NCBI GenBank assembly: GCA_030706405.1
Contig: JAUZOO010000002.1
Span: 65,167-129,166 of the forward strand
Length of the DNA: 64,000 nucleotides
From: Bacteroidota bacterium
GTDB taxonomy: Bacteria > Bacteroidota > Bacteroidia > Bacteroidales > JAAUTT01
Direction of reading: 5' to 3'
Shown: positions 1 through 64,000 of the stretch, in pieces
Layout of the letters: the number at the start of each line of letters is the position of its first letter
Numbering within the stretch: position 1 is the stretch's first letter
Notes under the pieces: generated by a model
The model's input: the letters and a program-made list of their open reading frames with translations, nothing else
Told to the model about the DNA's origin: nothing
Databases searched by the model: none
Program-made: the position numbers and the translations under genes

Positions 1-558
1 GACATTTCGTTGCTCGATGCCCGCCAGCTAAAGTTGAATGAAGAGGATATAAATTTAAATAGCATTATTCAGAAGGTTTATAAAGACTTTGAAAAACAGA
101 AAGTTAAGGAGAAAAAAGGCTTTTCATTTCATTTGATTGCCAATTTTGACGTTAATTTAATAGTCAGGATTGACGGGTTTCGTTTAACACAGATACTAAA
201 CAACTTAATTGACAATGCGTTTAAATTTACTGAAAGTGGACAAGTTTGTTTTGAATGTGCTGTTGTTTCCAATGAAATAAGGGTTAAGATAGACGATACT
301 GGTATTGGCATTAACCGCAAGGATACCCGCGAAATTTTTGATCATTTCAGACAGGTCGAAATGACCTATAATCGCAGCTACAGTGGAAACGGGCTGGGAC
401 TTTCAATTTGTAAAGGATTGGTTGAATTAATGGAAGGCCGTATCGTAGTAAAACCCAGAAAAGATGGAACAGCTTTTTGTCTTACCCTGCCTATACAAAA
501 GCCCCAGGATTCATCGCTTGAGGCAAAAATGCTGGGAACTAGTTATCTATTGTCATGA
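1..558 (+). CDS. Sensor histidine kinase, C-terminal HATPase_c part (5' end outside the window)
   Basis: The frame is open from base 1. N-box (NLIDNAFKFT), G1 (DDTGIGI) and G2 (GNGLGLSICK) ATP-binding motifs are present. Confidence 0.85.
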   Translation, partial: DISLLDARQLKLNEEDINLNSIIQKVYKDFEKQKVKEKKGFSFHLIANFDVNLIVRIDGFRLTQILNNLIDNAFKFTESGQVCFECAVVSNEIRVKIDDTGIGINRKDTREIFDHFRQVEMTYNRSYSGNGLGLSICKGLVELMEGRIVVKPRKDGTAFCLTLPIQKPQDSSLEAKMLGTSYLLS

Positions 559-688
559 AATGAATGAAGGTTTATCTAAAATTATTGCTAAATATTACAC
601 TTCTCCCAAATATTCTATAATGAAGTTATTAACAAAAAAGGCCCGACAGTTTCCAGTCGAGCCTTAACTTCATTAGTAAACAAAAAAA

Positions 689-1963
689 TTAGATTTTATT
701 GGCGTGTTCAAGTAAGTACTTTTCTGCATCCACGTTCCAGAGACCGTTGTTTTGAGAAACCAGTTTGTCGAGTTGGGCAAAGAGCGGATTGGTTTTTCCC
801 AGTTCGGCGAAATCGGCCAACGAAGTAAGCGGCATAGCTACATTGGTATAAATGAGTTTCTTGCCACCCGGAATTTCGGGTAGGTGTTTTGTAGTTTCAA
901 TCACGGCGTCCAATCCTCCGATATGGGTTACGAGTCCTGCCGGGTCTAGTCCTACCGACATCATGGCGAGTGCTTCTTCCATGTCGTCGTTGTTACCACC
1001 GCTGGTTCCTACAATGTGGGTGTAGTTATAATGTACATTGTAGAAGTTAAAGCTCGATTTAAAATCGGCATTGCTTGGGCCTGCAAAGAAGTTGAGGCAA
1101 CCGTCGAAAGCCAGGATGGCATCGCCCTGCTCAATAACCGAAGGTACCGGGGCGAATACGAATATGTCGTTATAGCCTTTGCCGTTGGTGAGGTCGAGCA
1201 ATCCTTGTACCGGATTTTCGAAGTTTTTGGTGTTGATATATTTCAGCGTGATGCCGTTTTTAGCCGCTTCCTCGGGCGAGAATAACGAAGCTGCACGGTC
1301 GAGGCGAGTTTGGTCGATGTCGGTAACGACCATCAGTCCTGGTTTGCGGTCGGTACGGTGAATGGCATAGTTGATGGCAGCCAGTCCCATAGGCCCCACA
1401 CCTGCCAGAACGGCCATGTTTCCGCCTTCCACAATCTCCATCTGGTGGATGTATGAGCCGGGAGTGGTGTGGTAATTGGCATGCATTGCCCCGATTACGC
1501 ACGAGAGCGGTTCGGCGAGCGCAGCCGGATAAAATCCCGGACCGGTGTATGGCAATAGGCAATTCTTGGCCATCACCTCGTTAGGGATGATGATGTAAGT
1601 AGCATCACCACCAATATGTTTATAAGAATAGCCCGGAGCACTGAGGATACCAACAGGACCATCCTCATAATTAATGGCTGGCTGGATGGAAAATTTCATT
1701 CCGGGTTGGAACTGGCCTTTCCATTTAGCGCCAACTTCAATAATTTCACCACTAAACTCGTGGCCGATAATCACCGGGTTTTCGCTAACATCGTTAGGTA
1801 CACGTTTGTGGACGGTACCCTGTTTGGTAGCTTTATAGCTCGACATGCAAATGCTGTCGCAGATAACATGCGCAAGGATTTCGTCGTCCTTAATTGTTGG
1901 TAAATCAAACTCCTCCATCCGGAGGTCTTCTTTGCCGTAAAGGCGTATGGCTTTGGTTTTCAT
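689..1963 (-). CDS. Zn-dependent MDR-family alcohol/polyol(-phosphate) dehydrogenase, long form (424 aa)
   Basis: GHEFSGEIIEVG catalytic-Zn motif, a Cys near the N-terminus (CDSIC) and a Rossmann motif (GVGPMG). The length resembles sorbose-1-phosphate-reductase-like enzymes. Confidence 0.8.
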   Translation of the reverse strand: MKTKAIRLYGKEDLRMEEFDLPTIKDDEILAHVICDSICMSSYKATKQGTVHKRVPNDVSENPVIIGHEFSGEIIEVGAKWKGQFQPGMKFSIQPAINYEDGPVGILSAPGYSYKHIGGDATYIIIPNEVMAKNCLLPYTGPGFYPAALAEPLSCVIGAMHANYHTTPGSYIHQMEIVEGGNMAVLAGVGPMGLAAINYAIHRTDRKPGLMVVTDIDQTRLDRAASLFSPEEAAKNGITLKYINTKNFENPVQGLLDLTNGKGYNDIFVFAPVPSVIEQGDAILAFDGCLNFFAGPSNADFKSSFNFYNVHYNYTHIVGTSGGNNDDMEEALAMMSVGLDPAGLVTHIGGLDAVIETTKHLPEIPGGKKLIYTNVAMPLTSLADFAELGKTNPLFAQLDKLVSQNNGLWNVDAEKYLLEHANKI

Positions 1964-1986
1964 TTTTTTTTATTATTAATTCAGCG

Positions 1987-2457
1987 TTTAGAGATTCAGG
2001 ATTCAGCGGGGAGAGGCTTGGAATTATACTTTTGCCCTTTAAATTCAGAATTTGAGAGGTAAGTAATTAGATTTTTGATTTGGGCAGATATGGCATTCGA
2101 TAAATTATACAATTCATCAAATTTATCTTTTGAAATATACTCAAAATCAAGAGCTCTATATAACTGCGATCTTACTTCTCCATTCGAACCTTTTGCAATA
2201 AAAAGAAACTGAATAAATTCTTTATTACCACCTCGTTCAAACCCTTCGGCAATATTATCCATGACAGAACCAGAAGAACGAAGTATTTGATCCTTGAAGG
2301 AATAATTTTTGGCAAACGGTTCGGTTTTGGTAATTGAAAATATTTCGTTGGATAGCTTTCTTGCTTCTTTCCAAACTTCCAAATCTTCAAATTTCTGAAT
2401 CGTTGCCATAAATCATTGATTTACGAATTCTGAATCTTTAAACCCTGAACCCTGAAT
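1987..2457. repeat. TTCAG-heptad inverted repeats bracketing the four-helix-bundle gene
   Basis: GATTCAGGATTCAG at 1993..2006 faces CTGAATC (2430..2436), CTGAAC (2445..2450) and CTGAAT (2452..2457). TTTAGAGATTCAG (1987..1999) matches the reverse complement of 2430..2442 at 12 of 13 positions. Confidence 0.7.
1996..2409 (-). CDS. Four-helix-bundle protein (23S rRNA intervening-sequence protein / Avd-like family)
   Basis: [13 protein letters not shown] at the N-terminus, then [39 protein letters not shown], which is typical of this family. Confidence 0.85.
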
Positions 2458-2463
2458 TTACAA

Positions 2464-4434
2464 TTAATTCAACATATTCTGTCCGCCGGTTACGGGCACT
2501 GCCTGGCCGGTTTCGTATTCTTGTTCAATAATATAGTAGATGGCGCGCATTACGTCTTTGGGTTCGCACCCACGACCTGCCGGTACCTGTTTTTCGTAGA
2601 ACGCTTTCACATCGGCGATTGTTTTTGCCCCCGGCACTTTTCCGGCATGGAGGTATTGGACAAACAAGCCATTGTTGGGGTCGCTCCACAGCGGGCCGTC
2701 GAAGAAGTTGCCCGGGCAGATAGAGTTCACCTTAATTTTGTAAGGCATCAGTTCGAGGGCGAACGACTGGGTAAGACCGATTCCGCCAAATTTACCTCCG
2801 GCATAGGCAAAATTTTTGTTGCTTCCTTTAAGGCCTGATTTCGAGTTAATCTGAATGATATCGGTGAAATAATTAGCCTTAAATTTCGATTGAAGGCGTA
2901 ATACTTCCGAGGCATATTTAGCGCAAAGGAAATACGCGTTATAGTTCACTTTGGTCATCAGTTCGAAAGTTTCCGGAGTCATTTCGTCGAGGCCACCGGC
3001 GCGGAGAATCCCGGCATTGCTGATAAAAGCATCGAGTCCGCCAAATCTTTTTACAGTTTTAAAGATGAGGTTTTTAACCGAGTCCGGGTTCGAAACGTCG
3101 GCTTTAACAAAGGCTGCGTGGTTTTTCTTGCCTTTTGCATTGAGCTCAGCTACAAACTCTTCGCCTTTAACCTCGTTGAGGTCGGCTACAACCACATTTG
3201 CCCCGTTGAGCATCAGGTCATCGGCAATGCCTGCCCCAAAGCCCTGTGCACCGCCGGTTACGATGATCGTTTTATTGGCCACACGGTTTCCAGCTGATTG
3301 ACCTTTCGATACTGCCCGGCGATAGTTTTCCACTTCCCAGTTGTCGATGAAGGAAATTTCGCGTTCGTTCATAAATTTAGGGCCGCCAAAGTTTTCGGTT
3401 AAGAGGCTTATTTTCATCAAATCCAAAAATACGTCCTGTGCAATTTTGGCCGACTGGTAGTTATCTTCTATTGTAACCAAGCCTAAATATTTAAGAATAA
3501 TTACTTTAGGAGCATAGCCATAAGTGTCTTTATACGCTTCAATTTTTTCAGACGCTTCTATTATTGCCGTTTCCGGATGAGCTGTATTCTCGATGAACAA
3601 AGCACGGGCTTTGCAGTAAACGATGATGTCGGGAGAAAATGGCAACGAAATTTTATCAAAGCTTTCGGCATTTTCGCTGAAGAATTTTACCAGCTCGTTG
3701 TTGGTGGTAATGGCTGTTTTAGGAGCATCGTCAGTCAGTAACATACGAATGGCAGGAACGATTTCTTTAATTTTTTCGTTAACGGCTATCGGGGCCATGT
3801 CTGGCGCTACTTTAATGTTTGCCTTAACGGTGTCGGTAACTTTGGTGTAGAGCGTTTTAATTTCGTCGATCGAGTTGGCTGCCACAAAAATACCGTGGTT
3901 CTGCAGGAAGATGATCTGCGGTTCGCGGTTAAATTTCTGGCGGTAATCGATGATGGCGCTTTCTACTTTTTTGAAAAGCACGTAACCTGGGTCGGTGTAA
4001 GGTACATAGAGCACGTCATTGCCAAAGAGGCGACGGGTCTGACCTTCAGCATCCACGCAACACATAATGGCATTCACGAGGGTAGGGTGGGTGTGTACTA
4101 CAAAACTGTAGTTGATGATTTCGTGCATCGATGTCTCCACCGACGGACGAAGGTTAAGCTCGGGATAAACGCTGGCGCGAAAAAGGTCGGTTTTTACCTG
4201 GTTTTCGCGCTCGTCGGAATTATCGCTGTATTTTTTGGTAGCAAGCAGCTTGAGCTTTTCGCGTTCGAGCACGGCAAATCCATTTTCGTTGATCGTGGCC
4301 AGAGTGGTTCCGCTGGCTTTTACCCAGATGAACTTATCGTCCTTATACGAAGTATTTCCACCTCCGGCAATCACGTAATCTTTGTCCTTGCCGTAGAACT
4401 GGGATATTTCAATCAGTTTTTTTATGTTTTCCAT
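2464..4434 (-). CDS. Bifunctional class II aldolase / short-chain dehydrogenase (rhamnulose-1-phosphate aldolase/alcohol dehydrogenase-like)
   Basis: The N-terminal aldolase domain carries VVHTHP metal-binding histidines. The C-terminal SDR domain carries TGGAQGFG and YAGGK (YxxxK). Start moved to MENIKKL (ATG at 4434). Confidence 0.85.
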   Translation of the reverse strand: MENIKKLIEISQFYGKDKDYVIAGGGNTSYKDDKFIWVKASGTTLATINENGFAVLEREKLKLLATKKYSDNSDERENQVKTDLFRASVYPELNLRPSVETSMHEIINYSFVVHTHPTLVNAIMCCVDAEGQTRRLFGNDVLYVPYTDPGYVLFKKVESAIIDYRQKFNREPQIIFLQNHGIFVAANSIDEIKTLYTKVTDTVKANIKVAPDMAPIAVNEKIKEIVPAIRMLLTDDAPKTAITTNNELVKFFSENAESFDKISLPFSPDIIVYCKARALFIENTAHPETAIIEASEKIEAYKDTYGYAPKVIILKYLGLVTIEDNYQSAKIAQDVFLDLMKISLLTENFGGPKFMNEREISFIDNWEVENYRRAVSKGQSAGNRVANKTIIVTGGAQGFGAGIADDLMLNGANVVVADLNEVKGEEFVAELNAKGKKNHAAFVKADVSNPDSVKNLIFKTVKRFGGLDAFISNAGILRAGGLDEMTPETFELMTKVNYNAYFLCAKYASEVLRLQSKFKANYFTDIIQINSKSGLKGSNKNFAYAGGKFGGIGLTQSFALELMPYKIKVNSICPGNFFDGPLWSDPNNGLFVQYLHAGKVPGAKTIADVKAFYEKQVPAGRGCEPKDVMRAIYYIIEQEYETGQAVPVTGGQNMLN

Positions 4435-4519
4435 GGTGATAAAGAAGTTAAACACTATTGTAGATATTTAGATTCAAGAGCCAAGAATCAAGATTTAGAA
4501 AGCGATTAATCTTAGTTCT

Positions 4520-5749
4520 TTATTGATTAATAAATTTTTCAATCACCGCTTTGCCGAGTTTCACGAAGTAGTCCTTGCGGGCGGTTTCGGGTTTGCCGGA
4601 AACATCGATAAATGCCGGAAGCCCTTTGGCGCGGAGGTATTGGTGGGCTGCAATGACACAAGCTCCTTCGAACGATATGCGTTGCATTTCGGGACTTAGC
4701 GCTACTTTCCCGCGGGTGTCGCAGGTCAATGGAATCATATCCGGAGCGTTGTGCTCTGTCCCAAAGTTTACGACAAAGCCTTTGCTGTCGAAGAATTTAA
4801 CGAATTTTTCGAGGTGGCTGGCGCCGTTACGTCCAGGGATAAGTTCGATGCAGCCGATGTTGCGTTTGGTGAGTTCGGCGTAAAGCTTTTCGTTATCGGC
4901 TTCGTATTCGGTATAAGTGCCGTTTTTGTCGTCGAGCAGAACCGGGTAGCACGGAATACCTCCGGCGCCAACGATGATTTTGATAACCTCGTCGATGTTC
5001 ATGAAGGCTTTGTCGTCTTCTTCCACAAAAGCTTTACCGCCCGATTTGAGCAGGTTTCCGCGGATTTCATTTTCGAGGGCAGGGATGTCGTTGATGTCAA
5101 CCTTGGAATCCTTACCTCCGTAGATGAGTTTGAAAAGTTCTTTGCGGCCGGCTTCGGTAGCTTCTTTTTCGAAAACAGCCACACGAATGGCTTTGGCAAT
5201 GTGACGTTCGCGAACCAGCTCCTTTGCAAATTTCTTTTTTAACGATTTGAAATCGAGGAATATTCCGGCGTTAAGTTCGGTAAACCAGGCATTAGCTTTG
5301 TCAACCATTTTTTGAACCTGCACCTGACTTTCCTGAACAACACTATAAAGTTTTGCATCCAGGTCTTTAGGAAGGGTGAACGGAAAAGATAGGCCTTTTC
5401 CGCTAAAATAACAACGTCCGGGATTGTTGGGGTCGTTGATACGGATACCGGCGGCTTGTTCTTCTTTTAGAAGTCCGATAAATTCAATGTTGAACAACGC
5501 AAAAACACTATGTTTAATCGATTGTTCATAGAAATACGGATACCCGTCGGATACAAAGAAATCATTGATACCTACTACCTTAATGTTTTCTTTTTTGGCC
5601 ATTTCAAAGATTTCGGAAATCTCGGAAAAAGCGCTGAACGAAAAAGGGGTATGAACGTGCCCGTTTACCTCATAAACCGAGTCTTTATTTAAACCGTCGA
5701 ACCACGCAATGAGTTCATCCGGATTAGGGTAGTTTTGTAAAATATTCAT
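4520..5749 (-). CDS. Uncharacterized PHP-like metal-dependent phosphoesterase-fold protein (409 aa)
   Basis: An N-terminal GHVHTPFSFS (HxH) motif and a later GTEHN motif suggest a PHP/amidohydrolase-like metal site. No firm family assignment is possible by eye. Confidence 0.4.
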   Translation of the reverse strand: MNILQNYPNPDELIAWFDGLNKDSVYEVNGHVHTPFSFSAFSEISEIFEMAKKENIKVVGINDFFVSDGYPYFYEQSIKHSVFALFNIEFIGLLKEEQAAGIRINDPNNPGRCYFSGKGLSFPFTLPKDLDAKLYSVVQESQVQVQKMVDKANAWFTELNAGIFLDFKSLKKKFAKELVRERHIAKAIRVAVFEKEATEAGRKELFKLIYGGKDSKVDINDIPALENEIRGNLLKSGGKAFVEEDDKAFMNIDEVIKIIVGAGGIPCYPVLLDDKNGTYTEYEADNEKLYAELTKRNIGCIELIPGRNGASHLEKFVKFFDSKGFVVNFGTEHNAPDMIPLTCDTRGKVALSPEMQRISFEGACVIAAHQYLRAKGLPAFIDVSGKPETARKDYFVKLGKAVIEKFINQ

Positions 5750-5815
5750 GATAAGATTATTGTGCTTTAAAAGTTAGTGAGCTTATGTAATTTGAAAGGG
5801 ATTATGTGTAGTAGT

Positions 5816-5858
5816 AAAAAGAAACTGTCTGAAAAGTGTAGAGTTTACAGACAGTTTC
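5816..5858 (-). terminator. Intrinsic terminator inside the co-directional cluster, after the AKR gene
   Basis: Perfect 11-bp stem (GAAACTGTCTG 5821..5831 with CAGACAGTTTC 5848..5858), followed on the minus strand by TTTTT. Confidence 0.65.
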
Positions 5859-5867
5859 CGGTGATGT

Positions 5868-6860
5868 TTATTTTTCGATTTTGATGTTGTCCAGGCTGGC
5901 AGTGATATCGCAAATTTCGTCGATGGAAAGCATGAAATCCAACGCTTTAACATTATCAAGGACCTGTTGACGGTTACGTGCGCCAACCAATGCCGAGGTG
6001 ATTCCGAATTGTTGAAGCGTCCAGTTGATAACAACCTGTCCTACAGTAGCGCCGTGGTTATCAGCAATCGGACGAAGGGTGTCAACAAACGACAGGATAC
6101 GTCCGAAATTAGGTTCTTTGTAATACGGCGTATTGGGCCGCGAATCGCCTTCGCCAAATTGATGCCCGGCTTTCATCTTCCCGGTAAGGATACCGCGTTG
6201 CAGAGGACTGTAAGCCAGAATTCCAATATTATTTTCGAAGCAATACGGAACCAGTTCATCTTCTATTGAACGGTTTACCATGCTGTACGGCACCTGGTTG
6301 GAGATGATTGGAAAATAATCGAGAGCTTCGGCTACCTGAGATACATCGTAATTGCAAACCCCGGCATTGAGGATTTTTCCCTGTTGCTGAAGTATATTCA
6401 TCGCTTCCATAGTTTCCTCAATGGGCGTAGTTGGGTCAGCCCAGTGGATTTGGTATAAGTCGATATAATCAGTTCCAAGACGTTTGAGACTGGCTTCGCA
6501 TTCGCGGATGATGCTTTCTTTCCCTGAATAACGATAGATGGACAATGGTTTCCCATCGTTGGAAACGCTATCGAAATAAAATTGGCCTTTTTTGTCGATC
6601 CAGCTTAAGCCATACTTGGTGAGGATTTGTACCTGGTCGCGTTTGCCTTTGATGGCTTGGCCAACGAGTTCTTCGCTCTGTCCGAAACCATAGACCGGAG
6701 CTGTATCGATGGTGGTAATACCATTATCGATGGCTGCTTCCATGGCGTCGATAGCTTCGTCACTGTCGGCTCCGCCCCACATCCAACCACCAATGGCCCA
6801 AGCTCCAAAGGTAATGGCCGATACGGTCAAGTCGCTGTTTCCAAAGTTTCTGTATTCCAT
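5868..6860 (-). CDS. Aldo/keto reductase
   Basis: Typical AKR N-terminus (GNSDLTVSAITFGAWAIGG), DTAPVYG, and 330 aa length. Confidence 0.85.
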   Translation of the reverse strand: MEYRNFGNSDLTVSAITFGAWAIGGWMWGGADSDEAIDAMEAAIDNGITTIDTAPVYGFGQSEELVGQAIKGKRDQVQILTKYGLSWIDKKGQFYFDSVSNDGKPLSIYRYSGKESIIRECEASLKRLGTDYIDLYQIHWADPTTPIEETMEAMNILQQQGKILNAGVCNYDVSQVAEALDYFPIISNQVPYSMVNRSIEDELVPYCFENNIGILAYSPLQRGILTGKMKAGHQFGEGDSRPNTPYYKEPNFGRILSFVDTLRPIADNHGATVGQVVINWTLQQFGITSALVGARNRQQVLDNVKALDFMLSIDEICDITASLDNIKIEK

Positions 6861-6899
6861 ATATTTTTAGATAAGATTCAATGTTAAAGATTTGTTTTT

Positions 6900-7613
6900 T
6901 TACAGAAGTTGCCGGGTTATTTCTTCGGGTACTTCGCTTAAATTAGAGGTAATCCAGTCGGCTTTTTGCAAGAGTTCAGCCGAAAAACTTGTTGTAAGCG
7001 CCAGACATCTGCATCCGGCGGCTTTGGCGGCTTCAACGCCATTTACGGCATCTTCCACAACCAGGCATTCGTCGGGTTTTAAACCTAATTTGGATGCGGC
7101 TTTAAGGAAGATCTCGGGGTTGGGCTTTTTATGCTCTACATCCGAACCAGAAATGATGGCATCGAAAGTGTCGTTTGGAACCCCCATTTCTCGGAGATTG
7201 ATGTCAACTTTTACGCGGTCGGCACTACTGGCAACGGCCATTTTTACCCCGGCTTTTTTACATTCTGACACAAACGAAAGTGTGCCGGGAAGCGGTTTTA
7301 ACTTTCCTTTTACTTTGATTTCGTAGATGTTGTAGGTACGCATTTTGTCGCGTTCGGGATTGTAAGCAAAGCCGTATTTTTCGGCTACTCCACCCAAATA
7401 GCGGGTTTCGCCAGCGCCTACAAAAGGAAGAAAATCCTCGGGTTTAACCTGTAATCCGCGTTCTGCAAACATTTCGATGGCAGCCTCACAGATGAATTCT
7501 TCCGAATCCACCAAAACACCGTCCATGTCGAATAATATTCCTTTAATAGCCCCCTTCGTTCCCCCCGATAGAGGGAAGTTCGAAGCTATCGTATTTTTTG
7601 ATTCTGTATTCAT
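6900..7613 (-). CDS. HAD-IA family hydrolase (beta-phosphoglucomutase/sugar-phosphatase-like)
   Basis: DMDGVLVDSE motif I, SSADR motif II region and VVEDAVNGVEAAKAAG motif III/IV. Confidence 0.85.
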   Translation of the reverse strand: MNTESKNTIASNFPLSGGTKGAIKGILFDMDGVLVDSEEFICEAAIEMFAERGLQVKPEDFLPFVGAGETRYLGGVAEKYGFAYNPERDKMRTYNIYEIKVKGKLKPLPGTLSFVSECKKAGVKMAVASSADRVKVDINLREMGVPNDTFDAIISGSDVEHKKPNPEIFLKAASKLGLKPDECLVVEDAVNGVEAAKAAGCRCLALTTSFSAELLQKADWITSNLSEVPEEITRQLL

Positions 7614-7661
7614 AAATTTAGTTACGCTCTAAAGTTCCCTTTCGGGGATTTAGGGGGCTTA

Positions 7662-8462
7662 TTATTTTATCAGATCTACAACTCCATTCAATACATAATG
7701 AGGACGATAAGGAAAATTTCTGATCATATCCCTTGAGGTTATTCCGCTGAGGACCAAGCATGTGTCAATTTCTGATTCGATGCCGGCAATGATGTCGGTA
7801 TCCATGCGGTCGCCAATGATGACGGTATCTTCGGTAGAGAAACCTATTTTACGCAGGGCAATGCGCATCATCAGCGGGTTAGGCTTACCTATGAAGTAGG
7901 CTTTACGGCCGGTGGACATTTCAATGGGTGCTACTAAAGCTTTGGTGGCAGCCACAATACCTCCTTCAACCGGACCGGTAATATCGGGATTGGTGCCAAT
8001 AAGTTTAGCTCCGTTAAGCACGAGGTTTACGGCGTGAGTAATTTTTTCGAAACTGTATGATGGAGTTTCTCCAACCACTACGTAGTCGGGGTCAACGTTA
8101 TTCATGGTATAACCGGCATTGTATAGCGCGTTGATAAGCCCTGCCTCACCGATGATGTAAGCACTTCCGTTTTCCTTTTGCGATTGCAGAAAAGCTGCTG
8201 TAGCTAAAGCACTGGTATAGAAATGTTCTTCGCCAACATCTACGCCCAAGCGGTTAAGCTTGTCGCGAAGTTCTTTTGGGCTTCGTTCGCTCGAATTGGT
8301 GAGAAACAAAAAATGCTTATCTTCTTTTATTAACCACTCTACAAATTCTTTTACACCAGGGAGTAACTTGTTACCGTGATAGATAACCCCGTCCATGTCG
8401 CAGATAAATCCCTTTTTACTTTTAATTTTTTCGATAATCTCTTTCATTCTCTTCATAGTCAT
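7662..8462 (-). CDS. HAD-IIA family sugar-phosphate phosphatase (NagD-like)
   Basis: CDMDGVIYHGNKLLPG, LTNSS and IGDRMDTDI motifs. Confidence 0.85.
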   Translation of the reverse strand: MTMKRMKEIIEKIKSKKGFICDMDGVIYHGNKLLPGVKEFVEWLIKEDKHFLFLTNSSERSPKELRDKLNRLGVDVGEEHFYTSALATAAFLQSQKENGSAYIIGEAGLINALYNAGYTMNNVDPDYVVVGETPSYSFEKITHAVNLVLNGAKLIGTNPDITGPVEGGIVAATKALVAPIEMSTGRKAYFIGKPNPLMMRIALRKIGFSTEDTVIIGDRMDTDIIAGIESEIDTCLVLSGITSRDMIRNFPYRPHYVLNGVVDLIK

Positions 8463-8596
8463 AATTTACAGAGAGTAAATATACTGCGTTTAGGGATTAT
8501 CTAATGTTGCAAAAGTGGATTTTGTTTACCAGGGTACAAGAGTTTCAGATTGAACGAATTCAACCTGAAACCTATACCTTGTAACCTTAAAACTAG

Positions 8597-11062
8597 TTAA
8601 ACTCCTAATTTGCTTCGTTTTTTCTGTTCTTCAATCGACCAGTTAGTAACGGGACTGTAACCCTGAAGCGGAAGTATGCGGCTATGAATAGCATCCAGAA
8701 TCCATTCGGGTTGTGGGAAGAAGTATTTTTCCATTTCGTAAGCCGGCGTGATCCAGTTACGCGAACCAACGACTACCGGTGGAGCATCGAGTTCGTCGAA
8801 AGCCATTTCGGCGATATTCGAAGCAATGTCGCGGAGGTACGAACCTCTGCCACAAGCGTCGCTGGCAAGTATAATACGACCGGTTTTTTTAACCGATTCG
8901 AGAACAATGTCGTAGTTGAACGGTACGATACTGCGGGCATCGATAACTTCGGCGCTAACACCGTATTTTTCAAGCTGTTCGGCAGCTTTCATAGCTACGT
9001 AAAGGGTTGAGCCGATGGTCAGAATGGTAACATCGGTACCTATGCGCTTGATGTCGGGCTCGCCGATTCCAATTTCGTAATATTCCTGAGGAACTCCGCT
9101 TTCGTGGAATTGTTCGCCAAAGTCGTACAGACGCTGGCTTTCGAAGAAAATTACCGGGTCGGTGCCTTGCAACGCAGCATTCATTAGACCTTTAGCATCG
9201 TATGGAGTTGCAGGGAATACGCATTTGATACCCGGAACGTGGGCGATCAGCGACGACCAGTCCTGAGAGTGCTGTGCACCATATTTTGAACCTACTGAAA
9301 CACGGATTACTACCGGCATTTTGATGAGGTTTCCGCTCATCGCCTGCCATTTAGGTAACTGGTTGAAAATTTCGTCGCCCGAACGCCCGATGAAGTCGCA
9401 ATACATGATTTCAGCAATCACGCGTCCGCCAGCCATACCGTAACCAATGGCCGTACCAACGATGGCAGCCTCGGCAATGGGCGAGTTAAACAGGCGGTGA
9501 TATGGGAGAGCTTCGGTCAAGCCGCGATATACGGCGAAAGCTCCTCCCCAGTCGCGGTTTTCTTCACCATAAGCTACCAGGGTCGGATCTTTATAGAACC
9601 GGTCGATGACAGCTTCGAAGATAGCATCGCGATATTGGAAAATTTTGGCTTTTGAAACGGGTTTACCGTCTTTATCCAAGAAATAGCGTTCTTTGGTTTT
9701 GAGGGCTTTCACGCGAGGATTTTCTTCCATCGGGTGATTAACTTCAGGGGTACGGTTATCAAATTTTTCAACCGAACCGTTCGAGAACATCATCTCTGCA
9801 ATAGCATCAGGATTGGAATCCATGTCGATGCGCGGCGAAATGGTGTCGTCGATGGAGAGTTTTAGCATCGCCGACAGTTCTTCGATAATGCCGTTGCGGA
9901 TGGCATCGAGTTCGGCCTGGGTAGTTACGTTTGCTTTTACAATTTCGCTACCAAATCCCAGGATGGAATCCTGTGCCTGCCAGGCTTCAACTTCTTCTTT
10001 CGAGCGGTACGATGATGCGTCCGAAGGCGAGTGTCCGCTGAAGCGATACGTTAAGGTATCGAGAAGTACCGGACCTTTTTTATCTACAAGAATTTTCTTT
10101 TTGCGTTTGAAAGCGTCGATAACAGCCAGCGGATTGTATCCATCGATACGCTCAGCGTGCAACATATCGGCGTTAACACCGGCACCGAGACGGGCAGCAA
10201 TGCCGTAACCCATGGTTTCGCCGCAGGTTTGTCCGCCCATACCGTATTGGTTGTTCATTATGTTGAACAATACAGGGAGACCGCCTTTAACGGCATCGTC
10301 CCAAAGCTTGGTAAACTGATCCATGGTGGCGAAGGTGATGCCTTCCCAAACCGGACCGCAAGCCATCGATGCATCGCCGATGTTACAAACGACAACACCC
10401 GATTTATGGTTAACCTTTTTGTAAAGGGCCGCACCTACCGAGATGTCGCCCGAACCACCTACGATAGCGTTGTTTGGATAAATTCCGAACGGGGTGAAGA
10501 AGGTGTGCATTGATCCGCCAAGCCCCTTGTTGAAACCGTTTTCGCGGGCAAACATCTCAGCCAATGATCCGTAAAGCAAGAATTTAATAGCTAATTCTTT
10601 AACGGTGCCGTTGTGTCCTTTTTCAACCACAGCAAGGGTTTTGCCACCAAGGAATTCCTTCATGATTTTCATCAGTTCGGCATCCGAAAGCTGGTGGATA
10701 GCGGCCAGACCTTTGGCCAGCACTTCGCCGTGGCTACGGTGCGAACCGAAGATATAATCTTCAACAGTAAGGTTGTAAGCCATACCAACAGCGGCAGCTT
10801 CCTGCCCGATGGAAAGGTGGGCCGGACCGGGGTGGTTGTAAGCAATACCGCGATATTCGTTCTTAATCTTGATTTCGTTAATCATGTTTTCGAACTCGCG
10901 GATATAAACCATATCTCTCCAAATGCGGACGAAGTCTTCGTTTTTGAAGTTTTTCTTCTCGTCTTCGATGGTTTTGTTGTACTGGTTTACCGGAATAGTT
11001 CCGAATGTAAGTTTATCAGCCTTACGGGCATCTTTGGGGTCTATAAATTGAATTTTTGGCAT
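8597..11062 (-). CDS. Fused alpha/beta E1 component of a TPP-dependent 2-oxoacid (acetoin/branched-chain type) dehydrogenase
   Basis: TPP motif GDASMACGPVWEG...NNQYG in the N-terminal half and a transketolase-like beta-subunit half. Start moved to MPKIQF (ATG at 11062) because the upstream extension runs through a palindromic hairpin. Confidence 0.85.
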   Translation of the reverse strand: MPKIQFIDPKDARKADKLTFGTIPVNQYNKTIEDEKKNFKNEDFVRIWRDMVYIREFENMINEIKIKNEYRGIAYNHPGPAHLSIGQEAAAVGMAYNLTVEDYIFGSHRSHGEVLAKGLAAIHQLSDAELMKIMKEFLGGKTLAVVEKGHNGTVKELAIKFLLYGSLAEMFARENGFNKGLGGSMHTFFTPFGIYPNNAIVGGSGDISVGAALYKKVNHKSGVVVCNIGDASMACGPVWEGITFATMDQFTKLWDDAVKGGLPVLFNIMNNQYGMGGQTCGETMGYGIAARLGAGVNADMLHAERIDGYNPLAVIDAFKRKKKILVDKKGPVLLDTLTYRFSGHSPSDASSYRSKEEVEAWQAQDSILGFGSEIVKANVTTQAELDAIRNGIIEELSAMLKLSIDDTISPRIDMDSNPDAIAEMMFSNGSVEKFDNRTPEVNHPMEENPRVKALKTKERYFLDKDGKPVSKAKIFQYRDAIFEAVIDRFYKDPTLVAYGEENRDWGGAFAVYRGLTEALPYHRLFNSPIAEAAIVGTAIGYGMAGGRVIAEIMYCDFIGRSGDEIFNQLPKWQAMSGNLIKMPVVIRVSVGSKYGAQHSQDWSSLIAHVPGIKCVFPATPYDAKGLMNAALQGTDPVIFFESQRLYDFGEQFHESGVPQEYYEIGIGEPDIKRIGTDVTILTIGSTLYVAMKAAEQLEKYGVSAEVIDARSIVPFNYDIVLESVKKTGRIILASDACGRGSYLRDIASNIAEMAFDELDAPPVVVGSRNWITPAYEMEKYFFPQPEWILDAIHSRILPLQGYSPVTNWSIEEQKKRSKLGV

Positions 11063-11077
11063 TGTTTTATTTTTTAT

Positions 11078-11145
11078 AAACGCAAAGGTGCTAAGGCGCA
11101 AAGATTATTTTCTTCTTTACATAGCGCCTTCGTGCCTTTGCGTTT
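11078..11145 (-). repeat. Intergenic palindrome between the E2 and E1 genes
   Basis: AAACGCAAAGG....AAGGCGC pairs with GCGCCTT....CCTTTGCGTTT, giving 11 bp plus 7 bp around a 4x4 internal loop. Confidence 0.65.
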
Positions 11146-11149
11146 GATG

Positions 11150-12466
11150 TTAAATCGTTTCGTTAAAATTTTCAATCTGATTTTTAATTTCCTTCAGGAA
11201 CAAGGTAGCTTGTCCACCGTCGATGGCGCGGTGGTCGTACGTCAAGGAAAGTCCGATTACCGGGATGAAGCCAAAAGCTCCGTTGCCAAGGTCGGCAGGG
11301 CGCAATACGATGGTGTTCACGCCCAAGATGGCAACCTGCGGAAGATTGACAATCGGGGTAAACATCTCAACACCATAATTACCGAGGTTAGATACGGTGA
11401 ACGAAGCTGCGGAACTCGAAAGAATTTCGGGGTTTACCGAGCCTTTTTTGCAATCGTCGGCAATGGCTTTCAGGCGGTTCGAAAGGCCTTTGAGCGAAAG
11501 GTCGTCGGCATTTTGAACTGAAGGAACCATCAATCCGCGGGGAGTATCAACGGCAAGGCCGAGGTGTACTTTCTTAAAGATTTTGGTGTTGTCGCCAAGG
11601 AAATGGCTGTTTACTTCCGGGAATTTCTCAAGGGCACGAATTACAGCAAAGCAAATCATGTCGTTGAGGGTGATGTTCGGGCCTCCCTGGTCGGCCAGGG
11701 CTTTTGCTTTTTTGCGAAATGCCTGGAGTTTGCGAACATCGGCGCTCATGTGGTGTGTAAGCTGAGCCGAGTTGCTGATGCTTTCGTGCATGGCTTTGGC
11801 AATGAGCTTGCGCATGTTCGAAAGTTTGTTGAGAGAGAAATCATTATCGTTAAATAATGTACTGGCCGCAGGAGCAACATAAGAAGCCGCTGCAGGTGCT
11901 GTAACCACCGGATTTTCAGCTACAGGCGCGGCAACCGATGTGGCTGCCGACGCTGCAGCATTTGTAGTAGTAGGGATAGATGTTTCGATATCACGGGCAA
12001 TAATACGTCCGTTAGGACCGCTGCCTTTTATTCCGGAAAGGTTAACCCTCATTTTTTCGGCCATCACACGGGCGCGAGGAGATATTTTGATTTTGGAATT
12101 CAGGGATTCAGCATTCAGGGTTGAAGTCGCAGTAACTGCCAGAGCTGAACTCTGAATTTCTGAATTCTGAATGCTTGAATCGGCGGAAGCTGGGGCTCCT
12201 CCCGCGCGAAATGCGTCGGTAGCTTCGCCTGGCTGACCGATAACTGCAACATTGATAAGAACAGGAACCTCGTCTCCATCGTTATAAAAAACATCGATGA
12301 GGATACCGTCTTCTTCAGCCTCGGTCTCAAATGAGGCTTTGTCGGTTTCGTAAGTAAAAAGGATGTCTCCTTTTTTTACGCTATCGCCCTTTTTCTTCAC
12401 CCATTCGGTGATGATGCAGGTTTCAACGGATTGACCCTGCCGGGGCATGATTACTGGTGTTGCCAT
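11150..12466 (-). CDS. Dihydrolipoamide acyltransferase E2 component
   Basis: Lipoyl domain with ETDKA, a peripheral-subunit-binding segment (ISPRARVMAEK) and a catalytic DHRAIDGG motif. Confidence 0.9.
   Translation of the reverse strand: MATPVIMPRQGQSVETCIITEWVKKKGDSVKKGDILFTYETDKASFETEAEEDGILIDVFYNDGDEVPVLINVAVIGQPGEATDAFRAGGAPASADSSIQNSEIQSSALAVTATSTLNAESLNSKIKISPRARVMAEKMRVNLSGIKGSGPNGRIIARDIETSIPTTTNAAASAATSVAAPVAENPVVTAPAAASYVAPAASTLFNDNDFSLNKLSNMRKLIAKAMHESISNSAQLTHHMSADVRKLQAFRKKAKALADQGGPNITLNDMICFAVIRALEKFPEVNSHFLGDNTKIFKKVHLGLAVDTPRGLMVPSVQNADDLSLKGLSNRLKAIADDCKKGSVNPEILSSSAASFTVSNLGNYGVEMFTPIVNLPQVAILGVNTIVLRPADLGNGAFGFIPVIGLSLTYDHRAIDGGQATLFLKEIKNQIENFNETI
12096..12181. repeat. 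Inverted array of TTCAG heptads inside the E2 linker coding region
   Basis: Three tandem nATTCAG units (12097..12118) face four CTGAAy units (12145..12172) plus a degenerate fifth. Confidence 0.8.
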
Positions 12467-12610
12467 AAATTATTTAGTGTTTGTAATTTATTATTTTTCA
12501 GGAGTTAGTGCTGTGGTAGCTGGTTGTCAGCCCTAAAGCCCGGATGAATGTTTACAGGTTGAGTACTTTTCAAAAATGCAATCTTCTGTTTTTTAATCAT
12601 TTTCTTTTAT

Positions 12611-12711
12611 ACTTGTAAGTACATGTAATTAAAAAATATTATATTTGCTTCTGAAAAGTATTAATATTAAATACTTTGCAAATATATAAATTTAACTTGT
12701 TAATACAAGTT
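12611..12711. promoter_or_regulatory. Two candidate GntR/HutC operators in the divergent E2/GntR intergenic region
   Basis: ACTTGTAAGTACATGT (12611..12626) and the palindrome AACTTGT-TAAT-ACAAGTT (12694..12711). Confidence 0.5.
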
Positions 12712-12756
12712 TTTCTACTATTTTTAACAGGATTTGATTTTTATAAAAGGAGCAAA

Positions 12757-13473
12757 ATGTCCGAAAATATTAAAATACCACAGTACAGGCAGTTATATGA
12801 AGTTTTGCGCAAGCAGATAACCGGTGGCGTGTTTAAAGAAGGAGACTTGTTACCTTCCGAAAACGACCTCTGCTCACAGCATAACCTCACGCGACCAACA
12901 GTGCGTCATGCTCTGGATTCCTTGTTAAATGAGGGACTTATTAAAAAACAAAAGGGCAAGGGAAGTATCGTTTCGAGTTTGCCAAAAGGAATTGGCATTT
13001 TGTCTATTTCCGGGATGACTTCGGCGGTTGGGCGCAATAGTTTGTCAACTAGAATATTAGCTAAGCCTAAGGTGGTAAAATGGCCGCAACCTTTTATGTT
13101 TGAGCTTTCCGAAGTCGAGCAGCAGTCGGGTTGTATATATCTTGAGCGGTTGCGACTGGTTGATAATATTCCGTTATTCTACGATGTTAATTATTTGCCT
13201 AACATTAATTTACCCCGGTTTACTTCCCGAAATTTTGAAAACAAGTCGTTGTTCGACATGCTTCGCCGGTATTACCAAATTGAGATTAAAGGCGGAGAAC
13301 AGAAACTGAAGGCCATTTCGGCTAACGAGAGTATTGCAGGCTTCTTAAATGTGCCTGTTGGAAATCCTGTGCTCAGCCTCGAGCGTAAGCTGTTTACCAA
13401 TCGTCCGGGATTTAACATTTTTTCGGCCATCGTTTGCAATACTTCCGAACACGCTTTATACGGGACGTTTTAG
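12757..13473 (+). CDS. GntR-family transcriptional regulator, HutC/UTRA subfamily
   Basis: wHTH segment LPSENDLCSQHNLTRPTVRHALDSL plus a UTRA-like C-terminal half. Start moved to the ATG at 12757 (MSENIKIPQY). Confidence 0.85.
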   Translation: MSENIKIPQYRQLYEVLRKQITGGVFKEGDLLPSENDLCSQHNLTRPTVRHALDSLLNEGLIKKQKGKGSIVSSLPKGIGILSISGMTSAVGRNSLSTRILAKPKVVKWPQPFMFELSEVEQQSGCIYLERLRLVDNIPLFYDVNYLPNINLPRFTSRNFENKSLFDMLRRYYQIEIKGGEQKLKAISANESIAGFLNVPVGNPVLSLERKLFTNRPGFNIFSAIVCNTSEHALYGTF

Positions 13474-14216
13474 AACAACAGAAAAAATGCCGAAACGGCC
13501 GTTGAGATAAGGATAAAAATTCGATACGCTTTTTCGGGAAGAAGATCGACAAGCTTTACACCAAGGTAGGCGCCCAACGCAATGGCTGGTAGCAGGATTA
13601 TGTTAAAGGTTAACGATGAAAATGTGATGTTTTTCCAGACAAACATCTGAAGTGGCACTTTGGTGTAGTTGACAATCAGAAAAAACCAAGCTCCGGTACC
13701 AATGTAACTATTTTTAGGCAAGCGCATCGACTGGAGAAAGATAGCCATTATAGGCCCGGCAGCGTTGCCAATCATAGTGGAAAAACCTCCGGCGAGTCCA
13801 AAAATGGCAGAGTACCATCGTTTGGAAGGGACTTCTAGTTTATCACGATGAAAATCCTGCCAGAACATCAATCCTACGCTAAACAAGACTGTCACCCCGA
13901 TGATGTTTTTAAAAGTATGGTCCGAGACCTTATTGCCAATTAGCAGTGCAATAATAACGCCCGCCATCGCCCAAGGCAAAAGCCGGAAGATGTGTTTCCA
14001 GTCGGCATGTCGATGATAGTACAGAACCCCGAAAATATCGGCCATACAAAGCATCGGAAGGATAATTCCTGTTGAGGGTTTACCTCCATATAAGATTGCC
14101 ATCAACGGAATAGCCAATGTTCCGGCTCCCGATAGTCCGGTTTTTCCCATGCCAATGAGTATAGCGGCAATGATGGCAAATATCCAGCCTGCGATTGTAA
14201 CCTGAGTGTAGTCCAC
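13470..14216 (-). CDS. TauE/SafE-family (DUF81) anion exporter membrane protein
   Basis: 248 aa polytopic protein with GKTGLSGAG and duplicated 4-TM-like halves. Its stop overlaps the GntR stop by 4 nt (convergent genes). Confidence 0.75.
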   Translation of the reverse strand: MDYTQVTIAGWIFAIIAAILIGMGKTGLSGAGTLAIPLMAILYGGKPSTGIILPMLCMADIFGVLYYHRHADWKHIFRLLPWAMAGVIIALLIGNKVSDHTFKNIIGVTVLFSVGLMFWQDFHRDKLEVPSKRWYSAIFGLAGGFSTMIGNAAGPIMAIFLQSMRLPKNSYIGTGAWFFLIVNYTKVPLQMFVWKNITFSSLTFNIILLPAIALGAYLGVKLVDLLPEKAYRIFILISTAVSAFFLLF

Positions 14217-14292
14217 GTGCGTTTATTAAATCGTGGCGAAGATATTCATTTCTGCTAACTATGTTGGCATCTTTAAAAAAGGTGAAAGCTTG

Positions 14293-14334
14293 AAATGACC
14301 TTTTCAACAAAGTTAAAATGACCATCTCAACAAA
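14293..14334. promoter_or_regulatory. Direct 19-bp repeat pair in the TauE/SDR divergent promoter region
   Basis: AAATGACCTTTTCAACAAA (14293..14311) and AAATGACCATCTCAACAAA (14316..14334) are identical at 17 of 19 positions and offset by 23 bp. Confidence 0.45.
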
Positions 14335-14374
14335 ATAGTTGTTGTGATTTATGATGAACTTTGCGTTATAAATA

Positions 14375-15457
14375 ATGAAAACAACAATGGATATTGCAAC
14401 CGATAAATTTATATTAGTAACTGGAGGAACAGGCTTTGTAGCATCGCATTGTATACTTCAACTGCTGCAGCAAGGCTACAGGGTGAGAACTACGGTTCGG
14501 TCGTTAAAGCGTAAAGATGAAGTAATTGAAATGCTAAAAAACGGAGGTGTCGATCCGGGTGACAACCTGACTTTTGTGGAAGCCGATCTTTTAAAAGATG
14601 ATAATTGGGATGAAGCTGTAAAGGATTGCGAATATGTGCAGCACGTGGCTTCACCTATTTTCCTTCGTCTGCCTAAACACGAAGACGAAATGATTCGACC
14701 GGCAGTAGAGGGAGCGCTACGTGTGTTGAAAGCTGCGCGGGATGCAGGCGTAAAACGAGTGGTAATGACTTCAAATTTTGGAGCAGTAGGTTACAGCCAT
14801 AAAGATAAAAACACGTTAATCACCGAAGAGAGCTGGACCGACCCAAATGAAAAAGGGCTGTCGGCCTATAACAGATCGAAAGTGATGGCCGAACGGGCTG
14901 CTTGGGATTTTATGGCTCGCGAAGGTGGCGATCTGGAGTTGGCGGTAATTAATCCGATGGGAATTTTCGGACCTTCGCTTAGTCCGGTTTTATCGAGCGG
15001 TTTTGGCTTACTGCTAAAAATTCTGGATGGATCAATGGTAGCTATTCCCAACATTAATCTGGGAATTGTGGACGTACGCGATGTTGCCGACCTGCACATT
15101 CGGGCAATGACAAACCCTGCCGCCAAAAGCCAGCGGTTTCTGGCCTTGTCGGGAGGAACAATGTCGTTGCTGGAAATATCCTTATTACTCAAAGAGAAAA
15201 TGCCCGAAGTAGCCCGGTTAGCATCAACCAAACCGATGCCCGACTGGTTGATTCGTATTGCAGCACTATTTAGTTCGCAGGCTAAAGGTATTTTGCCGTT
15301 GGTGGGTATCTATCGCAATGCAAGTAACGATAAAGCCCGTAAGCTGCTGGGCTGGCGTCCTCGCACTAACGAAGAAGCCATTATGGCCACTGTGAAAAGT
15401 TTGAAAAAGTATGGACATCTGGATATTTCAATATATAGTAAAATTGAGAAGAATTAA
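14375..15457 (+). CDS. Extended-SDR NAD(P)-dependent aldehyde reductase (dihydroflavonol-reductase-like)
   Basis: VTGGTGFVASH Rossmann motif and YNRSK (YxxxK). Confidence 0.8.
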   Translation: MKTTMDIATDKFILVTGGTGFVASHCILQLLQQGYRVRTTVRSLKRKDEVIEMLKNGGVDPGDNLTFVEADLLKDDNWDEAVKDCEYVQHVASPIFLRLPKHEDEMIRPAVEGALRVLKAARDAGVKRVVMTSNFGAVGYSHKDKNTLITEESWTDPNEKGLSAYNRSKVMAERAAWDFMAREGGDLELAVINPMGIFGPSLSPVLSSGFGLLLKILDGSMVAIPNINLGIVDVRDVADLHIRAMTNPAAKSQRFLALSGGTMSLLEISLLLKEKMPEVARLASTKPMPDWLIRIAALFSSQAKGILPLVGIYRNASNDKARKLLGWRPRTNEEAIMATVKSLKKYGHLDISIYSKIEKN

Positions 15458-15476
15458 AAAAACTATAAAACATACC

Positions 15477-16574
15477 ATGGTAATAACACTGTCCTTAATT
15501 ATAATATTCGCAGGTTCAGCTTTTGTATATGTGCGGCAGGCTAAATTTGGAACTGTCCCTTCTGGTGAAAGACTGTTACGAATTCAAAAATCGCCCAATT
15601 TCAAAAATGGAAATTTTCAAAACAGGAGTCTGACACCAACTCTTGCCGAGGGGTATAGCATGATGGGCGAATTGTATAAACAAATTTTTGAAAAGACTCC
15701 TCGTCGTTATCCGGTCGATGCAATTCCATCGGTAAAAACCAACTTGTTAAACTTGCCACCCGATTCCGATGTTCTCGTTTGGTTTGGACATTTATCTTAT
15801 TTTATGCAGGTGAGTGGTAAAAAGTTTTTGGTCGATCCTGTCTTTAGCGGTAATGCTTCGCCTATTCCGGGAACTGTGCGTTCTTTTAAAGGAACCGATA
15901 TTTACAAGGCTGCCGATATGCCACAGATTGATTATTTGCTGATTACGCACGATCATTACGACCATCTGGATTATGAAACCATCATCGCCTTAAAGGATAG
16001 AGTGAAAACTGTGATTTGCGGATTAGGTGTGGGAGCTCACTTCGAATATTGGGGTTTTAATCCGGCTAAAATCATTGAAAAGGATTGGAACGAAGACGTT
16101 ATTCTGGAAGATGGTCTTAAAATACATACAGTTCCGGGAAGGCATTTTTCCGGAAGAGGTTTTACCCGAAACAAAACGCTGTGGTTATCCTATATTTTGC
16201 AAACCCCAAATTTTAAAATATTTTTGGGTGGCGATGGTGGATATGATACTCATTTTGCTGAAATTGGCAATAAGTTTGGTCCTGTCGACCTGGCTATATT
16301 AGAGAACGGACAGTACAATGCTGCCTGGCATTATATCCATATGTTACCCAACGAAGTGTTAAAAGCGGCTAAGGATTTAAAGGCAAAGCGTCTTTTCCCG
16401 GTGCACTCGTCCAAGTTTGCGCTTGCCCGACATTCCTGGGATGAGCCTCTGAAAGAAATTGCCCGATTGAACAAATCTACCCGTATTCCGTTGGTCACCC
16501 CAATGATCGGACAAATGGTAAAACTCAATAAAAACGATCAGGTTTTTACGGAATGGTGGAAAGATGTAAATTAG
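15477..16574 (+). CDS. MBL-fold metallo-hydrolase with N-terminal membrane anchor
   Basis: THDHYDHLD (HxHxDH) motif. Start moved to the ATG at 15477 (MVITLSLIIIF). Confidence 0.8.
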   Translation: MVITLSLIIIFAGSAFVYVRQAKFGTVPSGERLLRIQKSPNFKNGNFQNRSLTPTLAEGYSMMGELYKQIFEKTPRRYPVDAIPSVKTNLLNLPPDSDVLVWFGHLSYFMQVSGKKFLVDPVFSGNASPIPGTVRSFKGTDIYKAADMPQIDYLLITHDHYDHLDYETIIALKDRVKTVICGLGVGAHFEYWGFNPAKIIEKDWNEDVILEDGLKIHTVPGRHFSGRGFTRNKTLWLSYILQTPNFKIFLGGDGGYDTHFAEIGNKFGPVDLAILENGQYNAAWHYIHMLPNEVLKAAKDLKAKRLFPVHSSKFALARHSWDEPLKEIARLNKSTRIPLVTPMIGQMVKLNKNDQVFTEWWKDVN

Positions 16575-16718
16575 CATCAAGTAGTATACTCATTGTGTAG
16601 TAAATTGTTTAATAACAGTAAGTTATAGAAAGTAGTTGTTGTTTTTGATTAGTATTTTATGAAATAATTTAAGCAAAATTCATTTTTGTTGCATTTATAA
16701 GCATGGTGTGTCTACGTT

Positions 16719-17435
16719 TTACAGCGTAGATACGTATTTCCCCGATCGGCTTCCGGATACATTTGGGCAAACTTTTCGGCACATATTGCAGGTGTATATG
16801 GTTTCGCCTTTAAGTGTTTTACCCTGCGAAAATTCTCTGCATTTCAATTGATTTACCCCCATTTCGGATAGTGCACCACTGGAACAACTGTCGATACATT
16901 TTTGGCAACCGGGTTTGCAAAGCGATTCTTCCATCAGCGGGTCGGGTTCAAGTTTGGCATTGGTAAGTACAGCCCCTATTTTTATCAGGCTGCCAATTTC
17001 GGGGTTGTATAATAAATGGTTTTTTCCCCAGGTGCCAAGCCCGCTATTATAGGCAATATGTTTTAACGATACCAGACCTTTGCCGGTTTGATTTTCCTCA
17101 TCCCAATATTCATAAGGCTCTGAAGGAACAATAACAGCCAGGTATCCGTGGTTTTCGATATATAAGCATAATTCCAATGCAATTCGATGGGTTTCGTGTG
17201 TCATAATAAGCTCCGATACCGAATAGGGTATGGTTGTCGATAAGTATAACGAGCCTTTAGTTATTTGTTTAGCAAACGCAATTACCGATTGTGTTTGGGG
17301 AAATAAGTCGAGTGGACTGAAACCTTTGGGGGCATTACTGAATCGGTCAACGGAACCTATTCCACATAATCGGGCTCCGAGTTCGGTTGCATAATTTTTT
17401 AGGTTGTTTGAATTCATAGTTTTATTTTTTGTCAA
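16719..17435 (-). CDS. 4Fe-4S cluster protein, QueG/reductive-dehalogenase-like
   Basis: Two Cys clusters, CKPGCQKCIDSC and CNMCRKVCP. Confidence 0.55.
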   Translation of the reverse strand: MTKNKTMNSNNLKNYATELGARLCGIGSVDRFSNAPKGFSPLDLFPQTQSVIAFAKQITKGSLYLSTTIPYSVSELIMTHETHRIALELCLYIENHGYLAVIVPSEPYEYWDEENQTGKGLVSLKHIAYNSGLGTWGKNHLLYNPEIGSLIKIGAVLTNAKLEPDPLMEESLCKPGCQKCIDSCSSGALSEMGVNQLKCREFSQGKTLKGETIYTCNMCRKVCPNVSGSRSGKYVSTL

Positions 17436-17555
17436 TATTACAGCTTAATAATCAGGTGTAAAAGTGAAATATTTTCATAATATCAATTAGATATATTCAT
17501 TAAATATTTTACAATTGATTAGATTATTAAACTATATTGGACAAAAATTTATGTC

Positions 17556-18455
17556 ATGGAGCTTAAGTATTTACGCTTGGTAAAGAATATCGTTGAGATG
17601 GGGAGTATGGCCAAATCAAAAGATAAGCTTTGCTTAACTCAGTCGGCATTAAGTCATCAGCTTAAAGATGCCGAAACTCAGGCCGGAACAGCTTTGTTTT
17701 TGCGTTCGGGCAAAAAACTAATTCTGACTCAGGCCGGCGAAAAGGTATATAAAATGGCGTTGGATGTACTTTCGAAAATGGATCAGCTGGATCGCGAAAT
17801 GCTTGAAATTTCGAGGGGAGAAAAAGGGGTGATTCGCATATGTACTGCCTGTTTTACCAATTATTACTGGCTTCCGGGCCTTCTGGCTAAGTTCAGGGAT
17901 TTACATCCGCAGATAGAGATTAAAATTTATCCCGAATATATAAACGAATCGATGACACGGTTGCAAAATCATGATCTCGATGCTGTTATCATGAATAGGC
18001 CCGAAGTGTGTAAGAATATCCGTTTTCATGAAATAATGAACGATGAGATGGTGGCAATTGTTCCGCCCGGGCATGAATGGACAGCGAAAAAGTTTGTCAG
18101 GGCTTCTGATTTTGAAGGACAAAACCTTATTGTTTTTTCAAAGCCTTTGGATACTGTGGTGGTCTATTATAAAGTGCTTAAACCTGCCGGGGTTGAGCTA
18201 AATCATATTTACGAGGTGCCAATGAGCGAAGCGATGATCGAAATGGTGGTTGCGAAAATGGGAGTAGCTGTTGTTCCATACTGGATTGCAAGGCCTTATA
18301 TCGATTCTGGAAAAGTTGTCCCGCTAAGGGTTACTCCCAAGGGGCTGCAACGCAATTTAGGAATCGCGTTGTTGGAGAAGGATTGTTACCCGTCATATTA
18401 CAATACATTGATAGACTTTTTAAAAGAAAGTCTGATTACTACCCCTAAAATATAA
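17556..18455 (+). CDS. LysR-family transcriptional regulator
   Basis: N-terminal HTH (LCLTQSALSHQLKDAE) and a 299 aa LysR substrate-binding-like C-terminus. Confidence 0.85.
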   Translation: MELKYLRLVKNIVEMGSMAKSKDKLCLTQSALSHQLKDAETQAGTALFLRSGKKLILTQAGEKVYKMALDVLSKMDQLDREMLEISRGEKGVIRICTACFTNYYWLPGLLAKFRDLHPQIEIKIYPEYINESMTRLQNHDLDAVIMNRPEVCKNIRFHEIMNDEMVAIVPPGHEWTAKKFVRASDFEGQNLIVFSKPLDTVVVYYKVLKPAGVELNHIYEVPMSEAMIEMVVAKMGVAVVPYWIARPYIDSGKVVPLRVTPKGLQRNLGIALLEKDCYPSYYNTLIDFLKESLITTPKI

Positions 18456-18499
18456 ATGTCGGGCGGTGGGTTATTATCTCATTAACATGTTATGCAAAT

Positions 18500-21088
18500 T
18501 TAATAACTGTTCACCAGCGTAAATAACTGTATTTCGTTTTGCAACTCTGCTTTAGTGCCGGGGTAGGCGATGGTGACATGCCGGGGCTGACCAGGAAGCA
18601 GATCGAAGTTATTGTCCGAGAAATGAGCGTCGTTTAAACGGGTTACCAGCACTACGTTTTTGGCAAGGTTGGATGATGAAATGTCCATTTCAAACCGGTT
18701 TACCTGGCCGGTAATGGTATATTTTATATTTACAAGCGGGAGGTCGAGGTACTGTGGTTCAATAAAATATAACAGATTGTCGCTTATCGTTTTCTGGGTT
18801 GTTAAGATACTGGCGACTAAAAAAGCCCTTATCTTTTGATCTTCGGGACAAATCCGTCCGAGATTTCCGCTCCATAATAGCTCCGAAGTGTTGGGCTTTA
18901 TAACTGTTGGTTTTGATGAACTCCACAATTCTCTGCCGTTAAAATCGATAACCTGAAGTTTGAGTGTAGCATCTACAGTGGCAAGGCTGTCGCTGGCTAT
19001 ATAGACTTTTACCTTGTCGCCTTCCAGTCGCGGAATTACCGAAATATTTGCAAAAGCGCGTTTCACCGAGTATTGGGCCGGTTTCCAATTGCCGAAATAA
19101 TCGATGGTCGACCACGAGATGGTGGGCCAGCAATCGTTCAGGTGCCAATATAGCGATCCCATGCAGTGAGGGCGTTGAAGACGATGTGCCTCGATGGCGG
19201 TTTTTAAAGCATCAGCCTGCATTACCTGACTCAGATATACGAACGATTCAAAATCGGCCGGCATGTTATAATACATCTGAATATAGTTGATAATCATCTG
19301 ATTTCCGTTAGTGCGGGAGCTAATCCAAGGCATCCGGCTCCGTTGACGTGCTTCGACAATGGGCGAACGAGGATTTAGCGTTTCATCGCCGGCAAACGAT
19401 TTTAGCGTACGCAGATAAGGAAACGACTGCATTCCGTATTCGCTTACAAAGCGGCCCGATTGTCGGTTGGTATAAGCCGAAAATGGTTCGGTTCCGTACC
19501 ACACGCTCCAATCGTTCCAATCGCCTGAAGTGGTATCGGATGGCATGTCTCCGTATGCCGAAGGCGATGATGCCCAATAAGGGATGTGCGGCGAATAAGT
19601 GTTTATTGCCGATGGGATTATATCGTAAAAAATACGTTGATAGTTGTTCCAAATTTGATCGGCAATCGTCTTTGAAAAGAGATTTCTCCATCCCATTTTT
19701 CCCCAGAATGCTAGGTTTTTACTGTTTCCGCACCATAAGGCCATGCAGGGATGATTGCGCAGGCGTTTAATATTTTCTGCAATTTCCTTGCGTATATTAT
19801 CGAGATGAGTGCTGTCTCCGGGCTGTAAACCGCTGGTAAACATAAAGTCCTGCCAAACTAGAATTCCATTTCGGTCGCATTCGTTATAGAGCGAATCATT
19901 CTCGTAGATACCACCGCCCCAAATACGGAGCATGTTCATATTCGATTCGGCTACGCTGCTTATTAATTCACTGTACCGTTCGCCAGATACCCGTGTGGTA
20001 AGAACGTCGGGCGGAATATAGTTAGCACCTTTCATAAAAATGGGTACGCCGTTGAGCCGGAAAAAGAAACTTCGGCCTGTGGGGTCGGGCTCCTGTACAA
20101 GTTCAAGTTTCCTTACTCCAAATTTTTCTGTTTTGTCGGCTATCAGGTTATTGTCTTTGGATAATTCGGCCTGAAGCGTGTAAAGATAATGAGTGCCCAT
20201 ACCGTTGCACCACCATAAGTTTGGATTGGTAATCTGAAAGTTGAATTTTTCGATGTTCTTGCCTAGTTTCAGGTGAACCTTAACAGGAGCTTTAACAGTT
20301 TCGTTGTCGATGTTCAGGGTTAATTCGTAATCTCCTTCTTTGGTTGTCTGAATTTCTACAAACGTTAAATAATCGGCCAGTTCCTTTGAAATATTTTGAG
20401 GGTAAAGATAAATGTCAGAAATTTTGGCATTGCTCCAGGCATTAAGTGTTACCGCGCGCCATATACCGCAGGTCAGCAGACGGGGTGCCATATCCCAGCC
20501 ATACTGAAAAGCTGCTTTGCGGGTATAAATACTGGTGCGTTCGCCAACCGGTGCATTTTCGTTGGCCGCCGGCAGGCTGTAAGGTAGCTTACGGAGCTTT
20601 TTCATTCCTTCGTCAACAACCGGGTGAAAAATAACCCGCAATGTATTGCCTCGTTCTTTGAGGCGGCCGTTGCAGGGCACATCCCACGAACGGAACATGT
20701 TGTCGGCTTTTAGTACTAACTGTTCGTTAAGAAAAACATCGGCATACGTGTCGAGCCCTGCAAAATGAAGCGACACCATATCGTTTTTCTGCACGTCGAG
20801 CGGAGCATCAAAAGAGGTGCGGTATTCCCAGGTTTCCTTTTCAATCCATTCGAGGGCTTTTTCGTTGTTTTGGAAAAAAGGATCGTCGATTTTTTCATTG
20901 TTCAGAAGGTCGGAAATGACGTTGCCCGGAACCTGTGCCGGCATCCATTCGTTTGTTCCTGCTTTCCGAAAAGTCCAGTTATCGTTTAGCTTGATTTGGA
21001 CGTTAGGAATAATAGCGACTTTTTTGTTTTTATTGCACGAAAAAGCGAGGAATATGCAAAAAAATAAGAAAATATATTGTTTGCTCAT
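18500..21088 (-). CDS. GH2 beta-mannosidase-like lipoprotein (nucleophile motif present, acid/base motif absent)
   Basis: 862 aa and collinear with beta-mannosidases as I recall them (WxxAxVPG, GWD, SEYGMQSFP, YWHLNDCWP). Lipobox-like AFSC. WCGNSKN sits where WCGNNE is expected. Confidence 0.8.
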   Translation of the reverse strand: MSKQYIFLFFCIFLAFSCNKNKKVAIIPNVQIKLNDNWTFRKAGTNEWMPAQVPGNVISDLLNNEKIDDPFFQNNEKALEWIEKETWEYRTSFDAPLDVQKNDMVSLHFAGLDTYADVFLNEQLVLKADNMFRSWDVPCNGRLKERGNTLRVIFHPVVDEGMKKLRKLPYSLPAANENAPVGERTSIYTRKAAFQYGWDMAPRLLTCGIWRAVTLNAWSNAKISDIYLYPQNISKELADYLTFVEIQTTKEGDYELTLNIDNETVKAPVKVHLKLGKNIEKFNFQITNPNLWWCNGMGTHYLYTLQAELSKDNNLIADKTEKFGVRKLELVQEPDPTGRSFFFRLNGVPIFMKGANYIPPDVLTTRVSGERYSELISSVAESNMNMLRIWGGGIYENDSLYNECDRNGILVWQDFMFTSGLQPGDSTHLDNIRKEIAENIKRLRNHPCMALWCGNSKNLAFWGKMGWRNLFSKTIADQIWNNYQRIFYDIIPSAINTYSPHIPYWASSPSAYGDMPSDTTSGDWNDWSVWYGTEPFSAYTNRQSGRFVSEYGMQSFPYLRTLKSFAGDETLNPRSPIVEARQRSRMPWISSRTNGNQMIINYIQMYYNMPADFESFVYLSQVMQADALKTAIEAHRLQRPHCMGSLYWHLNDCWPTISWSTIDYFGNWKPAQYSVKRAFANISVIPRLEGDKVKVYIASDSLATVDATLKLQVIDFNGRELWSSSKPTVIKPNTSELLWSGNLGRICPEDQKIRAFLVASILTTQKTISDNLLYFIEPQYLDLPLVNIKYTITGQVNRFEMDISSSNLAKNVVLVTRLNDAHFSDNNFDLLPGQPRHVTIAYPGTKAELQNEIQLFTLVNSY

Positions 21089-21092
21089 TAAG

Positions 21093-23423
21093 CTATTTTG
21101 TGTCTGCTAAAGTTTTTATTTTTAAATCTTTGTATAAGGCGTCTTTCGTACCATTGTACCGAATTGGTATTTTAGTCCGTTTACCCGGTAATAGATCGAA
21201 GTTATTATCAGAGAACCAAGCCTGTCCAGAAGTTGTTTCGAGCCATACATTTTTGGCCAGCCGGTCCGTTCGTAAAATGAGGTTATAACCTTTAATTGAT
21301 GTGTTAATATTTATACTGATCTGAGGTTTGGTTAATGCCAAATTTTTAGGCTGGGTAAAGTATAATATATTTTGCGATAGTGTGATGTTTGGCTGGTTGA
21401 GCTGTATAACCAAACAACATTGCTTTGGATCGGCATCTTTTAGAATATCCTGCTCCTTTATTGATAATAGCGGTTTGCACGAATTGGCTTTGAGTAATAC
21501 CGGAACCTGTTTTGCATACAAATCTTTACCGCTAAAGTCGATGAGTTTGGCTAGTAGAATGGCGTCCTGGTCTTTCAGAGCCTCGCTCGAGGAATAGATG
21601 GTTATCTTATTTTTTTCGCGAACCGGCATCACCAGGATATGGGAATAAGCGTTTTTTATGGCGAACATCGCAGGTTTCCAGTGGTTTGAGTCAATCACCG
21701 AATACGATATTGCTGGGGCATAATCGTTTAATAATCGGAATATTGACCCCATGCAAACAGGCATATCACGCCGGTGTTTTTCAATAATGTTTTTCATTAC
21801 TTCGGCCTGTGCCAGCTGGCTTAGGTATATTAGTGATTCTGTACTTTTTGGGGTATTATAGTTGTTGAGCATGTAATTATAAAGTGAAGTATTTTTTTTT
21901 GCGGCTCCTCCAAAATCCCGGTTAACTGGAGTTCCGAATCGGTTAATGGTTCGAAGGGACGGGTAGGAGGCAAACATATTATCGTCAACCAATGGCGTAA
22001 TTAGTGGATTACTGGACGGTTGTCCGTTTTTTTGATAAGAGGTAATTTGATAATCGGTTTGTTCGCTAAGTTTTTTAACGAGTGATGGTAAAGTGTCCTG
22101 AAATAATTGTTTGTTATCCGGATTTACGTGGGATAAATCTCCGCACCAAAGCGCGAGACAGGCATGGTTGCGGTATTGTTTGATGATATCGGTAGTTTCG
22201 CCAATGATATTGTTCCACCAGATGCTATCTGTTGCTGGCTTGCTCTCGTCCAGCATAAAATCCTGCCAAACGAGGATGCCGTTTTCATCACAATAATTAT
22301 AGAAGTCTTCGTCCTCGTAAATACCGTCGTTGGTTATCCGAATCAGGTTCAGATGAGCAGTACGGGCGGCTTCAACCAAGCGTTTACGAGTAACCGGATT
22401 TACAACTAAGTTGAAGGAATTTCCGGCGATATATTCGGTGCCTTTAATAAAAAGCGGGGAACCGTTTACCTTAAAATAGAAGCCATTGCCTGTTTTTTTA
22501 GTGTACACAACGTCGATTGTCCGTACTCCCAGATGCTGGAGGGTTTCATGAAGAAGATGGTTTCCTTTTTTTAAACGGACTACAAAATCGTACAAATAAG
22601 GTTTTCCTAATCCATTGGTATACCATAGTTTAGGTTTCTTAATGTCGAATTCGACCATTCGGCTGTTGGTGCCTTTTTGTAAGTTCCATTTGGCTATTTG
22701 ACAGATAACTTTATTATTGATGAGAAGCTCAATTGAAACTTCGCTGGTATTAGCCGATAATACGGATATTTCAGTGGAATATCGGGCATTCTGGGATGAT
22801 ACTGCAACCGGACGATAATGGACTTCATTAATTTTAGCTCCCGACCAAGCCTGAATATGTACCGACCGGCCAATTCCTGCATTTTGGAAACGCAAAGCTT
22901 CCGCAAGGCTTGTCTGATAGATCGTTCGACGCACGAAATCTGTATTTTCGGCATTTCGTAAAGCATGAAAATAAATTCGTAAACGATTTCCCGTAGGTTT
23001 TAGCAGTCGTTTGCACTCCACGTTCCATACCCGGAACATATTGTTGGATTTTAAAATAAGCGAATCGTTAAGAAAAACGTCAGCTATTGGGTTGAGGCAG
23101 CCAAAAGTTAAATTAATGAAGCTATGATTGAGGGTAGCTTGTGGCACGTCGAACATGGTGCGGTATTCCCAATCTATTTTGTCAACCCACCGGATTTTGC
23201 TGATATTGTTGATTGAAGGAATCTGAATCTTGTGATTCCGGTATAAATCTGAAGCCACATCGCCCGGAACCGAAGCCGGGAGCCATTGATTGTCGCCTGC
23301 AATGTGAAATTCCCATGCCGATTTAAGTTCAAAATCGGTATTGATTTCCTGTTCGGCATGTTGGCACGATAACACGAGGAGACCAGATAGAAATATGTAC
23401 CACAAACCGGAAATTCGGGTCAT
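21093..23423 (-). CDS. GH2 beta-mannosidase-like paralog, probably catalytically dead
   Basis: 776 aa paralog of the neighbouring gene, 4 nt upstream of it in the same orientation. It lacks GWDW, the NE acid/base motif and the SEYG nucleophile motif. Lipobox-like VLSC. Confidence 0.7.
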   Translation of the reverse strand: MTRISGLWYIFLSGLLVLSCQHAEQEINTDFELKSAWEFHIAGDNQWLPASVPGDVASDLYRNHKIQIPSINNISKIRWVDKIDWEYRTMFDVPQATLNHSFINLTFGCLNPIADVFLNDSLILKSNNMFRVWNVECKRLLKPTGNRLRIYFHALRNAENTDFVRRTIYQTSLAEALRFQNAGIGRSVHIQAWSGAKINEVHYRPVAVSSQNARYSTEISVLSANTSEVSIELLINNKVICQIAKWNLQKGTNSRMVEFDIKKPKLWYTNGLGKPYLYDFVVRLKKGNHLLHETLQHLGVRTIDVVYTKKTGNGFYFKVNGSPLFIKGTEYIAGNSFNLVVNPVTRKRLVEAARTAHLNLIRITNDGIYEDEDFYNYCDENGILVWQDFMLDESKPATDSIWWNNIIGETTDIIKQYRNHACLALWCGDLSHVNPDNKQLFQDTLPSLVKKLSEQTDYQITSYQKNGQPSSNPLITPLVDDNMFASYPSLRTINRFGTPVNRDFGGAAKKNTSLYNYMLNNYNTPKSTESLIYLSQLAQAEVMKNIIEKHRRDMPVCMGSIFRLLNDYAPAISYSVIDSNHWKPAMFAIKNAYSHILVMPVREKNKITIYSSSEALKDQDAILLAKLIDFSGKDLYAKQVPVLLKANSCKPLLSIKEQDILKDADPKQCCLVIQLNQPNITLSQNILYFTQPKNLALTKPQISININTSIKGYNLILRTDRLAKNVWLETTSGQAWFSDNNFDLLPGKRTKIPIRYNGTKDALYKDLKIKTLADTK

Positions 23424-23674
23424 AACAAGGCGTAAATAGCTGAAATATAAAATGCTCTGAATTGTTTCTAAAGCGTTCCAACCCCCAAAGATAGAAAGTA
23501 TTCGCTTATGACGTTATAGTTTTTTGTTAGTGTCTGATTTAAAATGATATATGAATACAGAGTAGAGTTATCTTTGTGGTTTATTCGGTATAATTTTCTC
23601 GAAATGAATCGCTATGATCAGTCTCTAAAAGATTTTTACCTTTGCAGCGTTTTTTTACAACACATCAATATAAA

Positions 23675-24850
23675 ATGGTAAAAATCATTCTAAAATCCGG
23701 TAAAGAGCAGTCGTTATTACGTTTTCACCCCTGGGTATTTTCGGGGGCAATAAAAAAAATTGAAGGAAGCCCTGCCGAAGGCGATTTGGTTGAGGTATTT
23801 TCGGTTAGTAACGATTTTTTGGCTATCGGCCATTATCAGGTTGGGTCAATAGCAGTTCGTATCGTATCGTTTTCGCAGGTTGACATTAACGATTTATTTT
23901 GGAAAACGAAGCTGCAAAAGGCTTTCCAGATGCGCAAAAGCATTGGGTTAGCAGAAAACCCGCAAACCAACGTTTACCGGCTAGTGCATGGCGAAGGCGA
24001 CGGCCTTCCCGGATTGATTATTGATATATATAATGATACTGCCGTAATGCAGATGCACTCGATTGGGATGTATCGTATTAGAGAGCAACTCGCGAAGGCT
24101 TTGAAAGACATTTATGGGGACCAACTGGTTGCCGTGTACGATAAAAGTGCTGCTACCATTCCTTTTAAGGCGAATGTCGGGGCAAAAAATGAATATATTT
24201 GGGGTGAAAGCCAGCCTGCAGAAGTTCTTGAATATGGCAATAAGTTTCGGGTCGACTGGATTGAAGGCCAGAAAACAGGTTTTTTTATTGACCAACGCGA
24301 GAACCGCAAACTGGTCGAGTTTTATGCAAAAGATCGTTCCGTACTCAATGTGTTTGGCTATACCGGGGGCTTTTCGGTGTATGCCCTGCGTGGAGGTGCA
24401 AAACTGGTACACTCGGTGGACAGCTCCGAGAAAGCCATCGAACTGACTAATCAAAATGTAGCCTCAAATTTTACCGATACCCCCCACGAAGCTTTTGCCG
24501 TAGATGCGTTCGAATATCTTAATAAGATTGAAAATCAATACGATTTAATCATTCTCGACCCTCCCGCATTTGCCAAACACCAAAGTGCGTTGAAAAATGC
24601 TTTACAAGCTTATAAACGTATTAATGCAAGGGCAATCTCTAAAATTAAACCAGGAGGAATCTTGTTTACCTTTTCGTGTTCGCAAGTGGTGGGTAAAGAG
24701 CAGTTTCGCCAGGCAGTTTTTTCGGCTGCTGCTATTGCTAAACGCGAAGTTCGTATTCTTCATCAGTTAACCCAACCCAGCGATCATCCGGTGAATATAT
24801 ATCATCCCGAAGGAGAGTATTTAAAAGGCTTAGTTTTGTATGTGGAATAG
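23675..24850 (+). CDS. rlmI: Class I SAM-dependent rRNA methyltransferase (RlmI-like, PUA + MTase)
   Basis: VFGYTGGFSVYA SAM-binding motif and ILDPPAFAK. Start moved to the ATG at 23675; the track start is TTG. Confidence 0.75.
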   Translation: MVKIILKSGKEQSLLRFHPWVFSGAIKKIEGSPAEGDLVEVFSVSNDFLAIGHYQVGSIAVRIVSFSQVDINDLFWKTKLQKAFQMRKSIGLAENPQTNVYRLVHGEGDGLPGLIIDIYNDTAVMQMHSIGMYRIREQLAKALKDIYGDQLVAVYDKSAATIPFKANVGAKNEYIWGESQPAEVLEYGNKFRVDWIEGQKTGFFIDQRENRKLVEFYAKDRSVLNVFGYTGGFSVYALRGGAKLVHSVDSSEKAIELTNQNVASNFTDTPHEAFAVDAFEYLNKIENQYDLIILDPPAFAKHQSALKNALQAYKRINARAISKIKPGGILFTFSCSQVVGKEQFRQAVFSAAAIAKREVRILHQLTQPSDHPVNIYHPEGEYLKGLVLYVE

Positions 24851-24892
24851 TATTAATCAATAATAGGATACGAGCAATAATAAAATAAAAAA

Positions 24893-24944
24893 ACCTGTAA
24901 AAAAACGATGATTTCAAGACTAGTCTTGAAATCATCGTTTTTTT
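24893..24944. terminator. Bidirectional intrinsic terminator between rlmI and glyA
   Basis: Perfect 15-bp palindrome (24906..24920 with 24923..24937), flanked by an A-run and a T-run. Confidence 0.9.
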
Positions 24945-24997
24945 ATAGGTTTTTTTATTAAACCTGTAACGCTTATTTAGGACTAGTCATATTTTAC

Positions 24998-26278
24998 TTA
25001 CCATGCATAAAGCGGATAGGTTTTCATCAGGTCGTTAACCTTTTGACGAACACCTCCAATCACGATTTCATTATCTACATTGCTAAGTACTTCGTCAATC
25101 AAATCAACGATAAGCTCAACTTCAGTTTCTTTTACGCCACGAGTGGTAATTGCTGCAGTTCCCAAGCGGATACCTGAAGTTTGGAAAGGAGAACGAGTAT
25201 CGAATGGAACCATGTTTTTGTTAATTGTAATGTCGGCTTTAACTAACGTGTTCTCCGCAACCTTACCGTTCAAATCGGGGAATTTGGTGCGAAGGTCTAC
25301 CAACATAAGATGATTGTCGGTACCCCCTGAGATTACTTTATATCCTTTAGATACCATGGCATTAGCCATGACAGCAGCATTTTTGCGAACCTGTTCAACG
25401 TAAGTTTTGTAACCATCGGTGAGGTCTTCGCCAAAAGCTACGGCCTTGGCAGCGATAACGTGTTCGAGCGGACCGCCCTGAATTCCGGGAAATACGGCAG
25501 AGTCGAGCAATTGGGTCATGGTTTTGAGTTCGCCTTTGGGGGTAGTGATACCCCAGGGGTTTTCAAAATCCTTACCAACGAGGATCATTCCTCCGCGAGG
25601 GCCACGTAAGGTTTTATGGGTGGTAGTGGTTACGATATGACAATGAGGAAATGGCTGATTAAGCAAACCTCCGGCAATTAACCCGGCAGGGTGCGAAACG
25701 TCGGCCATAAGGATTGCACCAACCTGATCGGCAATGGCACGCATACGGGCATAATCCCAATCGCGTGAGTAAGCCGAAGCTCCGGCAATAATTAATTTTG
25801 GTTTTTCCTGAAGGGCAACGCGTTCCATTTCGTCGTAATCGACAGTTCCGGTTTCGGGGTGTACGCGATAAGCTACCGGACGATAAAGGATACCCGAATA
25901 GTTAACTGGTGACCCATGGGTTAAATGGCCTCCGTGCGAAAGATCGAAACCAAGGAAAGTATCTCCGGGTTTCAGAATAGCGAGCATAACGGCAGCATTG
26001 GCCTGTGCTCCGGAGTGGGGTTGAACATTTGCCCATTCAGCGTTAAAAAGTTTTTTCGCACGTTCAATAGCCAGGTCTTCAATCTGATCTATATACTGAC
26101 AACCTCCATAATAACGTTTTCCACTATAACCTTCGGCATATTTATTGGTAAGGCACGACCCCATGGCTGCAAGTACCTGGTCGCTAACAAAATTTTCCGA
26201 TGCAATGAGTTCAATACCACTCATCTGGCGGTGCTTCTCTTGCTCAATAATACTGAATACTTTTTCGTCTCTGTTCAT
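24998..26278 (-). CDS. glyA: Serine hydroxymethyltransferase
   Basis: [16 protein letters not shown]-lysine motif and collinearity with SHMT. Start moved to MNRDEKVF (ATG at 26278). Confidence 0.95.
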
Positions 26279-26457
26279 ATTTTCGTGATAAGAATTCGGA
26301 TTAAGGCCCAAAGGTAGGTGTTTCGGCAATAATATTAAATAATGAACTAAATTTTTTCGGAAAAAGAGTTGGTTCAGAGGATTGAGGGTTTATCCTTACA
26401 GCAGAAAAAAATTCACTTTACAGTTTAAATTCAGCTAAGGAGCCGAAAGCTTATTGC

Positions 26458-26847
26458 TCATGCATTTGGAGAAAGAAATCTTTCAATTGTTGATAGTAAT
26501 ACTTTGTGGCTAATAGGCTTGGTCAGATACTCATTACATCCGGCTTCCAAACATTTGTTGCGGTCCTCTTCGGTTGAATAAGCCGTTTGTGCAATAATGG
26601 GAACAGTGGTGTTGAATTCTCTAATCTTTAAGGTAGCCTCAATTCCGTCCATTTCCGGCATTCTGATATCCATCAGGATGAGGCTGGTGTCCGGATGTTG
26701 CTTCATTAACTCCACGGCCTCTATACCATTTGAGGCCCAGAGAATGGAGGCTTGAGAACTTTCAATAATGGCCTCCATGAACAAAAAATTCATTTCTTCG
26801 TCTTCTGCAATAAGGATTGTTTTATGTTCCCAATTATAACTTCCCAT
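26458..26847 (-). CDS. Single-domain response regulator (receiver only)
   Basis: ILIAEDEE, LILMDIRMPEMDG and a conserved K (LTKP). Start moved to the ATG at 26847. Confidence 0.8.
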   Translation of the reverse strand: MGSYNWEHKTILIAEDEEMNFLFMEAIIESSQASILWASNGIEAVELMKQHPDTSLILMDIRMPEMDGIEATLKIREFNTTVPIIAQTAYSTEEDRNKCLEAGCNEYLTKPISHKVLLSTIERFLSPNA

Positions 26848-27156
26848 TTTATTATTTGTAGCGAACAGGTTTGTTACGGTTTTTGTTAAAAAATTTATAG
26901 ACCTGAGAGGCAACGGGGCATCCCAAGGTGTGAATGTACGAAAGAAATCTAATAAAATCAAAATCTATGCAGCCTGACCGAATATATTGCAAAATCTCTA
27001 TTATTGGCAGACCCTGATGAAAATATAGAGTTTTTGACGGTACTCTGTTTGAAGTTAAAGTTTAGTCGATTTATTTTTAAGTTATGAAAAGGTTAATTAA
27101 ATTTAATTAATTGTATATTATTTATTTAAGATTGATATTTGTATAATTTACAACGA

Positions 27157-27207
27157 TTAACATTTAGCTAACATTAAATTAATGTTTAGAAAATATTCAG
27201 GAAACAG
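27157..27207 (+). promoter_or_regulatory. Pho-box-like array of 11-bp-phased heptamers upstream of pstS
   Basis: TTAACAT-ttag-CTAACAT-taaa-TTAATGT-ttag-AAAATAT-tcag-GAAACAG. Confidence 0.6.
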
Positions 27208-27275
27208 AGTTTTTGTTTCTTTGTCGCCGAACTTACGGTTGAACGTATTGAAACTAACATAATAAATAGAAACTT

Positions 27276-28100
27276 ATGAAAAAAGTAGGTTTACTCGCTT
27301 TACTAACGTTAATTATCCTTTATCCGGCTTGGGGGCAAAAGGCTTCCGTGAAGATAAAAGGTAGTGATACCTGTTTGCCGGTTATCCAGAAAGAATCCGA
27401 ACAATTTTTGAAAAAGAATGCTGGTGCTGTCGTTATGGTTACCGGTGGAGGCTCAGGCGTTGGAATTTCGGCCCTTATCGGGAACAATACCGACATTGCC
27501 ATGTCGTCGCGCCGTATGAAACTCGACGAAAAGTTTAAAGTTCAAAAGGCTGGCAAAGAGCTGAAGGAAAAGGTATTTGCTTACGATGCTTTGTCGGTTG
27601 TTGTTCATCCATCCAATAAAATATCGCAACTTACCCGCGAGCAACTCGAAAAAATTTTTACCGGGAAAGTGAAAAACTGGAACGAAGTTGGTGGAGCCAA
27701 TATGCAAATTGTGGTTTATTCGCGAGAATCAAGCTCTGGAACGTATGAGTTCTTTAAAGATAAAGTATTGAAAAATAAGAATTTTGCAGCAAGCGTTTTG
27801 TCTATGCCAGCTACAGGATCTATTATCCAGAGCGTAAGTCAGACTAAAGGAGCTATTGGCTATGTTGGTATGGCCTATGTTGAAAAAAATGTAAAAAGTG
27901 TCAAAGTATCTTTCGATGGTGGGAAAACTTTTGTTGCCCCATCAGTTGAAACCGCCCGCAGTAAAACCTATCCCATCGCCCGCCCACTTTACCTGTATTA
28001 CTTTGGAAGTTCCGAAGCAAAGGTTAAGCCTTTTGTTTCGTACGTTTTTTCGGCTGAAGGCCAGAAAATAGTACAGGTTCAGGGATACGTTCCATTGTAA
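27276..28100 (+). CDS. pstS: Phosphate ABC transporter substrate-binding protein
   Basis: Signal peptide, GSDTCLP, GGGSGVG and SSGTYEFF motifs. First gene of the pstSCAB-phoU series. Confidence 0.9.
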   Translation: MKKVGLLALLTLIILYPAWGQKASVKIKGSDTCLPVIQKESEQFLKKNAGAVVMVTGGGSGVGISALIGNNTDIAMSSRRMKLDEKFKVQKAGKELKEKVFAYDALSVVVHPSNKISQLTREQLEKIFTGKVKNWNEVGGANMQIVVYSRESSSGTYEFFKDKVLKNKNFAASVLSMPATGSIIQSVSQTKGAIGYVGMAYVEKNVKSVKVSFDGGKTFVAPSVETARSKTYPIARPLYLYYFGSSEAKVKPFVSYVFSAEGQKIVQVQGYVPL

Positions 28101-28134
28101 ATAATAATTGAGCTAATAATTTAAAAACAACATT

Positions 28135-29337
28135 GTGAATAAGCCATATCGCAAAACAATTGAAAAGATTGTTGAAGGCGTATTGTTCTCGAGCAGTACA
28201 GTAACCAGCATTACGGTTATCTTTATCATTATCTTTCTGTTTAACGAAGGAATAGGACTTTTCCGCAGTAAGCCAGTTGAGCCGGGTTATTTTCTGGCAG
28301 TTAATAAAGAAAATCCGGTTAAGAAGCTTTCGGCAGAGCAAATTGATTTGATTTTTAATCAGGATGTAACCAATTGGAAAAAGCTGGGAGGAAAAAATGA
28401 TACCATTATCCTTCTGACGTTGAACAATGCCACCACTTATTTTAATGAAGACTCACTGGGTACAAATCTTGAGCATCTGCCAGAAAAGATTAACCAATTT
28501 GTCAATTCCTCCTCAGGGGTAATTGCCTTTTTTCCCGAAACTTACCAGCCCATAAACTTTAGAGGTTCCATTATTCCTATCGGTAACGTTAAAGTAGGCG
28601 AATTTTTGACAAATAAAAACTGGTACCCGACCAACCAGCCTGCTGCTCAGCTAGGTATTCTGCCGCTGATCCTCGGTACGTTGTGGGTTAGTTTAGGTGC
28701 CATTCTTTTTGCCTTGCCGCTGGGATTGGCAACTGCTATTTACATGGCCGAAGTTGCCGATAAGCGGTTACGCAATATCCTGAAGCCGATAATTGAGCTT
28801 TTGGCAGGTATCCCATCAGTGGTTTACGGTTTTTTTGGATTAGTGGTAATTGTTCCATTGGTGCAAAAACTATTTAACCTTGCCGTTGGCGAAACCGCCC
28901 TGGTGGGGAGTATAATTCTTGGCATTATGGCCCTGCCCACAATTATAACCATTGCCGAAGATGCTATTTTAACCACGCCCCAATCGCTCAAAGAAGCCAG
29001 TTTGGCATTGGGTGCATCGCGCTGGCAAACAATGGTGAGGGTGGTAATTCCTTATGCCAAATCGGGTATTGCGGCAGCTATCATTCTAGGCATTGGCCGT
29101 GCCGTTGGCGAAACCATGGCTGTGCTTATGGTTACCGGTAACGCCTCGGTGATTCCGCATTCGTTCCTTCAACCCGTGCGTACTATCCCGGCGACTATTG
29201 CTGCCGAATTGGGCGAAGCTCCTGCCGGAGGGCTTCATTACAAAGCCTTGTTTGCCTTGGGTATCGTACTGTTTATCATAACTTTTGTGATTAACCTGTC
29301 GGTTGATTTACTCAAATCGCGTTCACGTAAAGCTTAA
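28135..29337 (+). CDS. pstC: Phosphate ABC transporter permease PstC with a PstS-like periplasmic insertion
   Basis: GTG start, polytopic, EAA-loop region (ALGASRWQT). About 100 extra residues in the first periplasmic loop. Confidence 0.85.
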   Translation: MNKPYRKTIEKIVEGVLFSSSTVTSITVIFIIIFLFNEGIGLFRSKPVEPGYFLAVNKENPVKKLSAEQIDLIFNQDVTNWKKLGGKNDTIILLTLNNATTYFNEDSLGTNLEHLPEKINQFVNSSSGVIAFFPETYQPINFRGSIIPIGNVKVGEFLTNKNWYPTNQPAAQLGILPLILGTLWVSLGAILFALPLGLATAIYMAEVADKRLRNILKPIIELLAGIPSVVYGFFGLVVIVPLVQKLFNLAVGETALVGSIILGIMALPTIITIAEDAILTTPQSLKEASLALGASRWQTMVRVVIPYAKSGIAAAIILGIGRAVGETMAVLMVTGNASVIPHSFLQPVRTIPATIAAELGEAPAGGLHYKALFALGIVLFIITFVINLSVDLLKSRSRKA

Positions 29338-29342
29338 CAAAT

Positions 29343-30203
29343 ATGAAACTTAATAAACGTCTTTCCGAATTTATAGCATTTTCTATTTTTCGGGTCATTA
29401 GCTTTTCGGTTGTAGGTATCCTGTTTGTAATCCTCGCTTTTATTGTAGTAAGAGGAATATCGGTTATAAACTGGAAATTTTTGACAACTATGCCCGCCGA
29501 AGGAATGACCGCCGGAGGTATCCTGCCAGCCATTGTGGGTACATTTAGCCTCATTATCGGCAGTATGTTGTTTGCTTTTCCTATTGGTGTTTTATCCGGG
29601 ATATATATTAATGAATACCTGAAAGAATCGTGGTTCAAGAATTTTCTTCGCTCTATGACCAACAACCTTGCCGGTATTCCATCCATTGTGTTTGGTTTGT
29701 TTGGTATGGCACTGTTTGTGAATAAATTACATTTTGGCGATTCAATCCTTGCAGGCTCGTTAACGCTTGGTTTACTTGCCCTTCCTGTGATAATCCGTAC
29801 TACCGAGGAAGCCCTTAAATCGGTCGACGATACGCTCCGAATTGGTAGTTACGCGTTGGGGGCCACCAAGCTTCAAACTATCCAGAAAGTTGTGATTCCC
29901 ATTGCTTTTCCTAATATTGTTACGGGGTTAATTCTTTCCATGGGACGTGTATCAGGAGAAACCGCCCCAATCCTTTTTACGGTGGCTGCGTATTTTCTGC
30001 CTAAGCTTCCTACCAGTATTTTTGATCAGGCTATGGCCTTGCCTTATCATCTTTATGTGCTTTCTACCAGCGGAACCAATATGGAAGCCGCTCGCCCCAT
30101 GGCTTACGGTACAGCCTTTGTGTTGATTGCTATTGTATTATTGTTTAACTTGTTGGCCAATGCTTTACGTAAGTATTTTGGTAACAAGGTGAAAATGAAT
30201 TGA
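29343..30203 (+). CDS. pstA: Phosphate ABC transporter permease PstA
   Basis: Polytopic, EAA-loop (ALGATKLQT), and position after pstC. Confidence 0.9.
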
Positions 30204-30237
30204 TAAATTATTTCGATATAGTTTCGATCCTATTAAG

Positions 30238-31047
30238 ATGAAAGAAAAAGATACCCAAAAGAAAGATTCTGAACTTATTGCCCAGGCACAACAACCTGTC
30301 GTTGCAGAATCGCAAGATTTAAACTTGTTTTACGGACAGTTTCATGCCTTAAAAAATATAAATTTTGAGGTTAAGCAAAACAGCGTGGCTGCGTTGATTG
30401 GACCTTCAGGATGTGGAAAATCCACTTTTCTGCGGTTGTTTAACCGTATGAACGACCTTATCGACCATGTATCCATAAGCGGAAAGGTATTGCTTCGGGG
30501 TGAAGATATTTACGACCGCAAGCTCGACGTTGACGAACTCCGTAAGCGGGTAGGAATGGTTTTTCAGAAGCCTAACCCTTTTCCTAAATCAATTTACGAA
30601 AATGTGGCGTATGGATTGCGTGTTAACGGGGTTACCGATAAAGATTATATCGACGAAAAGGTAAAAACATCGTTAGTGCAGGCAGCCTTATGGAACGAGG
30701 TAAAAGACAACCTTAAAAAGTCGGCTTTTGCCCTATCCGGAGGTCAGCAACAGCGTTTGTGTATTGCCCGTGCCCTGGCCGTTGAGCCTAAACTTCTTTT
30801 AATGGACGAACCTGCATCGGCCCTCGACCCTATTTCAACCGCGAAAATCGAAGAGTTGATTTTTGAACTCAAAAAGGATTATACCATTATTATAGTTACC
30901 CATAACATGCAGCAGGCCGGTCGCGTGAGCGATACTACCGCTTTCTTTTATATGGGCGAGCTTATTGAGTTCGGTTCGACAAAGCAAATATTTACCAGTC
31001 CTAAAGACATTAAAACCCAAAATTATATAACCGGACGTTTTGGTTGA
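30238..31047 (+). CDS. pstB: Phosphate ABC transporter ATP-binding protein
   Basis: Walker [10 protein letters not shown], signature LSGGQQQR and Walker B LLLMDEP. Confidence 0.95.
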
Positions 31048-31141
31048 TCGTGTAGTTGTGAACAGCAGAATACCGGATTTCGAACAAAATCCGTAACTTC
31101 AATGTAAACTATTTAACCGAAAACTTTTTAAACAACAAACA

Positions 31142-31864
31142 ATGACACATCTAGATACAGAACTTAAAACGCTGAAATCATCCGTTATTTCGATGTGGCT
31201 TATGGTGATAAGCCAGTTGGAAAAGGCTGAAAAGGCCATAACACAGATTGATAAAGATTTAGCTAAAGAAATTAAAGAAAATGAAAAACGGGTTGATGCT
31301 TATGAGCTGAAAATCAATATGGACTGCGAAAATATACTCGCGCTTTTTAGTCCGGTAGCTGTTGATTTACGTTTTGTGCTGGCCGCTATGAAGATTAACT
31401 ATAACCTCGAACGTATTGGCGATTATGCAAAGTCGATCGCCGATTACACTGAGCAAATGAGTGCCTCTTTCGATAAAAAGCTTTATAAAGCCACCGGAGT
31501 AAACGAGATGTTTACCATTTCGTTTACCATGCTTAACGATGCTTTGCGAGCTTTTGAAAACGATGCCCCGCAAATGGTACGTTCCATTTATCAGCTCGAC
31601 GATGATATGGACCGGATAAACATTAAAGCCGACGATGTTATCTGCGAGTGGATACAGTCTAATCCTGGCAATGTACGTGATGCCCTTTTCCTGCATTCTA
31701 TTACCCGCAAACTAGAAAGAGTTGGAGATCAGTCCAAGAATATCGCTACGGAAATCATTTTCCACACCGAGGCTAAAATGATGCGTCACAAGAAGAAAAA
31801 GAAAATTCTAAAAGTTCTGGATAAGGAAGAAGATCAGGACGAAGCCGTAAAAAATGACGAATAG
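31142..31864 (+). CDS. phoU: Phosphate signaling regulator PhoU
   Basis: Two PhoU repeats (ERIGDYAKSIA and ERVGDQSKNIA), directly after pstB. Confidence 0.9.
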   Translation: MTHLDTELKTLKSSVISMWLMVISQLEKAEKAITQIDKDLAKEIKENEKRVDAYELKINMDCENILALFSPVAVDLRFVLAAMKINYNLERIGDYAKSIADYTEQMSASFDKKLYKATGVNEMFTISFTMLNDALRAFENDAPQMVRSIYQLDDDMDRINIKADDVICEWIQSNPGNVRDALFLHSITRKLERVGDQSKNIATEIIFHTEAKMMRHKKKKKILKVLDKEEDQDEAVKNDE

Positions 31865-31922
31865 TTTTTGGAGTTTGGGTTAAATAAAAAATCAGATAAC
31901 CGCAAAATAAATAGTAATACAT

Positions 31923-31983
31923 AACGCGAAGTGGTGCAAAGTTTAGGATTTGAAATATTCGATAGTTTGCGCCACTTCGCGTT
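31923..31983 (+). repeat. Palindromic AACGCGAAGT..GCAAAG element (copy 1) downstream of phoU
   Basis: 18-bp stem with one G-U pair (31923..31940 with 31966..31983) and a 25-nt loop. Confidence 0.7.
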
Positions 31984-32202
31984 TATTAACCTCCTTCCTA
32001 AATCGATTAAGATGAAATTTTGAAATGTATTAAACAGAATGGATTAATATATTGTTAACATATAAGTTATAATTTAATATTATTTCACGATACAATAATT
32101 TTCGCTTAATGGTATCTTAACTTCATAACGGTATTTTTACTTGAAATAAAGGCATTTATAAGTTTTAAGTTCTTATAAACGCCTTTTCTAAAAATAGCGT
32201 TT

Positions 32203-32895
32203 ATGGAATACCGGTTTAAGGTACTAATTGTTGACGATGAACAGGATATACTTGAGTTTGTGAGTTACAACCTCCGGAAAGAGGGTTTTCACGTTTTTAT
32301 GGCCAATACCGGACGCCAGGCCATTGAGCTGGCTAAAGAAGTGCAGCCTCACCTTATTTTACTCGATGTAATGATGCCCGAGATGGATGGCATCGAAACC
32401 TGCCAGCAACTGCGGCAGATACCTGGATTGCAGAACGTAGCCATAGCTTTTTTAACTGCCCGTTCGGAAGATTATTCGCAAATTGCAGGTTTTGAGGCTG
32501 GTGGCGACGACTATATTTCTAAGCCCGTACGGCCCAAGGTATTGGTAAGTCGCCTGAGGGCATTGCTTAGACGTTATAACCTTGTATTATCCGAAGAGGT
32601 TCCGGAAGATTTTAATACCAAGCAGTTTGGAAATGTAACTATCGACGTTGAAAAGTACCAGGTAACCCTTGATGGAAATAATATCTATCTGCCCAAAAAG
32701 GAGTTTATGTTATTGCAACTGTTAACTTCCCGGCCATCTAAGGTTTTTACCCGCGAAGAGATTTTCGATTACATTTGGGGCGACGATATTTATGTGGGCG
32801 ACCGCACCATCGACGTTTATGTGAGGAAACTTCGCGAGAAGCTAGGCTCTAATCGTATCCGTACTATAAAAGGGGTAGGGTATAAGTTCGATTGA
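32203..32895 (+). CDS. OmpR/PhoB-family DNA-binding response regulator (no cognate kinase adjacent)
   Basis: Receiver domain (VDDEQD, LLDVMMPEMDG, SKP) plus a winged-helix trans_reg_C domain (GVGYKF). Confidence 0.85.
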   Translation: MEYRFKVLIVDDEQDILEFVSYNLRKEGFHVFMANTGRQAIELAKEVQPHLILLDVMMPEMDGIETCQQLRQIPGLQNVAIAFLTARSEDYSQIAGFEAGGDDYISKPVRPKVLVSRLRALLRRYNLVLSEEVPEDFNTKQFGNVTIDVEKYQVTLDGNNIYLPKKEFMLLQLLTSRPSKVFTREEIFDYIWGDDIYVGDRTIDVYVRKLREKLGSNRIRTIKGVGYKFD

Positions 32896-32916
32896 GGTTG
32901 CACTAAATAGAAAATG

Positions 32917-32966
32917 CGGATTATACTGATGCTATATTATATGACATCAGTATAATCCGTTTTTTT
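32917..32966. terminator. Bidirectional terminator between the response regulator and the OlsF-like gene
   Basis: 15-bp stem (CGGATTATACTGATG 32917..32931 with 32945..32959), then T7. Confidence 0.85.
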
Positions 32967-34725
32967 AAGCCATACTATGCCGCAACTTTTTTGATAGCGA
33001 ATGGATAATGTTGGGGTCAATATCTTTAACATCGAGGATTAGCAGTCCGTCAAGCGAGTTGTTAAAATCCGGATCAACATTGAACGATATTATTTTACCA
33101 CCCAGCGAAAGATATTTCTTCAACATCACGGGCATACGGCTGTTGTCACTTTCTAAGTCGCTGATTACTTCATCAAGTTTATTGAGGTTATATGCTTTTT
33201 CGAGCAGGGTTTCGGTTTCTTCGCTGTAACGCACCGGTACAAAAGGGTTACGGGGTTTTACATAGCAGGCAAGGTTGTCGTTAAAGTAATTTTTCTTCAC
33301 AAAGTTTATCATTATTTGTTGTGAAAATACGGAGTACTTATTGCTTATGCTTACCGGTCCAACCAGATATTGATAATCAGGATTTTTAAGCAGAAAATAC
33401 AGGATACCTTTCCAAAGTAGAAACAACGACATGGGTTTTCGCTGGTATTCCTTAACAACAAACGATCGGCCAAGTTCTATCGACTGGCTGAATATTGACT
33501 GTAGTTTTTTGTCGATTTTAAATAGTGTCTGGATATAAAAACCGTTCATACCAAATTGCGAAATGATGTCAGCGCCTTTCCCGATGCGATAACCGCCCAC
33601 AATAGCCTGATTTTCTTCGTCCCAAATAAAAAGTTGGTGATAGTATAGATCGTATTCGTCGATATCGGTACTGCGATTTGTACCTTCCCCAACTTCGCGG
33701 AACGTTATTTCACGCAGCCTCCCAATTTCGTAAGTAATGTTGGGGATAAGGGGTGACGGCGCACAAAATATCGTATAGTGCTGATGGCGGAATAACTCAT
33801 AGTGACCGGCTATTTTTGCAATATCTACCATTAATAAATATCCGCTGATGGGTGCAATGATATCTTCGGCTTTTGCCGGACGTTTTTTCATATTAAAAAA
33901 TACTCCTATATCCTGTTTGGTTTCAAGGGCGTAAGTTCGGGCCCGCAAATATCGGCCATATTCTTCAATTTCGGGAAATTTTCGTTGTTCTTTAACCGAA
34001 ACAGAATTGCCTATGCTCACCTTAATAACCTTGTTTTGTTTATTAAGCATTTCCGAAGGAATGCGGGCGGTGCGCAACATTGGGTTTATTTTGCCCATAG
34101 CATGAAACAACCAACTGTTGCCACCTTCAAAATATACAGGGATGACCGGTACTTCTGCATTTTTTATGAATTTAAGGATGGAACTGTTCCAGGTCTTGTC
34201 GGAAATAAAATTGGCCTGGTTATGAAAGGTTGAAACTTCGCCTGCCGGGAAAATAGCCAACGGACGTCCCGAGCTTATATGTTGAAAAGCAGATTTTAGC
34301 CCTTGAAAACTGGATTGTGTTTCTTTATGCGATTCAAACGGGTTTACTGCAAATACATAGTCTTTTATTGGTTTAATATGATGAAACAAAAAGTTCCCCA
34401 TAATTTTAAAATCAGGCCTGATAGCCAGTATTTTATTTAAAAGAATTAAGCCTTCGATGCCGCCGAAAGGGTGATTGGCGATGAGAATGAACGAACCCTT
34501 TTCGGGGATACGAGCCAGACTGGTTTCGTCGATGTTAAACTTTATTTCTGCTTCAGCAAGCACAGCCTCAATAAATTCGGGGCCGGGTTTGTAACTATGG
34601 TTGCTATATATTTGGTTAATTTTATCGAATTGAAATACAGACATTAAGATTTTAGCCGTGTTTTTTCCACCAAACTTATCCAGTTTAGCTACTTTGATTA
34701 CATCGTTTGTTTGAATGAGTTCCAT
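32965..34725 (-). CDS. Bifunctional acyltransferase, OlsF-like (ornithine/amino-lipid synthase)
   Basis: 586 aa. N-terminal PlsC-type acyltransferase (ANHPFGGIEG) and C-terminal OlsB/GNAT-like N-acyltransferase (LFIWDEENQAIVGGYRIG). Confidence 0.7.
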   Translation of the reverse strand: MELIQTNDVIKVAKLDKFGGKNTAKILMSVFQFDKINQIYSNHSYKPGPEFIEAVLAEAEIKFNIDETSLARIPEKGSFILIANHPFGGIEGLILLNKILAIRPDFKIMGNFLFHHIKPIKDYVFAVNPFESHKETQSSFQGLKSAFQHISSGRPLAIFPAGEVSTFHNQANFISDKTWNSSILKFIKNAEVPVIPVYFEGGNSWLFHAMGKINPMLRTARIPSEMLNKQNKVIKVSIGNSVSVKEQRKFPEIEEYGRYLRARTYALETKQDIGVFFNMKKRPAKAEDIIAPISGYLLMVDIAKIAGHYELFRHQHYTIFCAPSPLIPNITYEIGRLREITFREVGEGTNRSTDIDEYDLYYHQLFIWDEENQAIVGGYRIGKGADIISQFGMNGFYIQTLFKIDKKLQSIFSQSIELGRSFVVKEYQRKPMSLFLLWKGILYFLLKNPDYQYLVGPVSISNKYSVFSQQIMINFVKKNYFNDNLACYVKPRNPFVPVRYSEETETLLEKAYNLNKLDEVISDLESDNSRMPVMLKKYLSLGGKIISFNVDPDFNNSLDGLLILDVKDIDPNIIHSLSKKLRHSMA

Positions 34726-34975
34726 ATTTATACAATATTAAAATGTTTCAAAGTAAGTCCCGACTTGTTAAGTGAACCTGTGGATAAGGTTAAGTTATTG
34801 TTTGGGATATAATAGTGTTTTTGATGCCGATTTTTGAGGATTCTGTGTAGCGAAAGCCTTTTGATTTTTTTATTTCTTGGGATTGTTTTTAGTGGTTATT
34901 CAAAAATTTGCTAAATATGTTAAGTTTAACTAAATTAGATAATTGTAATTTGAAAGAAAGTGAGTGTAGCCGATA

Positions 34976-35068
34976 TTAACATTAAATTTAACTTGGCTTA
35001 ACAAAATGGCAACAGTTGATTAATACCTGTAACATAAAAATAACTTTCCGTAAATGTTCAGGAAACAT
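34976..35068 (+). promoter_or_regulatory. Two Pho-box-like heptamer arrays in the divergent OlsF-like/porin intergenic region
   Basis: Distal array: TTAACAT-taaa-TTTAACT-tggc-TTAACAA (34976..35004). Proximal array: GTAACAT-aaaa-ATAACTT-tccg-TAAATGT-tcag-GAAACAT (35029..35068). Confidence 0.6.
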
Positions 35069-35125
35069 TCAGGTAGTTCTTTTGTGTCAGAATTTCATTC
35101 TAACCAAAAAATTAAAATTTAAACT

Positions 35126-36430
35126 ATGAAAAAGTCGAACATTTATTTATTGCTTTTTATCATTTGCAGTTTTGTTTCTGTTAGTGTAAATGCGCAGGAA
35201 ACAGAAAAAACAGACACCGTTATGCGTGTTTTAGAGCAACTCCAGTCAGATGTTGCTTTCTTAAAAAACTTGAAAGTTTCGGGATACGTTCAAGCCCAGG
35301 CTCAATTTGCTGATACTTTAGGTGCTAAGACAGATATGGCTGCTGGCAATTTCCCTACCGGATCAGATAAACGTTATTTAATTCGCCGCGGACGTTTAAA
35401 ATTTTTATATAGTGCCAGTCCGTTGAGTTCGGCAGCTATGCAGATCGATATTAGCGAATCGGGCGTTAAGACCAAAGAAATTTGGGCCAAATTTACCGAT
35501 CCTTTTGTAAACTGGTTTAGCTTAACTGCTGGTCTTCAAAATCGTCCTTTTGGTTTCGAAGTTGAATATTCCTCCGGTAACCTCGAAAGTCCTGAACGTG
35601 CCCGTATGAACCAATCTTTATTCAAAGATGAATACGATTTAGGTGCAATGCTTACCATTCAGGCTCCTAAAACTTCGCCTTATAATTTTCTTAAACTTGA
35701 TTTAGGTCTTTTCACCGGTTCTATCGAAAATACCAGTGGTATGGACTACAAGAAAGTTAAGGACTTCATTGGTCGTTTAAACTTTGCTAAATCATACCTT
35801 GATGAAAAACTTAAAGTTAGCGGCGATCTTTCTTATTACAATGGTGGTGTTCCTAACAATACCACTTCCATTTATAAAGTTCAGACAGCTAGCGGAAACC
35901 CTGTTTTTACAGCTAAAACAGTAAACAAATATGATAATATTCTTCGCGAATACTGGGGTGCTGATGTTCAGGTTTCTTATGCAGGCGAGTTAGGTTTGTC
36001 TACCTTCAGGGCTGAATATACTAAAGGTCAACAGGCATCAGCTGCGGGCGATATTAAAAACCCTACAGCATTGTTAGTTAACTCAGCAACTCCTGCTGTT
36101 GCTCAACCTCTTTATGTTCGTCAGGTTGAAGGTTTTTACCTGATGTATGTTCAGAATATTCTTCAGTCTCGCCACTCTATCGTTGTTAAATACGATATGT
36201 TTGATCCCAATACTAAGGTTAGCGGAAATCAGATTTCCAGTGCTAACGGTTTTACCGCCTCTGACATTAAATTCAATACTTGGGGTTTAGGTTATACCTG
36301 TCGCATCGACGCTAATACAAAACTGGTTATCTACCGCGATTTCATTAAAAATGAAAGCACTAAAATCTCAGGATACACTCAGGATGTTAAGGACAACGTT
36401 TGGACCATCCGTCTGCAATACAAATTCTAA
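35126..36430 (+). CDS. Phosphate-selective porin O/P family outer-membrane protein
   Basis: Signal peptide, beta-strand-rich, C-terminal RLQYKF. Located between Pho-box-like arrays and pstS2. Confidence 0.7.
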   Translation: MKKSNIYLLLFIICSFVSVSVNAQETEKTDTVMRVLEQLQSDVAFLKNLKVSGYVQAQAQFADTLGAKTDMAAGNFPTGSDKRYLIRRGRLKFLYSASPLSSAAMQIDISESGVKTKEIWAKFTDPFVNWFSLTAGLQNRPFGFEVEYSSGNLESPERARMNQSLFKDEYDLGAMLTIQAPKTSPYNFLKLDLGLFTGSIENTSGMDYKKVKDFIGRLNFAKSYLDEKLKVSGDLSYYNGGVPNNTTSIYKVQTASGNPVFTAKTVNKYDNILREYWGADVQVSYAGELGLSTFRAEYTKGQQASAAGDIKNPTALLVNSATPAVAQPLYVRQVEGFYLMYVQNILQSRHSIVVKYDMFDPNTKVSGNQISSANGFTASDIKFNTWGLGYTCRIDANTKLVIYRDFIKNESTKISGYTQDVKDNVWTIRLQYKF

Positions 36431-36506
36431 TACAACTAAAAGTTCCCGGATACACAAGCTCCGGAAACCTTCTTAAAGATTATAAAAACTTAATAAATAA
36501 AAGATT

Positions 36507-37328
36507 ATGAAAAAGTTATTATTTGTAGCATTAGCTTCTGTTGCTATGTTCAATGCCACCATGGCACAGTCGTTCAAAATCAAAGGAAGTGATACTTGCT
36601 TGCCTTTGATCCAGAAAGAATCGGAAGTTTATATGAAAGGACACAAAGGAACTTCAATTACCGTAGTTGGTGGTGGTTCGGGTGTTGGTATTGCAGCTCT
36701 GTTGTCGGGGTCAACGGATGTAGCTATGGCGTCGCGTAAAATGAAGATGGACGAAAAACTTAAAATGCAGGATGCCGGAAGAGCCGTTAAAGAAGTTGTT
36801 TTCGCTAACGACGCTATTGCTTTTATCGTAAATCCTGCCAATAAAGTTAGCCAGTTAACCCGCGAACAACTCGAAGGTATCTTCACCGGTAAAATCAAAA
36901 ATTGGAACCAGGTTGGTGGCGATAACATGCCTATCGTTGTTTACTGCCGTGAGTCCAGCTCTGGAACTTATGAGTTTGTGAAAGAAAGAATTCTTTTGAA
37001 TAAAAATTTTGCATCTAACGCATTGTTAATGCCTGCTACCGGAGCTATCGTACAGAGTGTAAGCCAAACCAAAGGTGCTATTGGTTATGTTGGTCTTGCT
37101 TATGTTGAAAAATCCGTAAAAGCTATTGGTGTGTCAAACAACAAAGGAAAATCTTTTGTACACCCTTCGCTCGAAACTGCAATGAATAAAACTTATCCTG
37201 TAACCCGTCCGCTGCAATTGTACTATCAGATAAAAGACGAAAAGAAGGTTTCGGCCTATATCGCTTATCTTCTCTCTGCCGAAGGTCAGAAGACTGTTAA
37301 AGCAGAAGGTTATGTACCTTTAAAATAG
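36507..37328 (+). CDS. pstS: Second phosphate-binding protein paralog
   Basis: Collinear with the 27276..28100 product and roughly two-thirds identical by eye. Confidence 0.9.
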   Translation: MKKLLFVALASVAMFNATMAQSFKIKGSDTCLPLIQKESEVYMKGHKGTSITVVGGGSGVGIAALLSGSTDVAMASRKMKMDEKLKMQDAGRAVKEVVFANDAIAFIVNPANKVSQLTREQLEGIFTGKIKNWNQVGGDNMPIVVYCRESSSGTYEFVKERILLNKNFASNALLMPATGAIVQSVSQTKGAIGYVGLAYVEKSVKAIGVSNNKGKSFVHPSLETAMNKTYPVTRPLQLYYQIKDEKKVSAYIAYLLSAEGQKTVKAEGYVPLK

Positions 37329-37365
37329 TACTGTCGATTGATTTAAATATCCTTTATAAAATAGA

Positions 37366-37414
37366 AAAAATCCCCCTTTTGTATATGGTTTATATATGTA
37401 AAAGGGGGATTTTT
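37366..37414 (+). terminator. Terminator after pstS2
   Basis: AAAAATCCCCCTTTT pairs with AAAAGGGGGATTTTT. Confidence 0.8.
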
Positions 37415-37468
37415 ATACCCTCCTTGATAATGTTAAATTAGTCGTAAATAATTGTAAAATAGTTTATT

Positions 37469-37987
37469 ATGAAAATAAAGTTGTTTTTTATATGTGTATT
37501 GTTCGGAACCTCCGGGTTATTACACGCACAAAATTTTAAGACCATAAGGATTGGAAACCAGATTTGGATGGCCGAGAATCTTAATGTTGTGGTTCCCGGA
37601 AGCTGGACCTATAACGGTAGCACTGAAAATGGCCGGAAATATGGCCGTCTTTACACTTGGGAAGCAGCAAAGAGGGCGTGTCCCGCAGGTTGGCATCTGC
37701 CTACCGATAAAGAGTGGACCGAATTACTCGATCGCCTTGGAGGCGAAGATGTTGCCGGAAAACAGTTGAAAGCTGGCGGAAACTCTGGGTTTAACGCCCT
37801 TTACGGTGGCCTGTCGGATGTAGGGAACTTCCGCCTACTAAATTCCTATGGCACGTTTTGGTCTGCCTCGAGCTACGATGCCGACCATGCTTGGTATTTC
37901 TATATTACGGCAGCCAATAGTAATGTAACCAAAACGTATTTTAAAAAGGCGTACGGATTTTCCGTGCGGTGTGTAAAGAATAAATAG
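37469..37987 (+). CDS. FISUMP-domain (Fibrobacter succinogenes major paralogous domain) secreted protein
   Basis: IGNQIWMAENLN, GRLYTW, CPAGWHLPTDKEW and GFSVRCVK motifs. Confidence 0.85.
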   Translation: MKIKLFFICVLFGTSGLLHAQNFKTIRIGNQIWMAENLNVVVPGSWTYNGSTENGRKYGRLYTWEAAKRACPAGWHLPTDKEWTELLDRLGGEDVAGKQLKAGGNSGFNALYGGLSDVGNFRLLNSYGTFWSASSYDADHAWYFYITAANSNVTKTYFKKAYGFSVRCVKNK

Positions 37988-38154
37988 GTTAGGCAAATTG
38001 CATATTCAAAAGCACTGTTGAGTTATTTTGTGAGATTCTTCAGTGCTTTGTCATTTTATTTAGATTAATCTGTTTTTATAAAGAGTAATAATACTATAAA
38101 TCAACCGTTTAGTTTTTTATAAGCTTGTTCGGTTTTTATGGTTTTTTTTAGCAA

Positions 38155-38190
38155 TTTGTTTGTATAGCTTAAAAAGTAAAAGTACTTTTG
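38155..38190 (+). promoter_or_regulatory. Bacteroidota-type promoter of the MgtE_N-CBS/NRAMP operon
   Basis: TTTG at 38159..38162 and TACTTTTG (TAnnTTTG) at 38183..38190, with 20-nt spacing. Confidence 0.55.
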
Positions 38191-38253
38191 CAGCGTTTAA
38201 AAAAATATAGCCCCATGGACGAAGGCCCTGAGAATATAGATTATTATTTATCG

Positions 38254-38312
38254 ATTTAGAAGGGATAAACCGTTTTTGGGATGCTCCTTCTAAATTTAAA
38301 CAAAGAAGGAGG
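38254..38312 (+). promoter_or_regulatory. Leader with mutually exclusive hairpins that expose or sequester a strong Shine-Dalgarno sequence
   Basis: ATTTAGAAGG (38254..38263) pairs with CCTTCTAAAT (38286..38295). Alternatively, CTCCTTCT (38284..38291) pairs with AGAAGGAG (38304..38311), the SD upstream of the ATG at 38319. Confidence 0.55.
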
Positions 38313-38318
38313 TTTATT

Positions 38319-39593
38319 ATGTCTTCGATTAAGACGTTTTATTTTAGCCGTATTTTAGGTATTAAAGTTATCAATGCAGCCGGCAAAGTTATTGGCAAAG
38401 TAAAAGACCTTTTATTAGATACCACTCCTATAAATCCGGACGATCCCATTGTACGCCCTAAAGTTGTTGGGGTGAAATTGAAGATTAATGGAGATTTTCA
38501 GGTATTCGACTTTCAGTATTTTGAAGTATCTAAGGTTAACCGTCGTATTCGCATAAGTTACGAAAAACTTGAAACTCTTTCCGAAACTGAGATAAATAAC
38601 GGACTTTTTCTGGCCGATGTCATTCTCGATAAGCAGATTGTAGATCTTAACGGTCGCAAACTCGTACGTGTTAATGATGTCCGTTTGGTAACCATTGCCG
38701 AAGGAACCTTTGCTATAGCCGTTGATGTTGGCATCGAAGGCCTGTTGCGGCGCATTGGGATTGCCAAAGAACTCAAGGCTGTACTTAAAGCAATGAGACT
38801 TAGCCTTCCTGCCAAGTTTATTCTTTGGGATGATGTTGAAACCATCGATTACAGCAATTTTAACATTAAACTGTCGAAAACATCATCGAAATTAAATACC
38901 CTTCACCCTTCGGACCTTGCTGATATTATCGAGGATTTAGGTAAACAATCGCGCGCAACCGTGTTCTCTTCGCTCGATGAAGAAACTGCCGCCGATGTAT
39001 TGGAAGAACTCGAAACTCATGCCCAGATTAATATCATCGAAAGCCTTCCGGTAGAAAAAATGGCCGATGTGCTTGAGAAGATGCCTGCCGATGAGGTTGC
39101 CGACATCCTCGATGAGTTGGAAGACGAAAAAGCCGAAATGCTGTTGAAGGAAATGGAAGCCGAATCGTCGCAGGAAGTTCGTGAACTACTCGAATATCCC
39201 GATAATACTGTGGGGAGCATCATGAGTACCGAGTTTGTATCATACTATGAATCGCTGACCGTAGGCGATGTTCTTGAGGATTTTCGTCAGAAAAAACCAG
39301 ACTCCGAAGCATTATATAATCTCTTTGTTACCAATGAGAAAGAAGAACTCGTGGCTACCGTTTCCTTACGCGATTTAATCATATCGTACCCCGAAGTCAA
39401 ACTTAGCGAGATTATGGAGGAAACTCCGGTAACGTTATTCGACGATCAAAAGGTGGACGAAATTGCCGAAATTATTTCGAAGTACAACCTGCTGGCGATC
39501 CCGGTGGTTGACCATCAGAACCAGTTGCAGGGAATGGTGGTTATCAACGACGTAGTTGAAGATTTAATTAACGAACGCAGAACGAACAGGTAA
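38319..39593 (+). CDS. Soluble PRC-barrel x2 + MgtE N-domain + CBS-pair protein (MgtE cytosolic sensor module without a transmembrane domain)
   Basis: LHPSDLADIIEDL...AADVLEEL...MPADEVADILDEL acidic MgtE_N repeats followed by a CBS pair. The protein ends where the MgtE membrane domain would begin. Confidence 0.8.
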   Translation: MSSIKTFYFSRILGIKVINAAGKVIGKVKDLLLDTTPINPDDPIVRPKVVGVKLKINGDFQVFDFQYFEVSKVNRRIRISYEKLETLSETEINNGLFLADVILDKQIVDLNGRKLVRVNDVRLVTIAEGTFAIAVDVGIEGLLRRIGIAKELKAVLKAMRLSLPAKFILWDDVETIDYSNFNIKLSKTSSKLNTLHPSDLADIIEDLGKQSRATVFSSLDEETAADVLEELETHAQINIIESLPVEKMADVLEKMPADEVADILDELEDEKAEMLLKEMEAESSQEVRELLEYPDNTVGSIMSTEFVSYYESLTVGDVLEDFRQKKPDSEALYNLFVTNEKEELVATVSLRDLIISYPEVKLSEIMEETPVTLFDDQKVDEIAEIISKYNLLAIPVVDHQNQLQGMVVINDVVEDLINERRTNR

Positions 39594-39609
39594 TAGGGGA
39601 GGTTGTAAG

Positions 39610-40860
39610 ATGTTTAAATTGGGAATTCAAAAAAATATTTTCAGAAGAATAGCTTTGTTTTTGGCTATTTTAGGACCAGGCATCATCACCGGGAGTGTTG
39701 ATAATGATGCCGGCGGAATAACGGTATATTCTGTGGCAGGGGCTACATACGGTTATAATCTACTTTGGACGCTGATTCCTGCGTTTATTGTGCTTGTGGT
39801 TATTCAGGAGATGAATGCTCGCATGGGGATTGTTACCGGTAAGGGACTGGCCGATTTAATTCGCGAAAATGCGGGGGTAAAAGTCACCTTTTTTATCTTC
39901 ATTGGATTGTTAATTGCCGATATTGGCAATACTACCACCGAATTTGCCGGGGTTGCGGGTAGTATGGAGGTTTTTGGTGTCAGTAAATATATTTCTGTTC
40001 CTATTGCTGCTGCTATGGTGTGGATATTGGTGGTGAAAGGGACGTATGTAATTGCTGAACGTATATTTCTCATATTCAGTGTGTCGTTGCTTACGTATGT
40101 GGTATCGGCGATTATGGGAAAACCTCATTGGGGCGAAATCGGTGCTGCAGTTGTTCATCCCCAGCTTCCTGTAAACTCTACCAGCCTGGCTATGATTATT
40201 GGGATTATCGGTACTACAATTGCCCCGTGGATGCAGTTTTACATGCAGTCGTCGGTTATTGAAAAGGGCTTGAAAATGAAAAATTTTAAGTATTCGATGA
40301 TCGATATTGTGGTGGGATGTGTTGCAACCGTGGTGGTGGCATTTTTTATCATCGTGGCGTGTGCCTCAACCCTTCACGAAAAGGGTATTAAAATTGAAGA
40401 AGCCAAGGATGCTGCGATGGCCCTGCAACCTCTGGCTGGAGCTCTTGCCGGACAGGTTTTTGCCTTTGGGTTGTTTATTGCATCCATATTTTCGGCGACT
40501 ATTTTGCCACTAGCTACGGCTTTTTATGTTTGTGAAGCATTTGGCTTTGAGGCTGGCATTGATAAAAAGTGGGAAGAAGCTCCGGAATTTTATGTTTTAT
40601 ATACAGCCATATTGGTTATTGCCGCGGCCATCATCCTTATTCCCAGCGCACCGTTAATAACCATTTCGGTATGGTCGCAGGTGCTCAATGGGTTGTTGTT
40701 ACCGGTGGTGCTGTTGTGTATGATTTTGCTAGTAAACAACAAGAAAATTATGGGCGAATACACTAACAAACCTTTAAATAATATTATTGGTTGGGGTGCT
40801 GTAATTGTGCTGATAGTATTGTCACTTATGCTATTGGTATTGCCATTGTTCAGTAAATAA
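39610..40860 (+). CDS. NRAMP/SLC11-family transporter with NRMT-type (Mg-transporter-like) site substitutions
   Basis: GPGIITGSVDNDAGG replaces the DPGN motif. GTTIAPWMQF replaces GAxxMPH. 416 aa, polytopic. Confidence 0.8.
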   Translation: MFKLGIQKNIFRRIALFLAILGPGIITGSVDNDAGGITVYSVAGATYGYNLLWTLIPAFIVLVVIQEMNARMGIVTGKGLADLIRENAGVKVTFFIFIGLLIADIGNTTTEFAGVAGSMEVFGVSKYISVPIAAAMVWILVVKGTYVIAERIFLIFSVSLLTYVVSAIMGKPHWGEIGAAVVHPQLPVNSTSLAMIIGIIGTTIAPWMQFYMQSSVIEKGLKMKNFKYSMIDIVVGCVATVVVAFFIIVACASTLHEKGIKIEEAKDAAMALQPLAGALAGQVFAFGLFIASIFSATILPLATAFYVCEAFGFEAGIDKKWEEAPEFYVLYTAILVIAAAIILIPSAPLITISVWSQVLNGLLLPVVLLCMILLVNNKKIMGEYTNKPLNNIIGWGAVIVLIVLSLMLLVLPLFSK

Positions 40861-40866
40861 ACTTTT

Positions 40867-40926
40867 TAAGACATAAACAAGAAGAGCGACAATGTTTTGA
40901 TTGCCGCTCTTCTTGTTTATGTCTTA
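40867..40926 (+). terminator. Long perfect hairpin after the NRAMP gene
   Basis: 22-bp perfect stem (40867..40888 with 40905..40926) and a 16-nt loop. There is no clear T-run. Confidence 0.6.
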
Positions 40927-41014
40927 TGCGTTCTTCGATTTATATTAAACTAAACCAATTTATCGTTTTGTTATTGAAAAAAGTAGTCTTATTTTTGACT
41001 TTCACACTCCGTTA

Positions 41015-41908
41015 ATGATTCATTATCTCAGCCATTATCAGATTGATAAAGAAAAATGGGACGAATGTATAGGTAATTCCCCCAACCGTTTGGTGTATGG
41101 CTTTGCGTGGTTCCTTGATATTGTTTCGCCAGGTTGGGAAGCTTTGGTAGAGGATGATTACCGAAGTGTTATGCCCTTGCCGTCGAAACAGAAATATGGG
41201 CTACATTATCTTATTCAACCACGGTTTACCCAGCAATTGGGCATTTTTAGCCCCCAGCCGGTAACCCGGGAAACAGTGCGATCTTTTTTAAGGCGTATTC
41301 CTAAAAAGTTTGTTTGGTGCAACATCAATCTAAACCAGGCAAATTGTGAGGAAACAATTTTCAAGTTTACGTTACGGACCAATTACGAACTGGATTTGCA
41401 GGCCGGATATGAGAACATAGTTAAACGTTACAACGAAAATACCCGACGGAATCTTAAAAAGGCCGCATCTTCGGGAATTAACGTTGAACTTTCCGATGAT
41501 ACAGCGTTTTTTGTTGAACTTTATCAACAACAGTCAAACGTAAAACACGAGGGGATTGCAATTGAGCAGTTTTATCAATTAATTCAAAAAAGTTTTGATA
41601 AGGGGATTGGAAGAATTGCGTTGGCTAAAAATGTCCGCAACGAAATTGTGGCCGGAGCTTTTTACTTGGAGGACAGGGAGCGGCTGATTTACTTGGCATC
41701 GTTTACCACTTCCTGGGGACAGGATGCTTCTGCCATGTTCCTGATTATGGACAGAATGATAGAAGGGAGTCTTTCTCAATTCAATATTTTTGATTTTGAA
41801 GGTTCGATGGTTCCCGGTATTGCCCGGTTTTTTAAAGGGTTTGGTGCAATACAAAGAGATTATCCGCAATTTTCTTATAAATTGGTTAATCCATTGTTGT
41901 TTGTTTAA
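41015..41908 (+). CDS. FemAB/CelD-like acyl-CoA N-acyltransferase-fold protein
   Basis: The C-terminal FDFEGSMVPGIARFFKGFGA motif resembles the Acetyltransf_6/FemAB families. Assignment is tentative. Confidence 0.45.
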   Translation: MIHYLSHYQIDKEKWDECIGNSPNRLVYGFAWFLDIVSPGWEALVEDDYRSVMPLPSKQKYGLHYLIQPRFTQQLGIFSPQPVTRETVRSFLRRIPKKFVWCNINLNQANCEETIFKFTLRTNYELDLQAGYENIVKRYNENTRRNLKKAASSGINVELSDDTAFFVELYQQQSNVKHEGIAIEQFYQLIQKSFDKGIGRIALAKNVRNEIVAGAFYLEDRERLIYLASFTTSWGQDASAMFLIMDRMIEGSLSQFNIFDFEGSMVPGIARFFKGFGAIQRDYPQFSYKLVNPLLFV

Positions 41909-41956
41909 CTATTTTGTTTAGTTTTATACTAAAAGTTATAATTAATTCAAGATTAA

Positions 41957-43429
41957 ATGTTAGCATTAAAATTTCTTTCGCATTACTGGAAATCGGTGTT
42001 TCGTAATGCTATCTGGCGAAGGAACCTGGGCTCTAAGATTATGATTGGTATCCTCTTTCTTTACTTTCTGGGAATTTTTATCGCACTAGGAATGTCTATC
42101 AAAAAGATACTGGCAGGTGTCGGCGGAAATCCGGTTACCGTTTTTAATTCGTACCTGATATGGTACTTTGTCATTGATTTATTGCTGCGATGCACCAGCC
42201 AATCATTGCCGACGATAGATGTTGTTCCTTATTTGCGGTTAAATATAAAACGAGGTAGTGTCGTTAAATATCTGTTGATAAAGGCTTTTGTCAGTGTGTT
42301 TAACTTTTTTCCCTGGATTGTACTTATTCCGTATATAATCAATGTTTTATCATATTCTGCAGGGCCCGGTGCTGTATTGTTTTTTGTTGTCGGTATGTTG
42401 CTGCTTATCATTTTGAACAATTACCTGGCAGTTTTTTTGAATTACCTTTCTCAACGTAACATTGCTTATTTCCTGATTCCGGTATTGTTGGCAACGGGTC
42501 TTTTTGCATTAAAGAAATCGGGTATTTCCGTTGAATCGTATTCGGCAAACCTTGGACGTCTCATTCTTAGTGGTAATGTTTGGTTGTTTATCTTGTTATT
42601 TGCCGCTATTGTGTTTGTGATATGGGCTTTGCAACGTATGCTCAGTGACAATTTTTATATCGACGATTTTAGAGCACGGAAAGAGAACAGGGCAGCTGTA
42701 GGGGTAATCGGAATGGGTGCATTTAATCGTTTTGGCCAAACTGGAAAATATATTGCATTGGAATTAAATATGTTACTCCGAAATAAGCGCACCCGGCAAG
42801 TACTTGTTTCGGTGGTGTTATTCTGGATAATTTTTGGCATTCAAATGTTGTATAATCCGCATAAAATATTCTTTCTGTTATTTGTTGTTTCCTTATCTTC
42901 TGTTAATTACGGACAGTTCTTATTTAGCTGGGAAAGTAGTTATTTTGACGGTATCATCTCCCGGAAAAATAACTTTGTTGATTATGTAAAGGCTAAATAT
43001 TATATCCTTTCGACATTGATAGTTCTTTCGTTTGTGCTGTTTTCAGGCGTGTCGCTAATCACCGGAAAAGTTGATTTCTTTATGTTATTGGCAATAACCT
43101 TGTTTTCATTGGGCATAGGTAATTTTTTCATTCTTTTCTTCGGAACTTACAATGATTCACGGATTTCTTTAAATCAAAGTCAGTTCTTTAATCATCAGGG
43201 CACACGGGCAAATACGTTTTTGCTGTCGTTAACGTTTATTCTTGTTCCACTGGGCGTTTATGGGTTAGCAATATGGCTTTTTAATGAGTTAGGAGCTAAA
43301 ATCATGCTTGGCGTTCCTGGTCTTATTATGTTGTTAACCCATAACTGGTGGATTTCCAATATTATCGCGCCTCGTTTCATGGCGCGTAAATACAAAAACC
43401 TCGAAGGTTTTCGTAAACTTCAATTTTAA
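41957..43429 (+). CDS. Polytopic membrane protein, putative permease partner of the downstream ABC ATPase (DUF5687-like)
   Basis: 490 aa with many hydrophobic helices. An 11-nt gap separates it from the ABC ATPase gene. Confidence 0.5.
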   Translation: MLALKFLSHYWKSVFRNAIWRRNLGSKIMIGILFLYFLGIFIALGMSIKKILAGVGGNPVTVFNSYLIWYFVIDLLLRCTSQSLPTIDVVPYLRLNIKRGSVVKYLLIKAFVSVFNFFPWIVLIPYIINVLSYSAGPGAVLFFVVGMLLLIILNNYLAVFLNYLSQRNIAYFLIPVLLATGLFALKKSGISVESYSANLGRLILSGNVWLFILLFAAIVFVIWALQRMLSDNFYIDDFRARKENRAAVGVIGMGAFNRFGQTGKYIALELNMLLRNKRTRQVLVSVVLFWIIFGIQMLYNPHKIFFLLFVVSLSSVNYGQFLFSWESSYFDGIISRKNNFVDYVKAKYYILSTLIVLSFVLFSGVSLITGKVDFFMLLAITLFSLGIGNFFILFFGTYNDSRISLNQSQFFNHQGTRANTFLLSLTFILVPLGVYGLAIWLFNELGAKIMLGVPGLIMLLTHNWWISNIIAPRFMARKYKNLEGFRKLQF

Positions 43430-43440
43430 AAAAAGGTAAT

Positions 43441-44157
43441 ATGATTTCAATAAAGAATTTAGGCAAAGCTTATAATCAGCGGATTGTATTAAATATTGGC
43501 GAATTGACTATTAATAAAGGCGAAATATTCGGACTTGTAGGGAATAATGGTGCCGGAAAAACGACCTTATTCCGGCTTATCCTTGATTTGATCCGCGCCG
43601 ACAGAGGCGAAGTTATTTCAGGAGAATTACCGGTTTCGAAGTCGGAACACTGGAAAGCTTACACAGCCTCGTACCTCGACGAAGGTTTTCTTATCGATTA
43701 TCTCACCCCCGAAGAGTTCTTTTATTTTGTCGGGAGCACGTATAACCTTACCAAACGTGACGTGGACGATAAGCTTGCATCATTTCAGGGTTTCTTTAAC
43801 GGTGAAGTACTTGGTATGCACCGGAAGTTTATTCGTGATTTTTCGAAAGGAAATAAACAAAAAATTGGTATTGTGTCTGCCTTGATAATTGAACCGGAAG
43901 TTATTCTTTTGGACGAACCGTTTAATGGCCTCGATCCAACTTCTCAGATTCTTCTGAAACGTATTTTGGTTGATTTTAATAAGAAATATGGAACAACCAT
44001 TGTGATTTCCAGTCATGACCTGAACCATATAACTGAGATTTGCCAGCGCATAGCCCTGATGGAGAAGGGGGCGATTATTAAAGATTTACAGAGTGACGGG
44101 AATATACTGGCTGAACTCGAAAGCTATTTTGCTGCGGATAAGGTTTGGGAATTGTAA
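43441..44157 (+). CDS. ABC transporter ATP-binding protein
   Basis: Walker A GNNGAGKTT, Walker B ILLDEP and a degenerate signature FSKGNKQK. Confidence 0.85.
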   Translation: MISIKNLGKAYNQRIVLNIGELTINKGEIFGLVGNNGAGKTTLFRLILDLIRADRGEVISGELPVSKSEHWKAYTASYLDEGFLIDYLTPEEFFYFVGSTYNLTKRDVDDKLASFQGFFNGEVLGMHRKFIRDFSKGNKQKIGIVSALIIEPEVILLDEPFNGLDPTSQILLKRILVDFNKKYGTTIVISSHDLNHITEICQRIALMEKGAIIKDLQSDGNILAELESYFAADKVWEL

Positions 44158-44166
44158 AATGCTGGT

Positions 44167-44793
44167 TTATTTGTTTTTGTTTCCTGTTACTACCCCAACA
44201 ATATCTTTTACAGGGATAAAGCCCATTTGGCGTGAATCGGCGGCTTCATCGCGGTTGTCGCCCAACACAAAGCAATAGCCTTGAGGTACCACTACCGGCC
44301 CATAACAACGGTCGTTCCACGCATTATTCCGGCGGAGTTTATAATCGTAACTTAATGATTGAGCTTCGTTGTAGGAGAGGGTAAAGATGATGCGGTTATC
44401 TTTCGTTAGAGGTTTAACCATTAATGATGACATATCGGGAAGGGCTTTTATCTGTTCTTTTTTGAGGTAGTATGTAAACATGAGGTTTTTAGGATTGTCG
44501 GCAACGAAATGGTTACGGAGCAAACGCCCGTCGTTAATTTCGATGGTATCGCCAGCCAGTCCGGCAATACGGTGAAATGTTATGGGTGAGCCTGGCAGGA
44601 ATGAAGCTTTATAGCAAATTATATTGTTATAGGTAAAGTGTTTTAAGTTGCTAACCAGTACCCAATCGTCTTGTTGATAAAAAGGTAGCATGTCGTTCGA
44701 CTGAATACGGTAAAATGAGGCAATATGGGTAATGTGTCCTGTTACTATTACGGTGATGATACAAATAACTGATATGGCAATTTTTCTGAGCAT
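44167..44793 (-). CDS. S26 signal-peptidase-I homolog with substituted catalytic residues
   Basis: Box E GDNRDEAADSR and box D FHRIAGLAGD are recognisable. Start moved to the ATG at 44793 because the upstream extension translates a palindromic repeat. Confidence 0.7.
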   Translation of the reverse strand: MLRKIAISVICIITVIVTGHITHIASFYRIQSNDMLPFYQQDDWVLVSNLKHFTYNNIICYKASFLPGSPITFHRIAGLAGDTIEINDGRLLRNHFVADNPKNLMFTYYLKKEQIKALPDMSSLMVKPLTKDNRIIFTLSYNEAQSLSYDYKLRRNNAWNDRCYGPVVVPQGYCFVLGDNRDEAADSRQMGFIPVKDIVGVVTGNKNK

Positions 44794-44815
44794 GCTCAAT
44801 ATTATTAAGCGAAAA

Positions 44816-44856
44816 ACGCGAAGTTGCAAAGTTATAAGTTCTTTGCAACTTCGCGT
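44816..44856. repeat. Palindromic ACGCGAAGTTGCAAAG element (copy 2)
   Basis: Perfect 16-bp stem (44816..44831 with 44841..44856) and a 9-nt loop. It lies between the beta-barrel gene stop and the S26 homolog start. Confidence 0.75.
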
Positions 44857-44872
44857 CATTGTATTTATATAA

Positions 44873-45436
44873 TCAAAATTTATAGGAAACGCCTAATTTA
44901 AGCCACGAGATGTCGTAACCGATTTCGGAGAAAGCTGCCCAGTTATTCGAGAAATAATAACGGGCACCGCCATAAATACCGGCAAAAACGCTGGTTCCAG
45001 TGCCTTTATCCCATTGGGTATTATTGATATTCCAAACTGGTGTAGAGTAAAACCTCAATCCCAATGAAATGCCGGCATACGTATCGAGTTTGTCGACTTC
45101 AACTATTCGAAAGTGAAGAGCAGCACGGGCTCCGAGATAAAAATCGCTCCAGCTATAATTATAGCCAAAACCGGATACGGAGTTACTTTTATAAGCAGCA
45201 ATACCGCCTATGGAGAGAATTCCAAGGTTGTCTATATTCTGTATACCTTTTTCCAAGCTAACACTAAGTGCAGGAGAACCCGATGACCCGTTTGACCAGG
45301 CATACCCTAAACCTAAACCAGCATTTAAAACCAAATCTCCATTGTTAAAAGCTTGTGCTTTAACCGGCGATACGGCTAATCCCATTATCGAAATCATACA
45401 GAATACCATCAGTGGTTTCATTAATTTTTTCATCAT
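44873..45436 (-). CDS. Small outer-membrane beta-barrel protein
   Basis: Signal peptide MMKKLMKPLMVFCMISIMGLAVSPVKAQA, alternating Gly/aromatic strands and C-terminal VSYKF. Start moved to the ATG at 45436. Confidence 0.7.
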   Translation of the reverse strand: MMKKLMKPLMVFCMISIMGLAVSPVKAQAFNNGDLVLNAGLGLGYAWSNGSSGSPALSVSLEKGIQNIDNLGILSIGGIAAYKSNSVSGFGYNYSWSDFYLGARAALHFRIVEVDKLDTYAGISLGLRFYSTPVWNINNTQWDKGTGTSVFAGIYGGARYYFSNNWAAFSEIGYDISWLKLGVSYKF

Positions 45437-45518
45437 ACGTTCAATTTTAATAATTCTATTTAAAATGATATACAAATATAAAGGCTTTTGATGAACCTTC
45501 AAGCAAGAATGATGCCAC

Positions 45519-46715
45519 TTATGGCGTAGCTGTTGCGTTGTAGCCGTATAATGCCGAAATTTGCCGGGCAACAGCCTTAGCACTAAATTGTTTCAAAGCA
45601 AAATTTCGGATTGCCTGTGCGTCATATTCTGTATAATGGTTGAGCATATAGTTGATGGCTTGGACAAATTCAGCTTCGTTTCCGGGAGGTACGAGTATAC
45701 CTGTCGACGTGGTAACTATTTCGGCAATGCCTCCAACATCGGTTGATACAACCGGTTTTCCGCAGGCAAAGGACTCGGCAATTACCACCGGCATATTTTC
45801 GTAATTGCTAAAAAGTATGGTAAAGGCTGATTGATTATAAATGTTGATGAGTTCTTTTCCTTCTTTTAAACCGGTGAACCGGATGTAATTGTTATTTATG
45901 CCCAGATAAGACGCTAATTCTTCGGCCGCCAGCCTGTCAGGTCCATCTCCAACCATCATGCAAATGAAGTCGTTACGCTGTTTTGAAAGTTTATGAACAG
46001 CGCGAACAATTCCCACTGTGTTTTTTGCTTGGTTGTCAAAACACGATATGTGGATGAATACTGTTGGTTTTGGCTGAGAATGAATAATCGGACTGTTAAA
46101 AAAATCGTCACTAACTACGTTGTTTGTAATGACGAAATGTGGGTGGTGGATGTGGCACCGTTGCATCATTTCTTTGAGATTACGCGACACTACCGATATG
46201 CCACTGCTATGTTTTACAACCACATTGGTCATTATCTTCCGGATAATTCCTTTATAAGCATTTCTCGTCGGGTTGTATCTCGACCAATGTTCAGTGATAA
46301 CATATGGAATTCCATGTCGGATTTTAAGGTACAGCGCAAAAACTCCAACTCGTGTCAGGATATTTACGTGTATGAAGTGAGGCAAACCGTAATGCTTTTT
46401 TATAGATGAAAACCCGAGGATATGGGCCTTGAAAAATCGTACGAATTTTAGAAGAAGGCTAAATAAAGGAAGCTTTGTTTTTATTTTTTGGTAATAAACA
46501 ATGGTAGTAAATACGCCGTTTTTAAACGACGATTCTATCTGGTAATGTTGAGAAAAATTTTCTACAGGATGGGTATAAAGTACTGCCACATTAAAATCTG
46601 CCGACATGGTTTCTGCATGTCGCTTTACAAACAATCCCGGCATGGGATCGTAGCGGTTGGGATACCATGCCGAAAGAAAAAGGACCTTTTTTTTCAATGA
46701 TTTACCTGCCTGCAT
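45519..46715 (-). CDS. GT4-family glycosyltransferase
   Basis: C-terminal E-x7-E-like region (ENMPVVIAESFACGKPVVSTDVGG). Confidence 0.8.
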   Translation of the reverse strand: MQAGKSLKKKVLFLSAWYPNRYDPMPGLFVKRHAETMSADFNVAVLYTHPVENFSQHYQIESSFKNGVFTTIVYYQKIKTKLPLFSLLLKFVRFFKAHILGFSSIKKHYGLPHFIHVNILTRVGVFALYLKIRHGIPYVITEHWSRYNPTRNAYKGIIRKIMTNVVVKHSSGISVVSRNLKEMMQRCHIHHPHFVITNNVVSDDFFNSPIIHSQPKPTVFIHISCFDNQAKNTVGIVRAVHKLSKQRNDFICMMVGDGPDRLAAEELASYLGINNNYIRFTGLKEGKELINIYNQSAFTILFSNYENMPVVIAESFACGKPVVSTDVGGIAEIVTTSTGILVPPGNEAEFVQAINYMLNHYTEYDAQAIRNFALKQFSAKAVARQISALYGYNATATP

Positions 46716-47955
46716 CTTGTTTTCTGATAATCCAAAAGTACCACATAGCTATAAATAAAAGGAATGCAATACTTATTAAACAATATAAGACAACTGATAA
46801 AAGTACGTTTCCTTGCAAAAAACCAGCATAAAGCCCTGCAATCCGCAAAAGCATAAACACAATATCGAAAATAAGTACTTGTCTTTGTAAGGAAAAAACG
46901 TCGGCAATGAAGGCAAACGGAGTAACAACCAGAACTAATACCAGCCATGGCAACATTATTTTTAGATATTCAATGGACTCAGTCCATGAATTGCCAAGGT
47001 ATAATGTAATGATGGGTTTAGCCAGCAAGAAAACGGGTATTCCGCCCATAATACCGGCCGTCAGAAGTAATAACGACATCTTTTTGTAAACTGGCAGAAT
47101 GGCTTGCCGTTTTGTTTTTAATTCTGTAAATCGTTGGTACATAACCTGGTATAGCGAAGAGGAAACCAGCGTAATTACTTTATATCCTAATCCTAAAATG
47201 ATAGCAAAATATCCAGCGTCTTTCGCAGTAAAATAGTACGTTATAAAAAGTATGGGCATATTGGCCGAGAGTGCATTAATCAACGCCTGCACCATCCTGT
47301 ATTTTGGGAAAACAGCATACTTAGATAAAGCAGCTTTGAGATTATCCTTTTTTTGAAAGCAATTCCAAATCGATCGGTCGGATATGAATAGAGCCGCAGC
47401 CATCTGGCCAATCATGCTGCCCGTTACCAATCCCTTATTAAGTAGTCCCGAAAACCCCAACAATAACTTTGATGAAGTTGCTGTTATGTTTTGAAATACC
47501 GAAAGTTGGGCAAGCTTTGGATATTCTTTTAGCCGGTTGCGATAAAATGAAAAAATCTGGATAATACTTGTGGTAAAGACATAAAAAGGGATAAGATATA
47601 ATCCGGGAATTTTGGCTGGTGGTTTGATAAAGATTCCGGCTAACGTACAAATAATAAGGATAAAGAAACAAAAAGTGAGACACCATCTGAGCCCCAGACT
47701 CTTTAAATCCTCCGCTTCTTTTGTTTCCTTCGGAAGCATTAAGGCGTATTCAAACCTACCGGTCGAGATAATAGCTAGGATACCGGTAATGCTCAGAAAA
47801 ACGGAGAACTCTCCAAATTGTGCAGGCGAATAAAGACGGGTAAGGAAAGGATAGGCAATAACCGAAATGATTTGCGCGATAACGCTCCCCGACAGGAGAA
47901 GGGAGCTGTGGTATAAAATGGTTCGTATATCTTTAAATAGATGTCGGATATACAT
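46702..47955 (-). CDS. Wzx-like polysaccharide/oligosaccharide flippase (MOP superfamily)
   Basis: 417 aa with about 12 hydrophobic helices. It overlaps the downstream GT4 start by 14 nt. Confidence 0.65.
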   Translation of the reverse strand: MYIRHLFKDIRTILYHSSLLLSGSVIAQIISVIAYPFLTRLYSPAQFGEFSVFLSITGILAIISTGRFEYALMLPKETKEAEDLKSLGLRWCLTFCFFILIICTLAGIFIKPPAKIPGLYLIPFYVFTTSIIQIFSFYRNRLKEYPKLAQLSVFQNITATSSKLLLGFSGLLNKGLVTGSMIGQMAAALFISDRSIWNCFQKKDNLKAALSKYAVFPKYRMVQALINALSANMPILFITYYFTAKDAGYFAIILGLGYKVITLVSSSLYQVMYQRFTELKTKRQAILPVYKKMSLLLLTAGIMGGIPVFLLAKPIITLYLGNSWTESIEYLKIMLPWLVLVLVVTPFAFIADVFSLQRQVLIFDIVFMLLRIAGLYAGFLQGNVLLSVVLYCLISIAFLLFIAMWYFWIIRKQDAGR

Positions 47956-47977
47956 TAAATAGACTGTCGTTGTCGGG

Positions 47978-48691
47978 TTATTCTTCCATTAGTGTGGTGA
48001 AGTCAATTTCTTCACCCTGATTAACTTCGATAAGTTCATCTTTTTCGCAACGGAAAATACGTCCCGGGAATTTTTTTAGAAAAGAGTGGTTATGCGTAGC
48101 CATAATCACGGCGCGGTTGCTGTTTTTGATTTCCGTGAGCAGGTTCATAATTTCAGCCGAAGCTTCCGGATCGAGGTTGCCCGTAGGTTCATCGGCAATG
48201 ATTATTTCCGGGTCGTTGAGCAGGGCGCGGGCAATAACCACGCGTTGTTGTTCTCCTCCCGATAACTGGTTAGGCATTTTATAACCCTTATCCTCAAGCT
48301 TTACTTTTTCGAGCACTTCGTTAATGCGGCTTTCGGCTTCTACGTGATTTTTCCATCCGGTGGCCTTTAATACAAACGAGAGGTTGTCGTGAACATTGCG
48401 ATCGGTCAGCAACTGAAAATCCTGAAACACAATGCCCAGTTTGCGGCGGAGGAAAGGAATTTGTTTCTGCCTGATTTTGCGAAGGTCGAACCCTGCAACA
48501 TTACCTTCGCCCGATAATAAAGGCAACTCGGCATTGATAGTTTTGATGATGCTGGTTTTGCCACTTCCTACTTTGCCGATGAGATAGGCCATTTGGCCCT
48601 TTTGTAACGAAAAATTCACCTCTTTTAGTATCAGATTTTCCTGCTGATAAATAGAAGCATTGGTAAATTCGATAATGTTTTCGGGATTCAT
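47978..48691 (-). CDS. ftsE: Cell-division-type ABC ATPase FtsE
   Basis: [28 protein letters not shown] and an FtsE-like [17 protein letters not shown] segment. Confidence 0.8.
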
Positions 48692-48942
48692 ATTGCAATG
48701 TAATCTTTGTCGTATTTCACAATCACAAACTTACAGGATTTTTCCGAAAACACGCAAGCTTTCTGAAAAATAGGGGAGAAGGAGAGGTTTTCGACGCATT
48801 GTTGAATTTTTATTAAAGCTATAAAGATAGTGTCGATCAGTATAATCTGAATAAATTAGCGGCCAACGTCTATGAATTTTTATCTTGTTGAAAATTAGGA
48901 TGTAGTCTGCTGAGAGTTTTATATTGAATATAAGTCAAATTT

Positions 48943-48985
48943 TAATGCTACTAATATTGTAGCATTAGTATTTTATATATATTTG
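48943..48985 (+). promoter_or_regulatory. Palindromic operator candidate plus -7 box upstream of the Rrf2 gene
   Basis: TAATGCTAC-taatatt-GTAGCATTA (48943..48967), followed by TATATTTG (48978..48985). Confidence 0.5.
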
Positions 48986-49008
48986 CCACAAATATAGCAC
49001 AGTATTTT

Positions 49009-49431
49009 ATGTGGATTAATACCAAGATACGTTACGGATTACGCACTATTATAGAGATTGCAGAATCTTCTGAAGGTGGTATTTTGCAAAAAGATATTGC
49101 GCATAATCAGAATCTCTCGCTCAAATACCTGGATGCTATTATTGCTGCCTTAAAGTTAAAAGGATTAATCATCAAACAAAAAGGGAAAGGAAATGGCTAT
49201 GTTCTGGCCCGTCCGTCCGAAGAAATTACGATGCTAGATATTTACACGGCATTTGAACCTTTGCATATTGTTGATTGTACAGAAAATAGAAACTATTGTG
49301 ACAGGATAGTCCATTGTAGAGCCAAAGACTATTGGGACGAATTTAAAGGTGAAGTTCAATCGATACTTCGAAAGAAAAATCTGAGCCAAATTTTAAAGGA
49401 ATCAAAAAACGAGGATCTGAGTACAAGTTAA
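49009..49431 (+). CDS. Rrf2-family transcriptional regulator with a three-Cys cluster
   Basis: N-terminal TKIRYGLRTIIEIA wHTH. Cysteines in DCTENRNYCDRIVHC suggest Fe-S ligation. Confidence 0.85.
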   Translation: MWINTKIRYGLRTIIEIAESSEGGILQKDIAHNQNLSLKYLDAIIAALKLKGLIIKQKGKGNGYVLARPSEEITMLDIYTAFEPLHIVDCTENRNYCDRIVHCRAKDYWDEFKGEVQSILRKKNLSQILKESKNEDLSTS

Positions 49432-49566
49432 TAATGCTATGAATCGTATTTAAAAACTCGTCGGTCATATGTAGTTATATACCTATTTCGAGTGTTTAAT
49501 ATTTTTTAACACTATTAATCCTATAGGATTTGTATGGGGATATTATCAATATTAAATTAGAATAAA

Positions 49567-50157
49567 ATGAATGTAAAAATTAGCAAAAAAATTTTTTGGC
49601 TGATCGCAGGCTGTTTAATTGCGACAGCCGGAGTAATCAGAGCTCAGAGCCCTAAAATAGTGTCTCATAGCTCAAGTGTGACAATTTACGGAACTTCCAA
49701 CCTACATAAGTGGGAGATGAAAGTTGCTCAGTTTGGAGGAGATATAAGCTCCTCGGCGACCAAGCAAATTACCTCGTTGGTTGTAAAAATTCCGGTGCAG
49801 TCGATTAAAAGCGAGAGCAGCATTATGGATGGTAAAGCTTATGATGCTCTGAAGTCCAAACAAAATCCAAACATTATCTTCCAGTTGTCAGAAGCTGCGC
49901 CAATTCATTTTGCCAACAAGGATGTAGAGGTAACCTTATCCGGTAACCTGACGGTAGCCGGAGTAACTAAAAAAATTACGTTCAAATCAACAGGTAAAAT
50001 GATTGCTGAAAAAAGCTGTCAACTTACCGGAAGCGTTCCTCTTAAAATGACCCAGTTTGGCATGAAACCTCCCACGGCAATGCTAGGAGCGTTAAAAACT
50101 GGCGATGATATAACAGTTAAATTCGTTGTAACGCTCGATAATATTACTACCGACTAA
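49567..50157 (+). CDS. YceI-like lipid/polyisoprenoid-binding protein
   Basis: Signal peptide and the motifs SVTIYGTSNLHKWE and GNLTVAGVTKKITF. Confidence 0.7.
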   Translation: MNVKISKKIFWLIAGCLIATAGVIRAQSPKIVSHSSSVTIYGTSNLHKWEMKVAQFGGDISSSATKQITSLVVKIPVQSIKSESSIMDGKAYDALKSKQNPNIIFQLSEAAPIHFANKDVEVTLSGNLTVAGVTKKITFKSTGKMIAEKSCQLTGSVPLKMTQFGMKPPTAMLGALKTGDDITVKFVVTLDNITTD

Positions 50158-50240
50158 AGCGATACGAATAACTGTCCTGATTTATCAGGTCTTAGAATGC
50201 CTTTTTAATTTAAATCTATATCACATATTAAATCAATTTT

Positions 50241-51518
50241 ATGAAAAAAACAATCATTGCAAGTTTAGCTGCTATGCTTATTTGTGGCTATGCATTTGGG
50301 CAAAATCGCCCTTACGACAAAAACGGGATTAACGTTTTTGAGACTCCCAAAGTAGAAGGGCCAAAGTATGAAGGTGTTAAATTAAAAATCGGTGGAAGCT
50401 TTACCGAATCGTGGCAAGCCCTTAAACACTCTAATACTTCGCCGTCGGCTAAATTGATTGGTATTAAACCTGGTTTCAACACCGCTAATGCCAACCTTTA
50501 TTTCGATACTCAACTGGAAGATGGTGTAAGCCTTAATCTTACCATGTACTTATCTTCGCGTCACCATAACGAAACATGGGTTAAAGGCGGATACATTCAA
50601 TTTGATAAATTCCCGTTCCTTCATTGCGCTTTGCTCGATCAGGTAATGAAGTTTACTACCCTTAAAGTAGGTCACATGGAAGTTAACTATGGTGATGCTC
50701 ACTTCCGCAGATCGGATAACGGAAATTCAATTTATAACCCGTTTATTGAAAACTACATTATGGATGAGTTTTCTACCGAAATCGGAGCTGAAGCAGATCT
50801 TCAGCACAACGGTTTGTTGGGAGTAATAGCTGTTACCAATGGCGAAATTAAAGGTGACATCAGCGATTATGTTTCTACAACGAAAATCGACTCCAGCCGA
50901 AACATAGCCCGCCGCCCTGCATTTATCGGTAAAATCGGTTTCGACAAACAACTTAGCTCAAATGTAAGATTGCGTGTTACGGGTTCGGGATATTATACTG
51001 CCGGAAGCGTAAGCAACACTCTTTATGGTGGTGACCGTGGAGGCTCGCACTATTTTGGTGTGTTGGAAAAAGATTTCGCAACAACATCTGCATTTTCCGG
51101 ACGTTTCAATCCCGGATTTACCGATAAAGTGGCTTCTTTAATGGGCAACGTGTTCCTGAAGGTTGGTGGACTGGAATGGTTTACAACGTTGGAAACATCA
51201 AAAGGTCGCAGTACCAAAGAAGCTGCTGAACGCACAGCCAGTCAGTTTGCTACCGACTTGCTGTATCGTTTTGGTTCCAGCGAGAATTTCTGGGTAGGAA
51301 CTCGTTACAATACCGTGAAATCGGAATTATTGAACGGAACCTCAATTTATGATGTAAACCTCAGCCGTATTGCAGTTAGTGGTGGTTGGTTTTTAACCAA
51401 AAACATCATGACAAAGCTTGAATACGTAGATCAGAAATACAAAAACTTCATAGCATCCGACATCCGCAATGGCGGTAAGTTTAGCGGTGTAGTTGTTGAA
51501 GCTGTAGTTTCTTTCTAA
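50241..51518 (+). CDS. Outer-membrane beta-barrel (porin-like) protein
   Basis: Signal peptide, alternating amphipathic strands and C-terminal EAVVSF. Confidence 0.6.
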   Translation: MKKTIIASLAAMLICGYAFGQNRPYDKNGINVFETPKVEGPKYEGVKLKIGGSFTESWQALKHSNTSPSAKLIGIKPGFNTANANLYFDTQLEDGVSLNLTMYLSSRHHNETWVKGGYIQFDKFPFLHCALLDQVMKFTTLKVGHMEVNYGDAHFRRSDNGNSIYNPFIENYIMDEFSTEIGAEADLQHNGLLGVIAVTNGEIKGDISDYVSTTKIDSSRNIARRPAFIGKIGFDKQLSSNVRLRVTGSGYYTAGSVSNTLYGGDRGGSHYFGVLEKDFATTSAFSGRFNPGFTDKVASLMGNVFLKVGGLEWFTTLETSKGRSTKEAAERTASQFATDLLYRFGSSENFWVGTRYNTVKSELLNGTSIYDVNLSRIAVSGGWFLTKNIMTKLEYVDQKYKNFIASDIRNGGKFSGVVVEAVVSF

Positions 51519-51612
51519 GTATTAAAATTAAAAGAGGTTGTCTCAGAATGACGATGGTTGCTGATTTCAGAGGTAACCTCTTTAAAAAAAATTACTTCAT
51601 AATTGCTTCAAT

Positions 51613-52236
51613 ATGATTATGAAAATTTTGATTGCTCAAATATTACTATTATTTGCTTTTGCTGCAGAATCAGTAGCACAAACAATTGTGTCTGTTGATC
51701 TTCAGAAAAATAGTTATTTGACAATAAACGGATCAACCAATATTACTCCTTTTAAATTAATCCAGGGAGTGGAACGGTTTCCAAGTAGGGAAATAATTGT
51801 TACAACTACGCAAGACCAGAACAAAATTATTCTCCAACATAACCAAATAACATTAGCTGTAAAAAACTTTACCTCAGATAATAAGATGGCTTTACATGAT
51901 TTTCTCAAATTAGTAAAGTCTGATATTTATCCTAATTTACAAATTGAAGTTAATTATTTGACAGTAAGTAAATATCCAGATAAGGATAAGCTTTTGATTG
52001 GAAATGCCTCTGTAAACATTACTATTATTGGTGTAACCAGAAAATATACCATTCCCATTTCTTCCAATAAAGAGGGATCAATCTATATTCTCGATGGAAA
52101 AAAGAAAATGAGCATTCGGGATTTTGGGCTCGTTCCTCCGGTCCATATGATGGGATTGATTAAGGTGAGTGAATGGATCAATATCGATTTTCACATGATC
52201 TTTAAGATTTCTGCCGAAATCCGTCAGACTTCCTGA
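51613..52236 (+). CDS. Second, divergent YceI-like protein
   Basis: Signal peptide, YLTINGSTNITPF and ITIIGVTRKYTIPI. More AT-rich than its neighbours. Confidence 0.55.
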   Translation: MIMKILIAQILLLFAFAAESVAQTIVSVDLQKNSYLTINGSTNITPFKLIQGVERFPSREIIVTTTQDQNKIILQHNQITLAVKNFTSDNKMALHDFLKLVKSDIYPNLQIEVNYLTVSKYPDKDKLLIGNASVNITIIGVTRKYTIPISSNKEGSIYILDGKKKMSIRDFGLVPPVHMMGLIKVSEWINIDFHMIFKISAEIRQTS

Positions 52237-52272
52237 TTTATTCTGATGAATTTTTGCTTTAACGCATTATAA

Positions 52273-52327
52273 AAAATTAAATCCGAATATCGGCGTCAGC
52301 ACAATCGATATTCGGATTTAATTTTTT
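52273..52327. terminator. Bidirectional terminator between the YceI-like gene and the lipoprotein gene
   Basis: About 20-bp stem (AAATTAAATCCGAATATCG with CGATATTCGGATTTAATTT), with A and T runs on either side. Confidence 0.85.
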
Positions 52328-52336
52328 AGCTTGATT

Positions 52337-53032
52337 TTAGTCCTGAATTGAATCGGAGACAACAGCTTCAGTGGCTGCCGGAGCTTCGGGTTGGGTGAGC
52401 GACGAAATAAAGACGGAGCTTTTCAGATCGGGATTATTGAGAATCTCCTGAATAGCTTCTTCGCGCTTTTGTTTATTGGTAATTTTAAGGGCTTTACTAG
52501 CAAACTTGGCAACAGCAATATCAACATCTGCATATACTACTGAGCTTGCTTTAAGCCACCCGCTTTGGATTGATTTGCTTCCGTTGCGCTTTCCTATTAC
52601 TTCAAGAAATCCGTCCTGCTCCGATTTAACGGCTACAATATCCATTTTGCTGAACGTTTTGGAGGTCTTATTTAGTAGGTTAGGACGGGAGTAAACAACA
52701 GCAGCATCCTCAATTATGGCTGCAGCACGTAGCCCAACAATTACATAGGCATTCAGTGCCCATCCTTCTTGTCCGTCTTTCAGCTTAATTCTAATGTAAG
52801 TTCCCGATTGACCCGATGTAGAGTCTGCTTTGGTTTCGTCCAAAAAGGTTACGGTTTCACCTAAACTGATGGAGCTTATAACTTTAGCTGTTTTATTTGG
52901 ATCAGTCCGTAAAGCTACATTATCGGCAATACAGATGGCTGTTTTGGTTTCTTTATTCCGATGGCACATGCTGCAAGAGTCGAATACCAACGGAATAATT
53001 GCAAGTAATAACAGATAAGCCTTTTTCATCAT
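52337..53032 (-). CDS. Lipoprotein with two SH3b-like repeats
   Basis: Lipobox VFDSC. Repeated segments have the pattern (alrtdPn...vis.l..Ge.v). Confidence 0.5.
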   Translation of the reverse strand: MMKKAYLLLLAIIPLVFDSCSMCHRNKETKTAICIADNVALRTDPNKTAKVISSISLGETVTFLDETKADSTSGQSGTYIRIKLKDGQEGWALNAYVIVGLRAAAIIEDAAVVYSRPNLLNKTSKTFSKMDIVAVKSEQDGFLEVIGKRNGSKSIQSGWLKASSVVYADVDIAVAKFASKALKITNKQKREEAIQEILNNPDLKSSVFISSLTQPEAPAATEAVVSDSIQD

Positions 53033-53172
53033 AAAAATGTTTAGTTAAGTACAACGTTAATTTAGTAATTATAAAATTTCGGACTAAAATATAAAATTGA
53101 AATCTAAGCTCAAAACTATTGTTGAGCTTGAATAGAAGTATTTATAAATTTGAGAAAGAAATGTACTCCAAT

Positions 53173-53197
53173 AAAAAAGCCGGAGCTTAACTCCGGC
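53173..53197 (-). terminator. Terminator of the 597-aa gene
   Basis: GCCGGAG pairs with CTCCGGC, followed by a T-run on the minus strand. Confidence 0.85.
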
Positions 53198-53203
53198 TTT
53201 CGT

Positions 53204-54997
53204 TTATTTTACAACAGCAATCTGTAATCCTTGCAATATGGCTTCAAAATTTTTAAGCGCTTGTTGCATCTTTTCTTTTACCTTGTCCGATTCTTCTTTG
53301 AGTTCCGGAATCAGGGTGTGGTAATATTCAATTCCTTCAATAAGTTTAGCTTGGAAGTTCGCCAGATATTGACGGTTTTTATCGTTGATGAGCGCGTTGT
53401 TATCGTCCAGCTTTTTTTTCAGATAATCGACGTATAACGAAAGTTCCTTAACAAACATATTGGGACGGGTGTTTAAATCGGCAAGGTTTATTCGTCCGTA
53501 AATATGGTCAATCATCTCACGCAACGTGGCCTTTTTGTGGAAATAAGCGAGGTTTGGCCCGGGACAGATGGATACAAATTCAGTTTCGAGCGGAATATCG
53601 TTTACTATTAGGCTGGTCGTGCTCAGTCCAACGCAAAGACACGATTTTTCGGCCATAAGATCAAGTGCAGCAGCCTTTTCTTCGGGTGTAAGGTTTTGTG
53701 TATTAATTTCTTTTGTCCGTTCGCGCATGTATTGTTTGGACGCGGTACAGATAGGTTTTTCGGTATACGTGGTATTGAACGATAAATGACCTTTAATACA
53801 AGCCCAACCCGGTTTACCTTCCTGTAATCTTTTTTTCTTTTCGATGTTCATCGAGCTTGGACGGAAATTGTTGAATAACACACCCAATGGCGAAGCTTCA
53901 CTAATAAAATAATCGTCTTCGGTAGCTTTGCCAAATTGCTCGATCGTTTTCTCATCAACGTTCATGGCTTCGGGAACCAACAGAAATGGCGAGCCCCAGC
54001 CGATGGAATCCATGTTGTAATGACGGAGCAGGAAGTTATGCTCCTCTGGTGTACCAACGCCGCCTTGCACGGTTATTCGGAAAACGGGCGTTTTGTTAAG
54101 TTCTATATTTTTGCTTTTTAAACCTTGTGTGTAAGTTTCAAGAAGCATTTGGTAAAGCGACTCACGGTTGTTTTTAAATTCTTCGAGGATGGGACCAAGC
54201 AGGTAACCGTCGGTAGCAAAAGCGTGACCTCCGCAGTTTAAACCCGATTCGATACGAAATTCAGAAATCCACAACCCTTTTTTGGCCAACACTTTCCCCT
54301 GGATTAAGGCCGAGCGGTAATCGCTAACTTTCAAGATAATGCTCTTTTTGTATTGCCCGTTTTCATCAGGATAGAAATCGGGGAACTGTTCGAGGTAGGT
54401 AAATAACCTGGGGTTCATACCTGCCGAGAATATAATCGACGAGGACAGTTCACTCTGAGCAAAACCACGCAAGGCCGAATGTGCATCATTATATTCCTGA
54501 GGAAGTGCGCTTCCGTCAGGAGCATAATTGGTTTTATCCAGTTTGGTCATGATATTAACATCAATGGAACCGGGTGTAATCTGGCTACGTAACCATTGCT
54601 GCATCTTTTCAACCTCTTTGCTGTCGGAAAGCTGATTTAGCTTTTGATAAGCTTGTTTTAAAAGCGAAGTGTCCGGAAGCATTTCGAAATATTTAACCAG
54701 TTCGCTACCTGCCTCAAAAGCAGATTGTTTCAGGCTTTCAAATTGTTTTTTGACAATTTTGTTAAGAAGGTTCAGATAGGCCGTAATTTGTTTGTCGGCA
54801 GCATCAAACCCTTTAATTTCGGAGTATGGCTCGTTTTCTTTCTGACAGTAATGTTTGCGCATTTTTTCGCAAAGTGTGGGCTCAGTTAATGAGATAACGG
54901 ATGAAATACCATACCGGGCAACTTTTGCCGGAGTGTCCACCGAATAACCAATTCCCAAAACTGGTATGTGAAACGAGTGTTCAGTTTTTTTAAGCAT
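53204..54997 (-). CDS. Conserved-looking hypothetical protein (597 aa), possibly a TIM-barrel oxidoreductase
   Basis: A long uninterrupted ORF with its own intrinsic terminator. Motifs HIPVLGIGYSVDTP, GLNCGGHAF and VQGGVGTPEEH. I cannot name a family. Confidence 0.45.
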   Translation of the reverse strand: MLKKTEHSFHIPVLGIGYSVDTPAKVARYGISSVISLTEPTLCEKMRKHYCQKENEPYSEIKGFDAADKQITAYLNLLNKIVKKQFESLKQSAFEAGSELVKYFEMLPDTSLLKQAYQKLNQLSDSKEVEKMQQWLRSQITPGSIDVNIMTKLDKTNYAPDGSALPQEYNDAHSALRGFAQSELSSSIIFSAGMNPRLFTYLEQFPDFYPDENGQYKKSIILKVSDYRSALIQGKVLAKKGLWISEFRIESGLNCGGHAFATDGYLLGPILEEFKNNRESLYQMLLETYTQGLKSKNIELNKTPVFRITVQGGVGTPEEHNFLLRHYNMDSIGWGSPFLLVPEAMNVDEKTIEQFGKATEDDYFISEASPLGVLFNNFRPSSMNIEKKKRLQEGKPGWACIKGHLSFNTTYTEKPICTASKQYMRERTKEINTQNLTPEEKAAALDLMAEKSCLCVGLSTTSLIVNDIPLETEFVSICPGPNLAYFHKKATLREMIDHIYGRINLADLNTRPNMFVKELSLYVDYLKKKLDDNNALINDKNRQYLANFQAKLIEGIEYYHTLIPELKEESDKVKEKMQQALKNFEAILQGLQIAVVK

Positions 54998-55297
54998 ATA
55001 GTGTTTAATAATATGTTATATATTAGGCAGAGAAAGAATTAAGTAATTGAAGGAGCATTCTGCAGGTTTGAGAGTTTTTAAAAATTTTTTCGTAAAGGTA
55101 TCAGTAATTTCTGTTTTTGCCAAATGAGAAAAATTGAGCCAATTTTAAGGGGATTTTGAGGTTTGGCACTTTTTGTGCAATAACCCATTTTCTGTAGCGT
55201 TCTTTTTTCGGTTTGTGGTTTAAATCTGTATTTTTACCTGATTTTTAGGCGGCCGATAGCCGTTTCGCTAATAAATTGTATAAGAAAATATTTGAAT

Positions 55298-58200
55298 ATG
55301 AAGATATACCGGATTCTTGTTGCGAGTTTTTGGTTGCATTGTTTTGTGTCAGGCCTTTATGCTCAAAAAAGCTTGATTAACACGTTGCCCGACCTGGATT
55401 ATAAAACTGCTGTTGAACTATTTGAAAAACAGAAATATGTAGCTGCCCAGCAATATTTTCAAAAGGTTATCGACAAGCCATCTACGGCACACACCGGAAT
55501 CAGGGCAAATGCCGAGTATTATTCGGCTCTCTGTGCGTTGGAACTTACCAATCCCGATGCAGAATACCTGTTGGTGAAGTTTTTGGCAGCCAATCCTGAA
55601 AATTACAAGGTTAATGAGGCTAATTTCTACATGGCCCGCCATCAGTATAACGAAAAGAAATACAGCAAAGCGGTGGAGTGGTTTGATAAGGTTGATGCCT
55701 CCAAATTGTCCGAAAGCGGGCAGGCTGAATATCATTTCGAAGCCGGTTACAGCTATTTTATGGTTCAAAAGTACGATAAGGCCAGGTTGCATTTCGCTGC
55801 TATCAAGGATGTTGACACTAAATATACCGCTCCGGCGTTATATTATTATTCGCATATCGCTTATGAGCAAAAGAATTACGAAACTGCACTTGAGGGTTTT
55901 CTGCGCCTGCGCGACGACGAGACTTTTGCTCCCATCGTACCTTATTATATTACACAGATTTATTTTCTTCAGAAGAAATATGACAAGGTCATCGCTTTTG
56001 CACCGTCTTTGCTCGATTCTGTAACGGATAAACGAGTGGGCGACATGTCCCGCATGATTGGGGAATCGTACAGCAAGCAGGGGAAATATTCCGAAGCTCT
56101 CCCATACTTCGAGAAGTTTGCAAAGAAATCTCCAAACATGACTATTGAGGACCGTTATCAGGTGGCCTATGCTTATTACAAAGCGGGCGATTTAAAAAAT
56201 GCTGTTAAATATTTCGAGCCGGTTACAACCCGTAACAATGCTATGGCTCAGAATGCGCTGTACCACTTGGCCGATTGTTATTTGAAAATGCAGGATAAAC
56301 AGAAGGCACGTCTGGCCTTTTCGTCGGCTGCAAACATGAATTTTAATGATGATATCAAGGAAAACGCACTCTTTAATTATGCCGTGGTAACGTACGAGCT
56401 TTCCTTGTCGACCTTTAATGAGCCGGTAAAGGCTTTTAACGAATACCTGAAATTATATCCTTATTCGAACCATGCCGACGAAGCTCGCAATTATTTGGTA
56501 TTGGCTTATATGAGTACCAAAAATTATCAGGCTGCACTGGATGCTTTGGATAAAATCAAGAAAAAGGATAATTCCATTCGGCGTGCTTACCAGCGGATTT
56601 CATTCTTTCGCGGGTTGGAACTTTACAACAGCCTCAAATTTGAGAACGCCATCGATATGTTTGATAAATCGCTTGGTTATGCTGAGTTTGATAAAGTTTT
56701 GGCATCCAGGGCTTATTATTGGAAAGGCGAATCGTTGTACCGTATGGGCAAGTACCAGAAAGCTATCGAACTTTACCAGAAATTTATATCAGCCCCAGGT
56801 GCTGCAAGCCTCGATGAGTTTGAACTGGCTCATTACAACGTGGCTTATGCTTATTTTAACCAGAAAAAATACGACGAAGCGCTTACTTGGTTTCGTAAAT
56901 ATACCGGCCTGATGAAGAATGAAAAATCGCGTTACGTGGCCGATTCATATAACCGTATGGGCGATTGTTATTTCATGAAATCATCTTATTGGGTGGCTAT
57001 CGAAAACTACGATAAGGCAATTAGCTATAGTTTTGCCGATGTTGATTATGCGATGTTTCAAAAAGCTTTTGCACTTGGACTCGTAAGTCGTACCGAGAAG
57101 AAGGTTGCCCTGCTGAATGAATTAATCAATACGTATCCTAAATCGTCATATATCGACGATGCCTTGTACGAACTTGGCCGTGGTTATGTTGTGCTTAATT
57201 CCAACGGTCAGGCTATCGAATCGTACAATAAATTGCTAAAAAATTACCCGTCTAGCAGCTATGCTCCCAAAGCGTTACTGAACCTCGGACTTATCTATTA
57301 TAATACCGATAAAAATGACGAGGCCATTGCCAATTACAAACGGGTAGTGGAGCAGTATCCAGGTTCTCCTGATTCGCGTAATGCGCTTAACGGTTTGAAA
57401 ACCGTTTATATGGAGAACAATGATGTTGATTCCTATTTTGCCTATCTTGAGAAAAAAGGGGAAAAATCAAATGTTCGTTCTTCCGAACAGGATTCACTTA
57501 CGTACACAACTGCTGAAAATGTATATATGTCGGGCGATTGCGACAAGGCGCAACAACAATTTCAGAAATACATCGATAAGTATAAGGATGGGAGTTTTCT
57601 TGTGAATGCCAATTTTTATCTGGCCGATTGTCAGCTGAAAAATAATAAGACGGAACAGGCTCTGAAAGGGTTTGAATACGTTGTTTCGAAATCACATAGC
57701 ATGTTTAGCGAACAAGCTCTTTCGGCTGCGGCTACAATTCATTATAATAAAGAAGAATATGCTCCTGCCCGCGATTTATACAAACGTCTTGAGACTGAGG
57801 CGGAAATCAAGAATAATGTACTTGATGCAAAAATTGGCCAGATGCGTTGTAATTACAGACTGAAAGATGCTAAAAATGCCATTGTCAGCGCTAAAGCCTT
57901 GCTTACCGAAAAGATTCAGGACGAGGTTGAACGCGAAGCCCGTTACATTTTGGCTAAGTCGTACCTCGAAACACAAAATACCACGGCAGCCGTCGATGAG
58001 TTGAAAGTTGTGTCTAAAGACGTGAAGAGCGTGGAAGGTGCCGAAGCTAAATACCTTATTTCCCAGCTTTATTACGATCAGGGCAAGAAAGATCTGGCCG
58101 AAAAGGAAATTTTCGATTTCATAAATAAAAATACTCCGTACCAATACTGGTTAGGAAAAAGCTTTATCCTTTTGAGCGATATTTATGTAGACCGCAAGGA

Positions 58201-58378
58201 CGAGTTTCAGGCCGTGCACACTCTCCAAAGTATACTCGATTATTACGAGAATCCCGACGACGGCATTAAGGCAGAAGCTAAAGCGCGAAAGGATAAACTA
58301 ACCGCTAAGGCAGGTTCGGCATCGAAAGAAAAACAGTCCGAAATTGAAGTTAACCTGGATAATAAAAAGAAAAAATAA
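55298..58378 (+). CDS. Large secreted TPR-repeat protein (BamD/YbgF-like repeats)
   Basis: Signal peptide and many TPR units (YPxSxYxxxALxxLG recurs). Start moved to the ATG at 55298. Confidence 0.8.
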   Translation: MKIYRILVASFWLHCFVSGLYAQKSLINTLPDLDYKTAVELFEKQKYVAAQQYFQKVIDKPSTAHTGIRANAEYYSALCALELTNPDAEYLLVKFLAANPENYKVNEANFYMARHQYNEKKYSKAVEWFDKVDASKLSESGQAEYHFEAGYSYFMVQKYDKARLHFAAIKDVDTKYTAPALYYYSHIAYEQKNYETALEGFLRLRDDETFAPIVPYYITQIYFLQKKYDKVIAFAPSLLDSVTDKRVGDMSRMIGESYSKQGKYSEALPYFEKFAKKSPNMTIEDRYQVAYAYYKAGDLKNAVKYFEPVTTRNNAMAQNALYHLADCYLKMQDKQKARLAFSSAANMNFNDDIKENALFNYAVVTYELSLSTFNEPVKAFNEYLKLYPYSNHADEARNYLVLAYMSTKNYQAALDALDKIKKKDNSIRRAYQRISFFRGLELYNSLKFENAIDMFDKSLGYAEFDKVLASRAYYWKGESLYRMGKYQKAIELYQKFISAPGAASLDEFELAHYNVAYAYFNQKKYDEALTWFRKYTGLMKNEKSRYVADSYNRMGDCYFMKSSYWVAIENYDKAISYSFADVDYAMFQKAFALGLVSRTEKKVALLNELINTYPKSSYIDDALYELGRGYVVLNSNGQAIESYNKLLKNYPSSSYAPKALLNLGLIYYNTDKNDEAIANYKRVVEQYPGSPDSRNALNGLKTVYMENNDVDSYFAYLEKKGEKSNVRSSEQDSLTYTTAENVYMSGDCDKAQQQFQKYIDKYKDGSFLVNANFYLADCQLKNNKTEQALKGFEYVVSKSHSMFSEQALSAAATIHYNKEEYAPARDLYKRLETEAEIKNNVLDAKIGQMRCNYRLKDAKNAIVSAKALLTEKIQDEVEREARYILAKSYLETQNTTAAVDELKVVSKDVKSVEGAEAKYLISQLYYDQGKKDLAEKEIFDFINKNTPYQYWLGKSFILLSDIYVDRKDEFQAVHTLQSILDYYENPDDGIKAEAKARKDKLTAKAGSASKEKQSEIEVNLDNKKKK

Positions 58379-58424
58379 ACCGATTGAAAGGAACTTCGAA
58401 GATTTAATGTATTTATAGAAAACG

Positions 58425-60158
58425 ATGATTATGAACAATATATATTATTCGTCAGAATTTGCTAAAAAAGGGTTTTGGTTTAAAAATTGCCAGTTAGCCT
58501 TAGCGGGATTGATGTTTCTAAGTTTTAATCAGTTTAATGTTAATGCGCAAGCTCCTATAAAAAAAGAGGTTGACGTAGTGAAGCCATATGAGCCCGTGGT
58601 TTCTGGAGCTCAAAAGATTAACGAGCTTCCTAAAATTAACGATTCGATTAAAATAAAACCGGTATTCCAGTATAATGTAGTGCCGGTGATGATGAACACG
58701 GATTATCAGGTGTTGCCTATTGCTGCTGCAAAGATGAACCCTTCGCCGGCCGAGCCGTTGCTCCATAGTTACATGAAGCTTGGTCTGGGTAACTACTCTA
58801 CGCCTTTGGCCGAAGTGTATATTAACTCCTTACGCTCAAAAGAATATGCTGCTGGGTTATTTTTACGGCATCAATCATCGGGTGGTAAGGTTACTCTCGA
58901 TAACGATAAAAGCGTAGATGCAGGTTATTCCGCAACTTCGGCCGAACTTTTCGGAAAGAAGTTTTTTGAGTCATCATACCTTTACGGCGACCTCGGCGTA
59001 AGTGGAAACTCGGTTTTCGATTATGGATATAATACCTCCAAAAAATTATTGAAAGATACCGTTCTTGAAAAAGGGAATATTCGACAAAACTATTTGTTGG
59101 TAGCGTTTAATGCCGGGCTCCGGTCGTCACATTCCGATACAACCAGGTTAAGCTATCATGTTGGGTTTGGATACAATATGTTTCAGGACAGGTTTAGTCA
59201 TGTTGAGAATGATTTCAAGCTAAAGGCCGATTTAAACCAGCAGTTTGGGAATAAAATGTTTGGCGTAAATTCGAGCCTCGACTTCTTGAAACGTAACAAT
59301 AAATTAGATACTACCGGTTCTGCCAATTCATTGATAGCCGTTAATCCCTGGGTAGAACTTTCCAGCTCGCAATACAAACTCAGGCTGGGCGTAAATGTAA
59401 ACCTCGTAAAGGAGGATAATAGCTTTAGCGTAAGGTTTTATCCTAGTGCCGAATTTATGTTCGAAGCCGTTAAGGAGGTGCTGATTCCCTTTGTCGGTCT
59501 TAGCGGACAAACACAGCAACATAGCTATCGCGATATTGCTACCGAAAATGCATTTATTCGACCCGATTTGCTCGTGAAAAACAGTAATACCAAACTTTCC
59601 CTGTACGGTGGTTTTAAGGGAAGCTTGGGCGCCCGTGCTTCGTATGTTATAAAGGCCGACTATTCCAATGTCGATAATCAATATTTCTTTGTGAACGATA
59701 CTTCGCTAATGCTCGAAAACCAGTTTAAAGCGGTGTATAGCAACGTCGACATTTTTAATGCGCACCTCGAAGTAAATTACGATTATAACGATCGGTTATC
59801 GTTTGGAATGAAGGGAAACCTTTATCAATATTCGGCATTCACACAAGAGCAATACGCCTGGCATAAGCCTTCGTTCGACCTTGCCCTGTCGTCGAAATAC
59901 AACTTGCATAATCAGCTTTTCTTCGATTTTGATGTTCTGGCAACCGGTAAACGGCATGTAAAGACTTTTACGCCGGGACAAACCTCAAAAGATCTTTCGG
60001 GCTGGCTCGACTTTAACGTTGGTGTCGAATATCGTCATACCAAAATACTTTCGGCTTGGTTAAAACTAAACAATATTACCGCAACCAAAAGCTATTCGTG
60101 GAACCAGTATCCTAATCAACGGTTTAACGTGATGCTGGGCTTTACTTATTCGTTATAA
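58425..60158 (+). CDS. Outer-membrane beta-barrel protein (putative porin)
   Basis: Signal peptide ending NAQA and strand-like periodicity. A 46-nt gap follows the TPR gene, and the gene has its own terminator. Confidence 0.6.
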   Translation: MIMNNIYYSSEFAKKGFWFKNCQLALAGLMFLSFNQFNVNAQAPIKKEVDVVKPYEPVVSGAQKINELPKINDSIKIKPVFQYNVVPVMMNTDYQVLPIAAAKMNPSPAEPLLHSYMKLGLGNYSTPLAEVYINSLRSKEYAAGLFLRHQSSGGKVTLDNDKSVDAGYSATSAELFGKKFFESSYLYGDLGVSGNSVFDYGYNTSKKLLKDTVLEKGNIRQNYLLVAFNAGLRSSHSDTTRLSYHVGFGYNMFQDRFSHVENDFKLKADLNQQFGNKMFGVNSSLDFLKRNNKLDTTGSANSLIAVNPWVELSSSQYKLRLGVNVNLVKEDNSFSVRFYPSAEFMFEAVKEVLIPFVGLSGQTQQHSYRDIATENAFIRPDLLVKNSNTKLSLYGGFKGSLGARASYVIKADYSNVDNQYFFVNDTSLMLENQFKAVYSNVDIFNAHLEVNYDYNDRLSFGMKGNLYQYSAFTQEQYAWHKPSFDLALSSKYNLHNQLFFDFDVLATGKRHVKTFTPGQTSKDLSGWLDFNVGVEYRHTKILSAWLKLNNITATKSYSWNQYPNQRFNVMLGFTYSL

Positions 60159-60180
60159 CGAACTATTATCAACGATGAAT

Positions 60181-60215
60181 GCCTGACAGAATTTTATATC
60201 CTGTCAGGCATTTTT
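60181..60215 (+). terminator. Terminator after the 577-aa OMP gene
   Basis: GCCTGACAG pairs with CTGTCAGGC, followed by TTTTT. Confidence 0.85.
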
Positions 60216-60374
60216 GTATTTTCCAATCAATTGTTAATAACTCTTGGGGTTCCCTTCTTATTATTATGCTTAATTACAGGCTAATTTTACTATATTTACA
60301 TGATTTTTTGCATCCGGATTATTAAAATACAATGTTGATTTACAGGTTTTTGGTAACGATTTTTAAAATCTTAA

Positions 60375-62393
<2,019 letters not shown>

Positions 62394-62415
62394 TATTTAG
62401 TTTATAAACTTGAAA

Positions 62416-62439
62416 AGCTCTCTTCGGAGGGCTTTTTTT
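62416..62439 (+). terminator. gyrB terminator
   Basis: AGCTCTC-TTCG-GAGGGCT hairpin, then T7. Confidence 0.8.
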
Positions 62440-62732
62440 ATGTGAATCCCCTTCATTCTGTCGTTGGTATTCCTTGCGGGTTTAGAAGGGTATTTGAAAA
62501 GATGTACGGCAAACATAAAAAAGATGTACATGTTTTGCCCAAAAGCTGTACATCTTTTTAAGAAAAGATATACAGCTTTTGGTTGATTCCTGTACGGGAT
62601 TTTGGACATGTTTTTATTGAGGTCATCAAATTTGTCGTCATTTAATTAATTTTTATCATCGTTAAACAGCCTCTTGCCAAAAGATGATTCTATGGGGCCT
62701 CGAATTCGATAAAAACGGTTAGGTTTGCATTC

Positions 62733-64000
62733 ATGAAGCTATCGGTGATCATTGTCAATTATAATGTAAAGTATTTTCTTGAGCAGTGCTTATATGCTGT
62801 CTTTAATTCTTTAAATGGAATTGAAGGAGAAGTTATTGTGGTTGATAATAATTCGGTTGATGGTTCTGTACCTATGGTTGCTCATCGCTTTCCGCAGGTT
62901 AAACTGATAGAAAATACCCGGAACCTCGGCTTTGCAAAGGCCAATAATATAGGAATCAAAGCATCACAAGGTGAATATGTGCTTATTCTCAATCCCGATA
63001 CGGTAATTGAAGAAACGACACTGGCCAAATGCATTGCTTTTATGGACAACCATCCGGAAGCCGGAGCGCTCGGCCCGCGGATGATTGACGGTAAAGGTCG
63101 TTTCCTGCCAGAGTCGAAACGTGGATTGCCCACACCTGCAGTCGCCTTCTTTAAAATATTTGGACTTACAAAGTTGTTTCCCCGCTCTCAACGATTTGGA
63201 CGATATTATCTCGGGCATTTAAGCGCCGATGCCACACACCAGGTTGATGTACTTACGGGAGCTTTTATGTTTATCCACCGTTCGGTGTTGGATAAATGTG
63301 GACTGTTTGATGAACAGTATTTTATGTATGGCGAAGATGTGGACCTATCCTATTGTATCCTCAAAGCGGGTTACAAAAATTACTATTTTTCGGAAACCAG
63401 TATCATTCATTATAAAGGGGAGAGCACCAAAAAAGGAAGTCTTAACTATGTGCTGATGTTTTATAAAGCTATGCAGCTCTTTGCCCGTAAGCATTTCTCG
63501 GGAAAGTTTGTATTAACATATTTAATGTTGATTAACCTGGCTATTTATTTCAGGGCTGGACTCTCGGTGTTGAAACGTACTGCATTAAAGGCTTTTCCTG
63601 CATTGCTCGACGGTATTGCCATTTATTCAGGATGTTATTATATTGCCAATTGGTGGGCGGTTTTTCAGTTTCATCAATCCGGATACTATACCGGTGGATA
63701 TTTTAATATTGGGCTTCCGGTATCGATTATTGTCTGGCTTGCCGCTATTTGGGGTACTGGCGGGTATCGTGCCCCGTTTAACCTGACCCGGTCGTTGAAG
63801 GGAGTGGTATTGGGCTCCGTAGTTATCCTTATGATTTATGCTCTCTTGCCCCTTCAATTTCGCTTCTCGAGGGCATTAATCCTTTTTGGTACGGTTTGGG
63901 CATTATGTTGTACCGTTGTGGTACGTTATGTGCTAAGCCTTACGGGATGTACCCAATATCGGTTCGATTTAAAAAAGAAACGGCGTATAGCCATTGTAGG
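62733..64000 (+). CDS. GT2 glycosyltransferase fused to a polytopic membrane domain (3' end outside the window; not in the supplied ORF track)
   Basis: I translated frame 3 from the ATG at 62733 and found no stop up to base 64000. VIIVNYN, VVDNNSVDGS, LNPD and YGEDVD GT2 motifs are followed by hydrophobic helices and KKKRRIAIV. Confidence 0.85.
   Translation, partial: MKLSVIIVNYNVKYFLEQCLYAVFNSLNGIEGEVIVVDNNSVDGSVPMVAHRFPQVKLIENTRNLGFAKANNIGIKASQGEYVLILNPDTVIEETTLAKCIAFMDNHPEAGALGPRMIDGKGRFLPESKRGLPTPAVAFFKIFGLTKLFPRSQRFGRYYLGHLSADATHQVDVLTGAFMFIHRSVLDKCGLFDEQYFMYGEDVDLSYCILKAGYKNYYFSETSIIHYKGESTKKGSLNYVLMFYKAMQLFARKHFSGKFVLTYLMLINLAIYFRAGLSVLKRTALKAFPALLDGIAIYSGCYYIANWWAVFQFHQSGYYTGGYFNIGLPVSIIVWLAAIWGTGGYRAPFNLTRSLKGVVLGSVVILMIYALLPLQFRFSRALILFGTVWALCCTVVVRYVLSLTGCTQYRFDLKKKRRIAIV

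Follow-up and report, generated by a model that had tools for sequence, protein, structure and literature searches.

The leader of an Mg2+ import operon in a Bacteroidales genome carries a short, conserved upstream open reading frame (uORF) followed by two alternative helices which draw on the same strand, one of them pairing that strand with the Shine-Dalgarno sequence (SD) of the first gene (Table 1; the window is the whole 64,000-nt stretch of DNA analysed here). We favour, at a probability of roughly 0.55, the reading that the leader is an Mg2+-responsive translational attenuator of the leader-peptide type, which would control Mg2+ import genes via ribosome pausing or abortion on an acidic, proline-containing N-terminus. 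Judged from its sequence, the leader looks like an undescribed Mg2+-responsive translational switch rather than a riboswitch. We know of no Mg2+-sensing cis-regulator in Bacteroidota and a literature search likewise found none; neither the uORF peptide strings nor any Mg2+ leader peptide of Bacteroidetes turned up when the literature was searched for them.

Of the two genes downstream of the leader, the second carries D-A-G-G in helix 1 (DNDAGG) and T-x-x-A-P-W in helix 6 (GTTIAPW). The binding sites of Nramp-related Mg2+ transporters (NRMT) are defined by N-to-G (helix 1), A-to-T and M-to-A (both helix 6) substitutions (PMC8806188), which these motifs match, and gene 2 can thus be classed as an NRMT.

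Table 1. Features of the leader and of the genes it precedes (window coordinates)
Feature	Position	Strand	Details
Candidate promoter, Bacteroidota-type	38159..38190	+	-33 TTTG at 38159-38162, 20-nt spacer, -7 TACTTTTG at 38183-38190
Candidate uORF (leader peptide)	38215..38259	+	14 codons and TAG, MDEGPENIDYYLSI
Conserved part of uORF, proposed sensor	38215-38232	+	codons 1-6
Segment B, decoy (anti-anti-SD) strand	38253..38264	+	GATTTAGAAGGG; contains uORF stop TAG at 38257-38259; pairs with 38285-38296
Segment C, small local hairpin inside B:D helix	38266..38283	+	weak here: 38266-67 with 38282-83, 38270-72 with 38277-79
Segment D, anti-SD strand	38284..38296	+	CTCCTTCTAAATT; partner is B or SD
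SD region and spacer to start codon	38304..38318	+	AGAAGGAGG at 38304-38312; proposed OFF-state partners 38285-38291 (SD) and 38264-38271 (spacer)
Gene 1, soluble PRC-barrel, MgtE_N and CBS protein	38319..39593	+	Pfam MgtE_N 9.6e-28, CBS 3.7e-16, PRC 3.4e-5; without membrane domain
Gene 2, Nramp-family transporter, NRMT (Mg2+) type	39610..40860	+	Pfam Nramp 1.1e-96

A conserved upstream open reading frame beside a candidate promoter

The uORF, which the first-pass annotation of this DNA overlooked, is the most conserved element of the leader. An ATG-initiated uORF of 9-23 codons, starting with MD(D/E/G)(G/D/Y/L)PA, was present in every Bacteroidota orthologous leader examined; two verrucomicrobial orthologs carry neither the uORF nor an M-box. 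Codons 1-6 read M-D-(D/E)-(G/D)-P-A, and their variation is almost confined to third codon positions. Specifically, uORF nucleotides 1-5, 7, 13 and 14 (the ATG included) are invariant in 96 leaders, and the entropy of codons 2-5 is 0.34, 1.31, 1.55 and 1.08 at third positions as against 0, 0, 0.38 and 0 at first positions. With codon 4 set aside, about 90% of the differences from the uORF consensus are third-position changes, synonymous or D-to-E (e.g., ATGGATGATGGTCCGGCG in one leader still encodes MDDGPA), and the residues of MDDGPA also occur swapped, as MDGDPA; a constraint on the peptide accounts for this swap more readily than one on the RNA. A conserved short ORF with coding-type substitution, as a leader-peptide attenuator requires, is thus found here, and the uORF is probably translated. 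Some of the conservation exceeds what the peptide needs: GAC is used for codon 2 in 90, and GCG for codon 6 in 92, of the 96 leaders, which indicates that a nucleotide- or codon-level constraint remains.

The good promoter claimed for this leader by the first-pass annotation holds in its position, as TTTG and TACTTTTG are present and 73 of 75 orthologous leaders have a TAnnTTTG-like box 24-28 nt 5' of the uORF ATG. The TTTG/TAnnTTTG pattern by itself is, however, not rare in the window (6 matches vs 4.3 expected). Transcription would start a few nucleotides 3' of the -7 box, giving the uORF a 5' untranslated region of ~20 nt. The conserved block could alternatively be where a trans-acting factor binds (a small RNA, an RNA-binding protein or, at a DNA operator at +20 to +40, a regulator), the ORF being coincidental or secondary; its fixed distance from the -7 box is compatible with an operator as well as with a site on the early transcript. 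We consider such a site very improbable: codon-periodic substitutions, the D/G swap and an invariable ATG are unexpected for a protein or small RNA site, and the block has no palindrome or repeat structure of the kind typical of operators.

Two mutually exclusive helices

Two pairs of exact reverse complements lie within the leader: 38254-38263 (ATTTAGAAGG) with 38286-38295 (CCTTCTAAAT; 10 bp), and 38284-38291 (CTCCTTCT) with 38304-38311 (AGAAGGAG; 8 bp), the last of which lies within AGAAGGAGG, 5 nt ahead of the ATG at 38319. Only one of the two helices can form at a time, since both use 38286-38291; as duplexes they have energies of -10.4 kcal/mol (decoy:anti-SD) and -10.7 kcal/mol (anti-SD:SD). 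On folding, the first helix grew to 12 bp (38253-38264 with 38285-38296), and the anti-SD:SD pairing (38285-38291 with 38304-38310) was joined by further outer pairing, of 38264-38271 with 38311-38318, up to the base that adjoins the start codon.

Both helices were found to be conserved and to covary in 76-91 orthologous Bacteroidales leaders, with segment D common to both in all 91 leaders analysed; segment C is in orthologs a 4-7 bp hairpin of variable sequence (e.g., CCGG...CCGG) with compensatory changes. Covariation was scored on a sequence-only alignment with slid helices as controls. In the B:D helix, 75% of cells were paired (vs 37-46% in the controls) with double changes at 17 of 18 pairs, and in the D:SD helix 80% were paired (vs 39-55%) with double changes at 12 of 14 pairs. 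Mean folding z-scores over 91 distinct orthologous leaders were -3.65 for decoy:anti-SD and -3.62 for anti-SD:SD; the window leader as a whole folds slightly better than its shuffles (z -1.70). Cognate duplex energies were below non-cognate ones (for B:D, a mean of -15.35 vs -10.95 kcal/mol), with 0 of 2000 permutations as low. These results indicate that both alternative helices are under selection. The first-pass annotation had described a cis-regulatory leader with a decoy-or-SD expression platform, in which two mutually exclusive stems compete for one anti-SD, and had looked to covariation in orthologous leaders as a check; this layout is borne out both by the exact complements in the window and by compensatory changes in both helices across Bacteroidales (z about -3.6).

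The position of the uORF relative to the helices is also maintained. In 76 of 91 leaders its stop lies inside or just 5' of the B:D helix (in the other 15 it either precedes the B core by 13-17 nt or falls beyond that core), and most leaders, though their uORFs differ in length, have the start of the B core 41-48 nt from the AUG of the uORF. Ribosome footprints indicate that a ribosome with codon 5-6 in the P site protects the message to about nt 30, so one paused at these codons would end just short of the B:D helix. Two features of an attenuator are therefore found in these leaders, namely mutually exclusive helices with SD sequestration, and a leader ORF on which the position of a ribosome would overlap one of the switching strands. 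When the 5' part of the uORF was held single-stranded, the states with exposed SD (ON) and sequestered SD (OFF) were near-isoenergetic, at means of -18.8 and -16.5 kcal/mol. In unconstrained minimum free energy (MFE) folds of the whole leader the SD was mostly paired at every simulated ribosome position, meaning that the thermodynamic model alone does not predict switching; segment-wise z-scores and constrained energies accordingly took over from whole-leader folds with simulated ribosomes.

Translational riboswitches typically have an expression platform of two helices, and the first-pass annotation had taken the leader for a riboswitch or thermosensor. On that account AUGGACGAYGGCCCUGCG would be an aptamer or metal-binding fold, its ATG incidental, and a ligand or temperature would shift the balance of B:D and D:SD directly. 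This would accommodate a conserved block that is GC-rich inside an AU-rich leader, as well as third positions of codons 2 and 6 conserved beyond coding needs, and the M-box that precedes the same operon in Clostridia is a precedent for a metal-sensing RNA at this place. We nevertheless regard a riboswitch or RNA thermometer as improbable. The absence of any recognisable match to M-box, yybP-ykoY or other riboswitches, already remarked on in the first-pass annotation, was reproduced with Rfam 15 covariance models (both families included), which gave no relevant match at E<=10 in 37900-38500 of the window and none at the gathering threshold in nine related leaders. Upstream of the decoy, where an aptamer was sought, the region from uORF start to B showed no structure beyond that of dinucleotide shuffles (mean z of +0.33), and no Watson-Crick covarying partner for the conserved uORF block was found in the leader alignment. 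(The top mutual-information signals of the block were phylogenetic, and were discarded as partners; column 57 vs 115, for instance, alternated between G-G and T-T, which is not pairing.) Moreover, the block varies with a 3-nt period around an invariant ATG, the stretch between it and B varies in both sequence and length, and the block is kept before CorA genes despite a quite different downstream platform. What the riboswitch reading would treat as an aptamer is thus, in our analysis, a short ORF.

A Shine-Dalgarno sequence exceptional for this genome

Bacteroidia ribosomes have been reported to ignore SDs (PMC7797042, PMC9976891). In agreement with the rarity asserted in the first-pass annotation, AGGAGG was found at -20..-4 in 26 of 4059 crude ORFs of this genome, and the SD of gene 1 is exceptional for it. 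GGAGG hardly varies among orthologous leaders; its spacing is 5 nt in 68 of 86, and in 53 of 91 a stretch of at least 9 nt is exactly complementary to the 16S 3' tail, taken here as the general Bacteroidia sequence (a search of this assembly for the tail did not find it). A strong SD had been claimed for both genes. This is true in this genome, where GGGGAGG stands upstream of the second gene (39610), but only that of gene 1 is conserved, an SD-like word being present at the second site in 20 of 67 orthologs.

In F. johnsoniae, extended SDs are preferentially read by ribosomes lacking bS21 (McNutt et al. 2023, PMC9976891). The leader shares with Flavobacteriales rpsU, the gene of bS21 autoregulation (PMC9976891), a rare and unusually long SD in a Bacteroidia gene, although the gene and the order are different, and no Bacteroidales rpsU has an extended SD by the criteria of that study (PMC9976891). 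If the attenuator is real, it would join rpsU as a second natural example of a strong SD mattering in normally SD-blind ribosomes, and the conditions under which Bacteroidia ribosomes use their anti-SD would become directly testable.

Proposed Mg2+ switch

On the transcript, ~20 nt would be followed by the uORF and then by B (the decoy, at or near the uORF stop), D (the anti-SD) and the unusually long SD. As long as B is free, it would pair with D and leave the SD exposed (ON); a ribosome that reads the uORF to its end would unwind and occupy B, and D would then pair with the SD and its spacer (OFF). The Mg2+ sensor in this scheme would be the ribosome itself. At low Mg2+ it would pause or fall apart on the MDDGPA nascent chain, as is the case for Salmonella MgtL and MgtQ, so that B is unreached and the importer is made, and at sufficient Mg2+ the uORF would be read through and the importer mRNA silenced. 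It is by analogy that we infer Mg2+-dependent pausing or abortion on the DE/P motif, and the direction of the switch (pause for ON, read-through for OFF) is likewise what we propose.

N-terminal sequences rich in D, E and P, together with small residues, cause translation to abort within ~6 residues, more so at low Mg2+ (10.1101/2021.02.02.429294). MDDGPA has D, E or P at 3 of the 5 residues after Met, in addition to G and A, and MDDDPA has 4; the published screen used 4 of 6 (10.1101/2021.02.02.429294). By composition, MDDGPA is a weaker DE/P motif than the EPDP of MgtL. To our knowledge, intrinsic ribosome destabilisation has been demonstrated for E. coli and Salmonella ribosomes only.

Relation to known systems

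In ermC/cat attenuation, where a ribosome sits on a short leader ORF decides between helices which hide or expose a downstream SD, and the same choice is proposed for the leader described here. The trigger would differ: in ermC/cat a drug-stalled ribosome covers segment 1 of four, whereas here the decoy would be left unreached with no drug involved.

Among described systems, mgtQ-mgtB and mgtL-mgtA of Salmonella come nearest to this leader. Salmonella mgtQ, an 8-codon uORF in the mgtC-mgtB intergenic region (PMC8092293), resembles our uORF in being very short and having acidic residues near its N-terminus, of which Asp2 and Glu5 control the RBS-sequestering helix of mgtB (Choi et al. 2021, PMC8092293). 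Control is translational in both: ribosome destabilisation in the mgtQ uORF sets RBS sequestration of an Mg2+ transporter gene, as is proposed for our leader. By contrast, the two share no sequence similarity and belong to different phyla, mgtQ is intergenic and our uORF lies in a 5' leader beside a promoter, and the host ribosomes here normally ignore SDs. The mgtQ region also has four segments (1:2 + 3:4 vs 2:3) with segment 1 in the uORF, as against three here with the uORF stop in the decoy, and its 1:2 helix has no selected counterpart in our leader (z +0.33, as above). A four-segment model of the ermC/mgtQ kind, with the 5' part of the uORF pairing with the decoy, was at first suggested by MFE folds and a small cognate/non-cognate effect. 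This model was rejected for the leader family, given that z-score and a cognate block-to-target duplex energy of -11.26 kcal/mol vs -10.86 in the reversed control.

Enterobacterial mgtL-mgtA and corL-corA have leader peptides which, similarly to ours, carry an N-terminal DE/P motif (MEPDPT...), and the Mg2+-sensitive translation of the leader determines which RNA structure forms 5' of an Mg2+ transporter gene (10.1101/2021.02.02.429294; PMC11552253); an Mg2+ response of this kind is what we propose here. The output of mgtL-mgtA is transcription elongation or Rho-dependent termination, with additional control by PhoPQ, whereas the output proposed here is SD sequestration. The MgtL and MgtQ peptides are not homologous to MDDGPA...; what MEPDPT... 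has in common with it is composition alone (acidic residues and Pro). Should the reading as an Mg2+-responsive attenuator be correct, ribosome-integrity sensing of Mg2+ through an acidic and proline-containing nascent chain would have arisen independently in Bacteroidota, far from enterobacteria, and such an independent origin would argue for it as a general solution.

Clostridial NrmT operons with an MgtE-N-like gene are regulated by the M-box (Shin et al. 2014, PMC4072509). As in our case, the M-box (ykoK) lies in a 5' leader and the operon behind it consists of the same two kinds of gene (PMC4072509), presumably for the same physiological purpose; but Mg2+ binds directly to the M-box, whose aptamer is large and structured, in contrast to a leader with neither an M-box match nor a structured aptamer region.

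Genes served and distribution

Besides the operon studied here, the uORF module was found before CorA genes in four genomes (three congeners among the carriers), the CorA proteins having the GMN motif, before a lone NRMT gene at one locus, and before OprB-family porins in one other genome and, as a second copy (contig C2), in this genome; the porins are annotated as carbohydrate-selective. If the proposed switch is real, it would define an Mg2+-regulated gene set in uncultured Bacteroidales that includes an OprB-type porin not earlier tied to Mg2+.

The same list of genes bears on the nature of the signal. The uORF-plus-helix device could instead report translation speed, and hence charged tRNA-Pro, tRNA-Asp or tRNA-Gly, EF-P, polyamines or general translation capacity. 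The uORF has an invariant Pro codon after Asp or Gly, and Pro preceded by either residue is a slow peptide-bond context. In addition, the Pro codons of mgtL were first described as proline sensors (as cited in 10.1101/2021.02.02.429294), and the annotation of OprB implies that some regulated genes are without a proven Mg2+ role. Against this, the genes served are mostly bona fide Mg2+ importers (NRMT with the MgtE-type sensor protein, and CorA with GMN), and ribosome destabilisation was identified as the route by which Mg2+ acts on a Salmonella leader of like kind (PMC8092293); we thus think it unlikely that the signal is other than Mg2+.

A broader version of the Mg2+ reading can also be formulated, to which we assign a low likelihood. 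Under it, NRMT with the MgtE-type sensor protein, CorA and the OprB-type channel would constitute an order-wide Mg2+ stimulon of Bacteroidales, each member gated by the same six-residue nascent chain. Ribosomes of this lineage hide their anti-SD, and those whose 16S tail has been freed, e.g., ones lacking bS21 when Mg2+ is scarce, would preferentially read the extended SD. Such a stimulon would span an inner-membrane NRMT and an outer-membrane OprB-type channel and would sense Mg2+ by its effect on the integrity of translating ribosomes, and ribosome composition and Mg2+ homeostasis would be coupled.

Finally, pattern searches at three taxonomic levels suggest that the leader element is essentially confined to the order Bacteroidales. 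We found 14 matches in 13 genomes at genus level (0 in the control) and 26 matches in 301 genomes at order level (2 control matches); across the phylum, 401 genomes gave 12 matches vs 6 in the control, with one genome being a true carrier.

Alternative helices in the leader

The first-pass annotation had described an anti-Shine-Dalgarno (anti-SD) segment able to pair with either a decoy or the ribosome-binding site, and the sequence agrees with that description for both complementary pairings, as it does for the Bacteroidota-type promoter words, found at 38159-62 and 38183-90. We refer to the decoy strand (38253-38264) as B, the small hairpin that follows it (38266-38283) as C and the anti-SD strand (38284-38296) as D; in the ON form B is paired with D and the SD is open, while in the OFF form D is paired with the SD and spacer. 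Positions 38286-38291 are common to both helices, and the duplex energies are nearly equal (decoy:anti-SD -10.4 kcal/mol; anti-SD:SD -10.7 kcal/mol). On folding, the first helix grows to 12 bp (38253-38264 with 38285-38296) and the second gains an outer helix (38264-38271 with 38311-38318), so that the OFF form would hide everything up to the start codon.

Features of the leader and operon in the window
Feature	Position	Strand	Description
Decoy strand	38254-38263	+	ATTTAGAAGG; exact reverse complement of CCTTCTAAAT (38286-38295)
Anti-SD segment	38284-38291	+	CTCCTTCT; exact reverse complement of AGAAGGAG (38304-38311)
SD region		+	AGAAGGAGG, containing AGAAGGAG; 5 nt ahead of the ATG at 38319
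Upstream ORF (uORF)	38215-38259	+	MDEGPENIDYYLSI, then stop
Gene 1	38319-39593	+	PRC-barrel, MgtE_N and CBS; no membrane part
Gene 2	39610-40860	+	Nramp

As a whole, the leader in the window is barely more stable than shuffled sequences (z -1.70), and the significance of the helices must therefore rest on comparison with orthologs. To this end, leaders were read from orthologous operons in relatives and from a collection of species-representative genomes, and RNAalifold recovered the decoy:anti-SD helix from a sequence-only MAFFT alignment of 76 of them. The ON structure (B:D around C) and the OFF structure (the 3' arm of C and D with the SD and spacer) were taken from folds of the same sequences, which inflates the percentages paired but leaves the counts of double changes unaffected: standard pairs occupied 75% of cells in ON (37-46% with partners slid) and 80% in OFF (39-55%), with both sides changed in 17 of 18 and 12 of 14 pairs, respectively. 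The covariation score was 0.290 for ON (slid controls, 0.07-0.12; shuffles, 0.203, with 0 of 500 as high) and 0.223 for OFF (against 0.09-0.14). In an alignment-free test, cognate duplexes averaged -15.35 kcal/mol for B:D (non-cognate, -10.95) and -17.72 kcal/mol for D:SD (non-cognate, -14.02), with 0 of 2000 permutations as low in each case, and folding z-scores were -3.65 for the decoy:anti-SD region and -3.62 for the anti-SD:SD region. Both pairings proposed from the window are thus conserved and covary in orthologous leaders. With the first 30 nt held single-stranded, mean energies were -18.8 kcal/mol for ON and -16.5 kcal/mol for OFF (B unavailable), the gap being at most 3 kcal/mol in half of the leaders; such near-equal energies suggest a poised leader, with ON slightly favoured if B is free.

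A conserved upstream ORF

What the earlier description of the leader, correct as to the helices, had overlooked is a uORF. Every Bacteroidota leader has an ATG followed by GAY GAN GRN CCN GCG in an open frame of 9-23 codons, and in 73 of 75 leaders this ATG lies 24-28 nt past a TAnnTTTG-like box. Across 96 leaders, nucleotides 1-5, 7, 13 and 14 are invariant, and entropy at codons 2-5 is 0.34, 1.31, 1.55 and 1.08 in the third position and 0, 0, 0.38 and 0 in the first. Asp is encoded by GAC or GAT, with Glu as an alternative at codon 3; Pro appears as CCT, CCG, CCC and CCA, and Gly as GGC, GGA and GGG (GGT in leader L122); MDGDPA replaces MDDGPA in some lineages, and beyond codon 6 the peptide varies in both sequence and length. 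Judging from these sequences, the pattern is the signature, though an incomplete one, of a short N-terminal peptide under selection: GCG stands at codon 6 in 92 of 96 leaders and GAC at codon 2 in 90 of 96, a uniformity for which coding alone is no full explanation.

Alternatively, the conserved block might act as RNA, as in the riboswitch proposed at first or in a four-segment layout suggested by early MFE folds. A mutual-information scan gave no Watson-Crick partner for the block, and reversing the block barely weakened its best downstream duplex (-11.26 kcal/mol as it stands, -10.86 kcal/mol reversed). Between uORF start and decoy strand, 91 leaders showed no structure beyond dinucleotide shuffles (mean z +0.33). 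Rfam searches with the window leader (E<=10) and with nine related leaders (gathering threshold) gave no matching family. On these grounds we rejected the four-segment layout for the NRMT-operon leader family (NRMT, Nramp-related Mg2+ transporter) and an aptamer as the main reading, and the riboswitch proposal found no backing.

Two MAGs labelled Akkermansiaceae/Verrucomicrobia (loci L094 and L109) have gene 1 orthologs of ~60% identity behind GC-rich leaders without a uORF or any Rfam family, including M-box; their labels may reflect binning or gene transfer. In the 76 aligned leaders, a near-invariant GAAAUCAA-like word lies ~15-20 nt ahead of the uORF ATG, at the predicted transcript 5' end (window ~38195-38205, in a more A-rich version), and may either form the context of the transcription start or enhance uORF translation independently of an SD. 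On the minus strand, a terminator-like hairpin (38209-38227; GGCCTTCGTCCATGGGGCT, then a T run) overlaps the uORF start and is probably a by-product of this GC-rich start beside an A-rich 5' UTR.

The leader module precedes Mg2+ transport genes

In the gene 2 product, helix 1 contains D-A-G-G and helix 6 contains T-x-x-A-P-W, motifs that correspond to the N-to-G, A-to-T and M-to-A changes defining the Mg2+-transporting NRMT clade (PMC8806188). The gene ahead of NrmT usually encodes a homologue of the MgtE cytoplasmic domain, and in Clostridia such operons bear M-box riboswitches (Shin et al., PMC4072509). A search for ATGGAYGANGRNCCNGCG in 301 genomes of the order gave 26 matches (2 with the reversed control), ~20 of them ahead of gene 1 orthologs in many families; the genus search gave 14 matches in 13 genomes (0 in the control), and outside the order the phylum search (401 genomes) stayed at background level, with 12 matches against 6. 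All carriers found are uncultured genomes.

The module (the uORF leader with N-terminus MD(D/E)(G/D)PA) also precedes CorA in genomes G011 and G455 (Pfam CorA 9e-49, GMN motif), and does so in all three species of the genus without the NRMT operon (G005, G009 and G011). At these loci (L136/L155 in G011, L147 in G005, L148 in G009, L138 in G455) the platform differs from that of gene 1 leaders: after an MD(E/D)GPA uORF come another small ORF, 29-32 codons long (carrying STFYFKR in G011, which resembles the gene 1 N-terminus), and a long terminator-like helix with a terminal U run, ~260 nt ahead of corA. The arrangement resembles a form of this sensor working by transcription attenuation, and the change of platform points to the uORF N-terminus as the portable, conserved part.

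Outside the window, the source genome has a second copy (L151; contig C2, minus strand, uORF start near 112217), whose uORF reads MDEGPATRLLTVSMER, then stop. With CCUUCUGUAUCA as an anti-SD-like segment and UAAGG as a weak SD, this copy immediately precedes the gene of an OprB-family porin of 460 aa (Pfam 2.9e-32), possibly a Mg2+-controlled channel of the outer membrane. An OprB-family porin likewise follows the module in G270 (L111). In G006, a duplicate leader (L137, contig C18) lies 17 kb from the full operon. What follows it is a gene 1 remnant of 14 codons (MKSFHTFYLNHITK, then stop) and a lone, intact NRMT gene with its own SD-like GGAGGG; here a duplication seems to have spread the module along with the first codons of gene 1.

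A candidate Mg2+-dependent leader-peptide switch

In most leaders the anti-SD-pairing part of B starts 41-48 nt from the uORF AUG, independent of uORF length. The uORF stop falls inside or directly ahead of the B:D helix in 76 of 91, most commonly with the stop codon starting 1 nt ahead (5') of where the SD-like core begins, and a common motif at the uORF end, AUUAACCUGAUAUAG, stops all three frames (UAA, UGA, UAG). Counted from the first P-site base, a ribosome's footprint reaches ~15 nt in the 3' direction; with the ribosome held at codons 5-6 it would thus end near nt 30 and stop a little before the helix, and a ribosome going further would, on this geometry, have to unwind B.

The uORF N-terminus is rich in Asp/Glu and Pro, its other residues being small. 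At N-terminal DE/P sequences the 70S ribosome falls apart within about six residues, which small residues promote and an empty exit tunnel is unable to counteract, and MgtL (MEPDPT...) exploits such break-up at low Mg2+ to turn on mgtA (Chadani and co-workers, 10.1101/2021.02.02.429294). The 8-codon mgtQ, via Asp2 and Glu5, controls a helix hiding the mgtB RBS (Choi et al., PMC8092293). Our uORF resembles both in being a short, acidic leader ORF ahead of a Mg2+ transporter gene. The sequence comparisons show the uORF, the helices, their geometry and the gene association; that the uORF is translated, that Mg2+ is the signal and which way the switch turns are inferred. By analogy with the two systems, ribosomes at low Mg2+ would pause or abort on MDDGPA, leaving B paired with D and the SD free, and the importer would be made; at adequate Mg2+, they would pass through B to the uORF stop, releasing D to close the SD and start region. 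We consider it likely (probability roughly 0.8) that the leader is a switch which includes the uORF and regulates Mg2+ import genes in cis; the full proposal, a Mg2+-dependent leader-peptide switch acting through pausing or abortion on MDDGPA, we hold at slightly better than even odds. A literature search of incomplete coverage found no description of this leader.

Shine-Dalgarno usage

The GGAGG of the leaders is nearly invariant, with a spacing of 5 nt in 68 of 86, and exact complementarity to the 16S 3' tail extends over at least 9 nt in 53 of 91 leaders, the tail being taken from general knowledge because the source assembly lacks it. Part of this SD extension is also required for pairing with D. 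Bacteroidia ribosomes sequester their own anti-SD, and in F. johnsoniae ribosomes without bS21 preferentially read extended SDs (PMC9976891); by the criteria of that study, no Bacteroidales rpsU has an extended SD. Strong SDs had been noted on both genes, and in the window this holds (GGGGAGG in 39594-39609), but the second is not family-wide: an SD-like word precedes the NRMT gene in just 20 of 67 orthologs, GGGGAGG being common to some relatives.

The reported rarity of SDs was borne out, with AGGAGG at -20 to -4 in just 26 of 4059 crude ORFs (6.3 expected), several of which are nif genes. On contig C15 of the source genome (~168019-177803, outside the window), strong SD words occur on nif-like genes, namely a NifH-like gene (MRKVAIYGKGGIGKST), a neighbour that is possibly NifD and a homocitrate-synthase-like gene, which make up a small group of genes with SDs where these are otherwise scarce.

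Follow-up and report, generated by a model that had tools for sequence, protein, structure and literature searches.

The closest described systems are the "mgtE-nramp operons" named in Fig. S5 of Shin et al. 2014 (PLoS Genet; PMC4072509), who found that beside most NrmT genes a homolog of the MgtE cytoplasmic domain is encoded, and who speculated that this partner either regulates by feedback from the cytoplasm or serves as a metal chaperone. Co-expression of Acp2976 with Acp2977 from A. capsulatum did not improve rescue (PMC4072509), so that an activating role of the partner is not supported by that study, and the A. capsulatum transporter was mainly a Mn carrier, with full rescue of a Mn defect and weak or partial rescue of a Mg defect (PMC4072509). 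NRMT-type transporters of the SLC11/NRAMP family also transport without any partner, as evidenced by complementation in B. subtilis (PMC4072509) and by EleNRMT in liposomes (PMC8806188). EleNRMT carries both Mg2+ and Mn2+ (PMC8806188), NRMT transport is uncoupled (Ramanadane 2022; PMC8806188), and the signature of the group is DxxG instead of DxxN on helix 1 together with TxxA/T instead of A/CxxM on helix 6 (PMC8806188). MgtE from T. thermophilus, in turn, shows Mg2+-dependent gating (Hattori 2007/2009; Maruyama 2018, PMC5882242), and its cytoplasmic region comprises residues 1-263 (PMC5882242). The initial annotation of the locus considered here had regarded a separate MgtE-type sensor encoded beside an NRMT as not previously described, a claim that has to be withdrawn, since the pairing and the idea of feedback had both been reported in 2014 (PMC4072509).

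The window, i.e., the whole stretch of 64,000 nucleotides of Bacteroidota DNA that was analyzed, contains a two-gene Mg2+ uptake operon of this already described kind. The gene pair with its 16-nt gap, as first annotated, was found again as two ORFs at the same coordinates, and the following features are assigned to the unit:

38184-38191, + strand: candidate Bacteroidetes-type -7 promoter box, TACTTTTG, read from the sequence and fitting TAnnTTTG
38215-38318, + strand: 5′ leader of gene 1, with a conserved short ORF and a predicted switch sequestering the Shine-Dalgarno sequence (SD)
38215-38259, + strand: leader ORF, a conserved short ORF of 14 codons plus stop, MDEGPENIDYYLSI
38253-38264, + strand: 5′ arm of predicted helix P1 (anti-anti-SD, an SD mimic), GATTTAGAAGGG, which holds the leader ORF stop at 38257-38259
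38284-38296, + strand: anti-SD segment, CTCCTTCTAAATT, common to helices P1 and P2 and pairing with either the 5′ arm or the SD
38304-38312, + strand: strong SD, AGAAGGAGG, 6 nt from the gene 1 ATG and sequestered in predicted helix P2
38319-39593, + strand: gene 1, a soluble PRC-PRC-MgtE_N-CBS protein of 424 aa with the second PRC barrel predicted, assigned from domain matches, fold matches, and Mg-site mapping
39610-40860, + strand: gene 2, an NRMT-type SLC11/NRAMP transporter of 416 aa, assigned from Pfam, the match to 7qia, and its motifs
40867-40926, + strand: long, near-perfect hairpin directly after the gene 2 stop, assigned from folding against shuffles

The pattern TAnnTTTG is the Bacteroidetes promoter consensus. 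The 3′ hairpin has a minimum free energy of -38.4 kcal/mol (z = -10.1; none of 200 shuffles was as stable) and is a probable terminator or 3′ stabilizer that closes the two-gene unit. Rfam matches to miRNA families and to the Thr leader at 40858-40941 are below threshold and reflect this same hairpin, and a below-threshold SpR14 match at 37341-37430 was dismissed.

The assignment of gene 2 is the most straightforward. The protein matches the Pfam Nramp family (PF01566) with E = 1.1e-96 over profile positions 2-356 of 357, and it aligns with EleNRMT (7qia) at E = 3.2e-111 and 45% identity, ungapped over 403 residues, the best MntH match being much weaker (~1e-25). Where DPGN is expected, TM1 reads VDNDAGGI (D33-A-G-G36), with D33 and G36 aligning to D55 and G58 of EleNRMT and the motif aligning with DPGN in MntH of D. 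radiodurans, and TM6 reads GTTIAPW (T202-T-I-A205-P-W207) in place of AxxMPH; both motifs are identical to those of EleNRMT. This bears out the NRMT-type reading that had been made from DAGG and TxxAPW, as the motifs match the published signature (PMC8806188) and the protein is closer to EleNRMT than to MntH-type NRAMPs. The equivalents of EleNRMT D55, G58, T224, E133, and Q379 are all conserved and invariant in the alignment. The tryptophan at 207, in the position of the first TM6b histidine, is consistent with the NRMT mode of transport, in which Mg2+ (and Mn2+) but not Ca2+ are carried without proton coupling. Gene 2 has no cytosolic domain.

Judged from its sequence, gene 1 stems from an MgtE subfamily bearing PRC barrels and, with the pore lost, corresponds to the regulatory part on the cytosolic side. 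Pfam places MgtE_N at aa 195-296 (E = 9.6e-28), with a CBS pair following at aa ~297-417 (two domains, E = 3.7e-16); a short basic tail at aa 418-424 (NERRTNR) closes the protein. No MgtE pore domain (PF01769) is matched by Pfam, and TIGR00400 (mgtE) covers only profile positions 19-254 of 450 with 171 bits, below its cutoff of 232.75, so that gene 1 is not an MgtE channel. Homologs are termed "magnesium transporter" in some annotation sources. As the C-terminus aligns to approximately residue 260 of T. thermophilus MgtE, the cytoplasmic region of which is residues 1-263, gene 1 ends where the pore would start; Pfam, TIGR00400, and this alignment thus agree with the domain composition first proposed, and the acidic nature of the N-domain is equally substantiated by a count of 31 D+E in 104 residues. 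The fold matches 8gpv, 2yvy, and 8gps have target-normalized TM-scores of 0.81-0.88. Full-length PRC-MgtE proteins with the same conserved signature exist and were counted in favor of a channel origin. As a pore-less homolog of N-domain and CBS pair that adjoins nrmT, the protein fits the MgtE-like accessory of nrmT operons.

The Mg2+ sites of T. thermophilus MgtE (PMC5882242) were mapped onto the gene 1 family (n = 73), and five of the six acidic ligand positions of sites Mg4-Mg7, in the N-domain and CBS pair, are kept in gene 1. E59 corresponds to D226 of gene 1 (73/73), D91 to D258 (D in 57/73), D95 to D262 (71/73), D247 to D411 (72/73), and D250 to E414, which is acidic in all 73. The exception is D226 of T. 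thermophilus MgtE, to which N390 corresponds, the residue being Asn in 70 of the 73 family members; D226N is one half of the D226N/D250A double mutation that was used experimentally to disable the Mg5 site. Gene 1 lacks the two plug-helix ligands (E258/D259), the basic tail standing in their place, and the acidic plug-helix motif is lost in 6/6 of the soluble proteins examined and kept in 6/6 of the full-length ones. From these alignments, we infer that the gene 1 protein binds Mg2+ at the retained positions.

The N-terminal region carries a PRC-barrel extension of ~190 aa, as it does in the majority of the 150 top-ranking family representatives, which are likewise ~420 aa long. PRC barrels are protein-protein interaction modules, and the H subunit of the photosynthetic reaction center covers a membrane complex on its cytoplasmic side. 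Two such barrels had been claimed for gene 1. The first (aa 1-~90) stands, with a Pfam PRC (PF05239) match at residues 6-35 that scores 24.2 bits in the whole protein and 30.0 bits in the isolated half (cutoff 21.2), and with fold matches to RC-H, MTH1859, and the RimM C-domain. The second (aa ~95-185) finds no Pfam PRC match in either the whole protein or the isolated half, hhalign gives no significant similarity between the two N-terminal halves (E = 0.14), and a profile of the second half found no match among PDB sequences. PRC matches do occur at the corresponding position in 2 of 20 family members (E ~ 0.009) and at residues 92-131 of the distant homolog P0374, and an AF2 model of residues 1-190 (pLDDT 85, pTM 0.80) aligns over ~200 columns to the chains of 8qzo, the archaeal PRC-barrel proteins CdpB1/CdpB2, with E = 2e-6. 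The second barrel is a predicted one, which rests on the AF2 fold match, the two family members, and P0374. CdpB1/CdpB2 (8qzo, 8onw) and the reaction-center H subunit are the best fold matches for residues 1-190, at 11-20% identity and with a large rmsd on relative domain orientation; gene 1 differs from these proteins by an added helical pair (aa 139-158), and its cellular context is unrelated. The suggestion that the PRC barrels dock on the NRMT is weakened, since the same PRC module, with its conserved signature, is also present in full-length MgtE channels that have a pore of their own.

The survey of synteny for which the initial annotation had called found gene 1 and NRMT paired in 78 of 78 informative Bacteroidota-type loci, with a stop-to-start spacing of mostly -1 to 24 nt, and the genes of three distant homologs (30-34% identity; L081/L082, L083, and L084) are each followed by an NDAGG-type Nramp gene. 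Because the genes flanking the operon vary among the loci, the gene pair is to be taken as the unit. The scan of contigs, made with a profile from an alignment that included EleNRMT, yielded close relatives only, almost all labeled Bacteroidota; the cross-phylum context is taken from five contig look-ups.

In the model that we favor, with moderate confidence, the locus is a Mg2+ uptake operon in which a remodeled NRMT is combined with a pore-less MgtE sensor giving feedback in trans. The DxxG/TxxA site of the transporter would accept Mg2+ in its hydrated form, and also Mn2+, with transport probably not coupled to protons, and at high cytosolic Mg2+ the gene 1 module would close up as it does in MgtE and then restrain the NRMT. 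Feedback, which in MgtE and CorA comes from covalently attached sensor domains, would thereby be supplied to a uniporter that has no gating otherwise, and gating should be physiologically useful since NRMT transport is uncoupled. The short basic tail that replaces the plug helix is a candidate for a new contact. Trans-acting Mg-dependent regulation of the NRMT by the gene 1 protein is a reasonable hypothesis, in favor of which were counted the strict synteny, the tight spacing of the two genes, the Mg-ligand positions kept at the N/CBS interface, and the M-box upstream of a distant ortholog operon, and of which the physical contact and the direction of regulation are the parts that we infer. 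Counted against gating were the activity of NRMTs on their own, the neutral effect of partner co-expression, the Asn at the D226 position, and the loss of the plug-helix ligands.

Among the alternatives, the one that survives best, unlikely as we consider it, has gene 1 as a co-expressed buffer or chaperone of divalent cations, or as a Mg signal to some other target, which does not gate the NRMT and is linked to it by a shared need when Mg2+ is scarce. It agrees with the "metal chaperone" option of Shin et al. 2014, with the transport that proceeds without partner (Shin 2014; PMC8806188), with the very acidic MgtE_N region counted above, and with the presence of the highly conserved second PRC-like region in full-length MgtE as well, which hence is not an NRMT-specific interface. 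The adjacency of the two genes is, however, maintained down to 30% identity and across differently regulated lineages, which is more typical of interacting subunits, and the protein is built like a conformational switch and not like a storage protein.

Less probable again is an arrangement in which the pair handles Mn2+, or Mn2+ and Mg2+, and the sensor answers mainly to Mn2+ or, via its CBS domains, to Mg-ATP or adenine nucleotides. CBS pairs can also sense nucleotides, and the CBS domains of MgtE bind ATP, as in 5x9g, which is among the fold matches of gene 1; the pattern of rescue by the A. capsulatum ortholog and the transport of Mn2+ by EleNRMT point the same way. Against it stand the binding-site signature, which is identical to that of the Mg2+-carrying EleNRMT, the M-box Mg riboswitch before a distant ortholog, the occurrence of the same leader before CorA genes, and the presence of CorA genes next to the operon, all of which point to Mg2+. 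That gene 1 is one half of a split MgtE, with a pore-only MgtE encoded elsewhere and the NRMT merely co-regulated, is very improbable, for while its closest fused relatives are complete PRC-MgtE channels, one of which adjoins an NRMT in L085, tblastn detected no MgtE pore domain either in the window (64 kb) or, for any of 80 loci, up to ~6 kb away from the operon, and the acidic plug-helix motif, by which the sensor is coupled to the pore, is lost from the soluble proteins.

Besides the in trans feedback by gene 1 that we favor, expression of the operon is probably Mg-controlled as well, via the leader. The conserved leader peptide together with the RNA switch appears to be a new part of the locus, no description of this leader having been found in the literature. 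Of 72 related leaders, 70 contain a short ORF that begins with M-D/E; it precedes a Mg2+ importer and is rich in D/E/P after the Met, as in MgtL, and by this analogy it looks like an MgtL-like Mg-sensing leader. Codons 3-5 show variability with a 3-nt period, with all four Gly codons and three Pro codons in use. The motif (M-D-E/D-G-P-A...) is unique in the window, where 0 occurrences are expected by chance, and all 50 of its matches in 80 loci lie upstream of gene 1 and nowhere else. On two other contigs this leader stands in front of CorA genes, and CorA genes adjoin the operon in 4 loci.

With regard to the RNA, no consensus structure emerged from RNAalifold when 64 leaders were aligned with MAFFT; because variation in loop length had misaligned the helix arms, alignment-free folding was used. 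The AAGGAGG of the SD is >90% conserved in the alignment, and the duplex of anti-SD and SD averages -14.3 kcal/mol over 70 leaders (mean z = -2.4), with z < -1.64 in 51/70. The P1 5′ arm pairs with 38285-38296 once the SD is omitted from the fold, and the duplex given for this arm in the window has -14.0 kcal/mol (z = -3.3). When the arm is fixed relative to the leader ORF stop the signal is weak (mean z = -0.76), a placement that fails with early stops; folding without the SD gave the clearer P1 result. Equilibrium folding of whole leaders predicts a largely paired SD in all states (probabilities of being unpaired of 0.13, 0.30, and 0.09), so that the switch is supported only as a kinetic or co-transcriptional model and not thermodynamically.

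The proposed switch would operate as follows. The leader ORF, with its acidic, proline-containing N-terminus (M-D-E/D-G-P-A), would end within the SD-mimic arm of P1, the helix that competes with the SD-sequestering P2. Under Mg2+-replete conditions the ORF would be read through, the terminating ribosome would melt P1, and the anti-SD would capture the SD, turning the operon off. At low Mg2+, translation would be aborted early, as with MgtL, P1 would persist, and the SD would be free. A search for the M-box (RF00380, ykoK) found no match at E ≤ 1 in 34000-42000, while an M-box of 130.6 bits lies directly upstream of the distant ortholog operon in L081/L082; upstream of the other distant operons (L083-L088) there is neither a clear M-box nor a clear D/E/P-rich leader ORF. 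The leader may be a functional replacement for the M-box of orthologous operons in other phyla. It is a tentative reading, possible but somewhat short of probable, that this previously undescribed leader, working as proposed above, controls the import of Mg2+ in Bacteroidota by members of two or more unrelated families, namely CorA and the PRC-MgtE_N-CBS/NRMT operon.

The gene pair adds little by itself, as both its association and the idea of gating were published in 2014. What the survey does is sharpen a twelve-year-old question on the function of the partner, which arises because NRMT, unlike MgtE and CorA, lacks a sensor domain of its own: the partner is more than a small "MgtE fragment", namely a PRC-PRC-MgtE_N-CBS protein of ~420 aa (its second PRC barrel predicted) that descends from a PRC-bearing MgtE subfamily, and what changes along with the loss of the pore is the plug helix, the acidic residues of which give way to a basic tail. 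Of greater importance than the gene pair could be the leader. Ribosomes of Bacteroidota are thought to use Shine-Dalgarno pairing little, and a conserved strong SD with an anti-SD and a leader peptide before Mg2+ importers would exemplify Mg2+-responsive translational control in this phylum.

In comparison with the known systems, the order of genes is that of the C. acetobutylicum CA_C0685 operon and of A. capsulatum ACP2976/ACP2977, in which a gene for the homolog of the MgtE cytoplasmic domain likewise lies directly upstream of nrmT. The M-box described by Shin et al. 2014 recurs before the distant ortholog operon, whereas the Bacteroidota member has none and carries, in its place, the leader with its ORF and SD-sequestering helices. 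With EleNRMT (PDB 7qia), gene 2 shares the DxxG/TxxA site, the Trp for the first TM6b His, and the equivalents of E133 and Q379, the second TM6b His being Asn in EleNRMT and Met in gene 2. EleNRMT was studied alone; CBS domains, operon, and genomic context are absent from the text of that paper, which mentions MgtE only as an unrelated Mg2+ transporter (PMC8806188). T. thermophilus MgtE (2yvy/2zy9) has the same fold of N-domain and CBS pair (target-normalized TM-score 0.81, E = 3.6e-34) but differs from gene 1, which has no pore, no plug-helix ligands (Mg2/Mg3), a basic C-terminal tail, a PRC region, predicted to be tandem, added at its N-terminus, and Asn as the equivalent of D226.

For the leader, the nearest comparison is MgtL of mgtA in Salmonella and E. 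coli, likewise a short ORF that leads a Mg2+ importer and is followed by alternative RNA helices. In MgtL, as stated in a passage of a bioRxiv preprint (10.1101/2021.02.02.429294) that cites Chadani 2017, the D/E/P-rich N-terminal sequence leads to intrinsic destabilization of the ribosome at low Mg2+. The acidic, proline-rich stretch after the Met reads MEPDPT in MgtL and MDEGPA here. The two share no sequence homology, which would not be expected to be meaningful between peptides of 14-17 aa, and they come from different phyla, so that the leader is filed as one that works like MgtL and not as a member of its family. The predicted output differs as well, being translational here, by SD sequestration, and transcription attenuation or Rho in the case of MgtL.

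The two plus-strand ORFs described by the initial annotation, with a spacer of 16 nt between them, were borne out, as was its reading of the first as the MgtE N-domain and CBS pair without a pore.

38319-39593, plus strand: gene 1, ORF of 424 aa
39610-40860, plus strand: gene 2, ORF of 416 aa

The gene 1 protein matches the Pfam families PRC (residues 6-35) and MgtE_N (residues 195-296, E=9.6e-28) and two CBS domains, with no Pfam match to the MgtE pore domain, and it covers only positions 19-254 of 450 in the NCBIfam mgtE model, with a score under the cutoff. The closest solved structure is the cytosolic domain of T. thermophilus MgtE (2yvy, E=3.6e-34, residues 192-417), and superposition of the AF2 model (pLDDT 80) on cytosolic domains of MgtE gives target-normalised TM-scores of 0.81-0.88. 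The claim of two PRC barrels stood directly for the first. The second has no Pfam match in this protein, and the two N-terminal halves show no significant similarity to each other; it is indicated by the model of residues 1-190 (pLDDT 85, pTM 0.80), whose entire length is matched first by chains of the archaeal PRC-barrel CdpB1/CdpB2 complex and next by reaction-centre H subunits, MTH1859 and RimM, and by PRC matches at the corresponding position in a few relatives.

Gene 2 matches Pfam Nramp with E=1.1e-96 and the Eggerthella lenta NRMT structure 7qia with E=3.2e-111 over 403 ungapped residues, with MntH at about 1e-25. Its site residues, D33-A-G-G36 and T202-T-I-A205-P-W207, show the DxxG-TxxA/T pattern that defines NRMTs according to Ramanadane et al. 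(PMC8806188), which confirms the earlier motif reading.

The gene 1 family gave more than 5,600 matches in a word-indexed search, nearly all of 420-427 aa with identical domains, and an exhaustive search returned 749 clusters (50% identity) at E<=1e-30, the majority of which are 405-450 aa long and align to the query from end to end at 30-40% identity. With the NRMT as query, 80 genome loci from species representatives were recovered; in 78 of them a gene 1 homolog lies directly upstream of the NRMT, mostly with -1 to 24 nt between stop and start, and the remaining two loci begin at the NRMT itself, so that the pairing asked after in the initial annotation is kept. None of the genes flanking the operon in the window (porin, PstS-like protein, Fib_succ_major protein, FemAB-like protein, DUF5687) recurs in the other loci compared, and the pair is therefore the conserved unit. 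An NDAGG-type Nramp also follows each of three more distant soluble homologs, which share only 30-34% identity and lie on four contigs (L081/L082, L083, L084).

The operon type is known, and this locus adds a Bacteroidota member to it. The arrangement had been thought undescribed, but both the pairing and the feedback idea are already found in Shin et al. 2014 (PMC4072509), who named the NrmT group; the finding is real, was read correctly at the level of sequence and is biologically sensible, with its central idea already published as a hypothesis. In the same study, the transporter complemented without its partner, rescue was no better when the A. capsulatum partner was co-expressed, and the A. 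capsulatum transporter was chiefly a Mn carrier. The 2022 structural paper (PMC8806188) mentions MgtE solely in the role of an unrelated Mg2+ transporter and uses none of the terms CBS, operon or genomic context.

With the ligand list of Maruyama et al. 2018 (PMC5882242), a HMMER alignment to 2yvy and the numbering checked on seven isoleucine anchors, five of six N-domain/CBS-pair ligand positions are retained in gene 1. T. thermophilus E59 corresponds to D226 (73/73 family members), D91 to D258 (57 Asp and 14 Asn among 73), D95 to D262 (71/73), D247 to D411 (72/73) and D250 to E414 (acidic in 73/73); the exception is T. thermophilus D226, which corresponds to N390 (Asn in 70/73). This pattern is compatible with Mg2+ causing the N-domain to close on the CBS pair, and is no proof of it. 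A simple split MgtE, with gene 1 as one half and the pore encoded separately, is argued against by the lack of any MgtE pore-only gene in the window or in the vicinity of the operon across the 80 loci. A brake on the NRMT that acts in trans would, as we infer, be physiologically sensible, because NRMT transport is uncoupled (PMC8806188) and the NRMT has no cytosolic domain of its own. The negative co-expression result of 2014 does not test this feedback, since an inhibitor is not expected to improve rescue.

As to its origin, roughly one in ten of the best 150 gene 1 family representatives are 585-651 aa long, and four of six such proteins scanned carry PRC, MgtE_N, CBS and the pore domain PF01769, which makes them complete channels of the MgtE type that bear the N-terminal extension of gene 1.

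Full-length PRC-MgtE channels of about 600 aa (cluster representative, contig):
P0276, L085: adjoining NRMT, starting 16 nt after the channel gene
P0284, L087: no adjoining NRMT
P0313, L086: no adjoining NRMT
P0294, L088: contig too short to tell

The adjacency in L085 suggests how the pore-less partner could have arisen, from an operon of mgtE and nrmT. The most conserved stretch of gene 1 in the joint alignment is the second-barrel signature (LDKQIVDxxGRxVVRVNDxxL ... VDVGxxGLLRRLG ... W), and because it is equally conserved in soluble proteins and full-length channels, the PRC module is a feature of this MgtE subfamily rather than an adaptation to NRMT docking, which weakens the earlier suggestion of a docking surface. 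The feature that tracks pore loss in the aligned sequences is the C-terminus: the acidic plug-helix motif E-x-x-x-E/Q-D-I/L-S, equivalent to T. thermophilus E258/D259 of sites Mg2/Mg3 (PMC5882242), is retained in all six full-length proteins, and at this point all six soluble proteins end in a short basic tail (NERRTNR, SRRKTR, KRRLPKTG...), a candidate new contact surface.

39570-39590, plus strand: basic tail NERRTNR of gene 1 (aa 418-424)

Some observations lie to the side of this argument. Directly 3' of gene 2 is a near-perfect 26-bp hairpin (40867-40926, -38.4 kcal/mol, z=-10) without a clear U-tract, from which several sub-threshold Rfam matches to miRNA families and a Thr leader arise; these were rejected. 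The upstream neighbours at 35126-37987 encode a Porin_O_P-like porin, a protein of PstS-like phosphate-binding fold and a Fib_succ_major-domain protein, and since they are not conserved beside the operon in other genomes, a link to phosphate is probably coincidental. Operon or NRMT copies 82-84% identical to Bacteroidota ones occur in MAGs labelled Verrucomicrobiota (L078, which also lacks the leader) and Methylococcaceae (P0204), and could reflect mis-binning or recent transfer.

Upstream of gene 1, where neither an M-box nor any other Rfam family was matched, lies a leader that is conserved across loci whose neighbouring genes are not.

38184-38318, plus strand: conserved 5' leader with short ORF, SD-mimic arm, anti-SD and strong SD
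38215-38259, plus strand: leader ORF MDEGPENIDYYLSI, stop codon inside the SD-mimic arm
38253-38264 with 38285-38296, plus strand: helix of SD-mimic arm and anti-SD
38284-38291 with 38304-38311, plus strand: competing helix of anti-SD and SD
38304-38312, plus strand: strong Shine-Dalgarno AAGGAGGTG of gene 1

Of 72 leaders, 70 have a short ORF of 10-23 codons that starts 93-123 nt 5' of gene 1 and mostly reads M-D-(E/D)-G-P-A... (variants MEEGSS, MDPYPA, MDGDPA). The entropies at positions 1/2/3 of codons 3-5 are 0.40/0.59/1.59, 0.83/0.91/1.87 and 0.73/0.40/1.43, with all four Gly and three Pro codons in use, a three-base periodicity that indicates selection on the translated peptide. The AAGGAGG of the SD is more than 90% conserved and is sequestered by the upstream anti-SD (mean -14.3 kcal/mol, mean z=-2.4; z<-1.64 in 51/70 leaders). 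Folding without the SD yields a long hairpin (mean -15.7 kcal/mol, mean z=-2.5; z<-1.64 in 52/70), and in 61/70 this hairpin takes up 60% or more of the anti-SD nucleotides. Where at least 40% of the anti-SD is captured, the capturing arm overlaps the ORF stop or lies within 12 nt downstream in 59 of 65 leaders, which in the modelled folds would place it within the footprint of a terminating ribosome. The SD-sequestered form dominates at equilibrium in every modelled state, so the switch is a kinetic model only. Bacteroidota generally make little use of SD pairing and occlude the 16S anti-SD, which makes a conserved strong SD unusual here; its main role may be that of a pairing partner, or it may serve in special ribosome states.

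The MDEGPA-type motif is unique within the window and, in the 80 loci, is found only before gene 1 (50/50 matches). In a metagenome scan, among the low-GC matches listed with a short ORF, at least 13 precede gene 1 homologs and at least 2 precede CorA-family genes, one of which (L095) has the same SD-mimic, anti-SD and SD layout as the window. CorA also adjoins the operon in four genome loci, forming small Mg-transporter clusters.

L095 934-1062 and L173 1084-1350: MDEGPA leader ORF before a CorA-family gene, low-GC metagenome contigs (PF01544, E=8e-48 and 8e-25)
L004 2210-3136, L009 7425-8351 and L021 7411-8337: CorA immediately 3' of the NRMT, same strand, about 170 nt (two labelled Prolixibacteraceae)
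L061 3438-4352, minus strand: CorA upstream, opposite strand to the operon

No published description of the Bacteroidota leader was found in a literature of incomplete coverage. A leader-peptide/SD switch common to CorA appears to be the foremost new point, next to the tandem PRC extension, the origin in a PRC-MgtE channel subfamily and the exchange of plug helix for basic tail; all, for gene 1 and leader alike, are computational leads to be treated as hypotheses.

Among known systems, the operon of a 34%-identical gene 1 homolog and NRMT has, immediately before it, an M-box riboswitch (RF00380, 130.6 bits; L081 355-521 and L082 248-414), the arrangement described by Shin et al., and different lineages therefore place different Mg-responsive leaders on the same operon. 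According to a preprint (bioRxiv 10.1101/2021.02.02.429294), translation of N-terminal D/E/P-rich sequences aborts more readily at low Mg2+, by which MgtL (MEPDPT) controls mgtA. The Bacteroidota leader contains the same ingredients and sits where the M-box sits in the operon of the other lineage, and by analogy it resembles an MgtL-type Mg-sensing leader.
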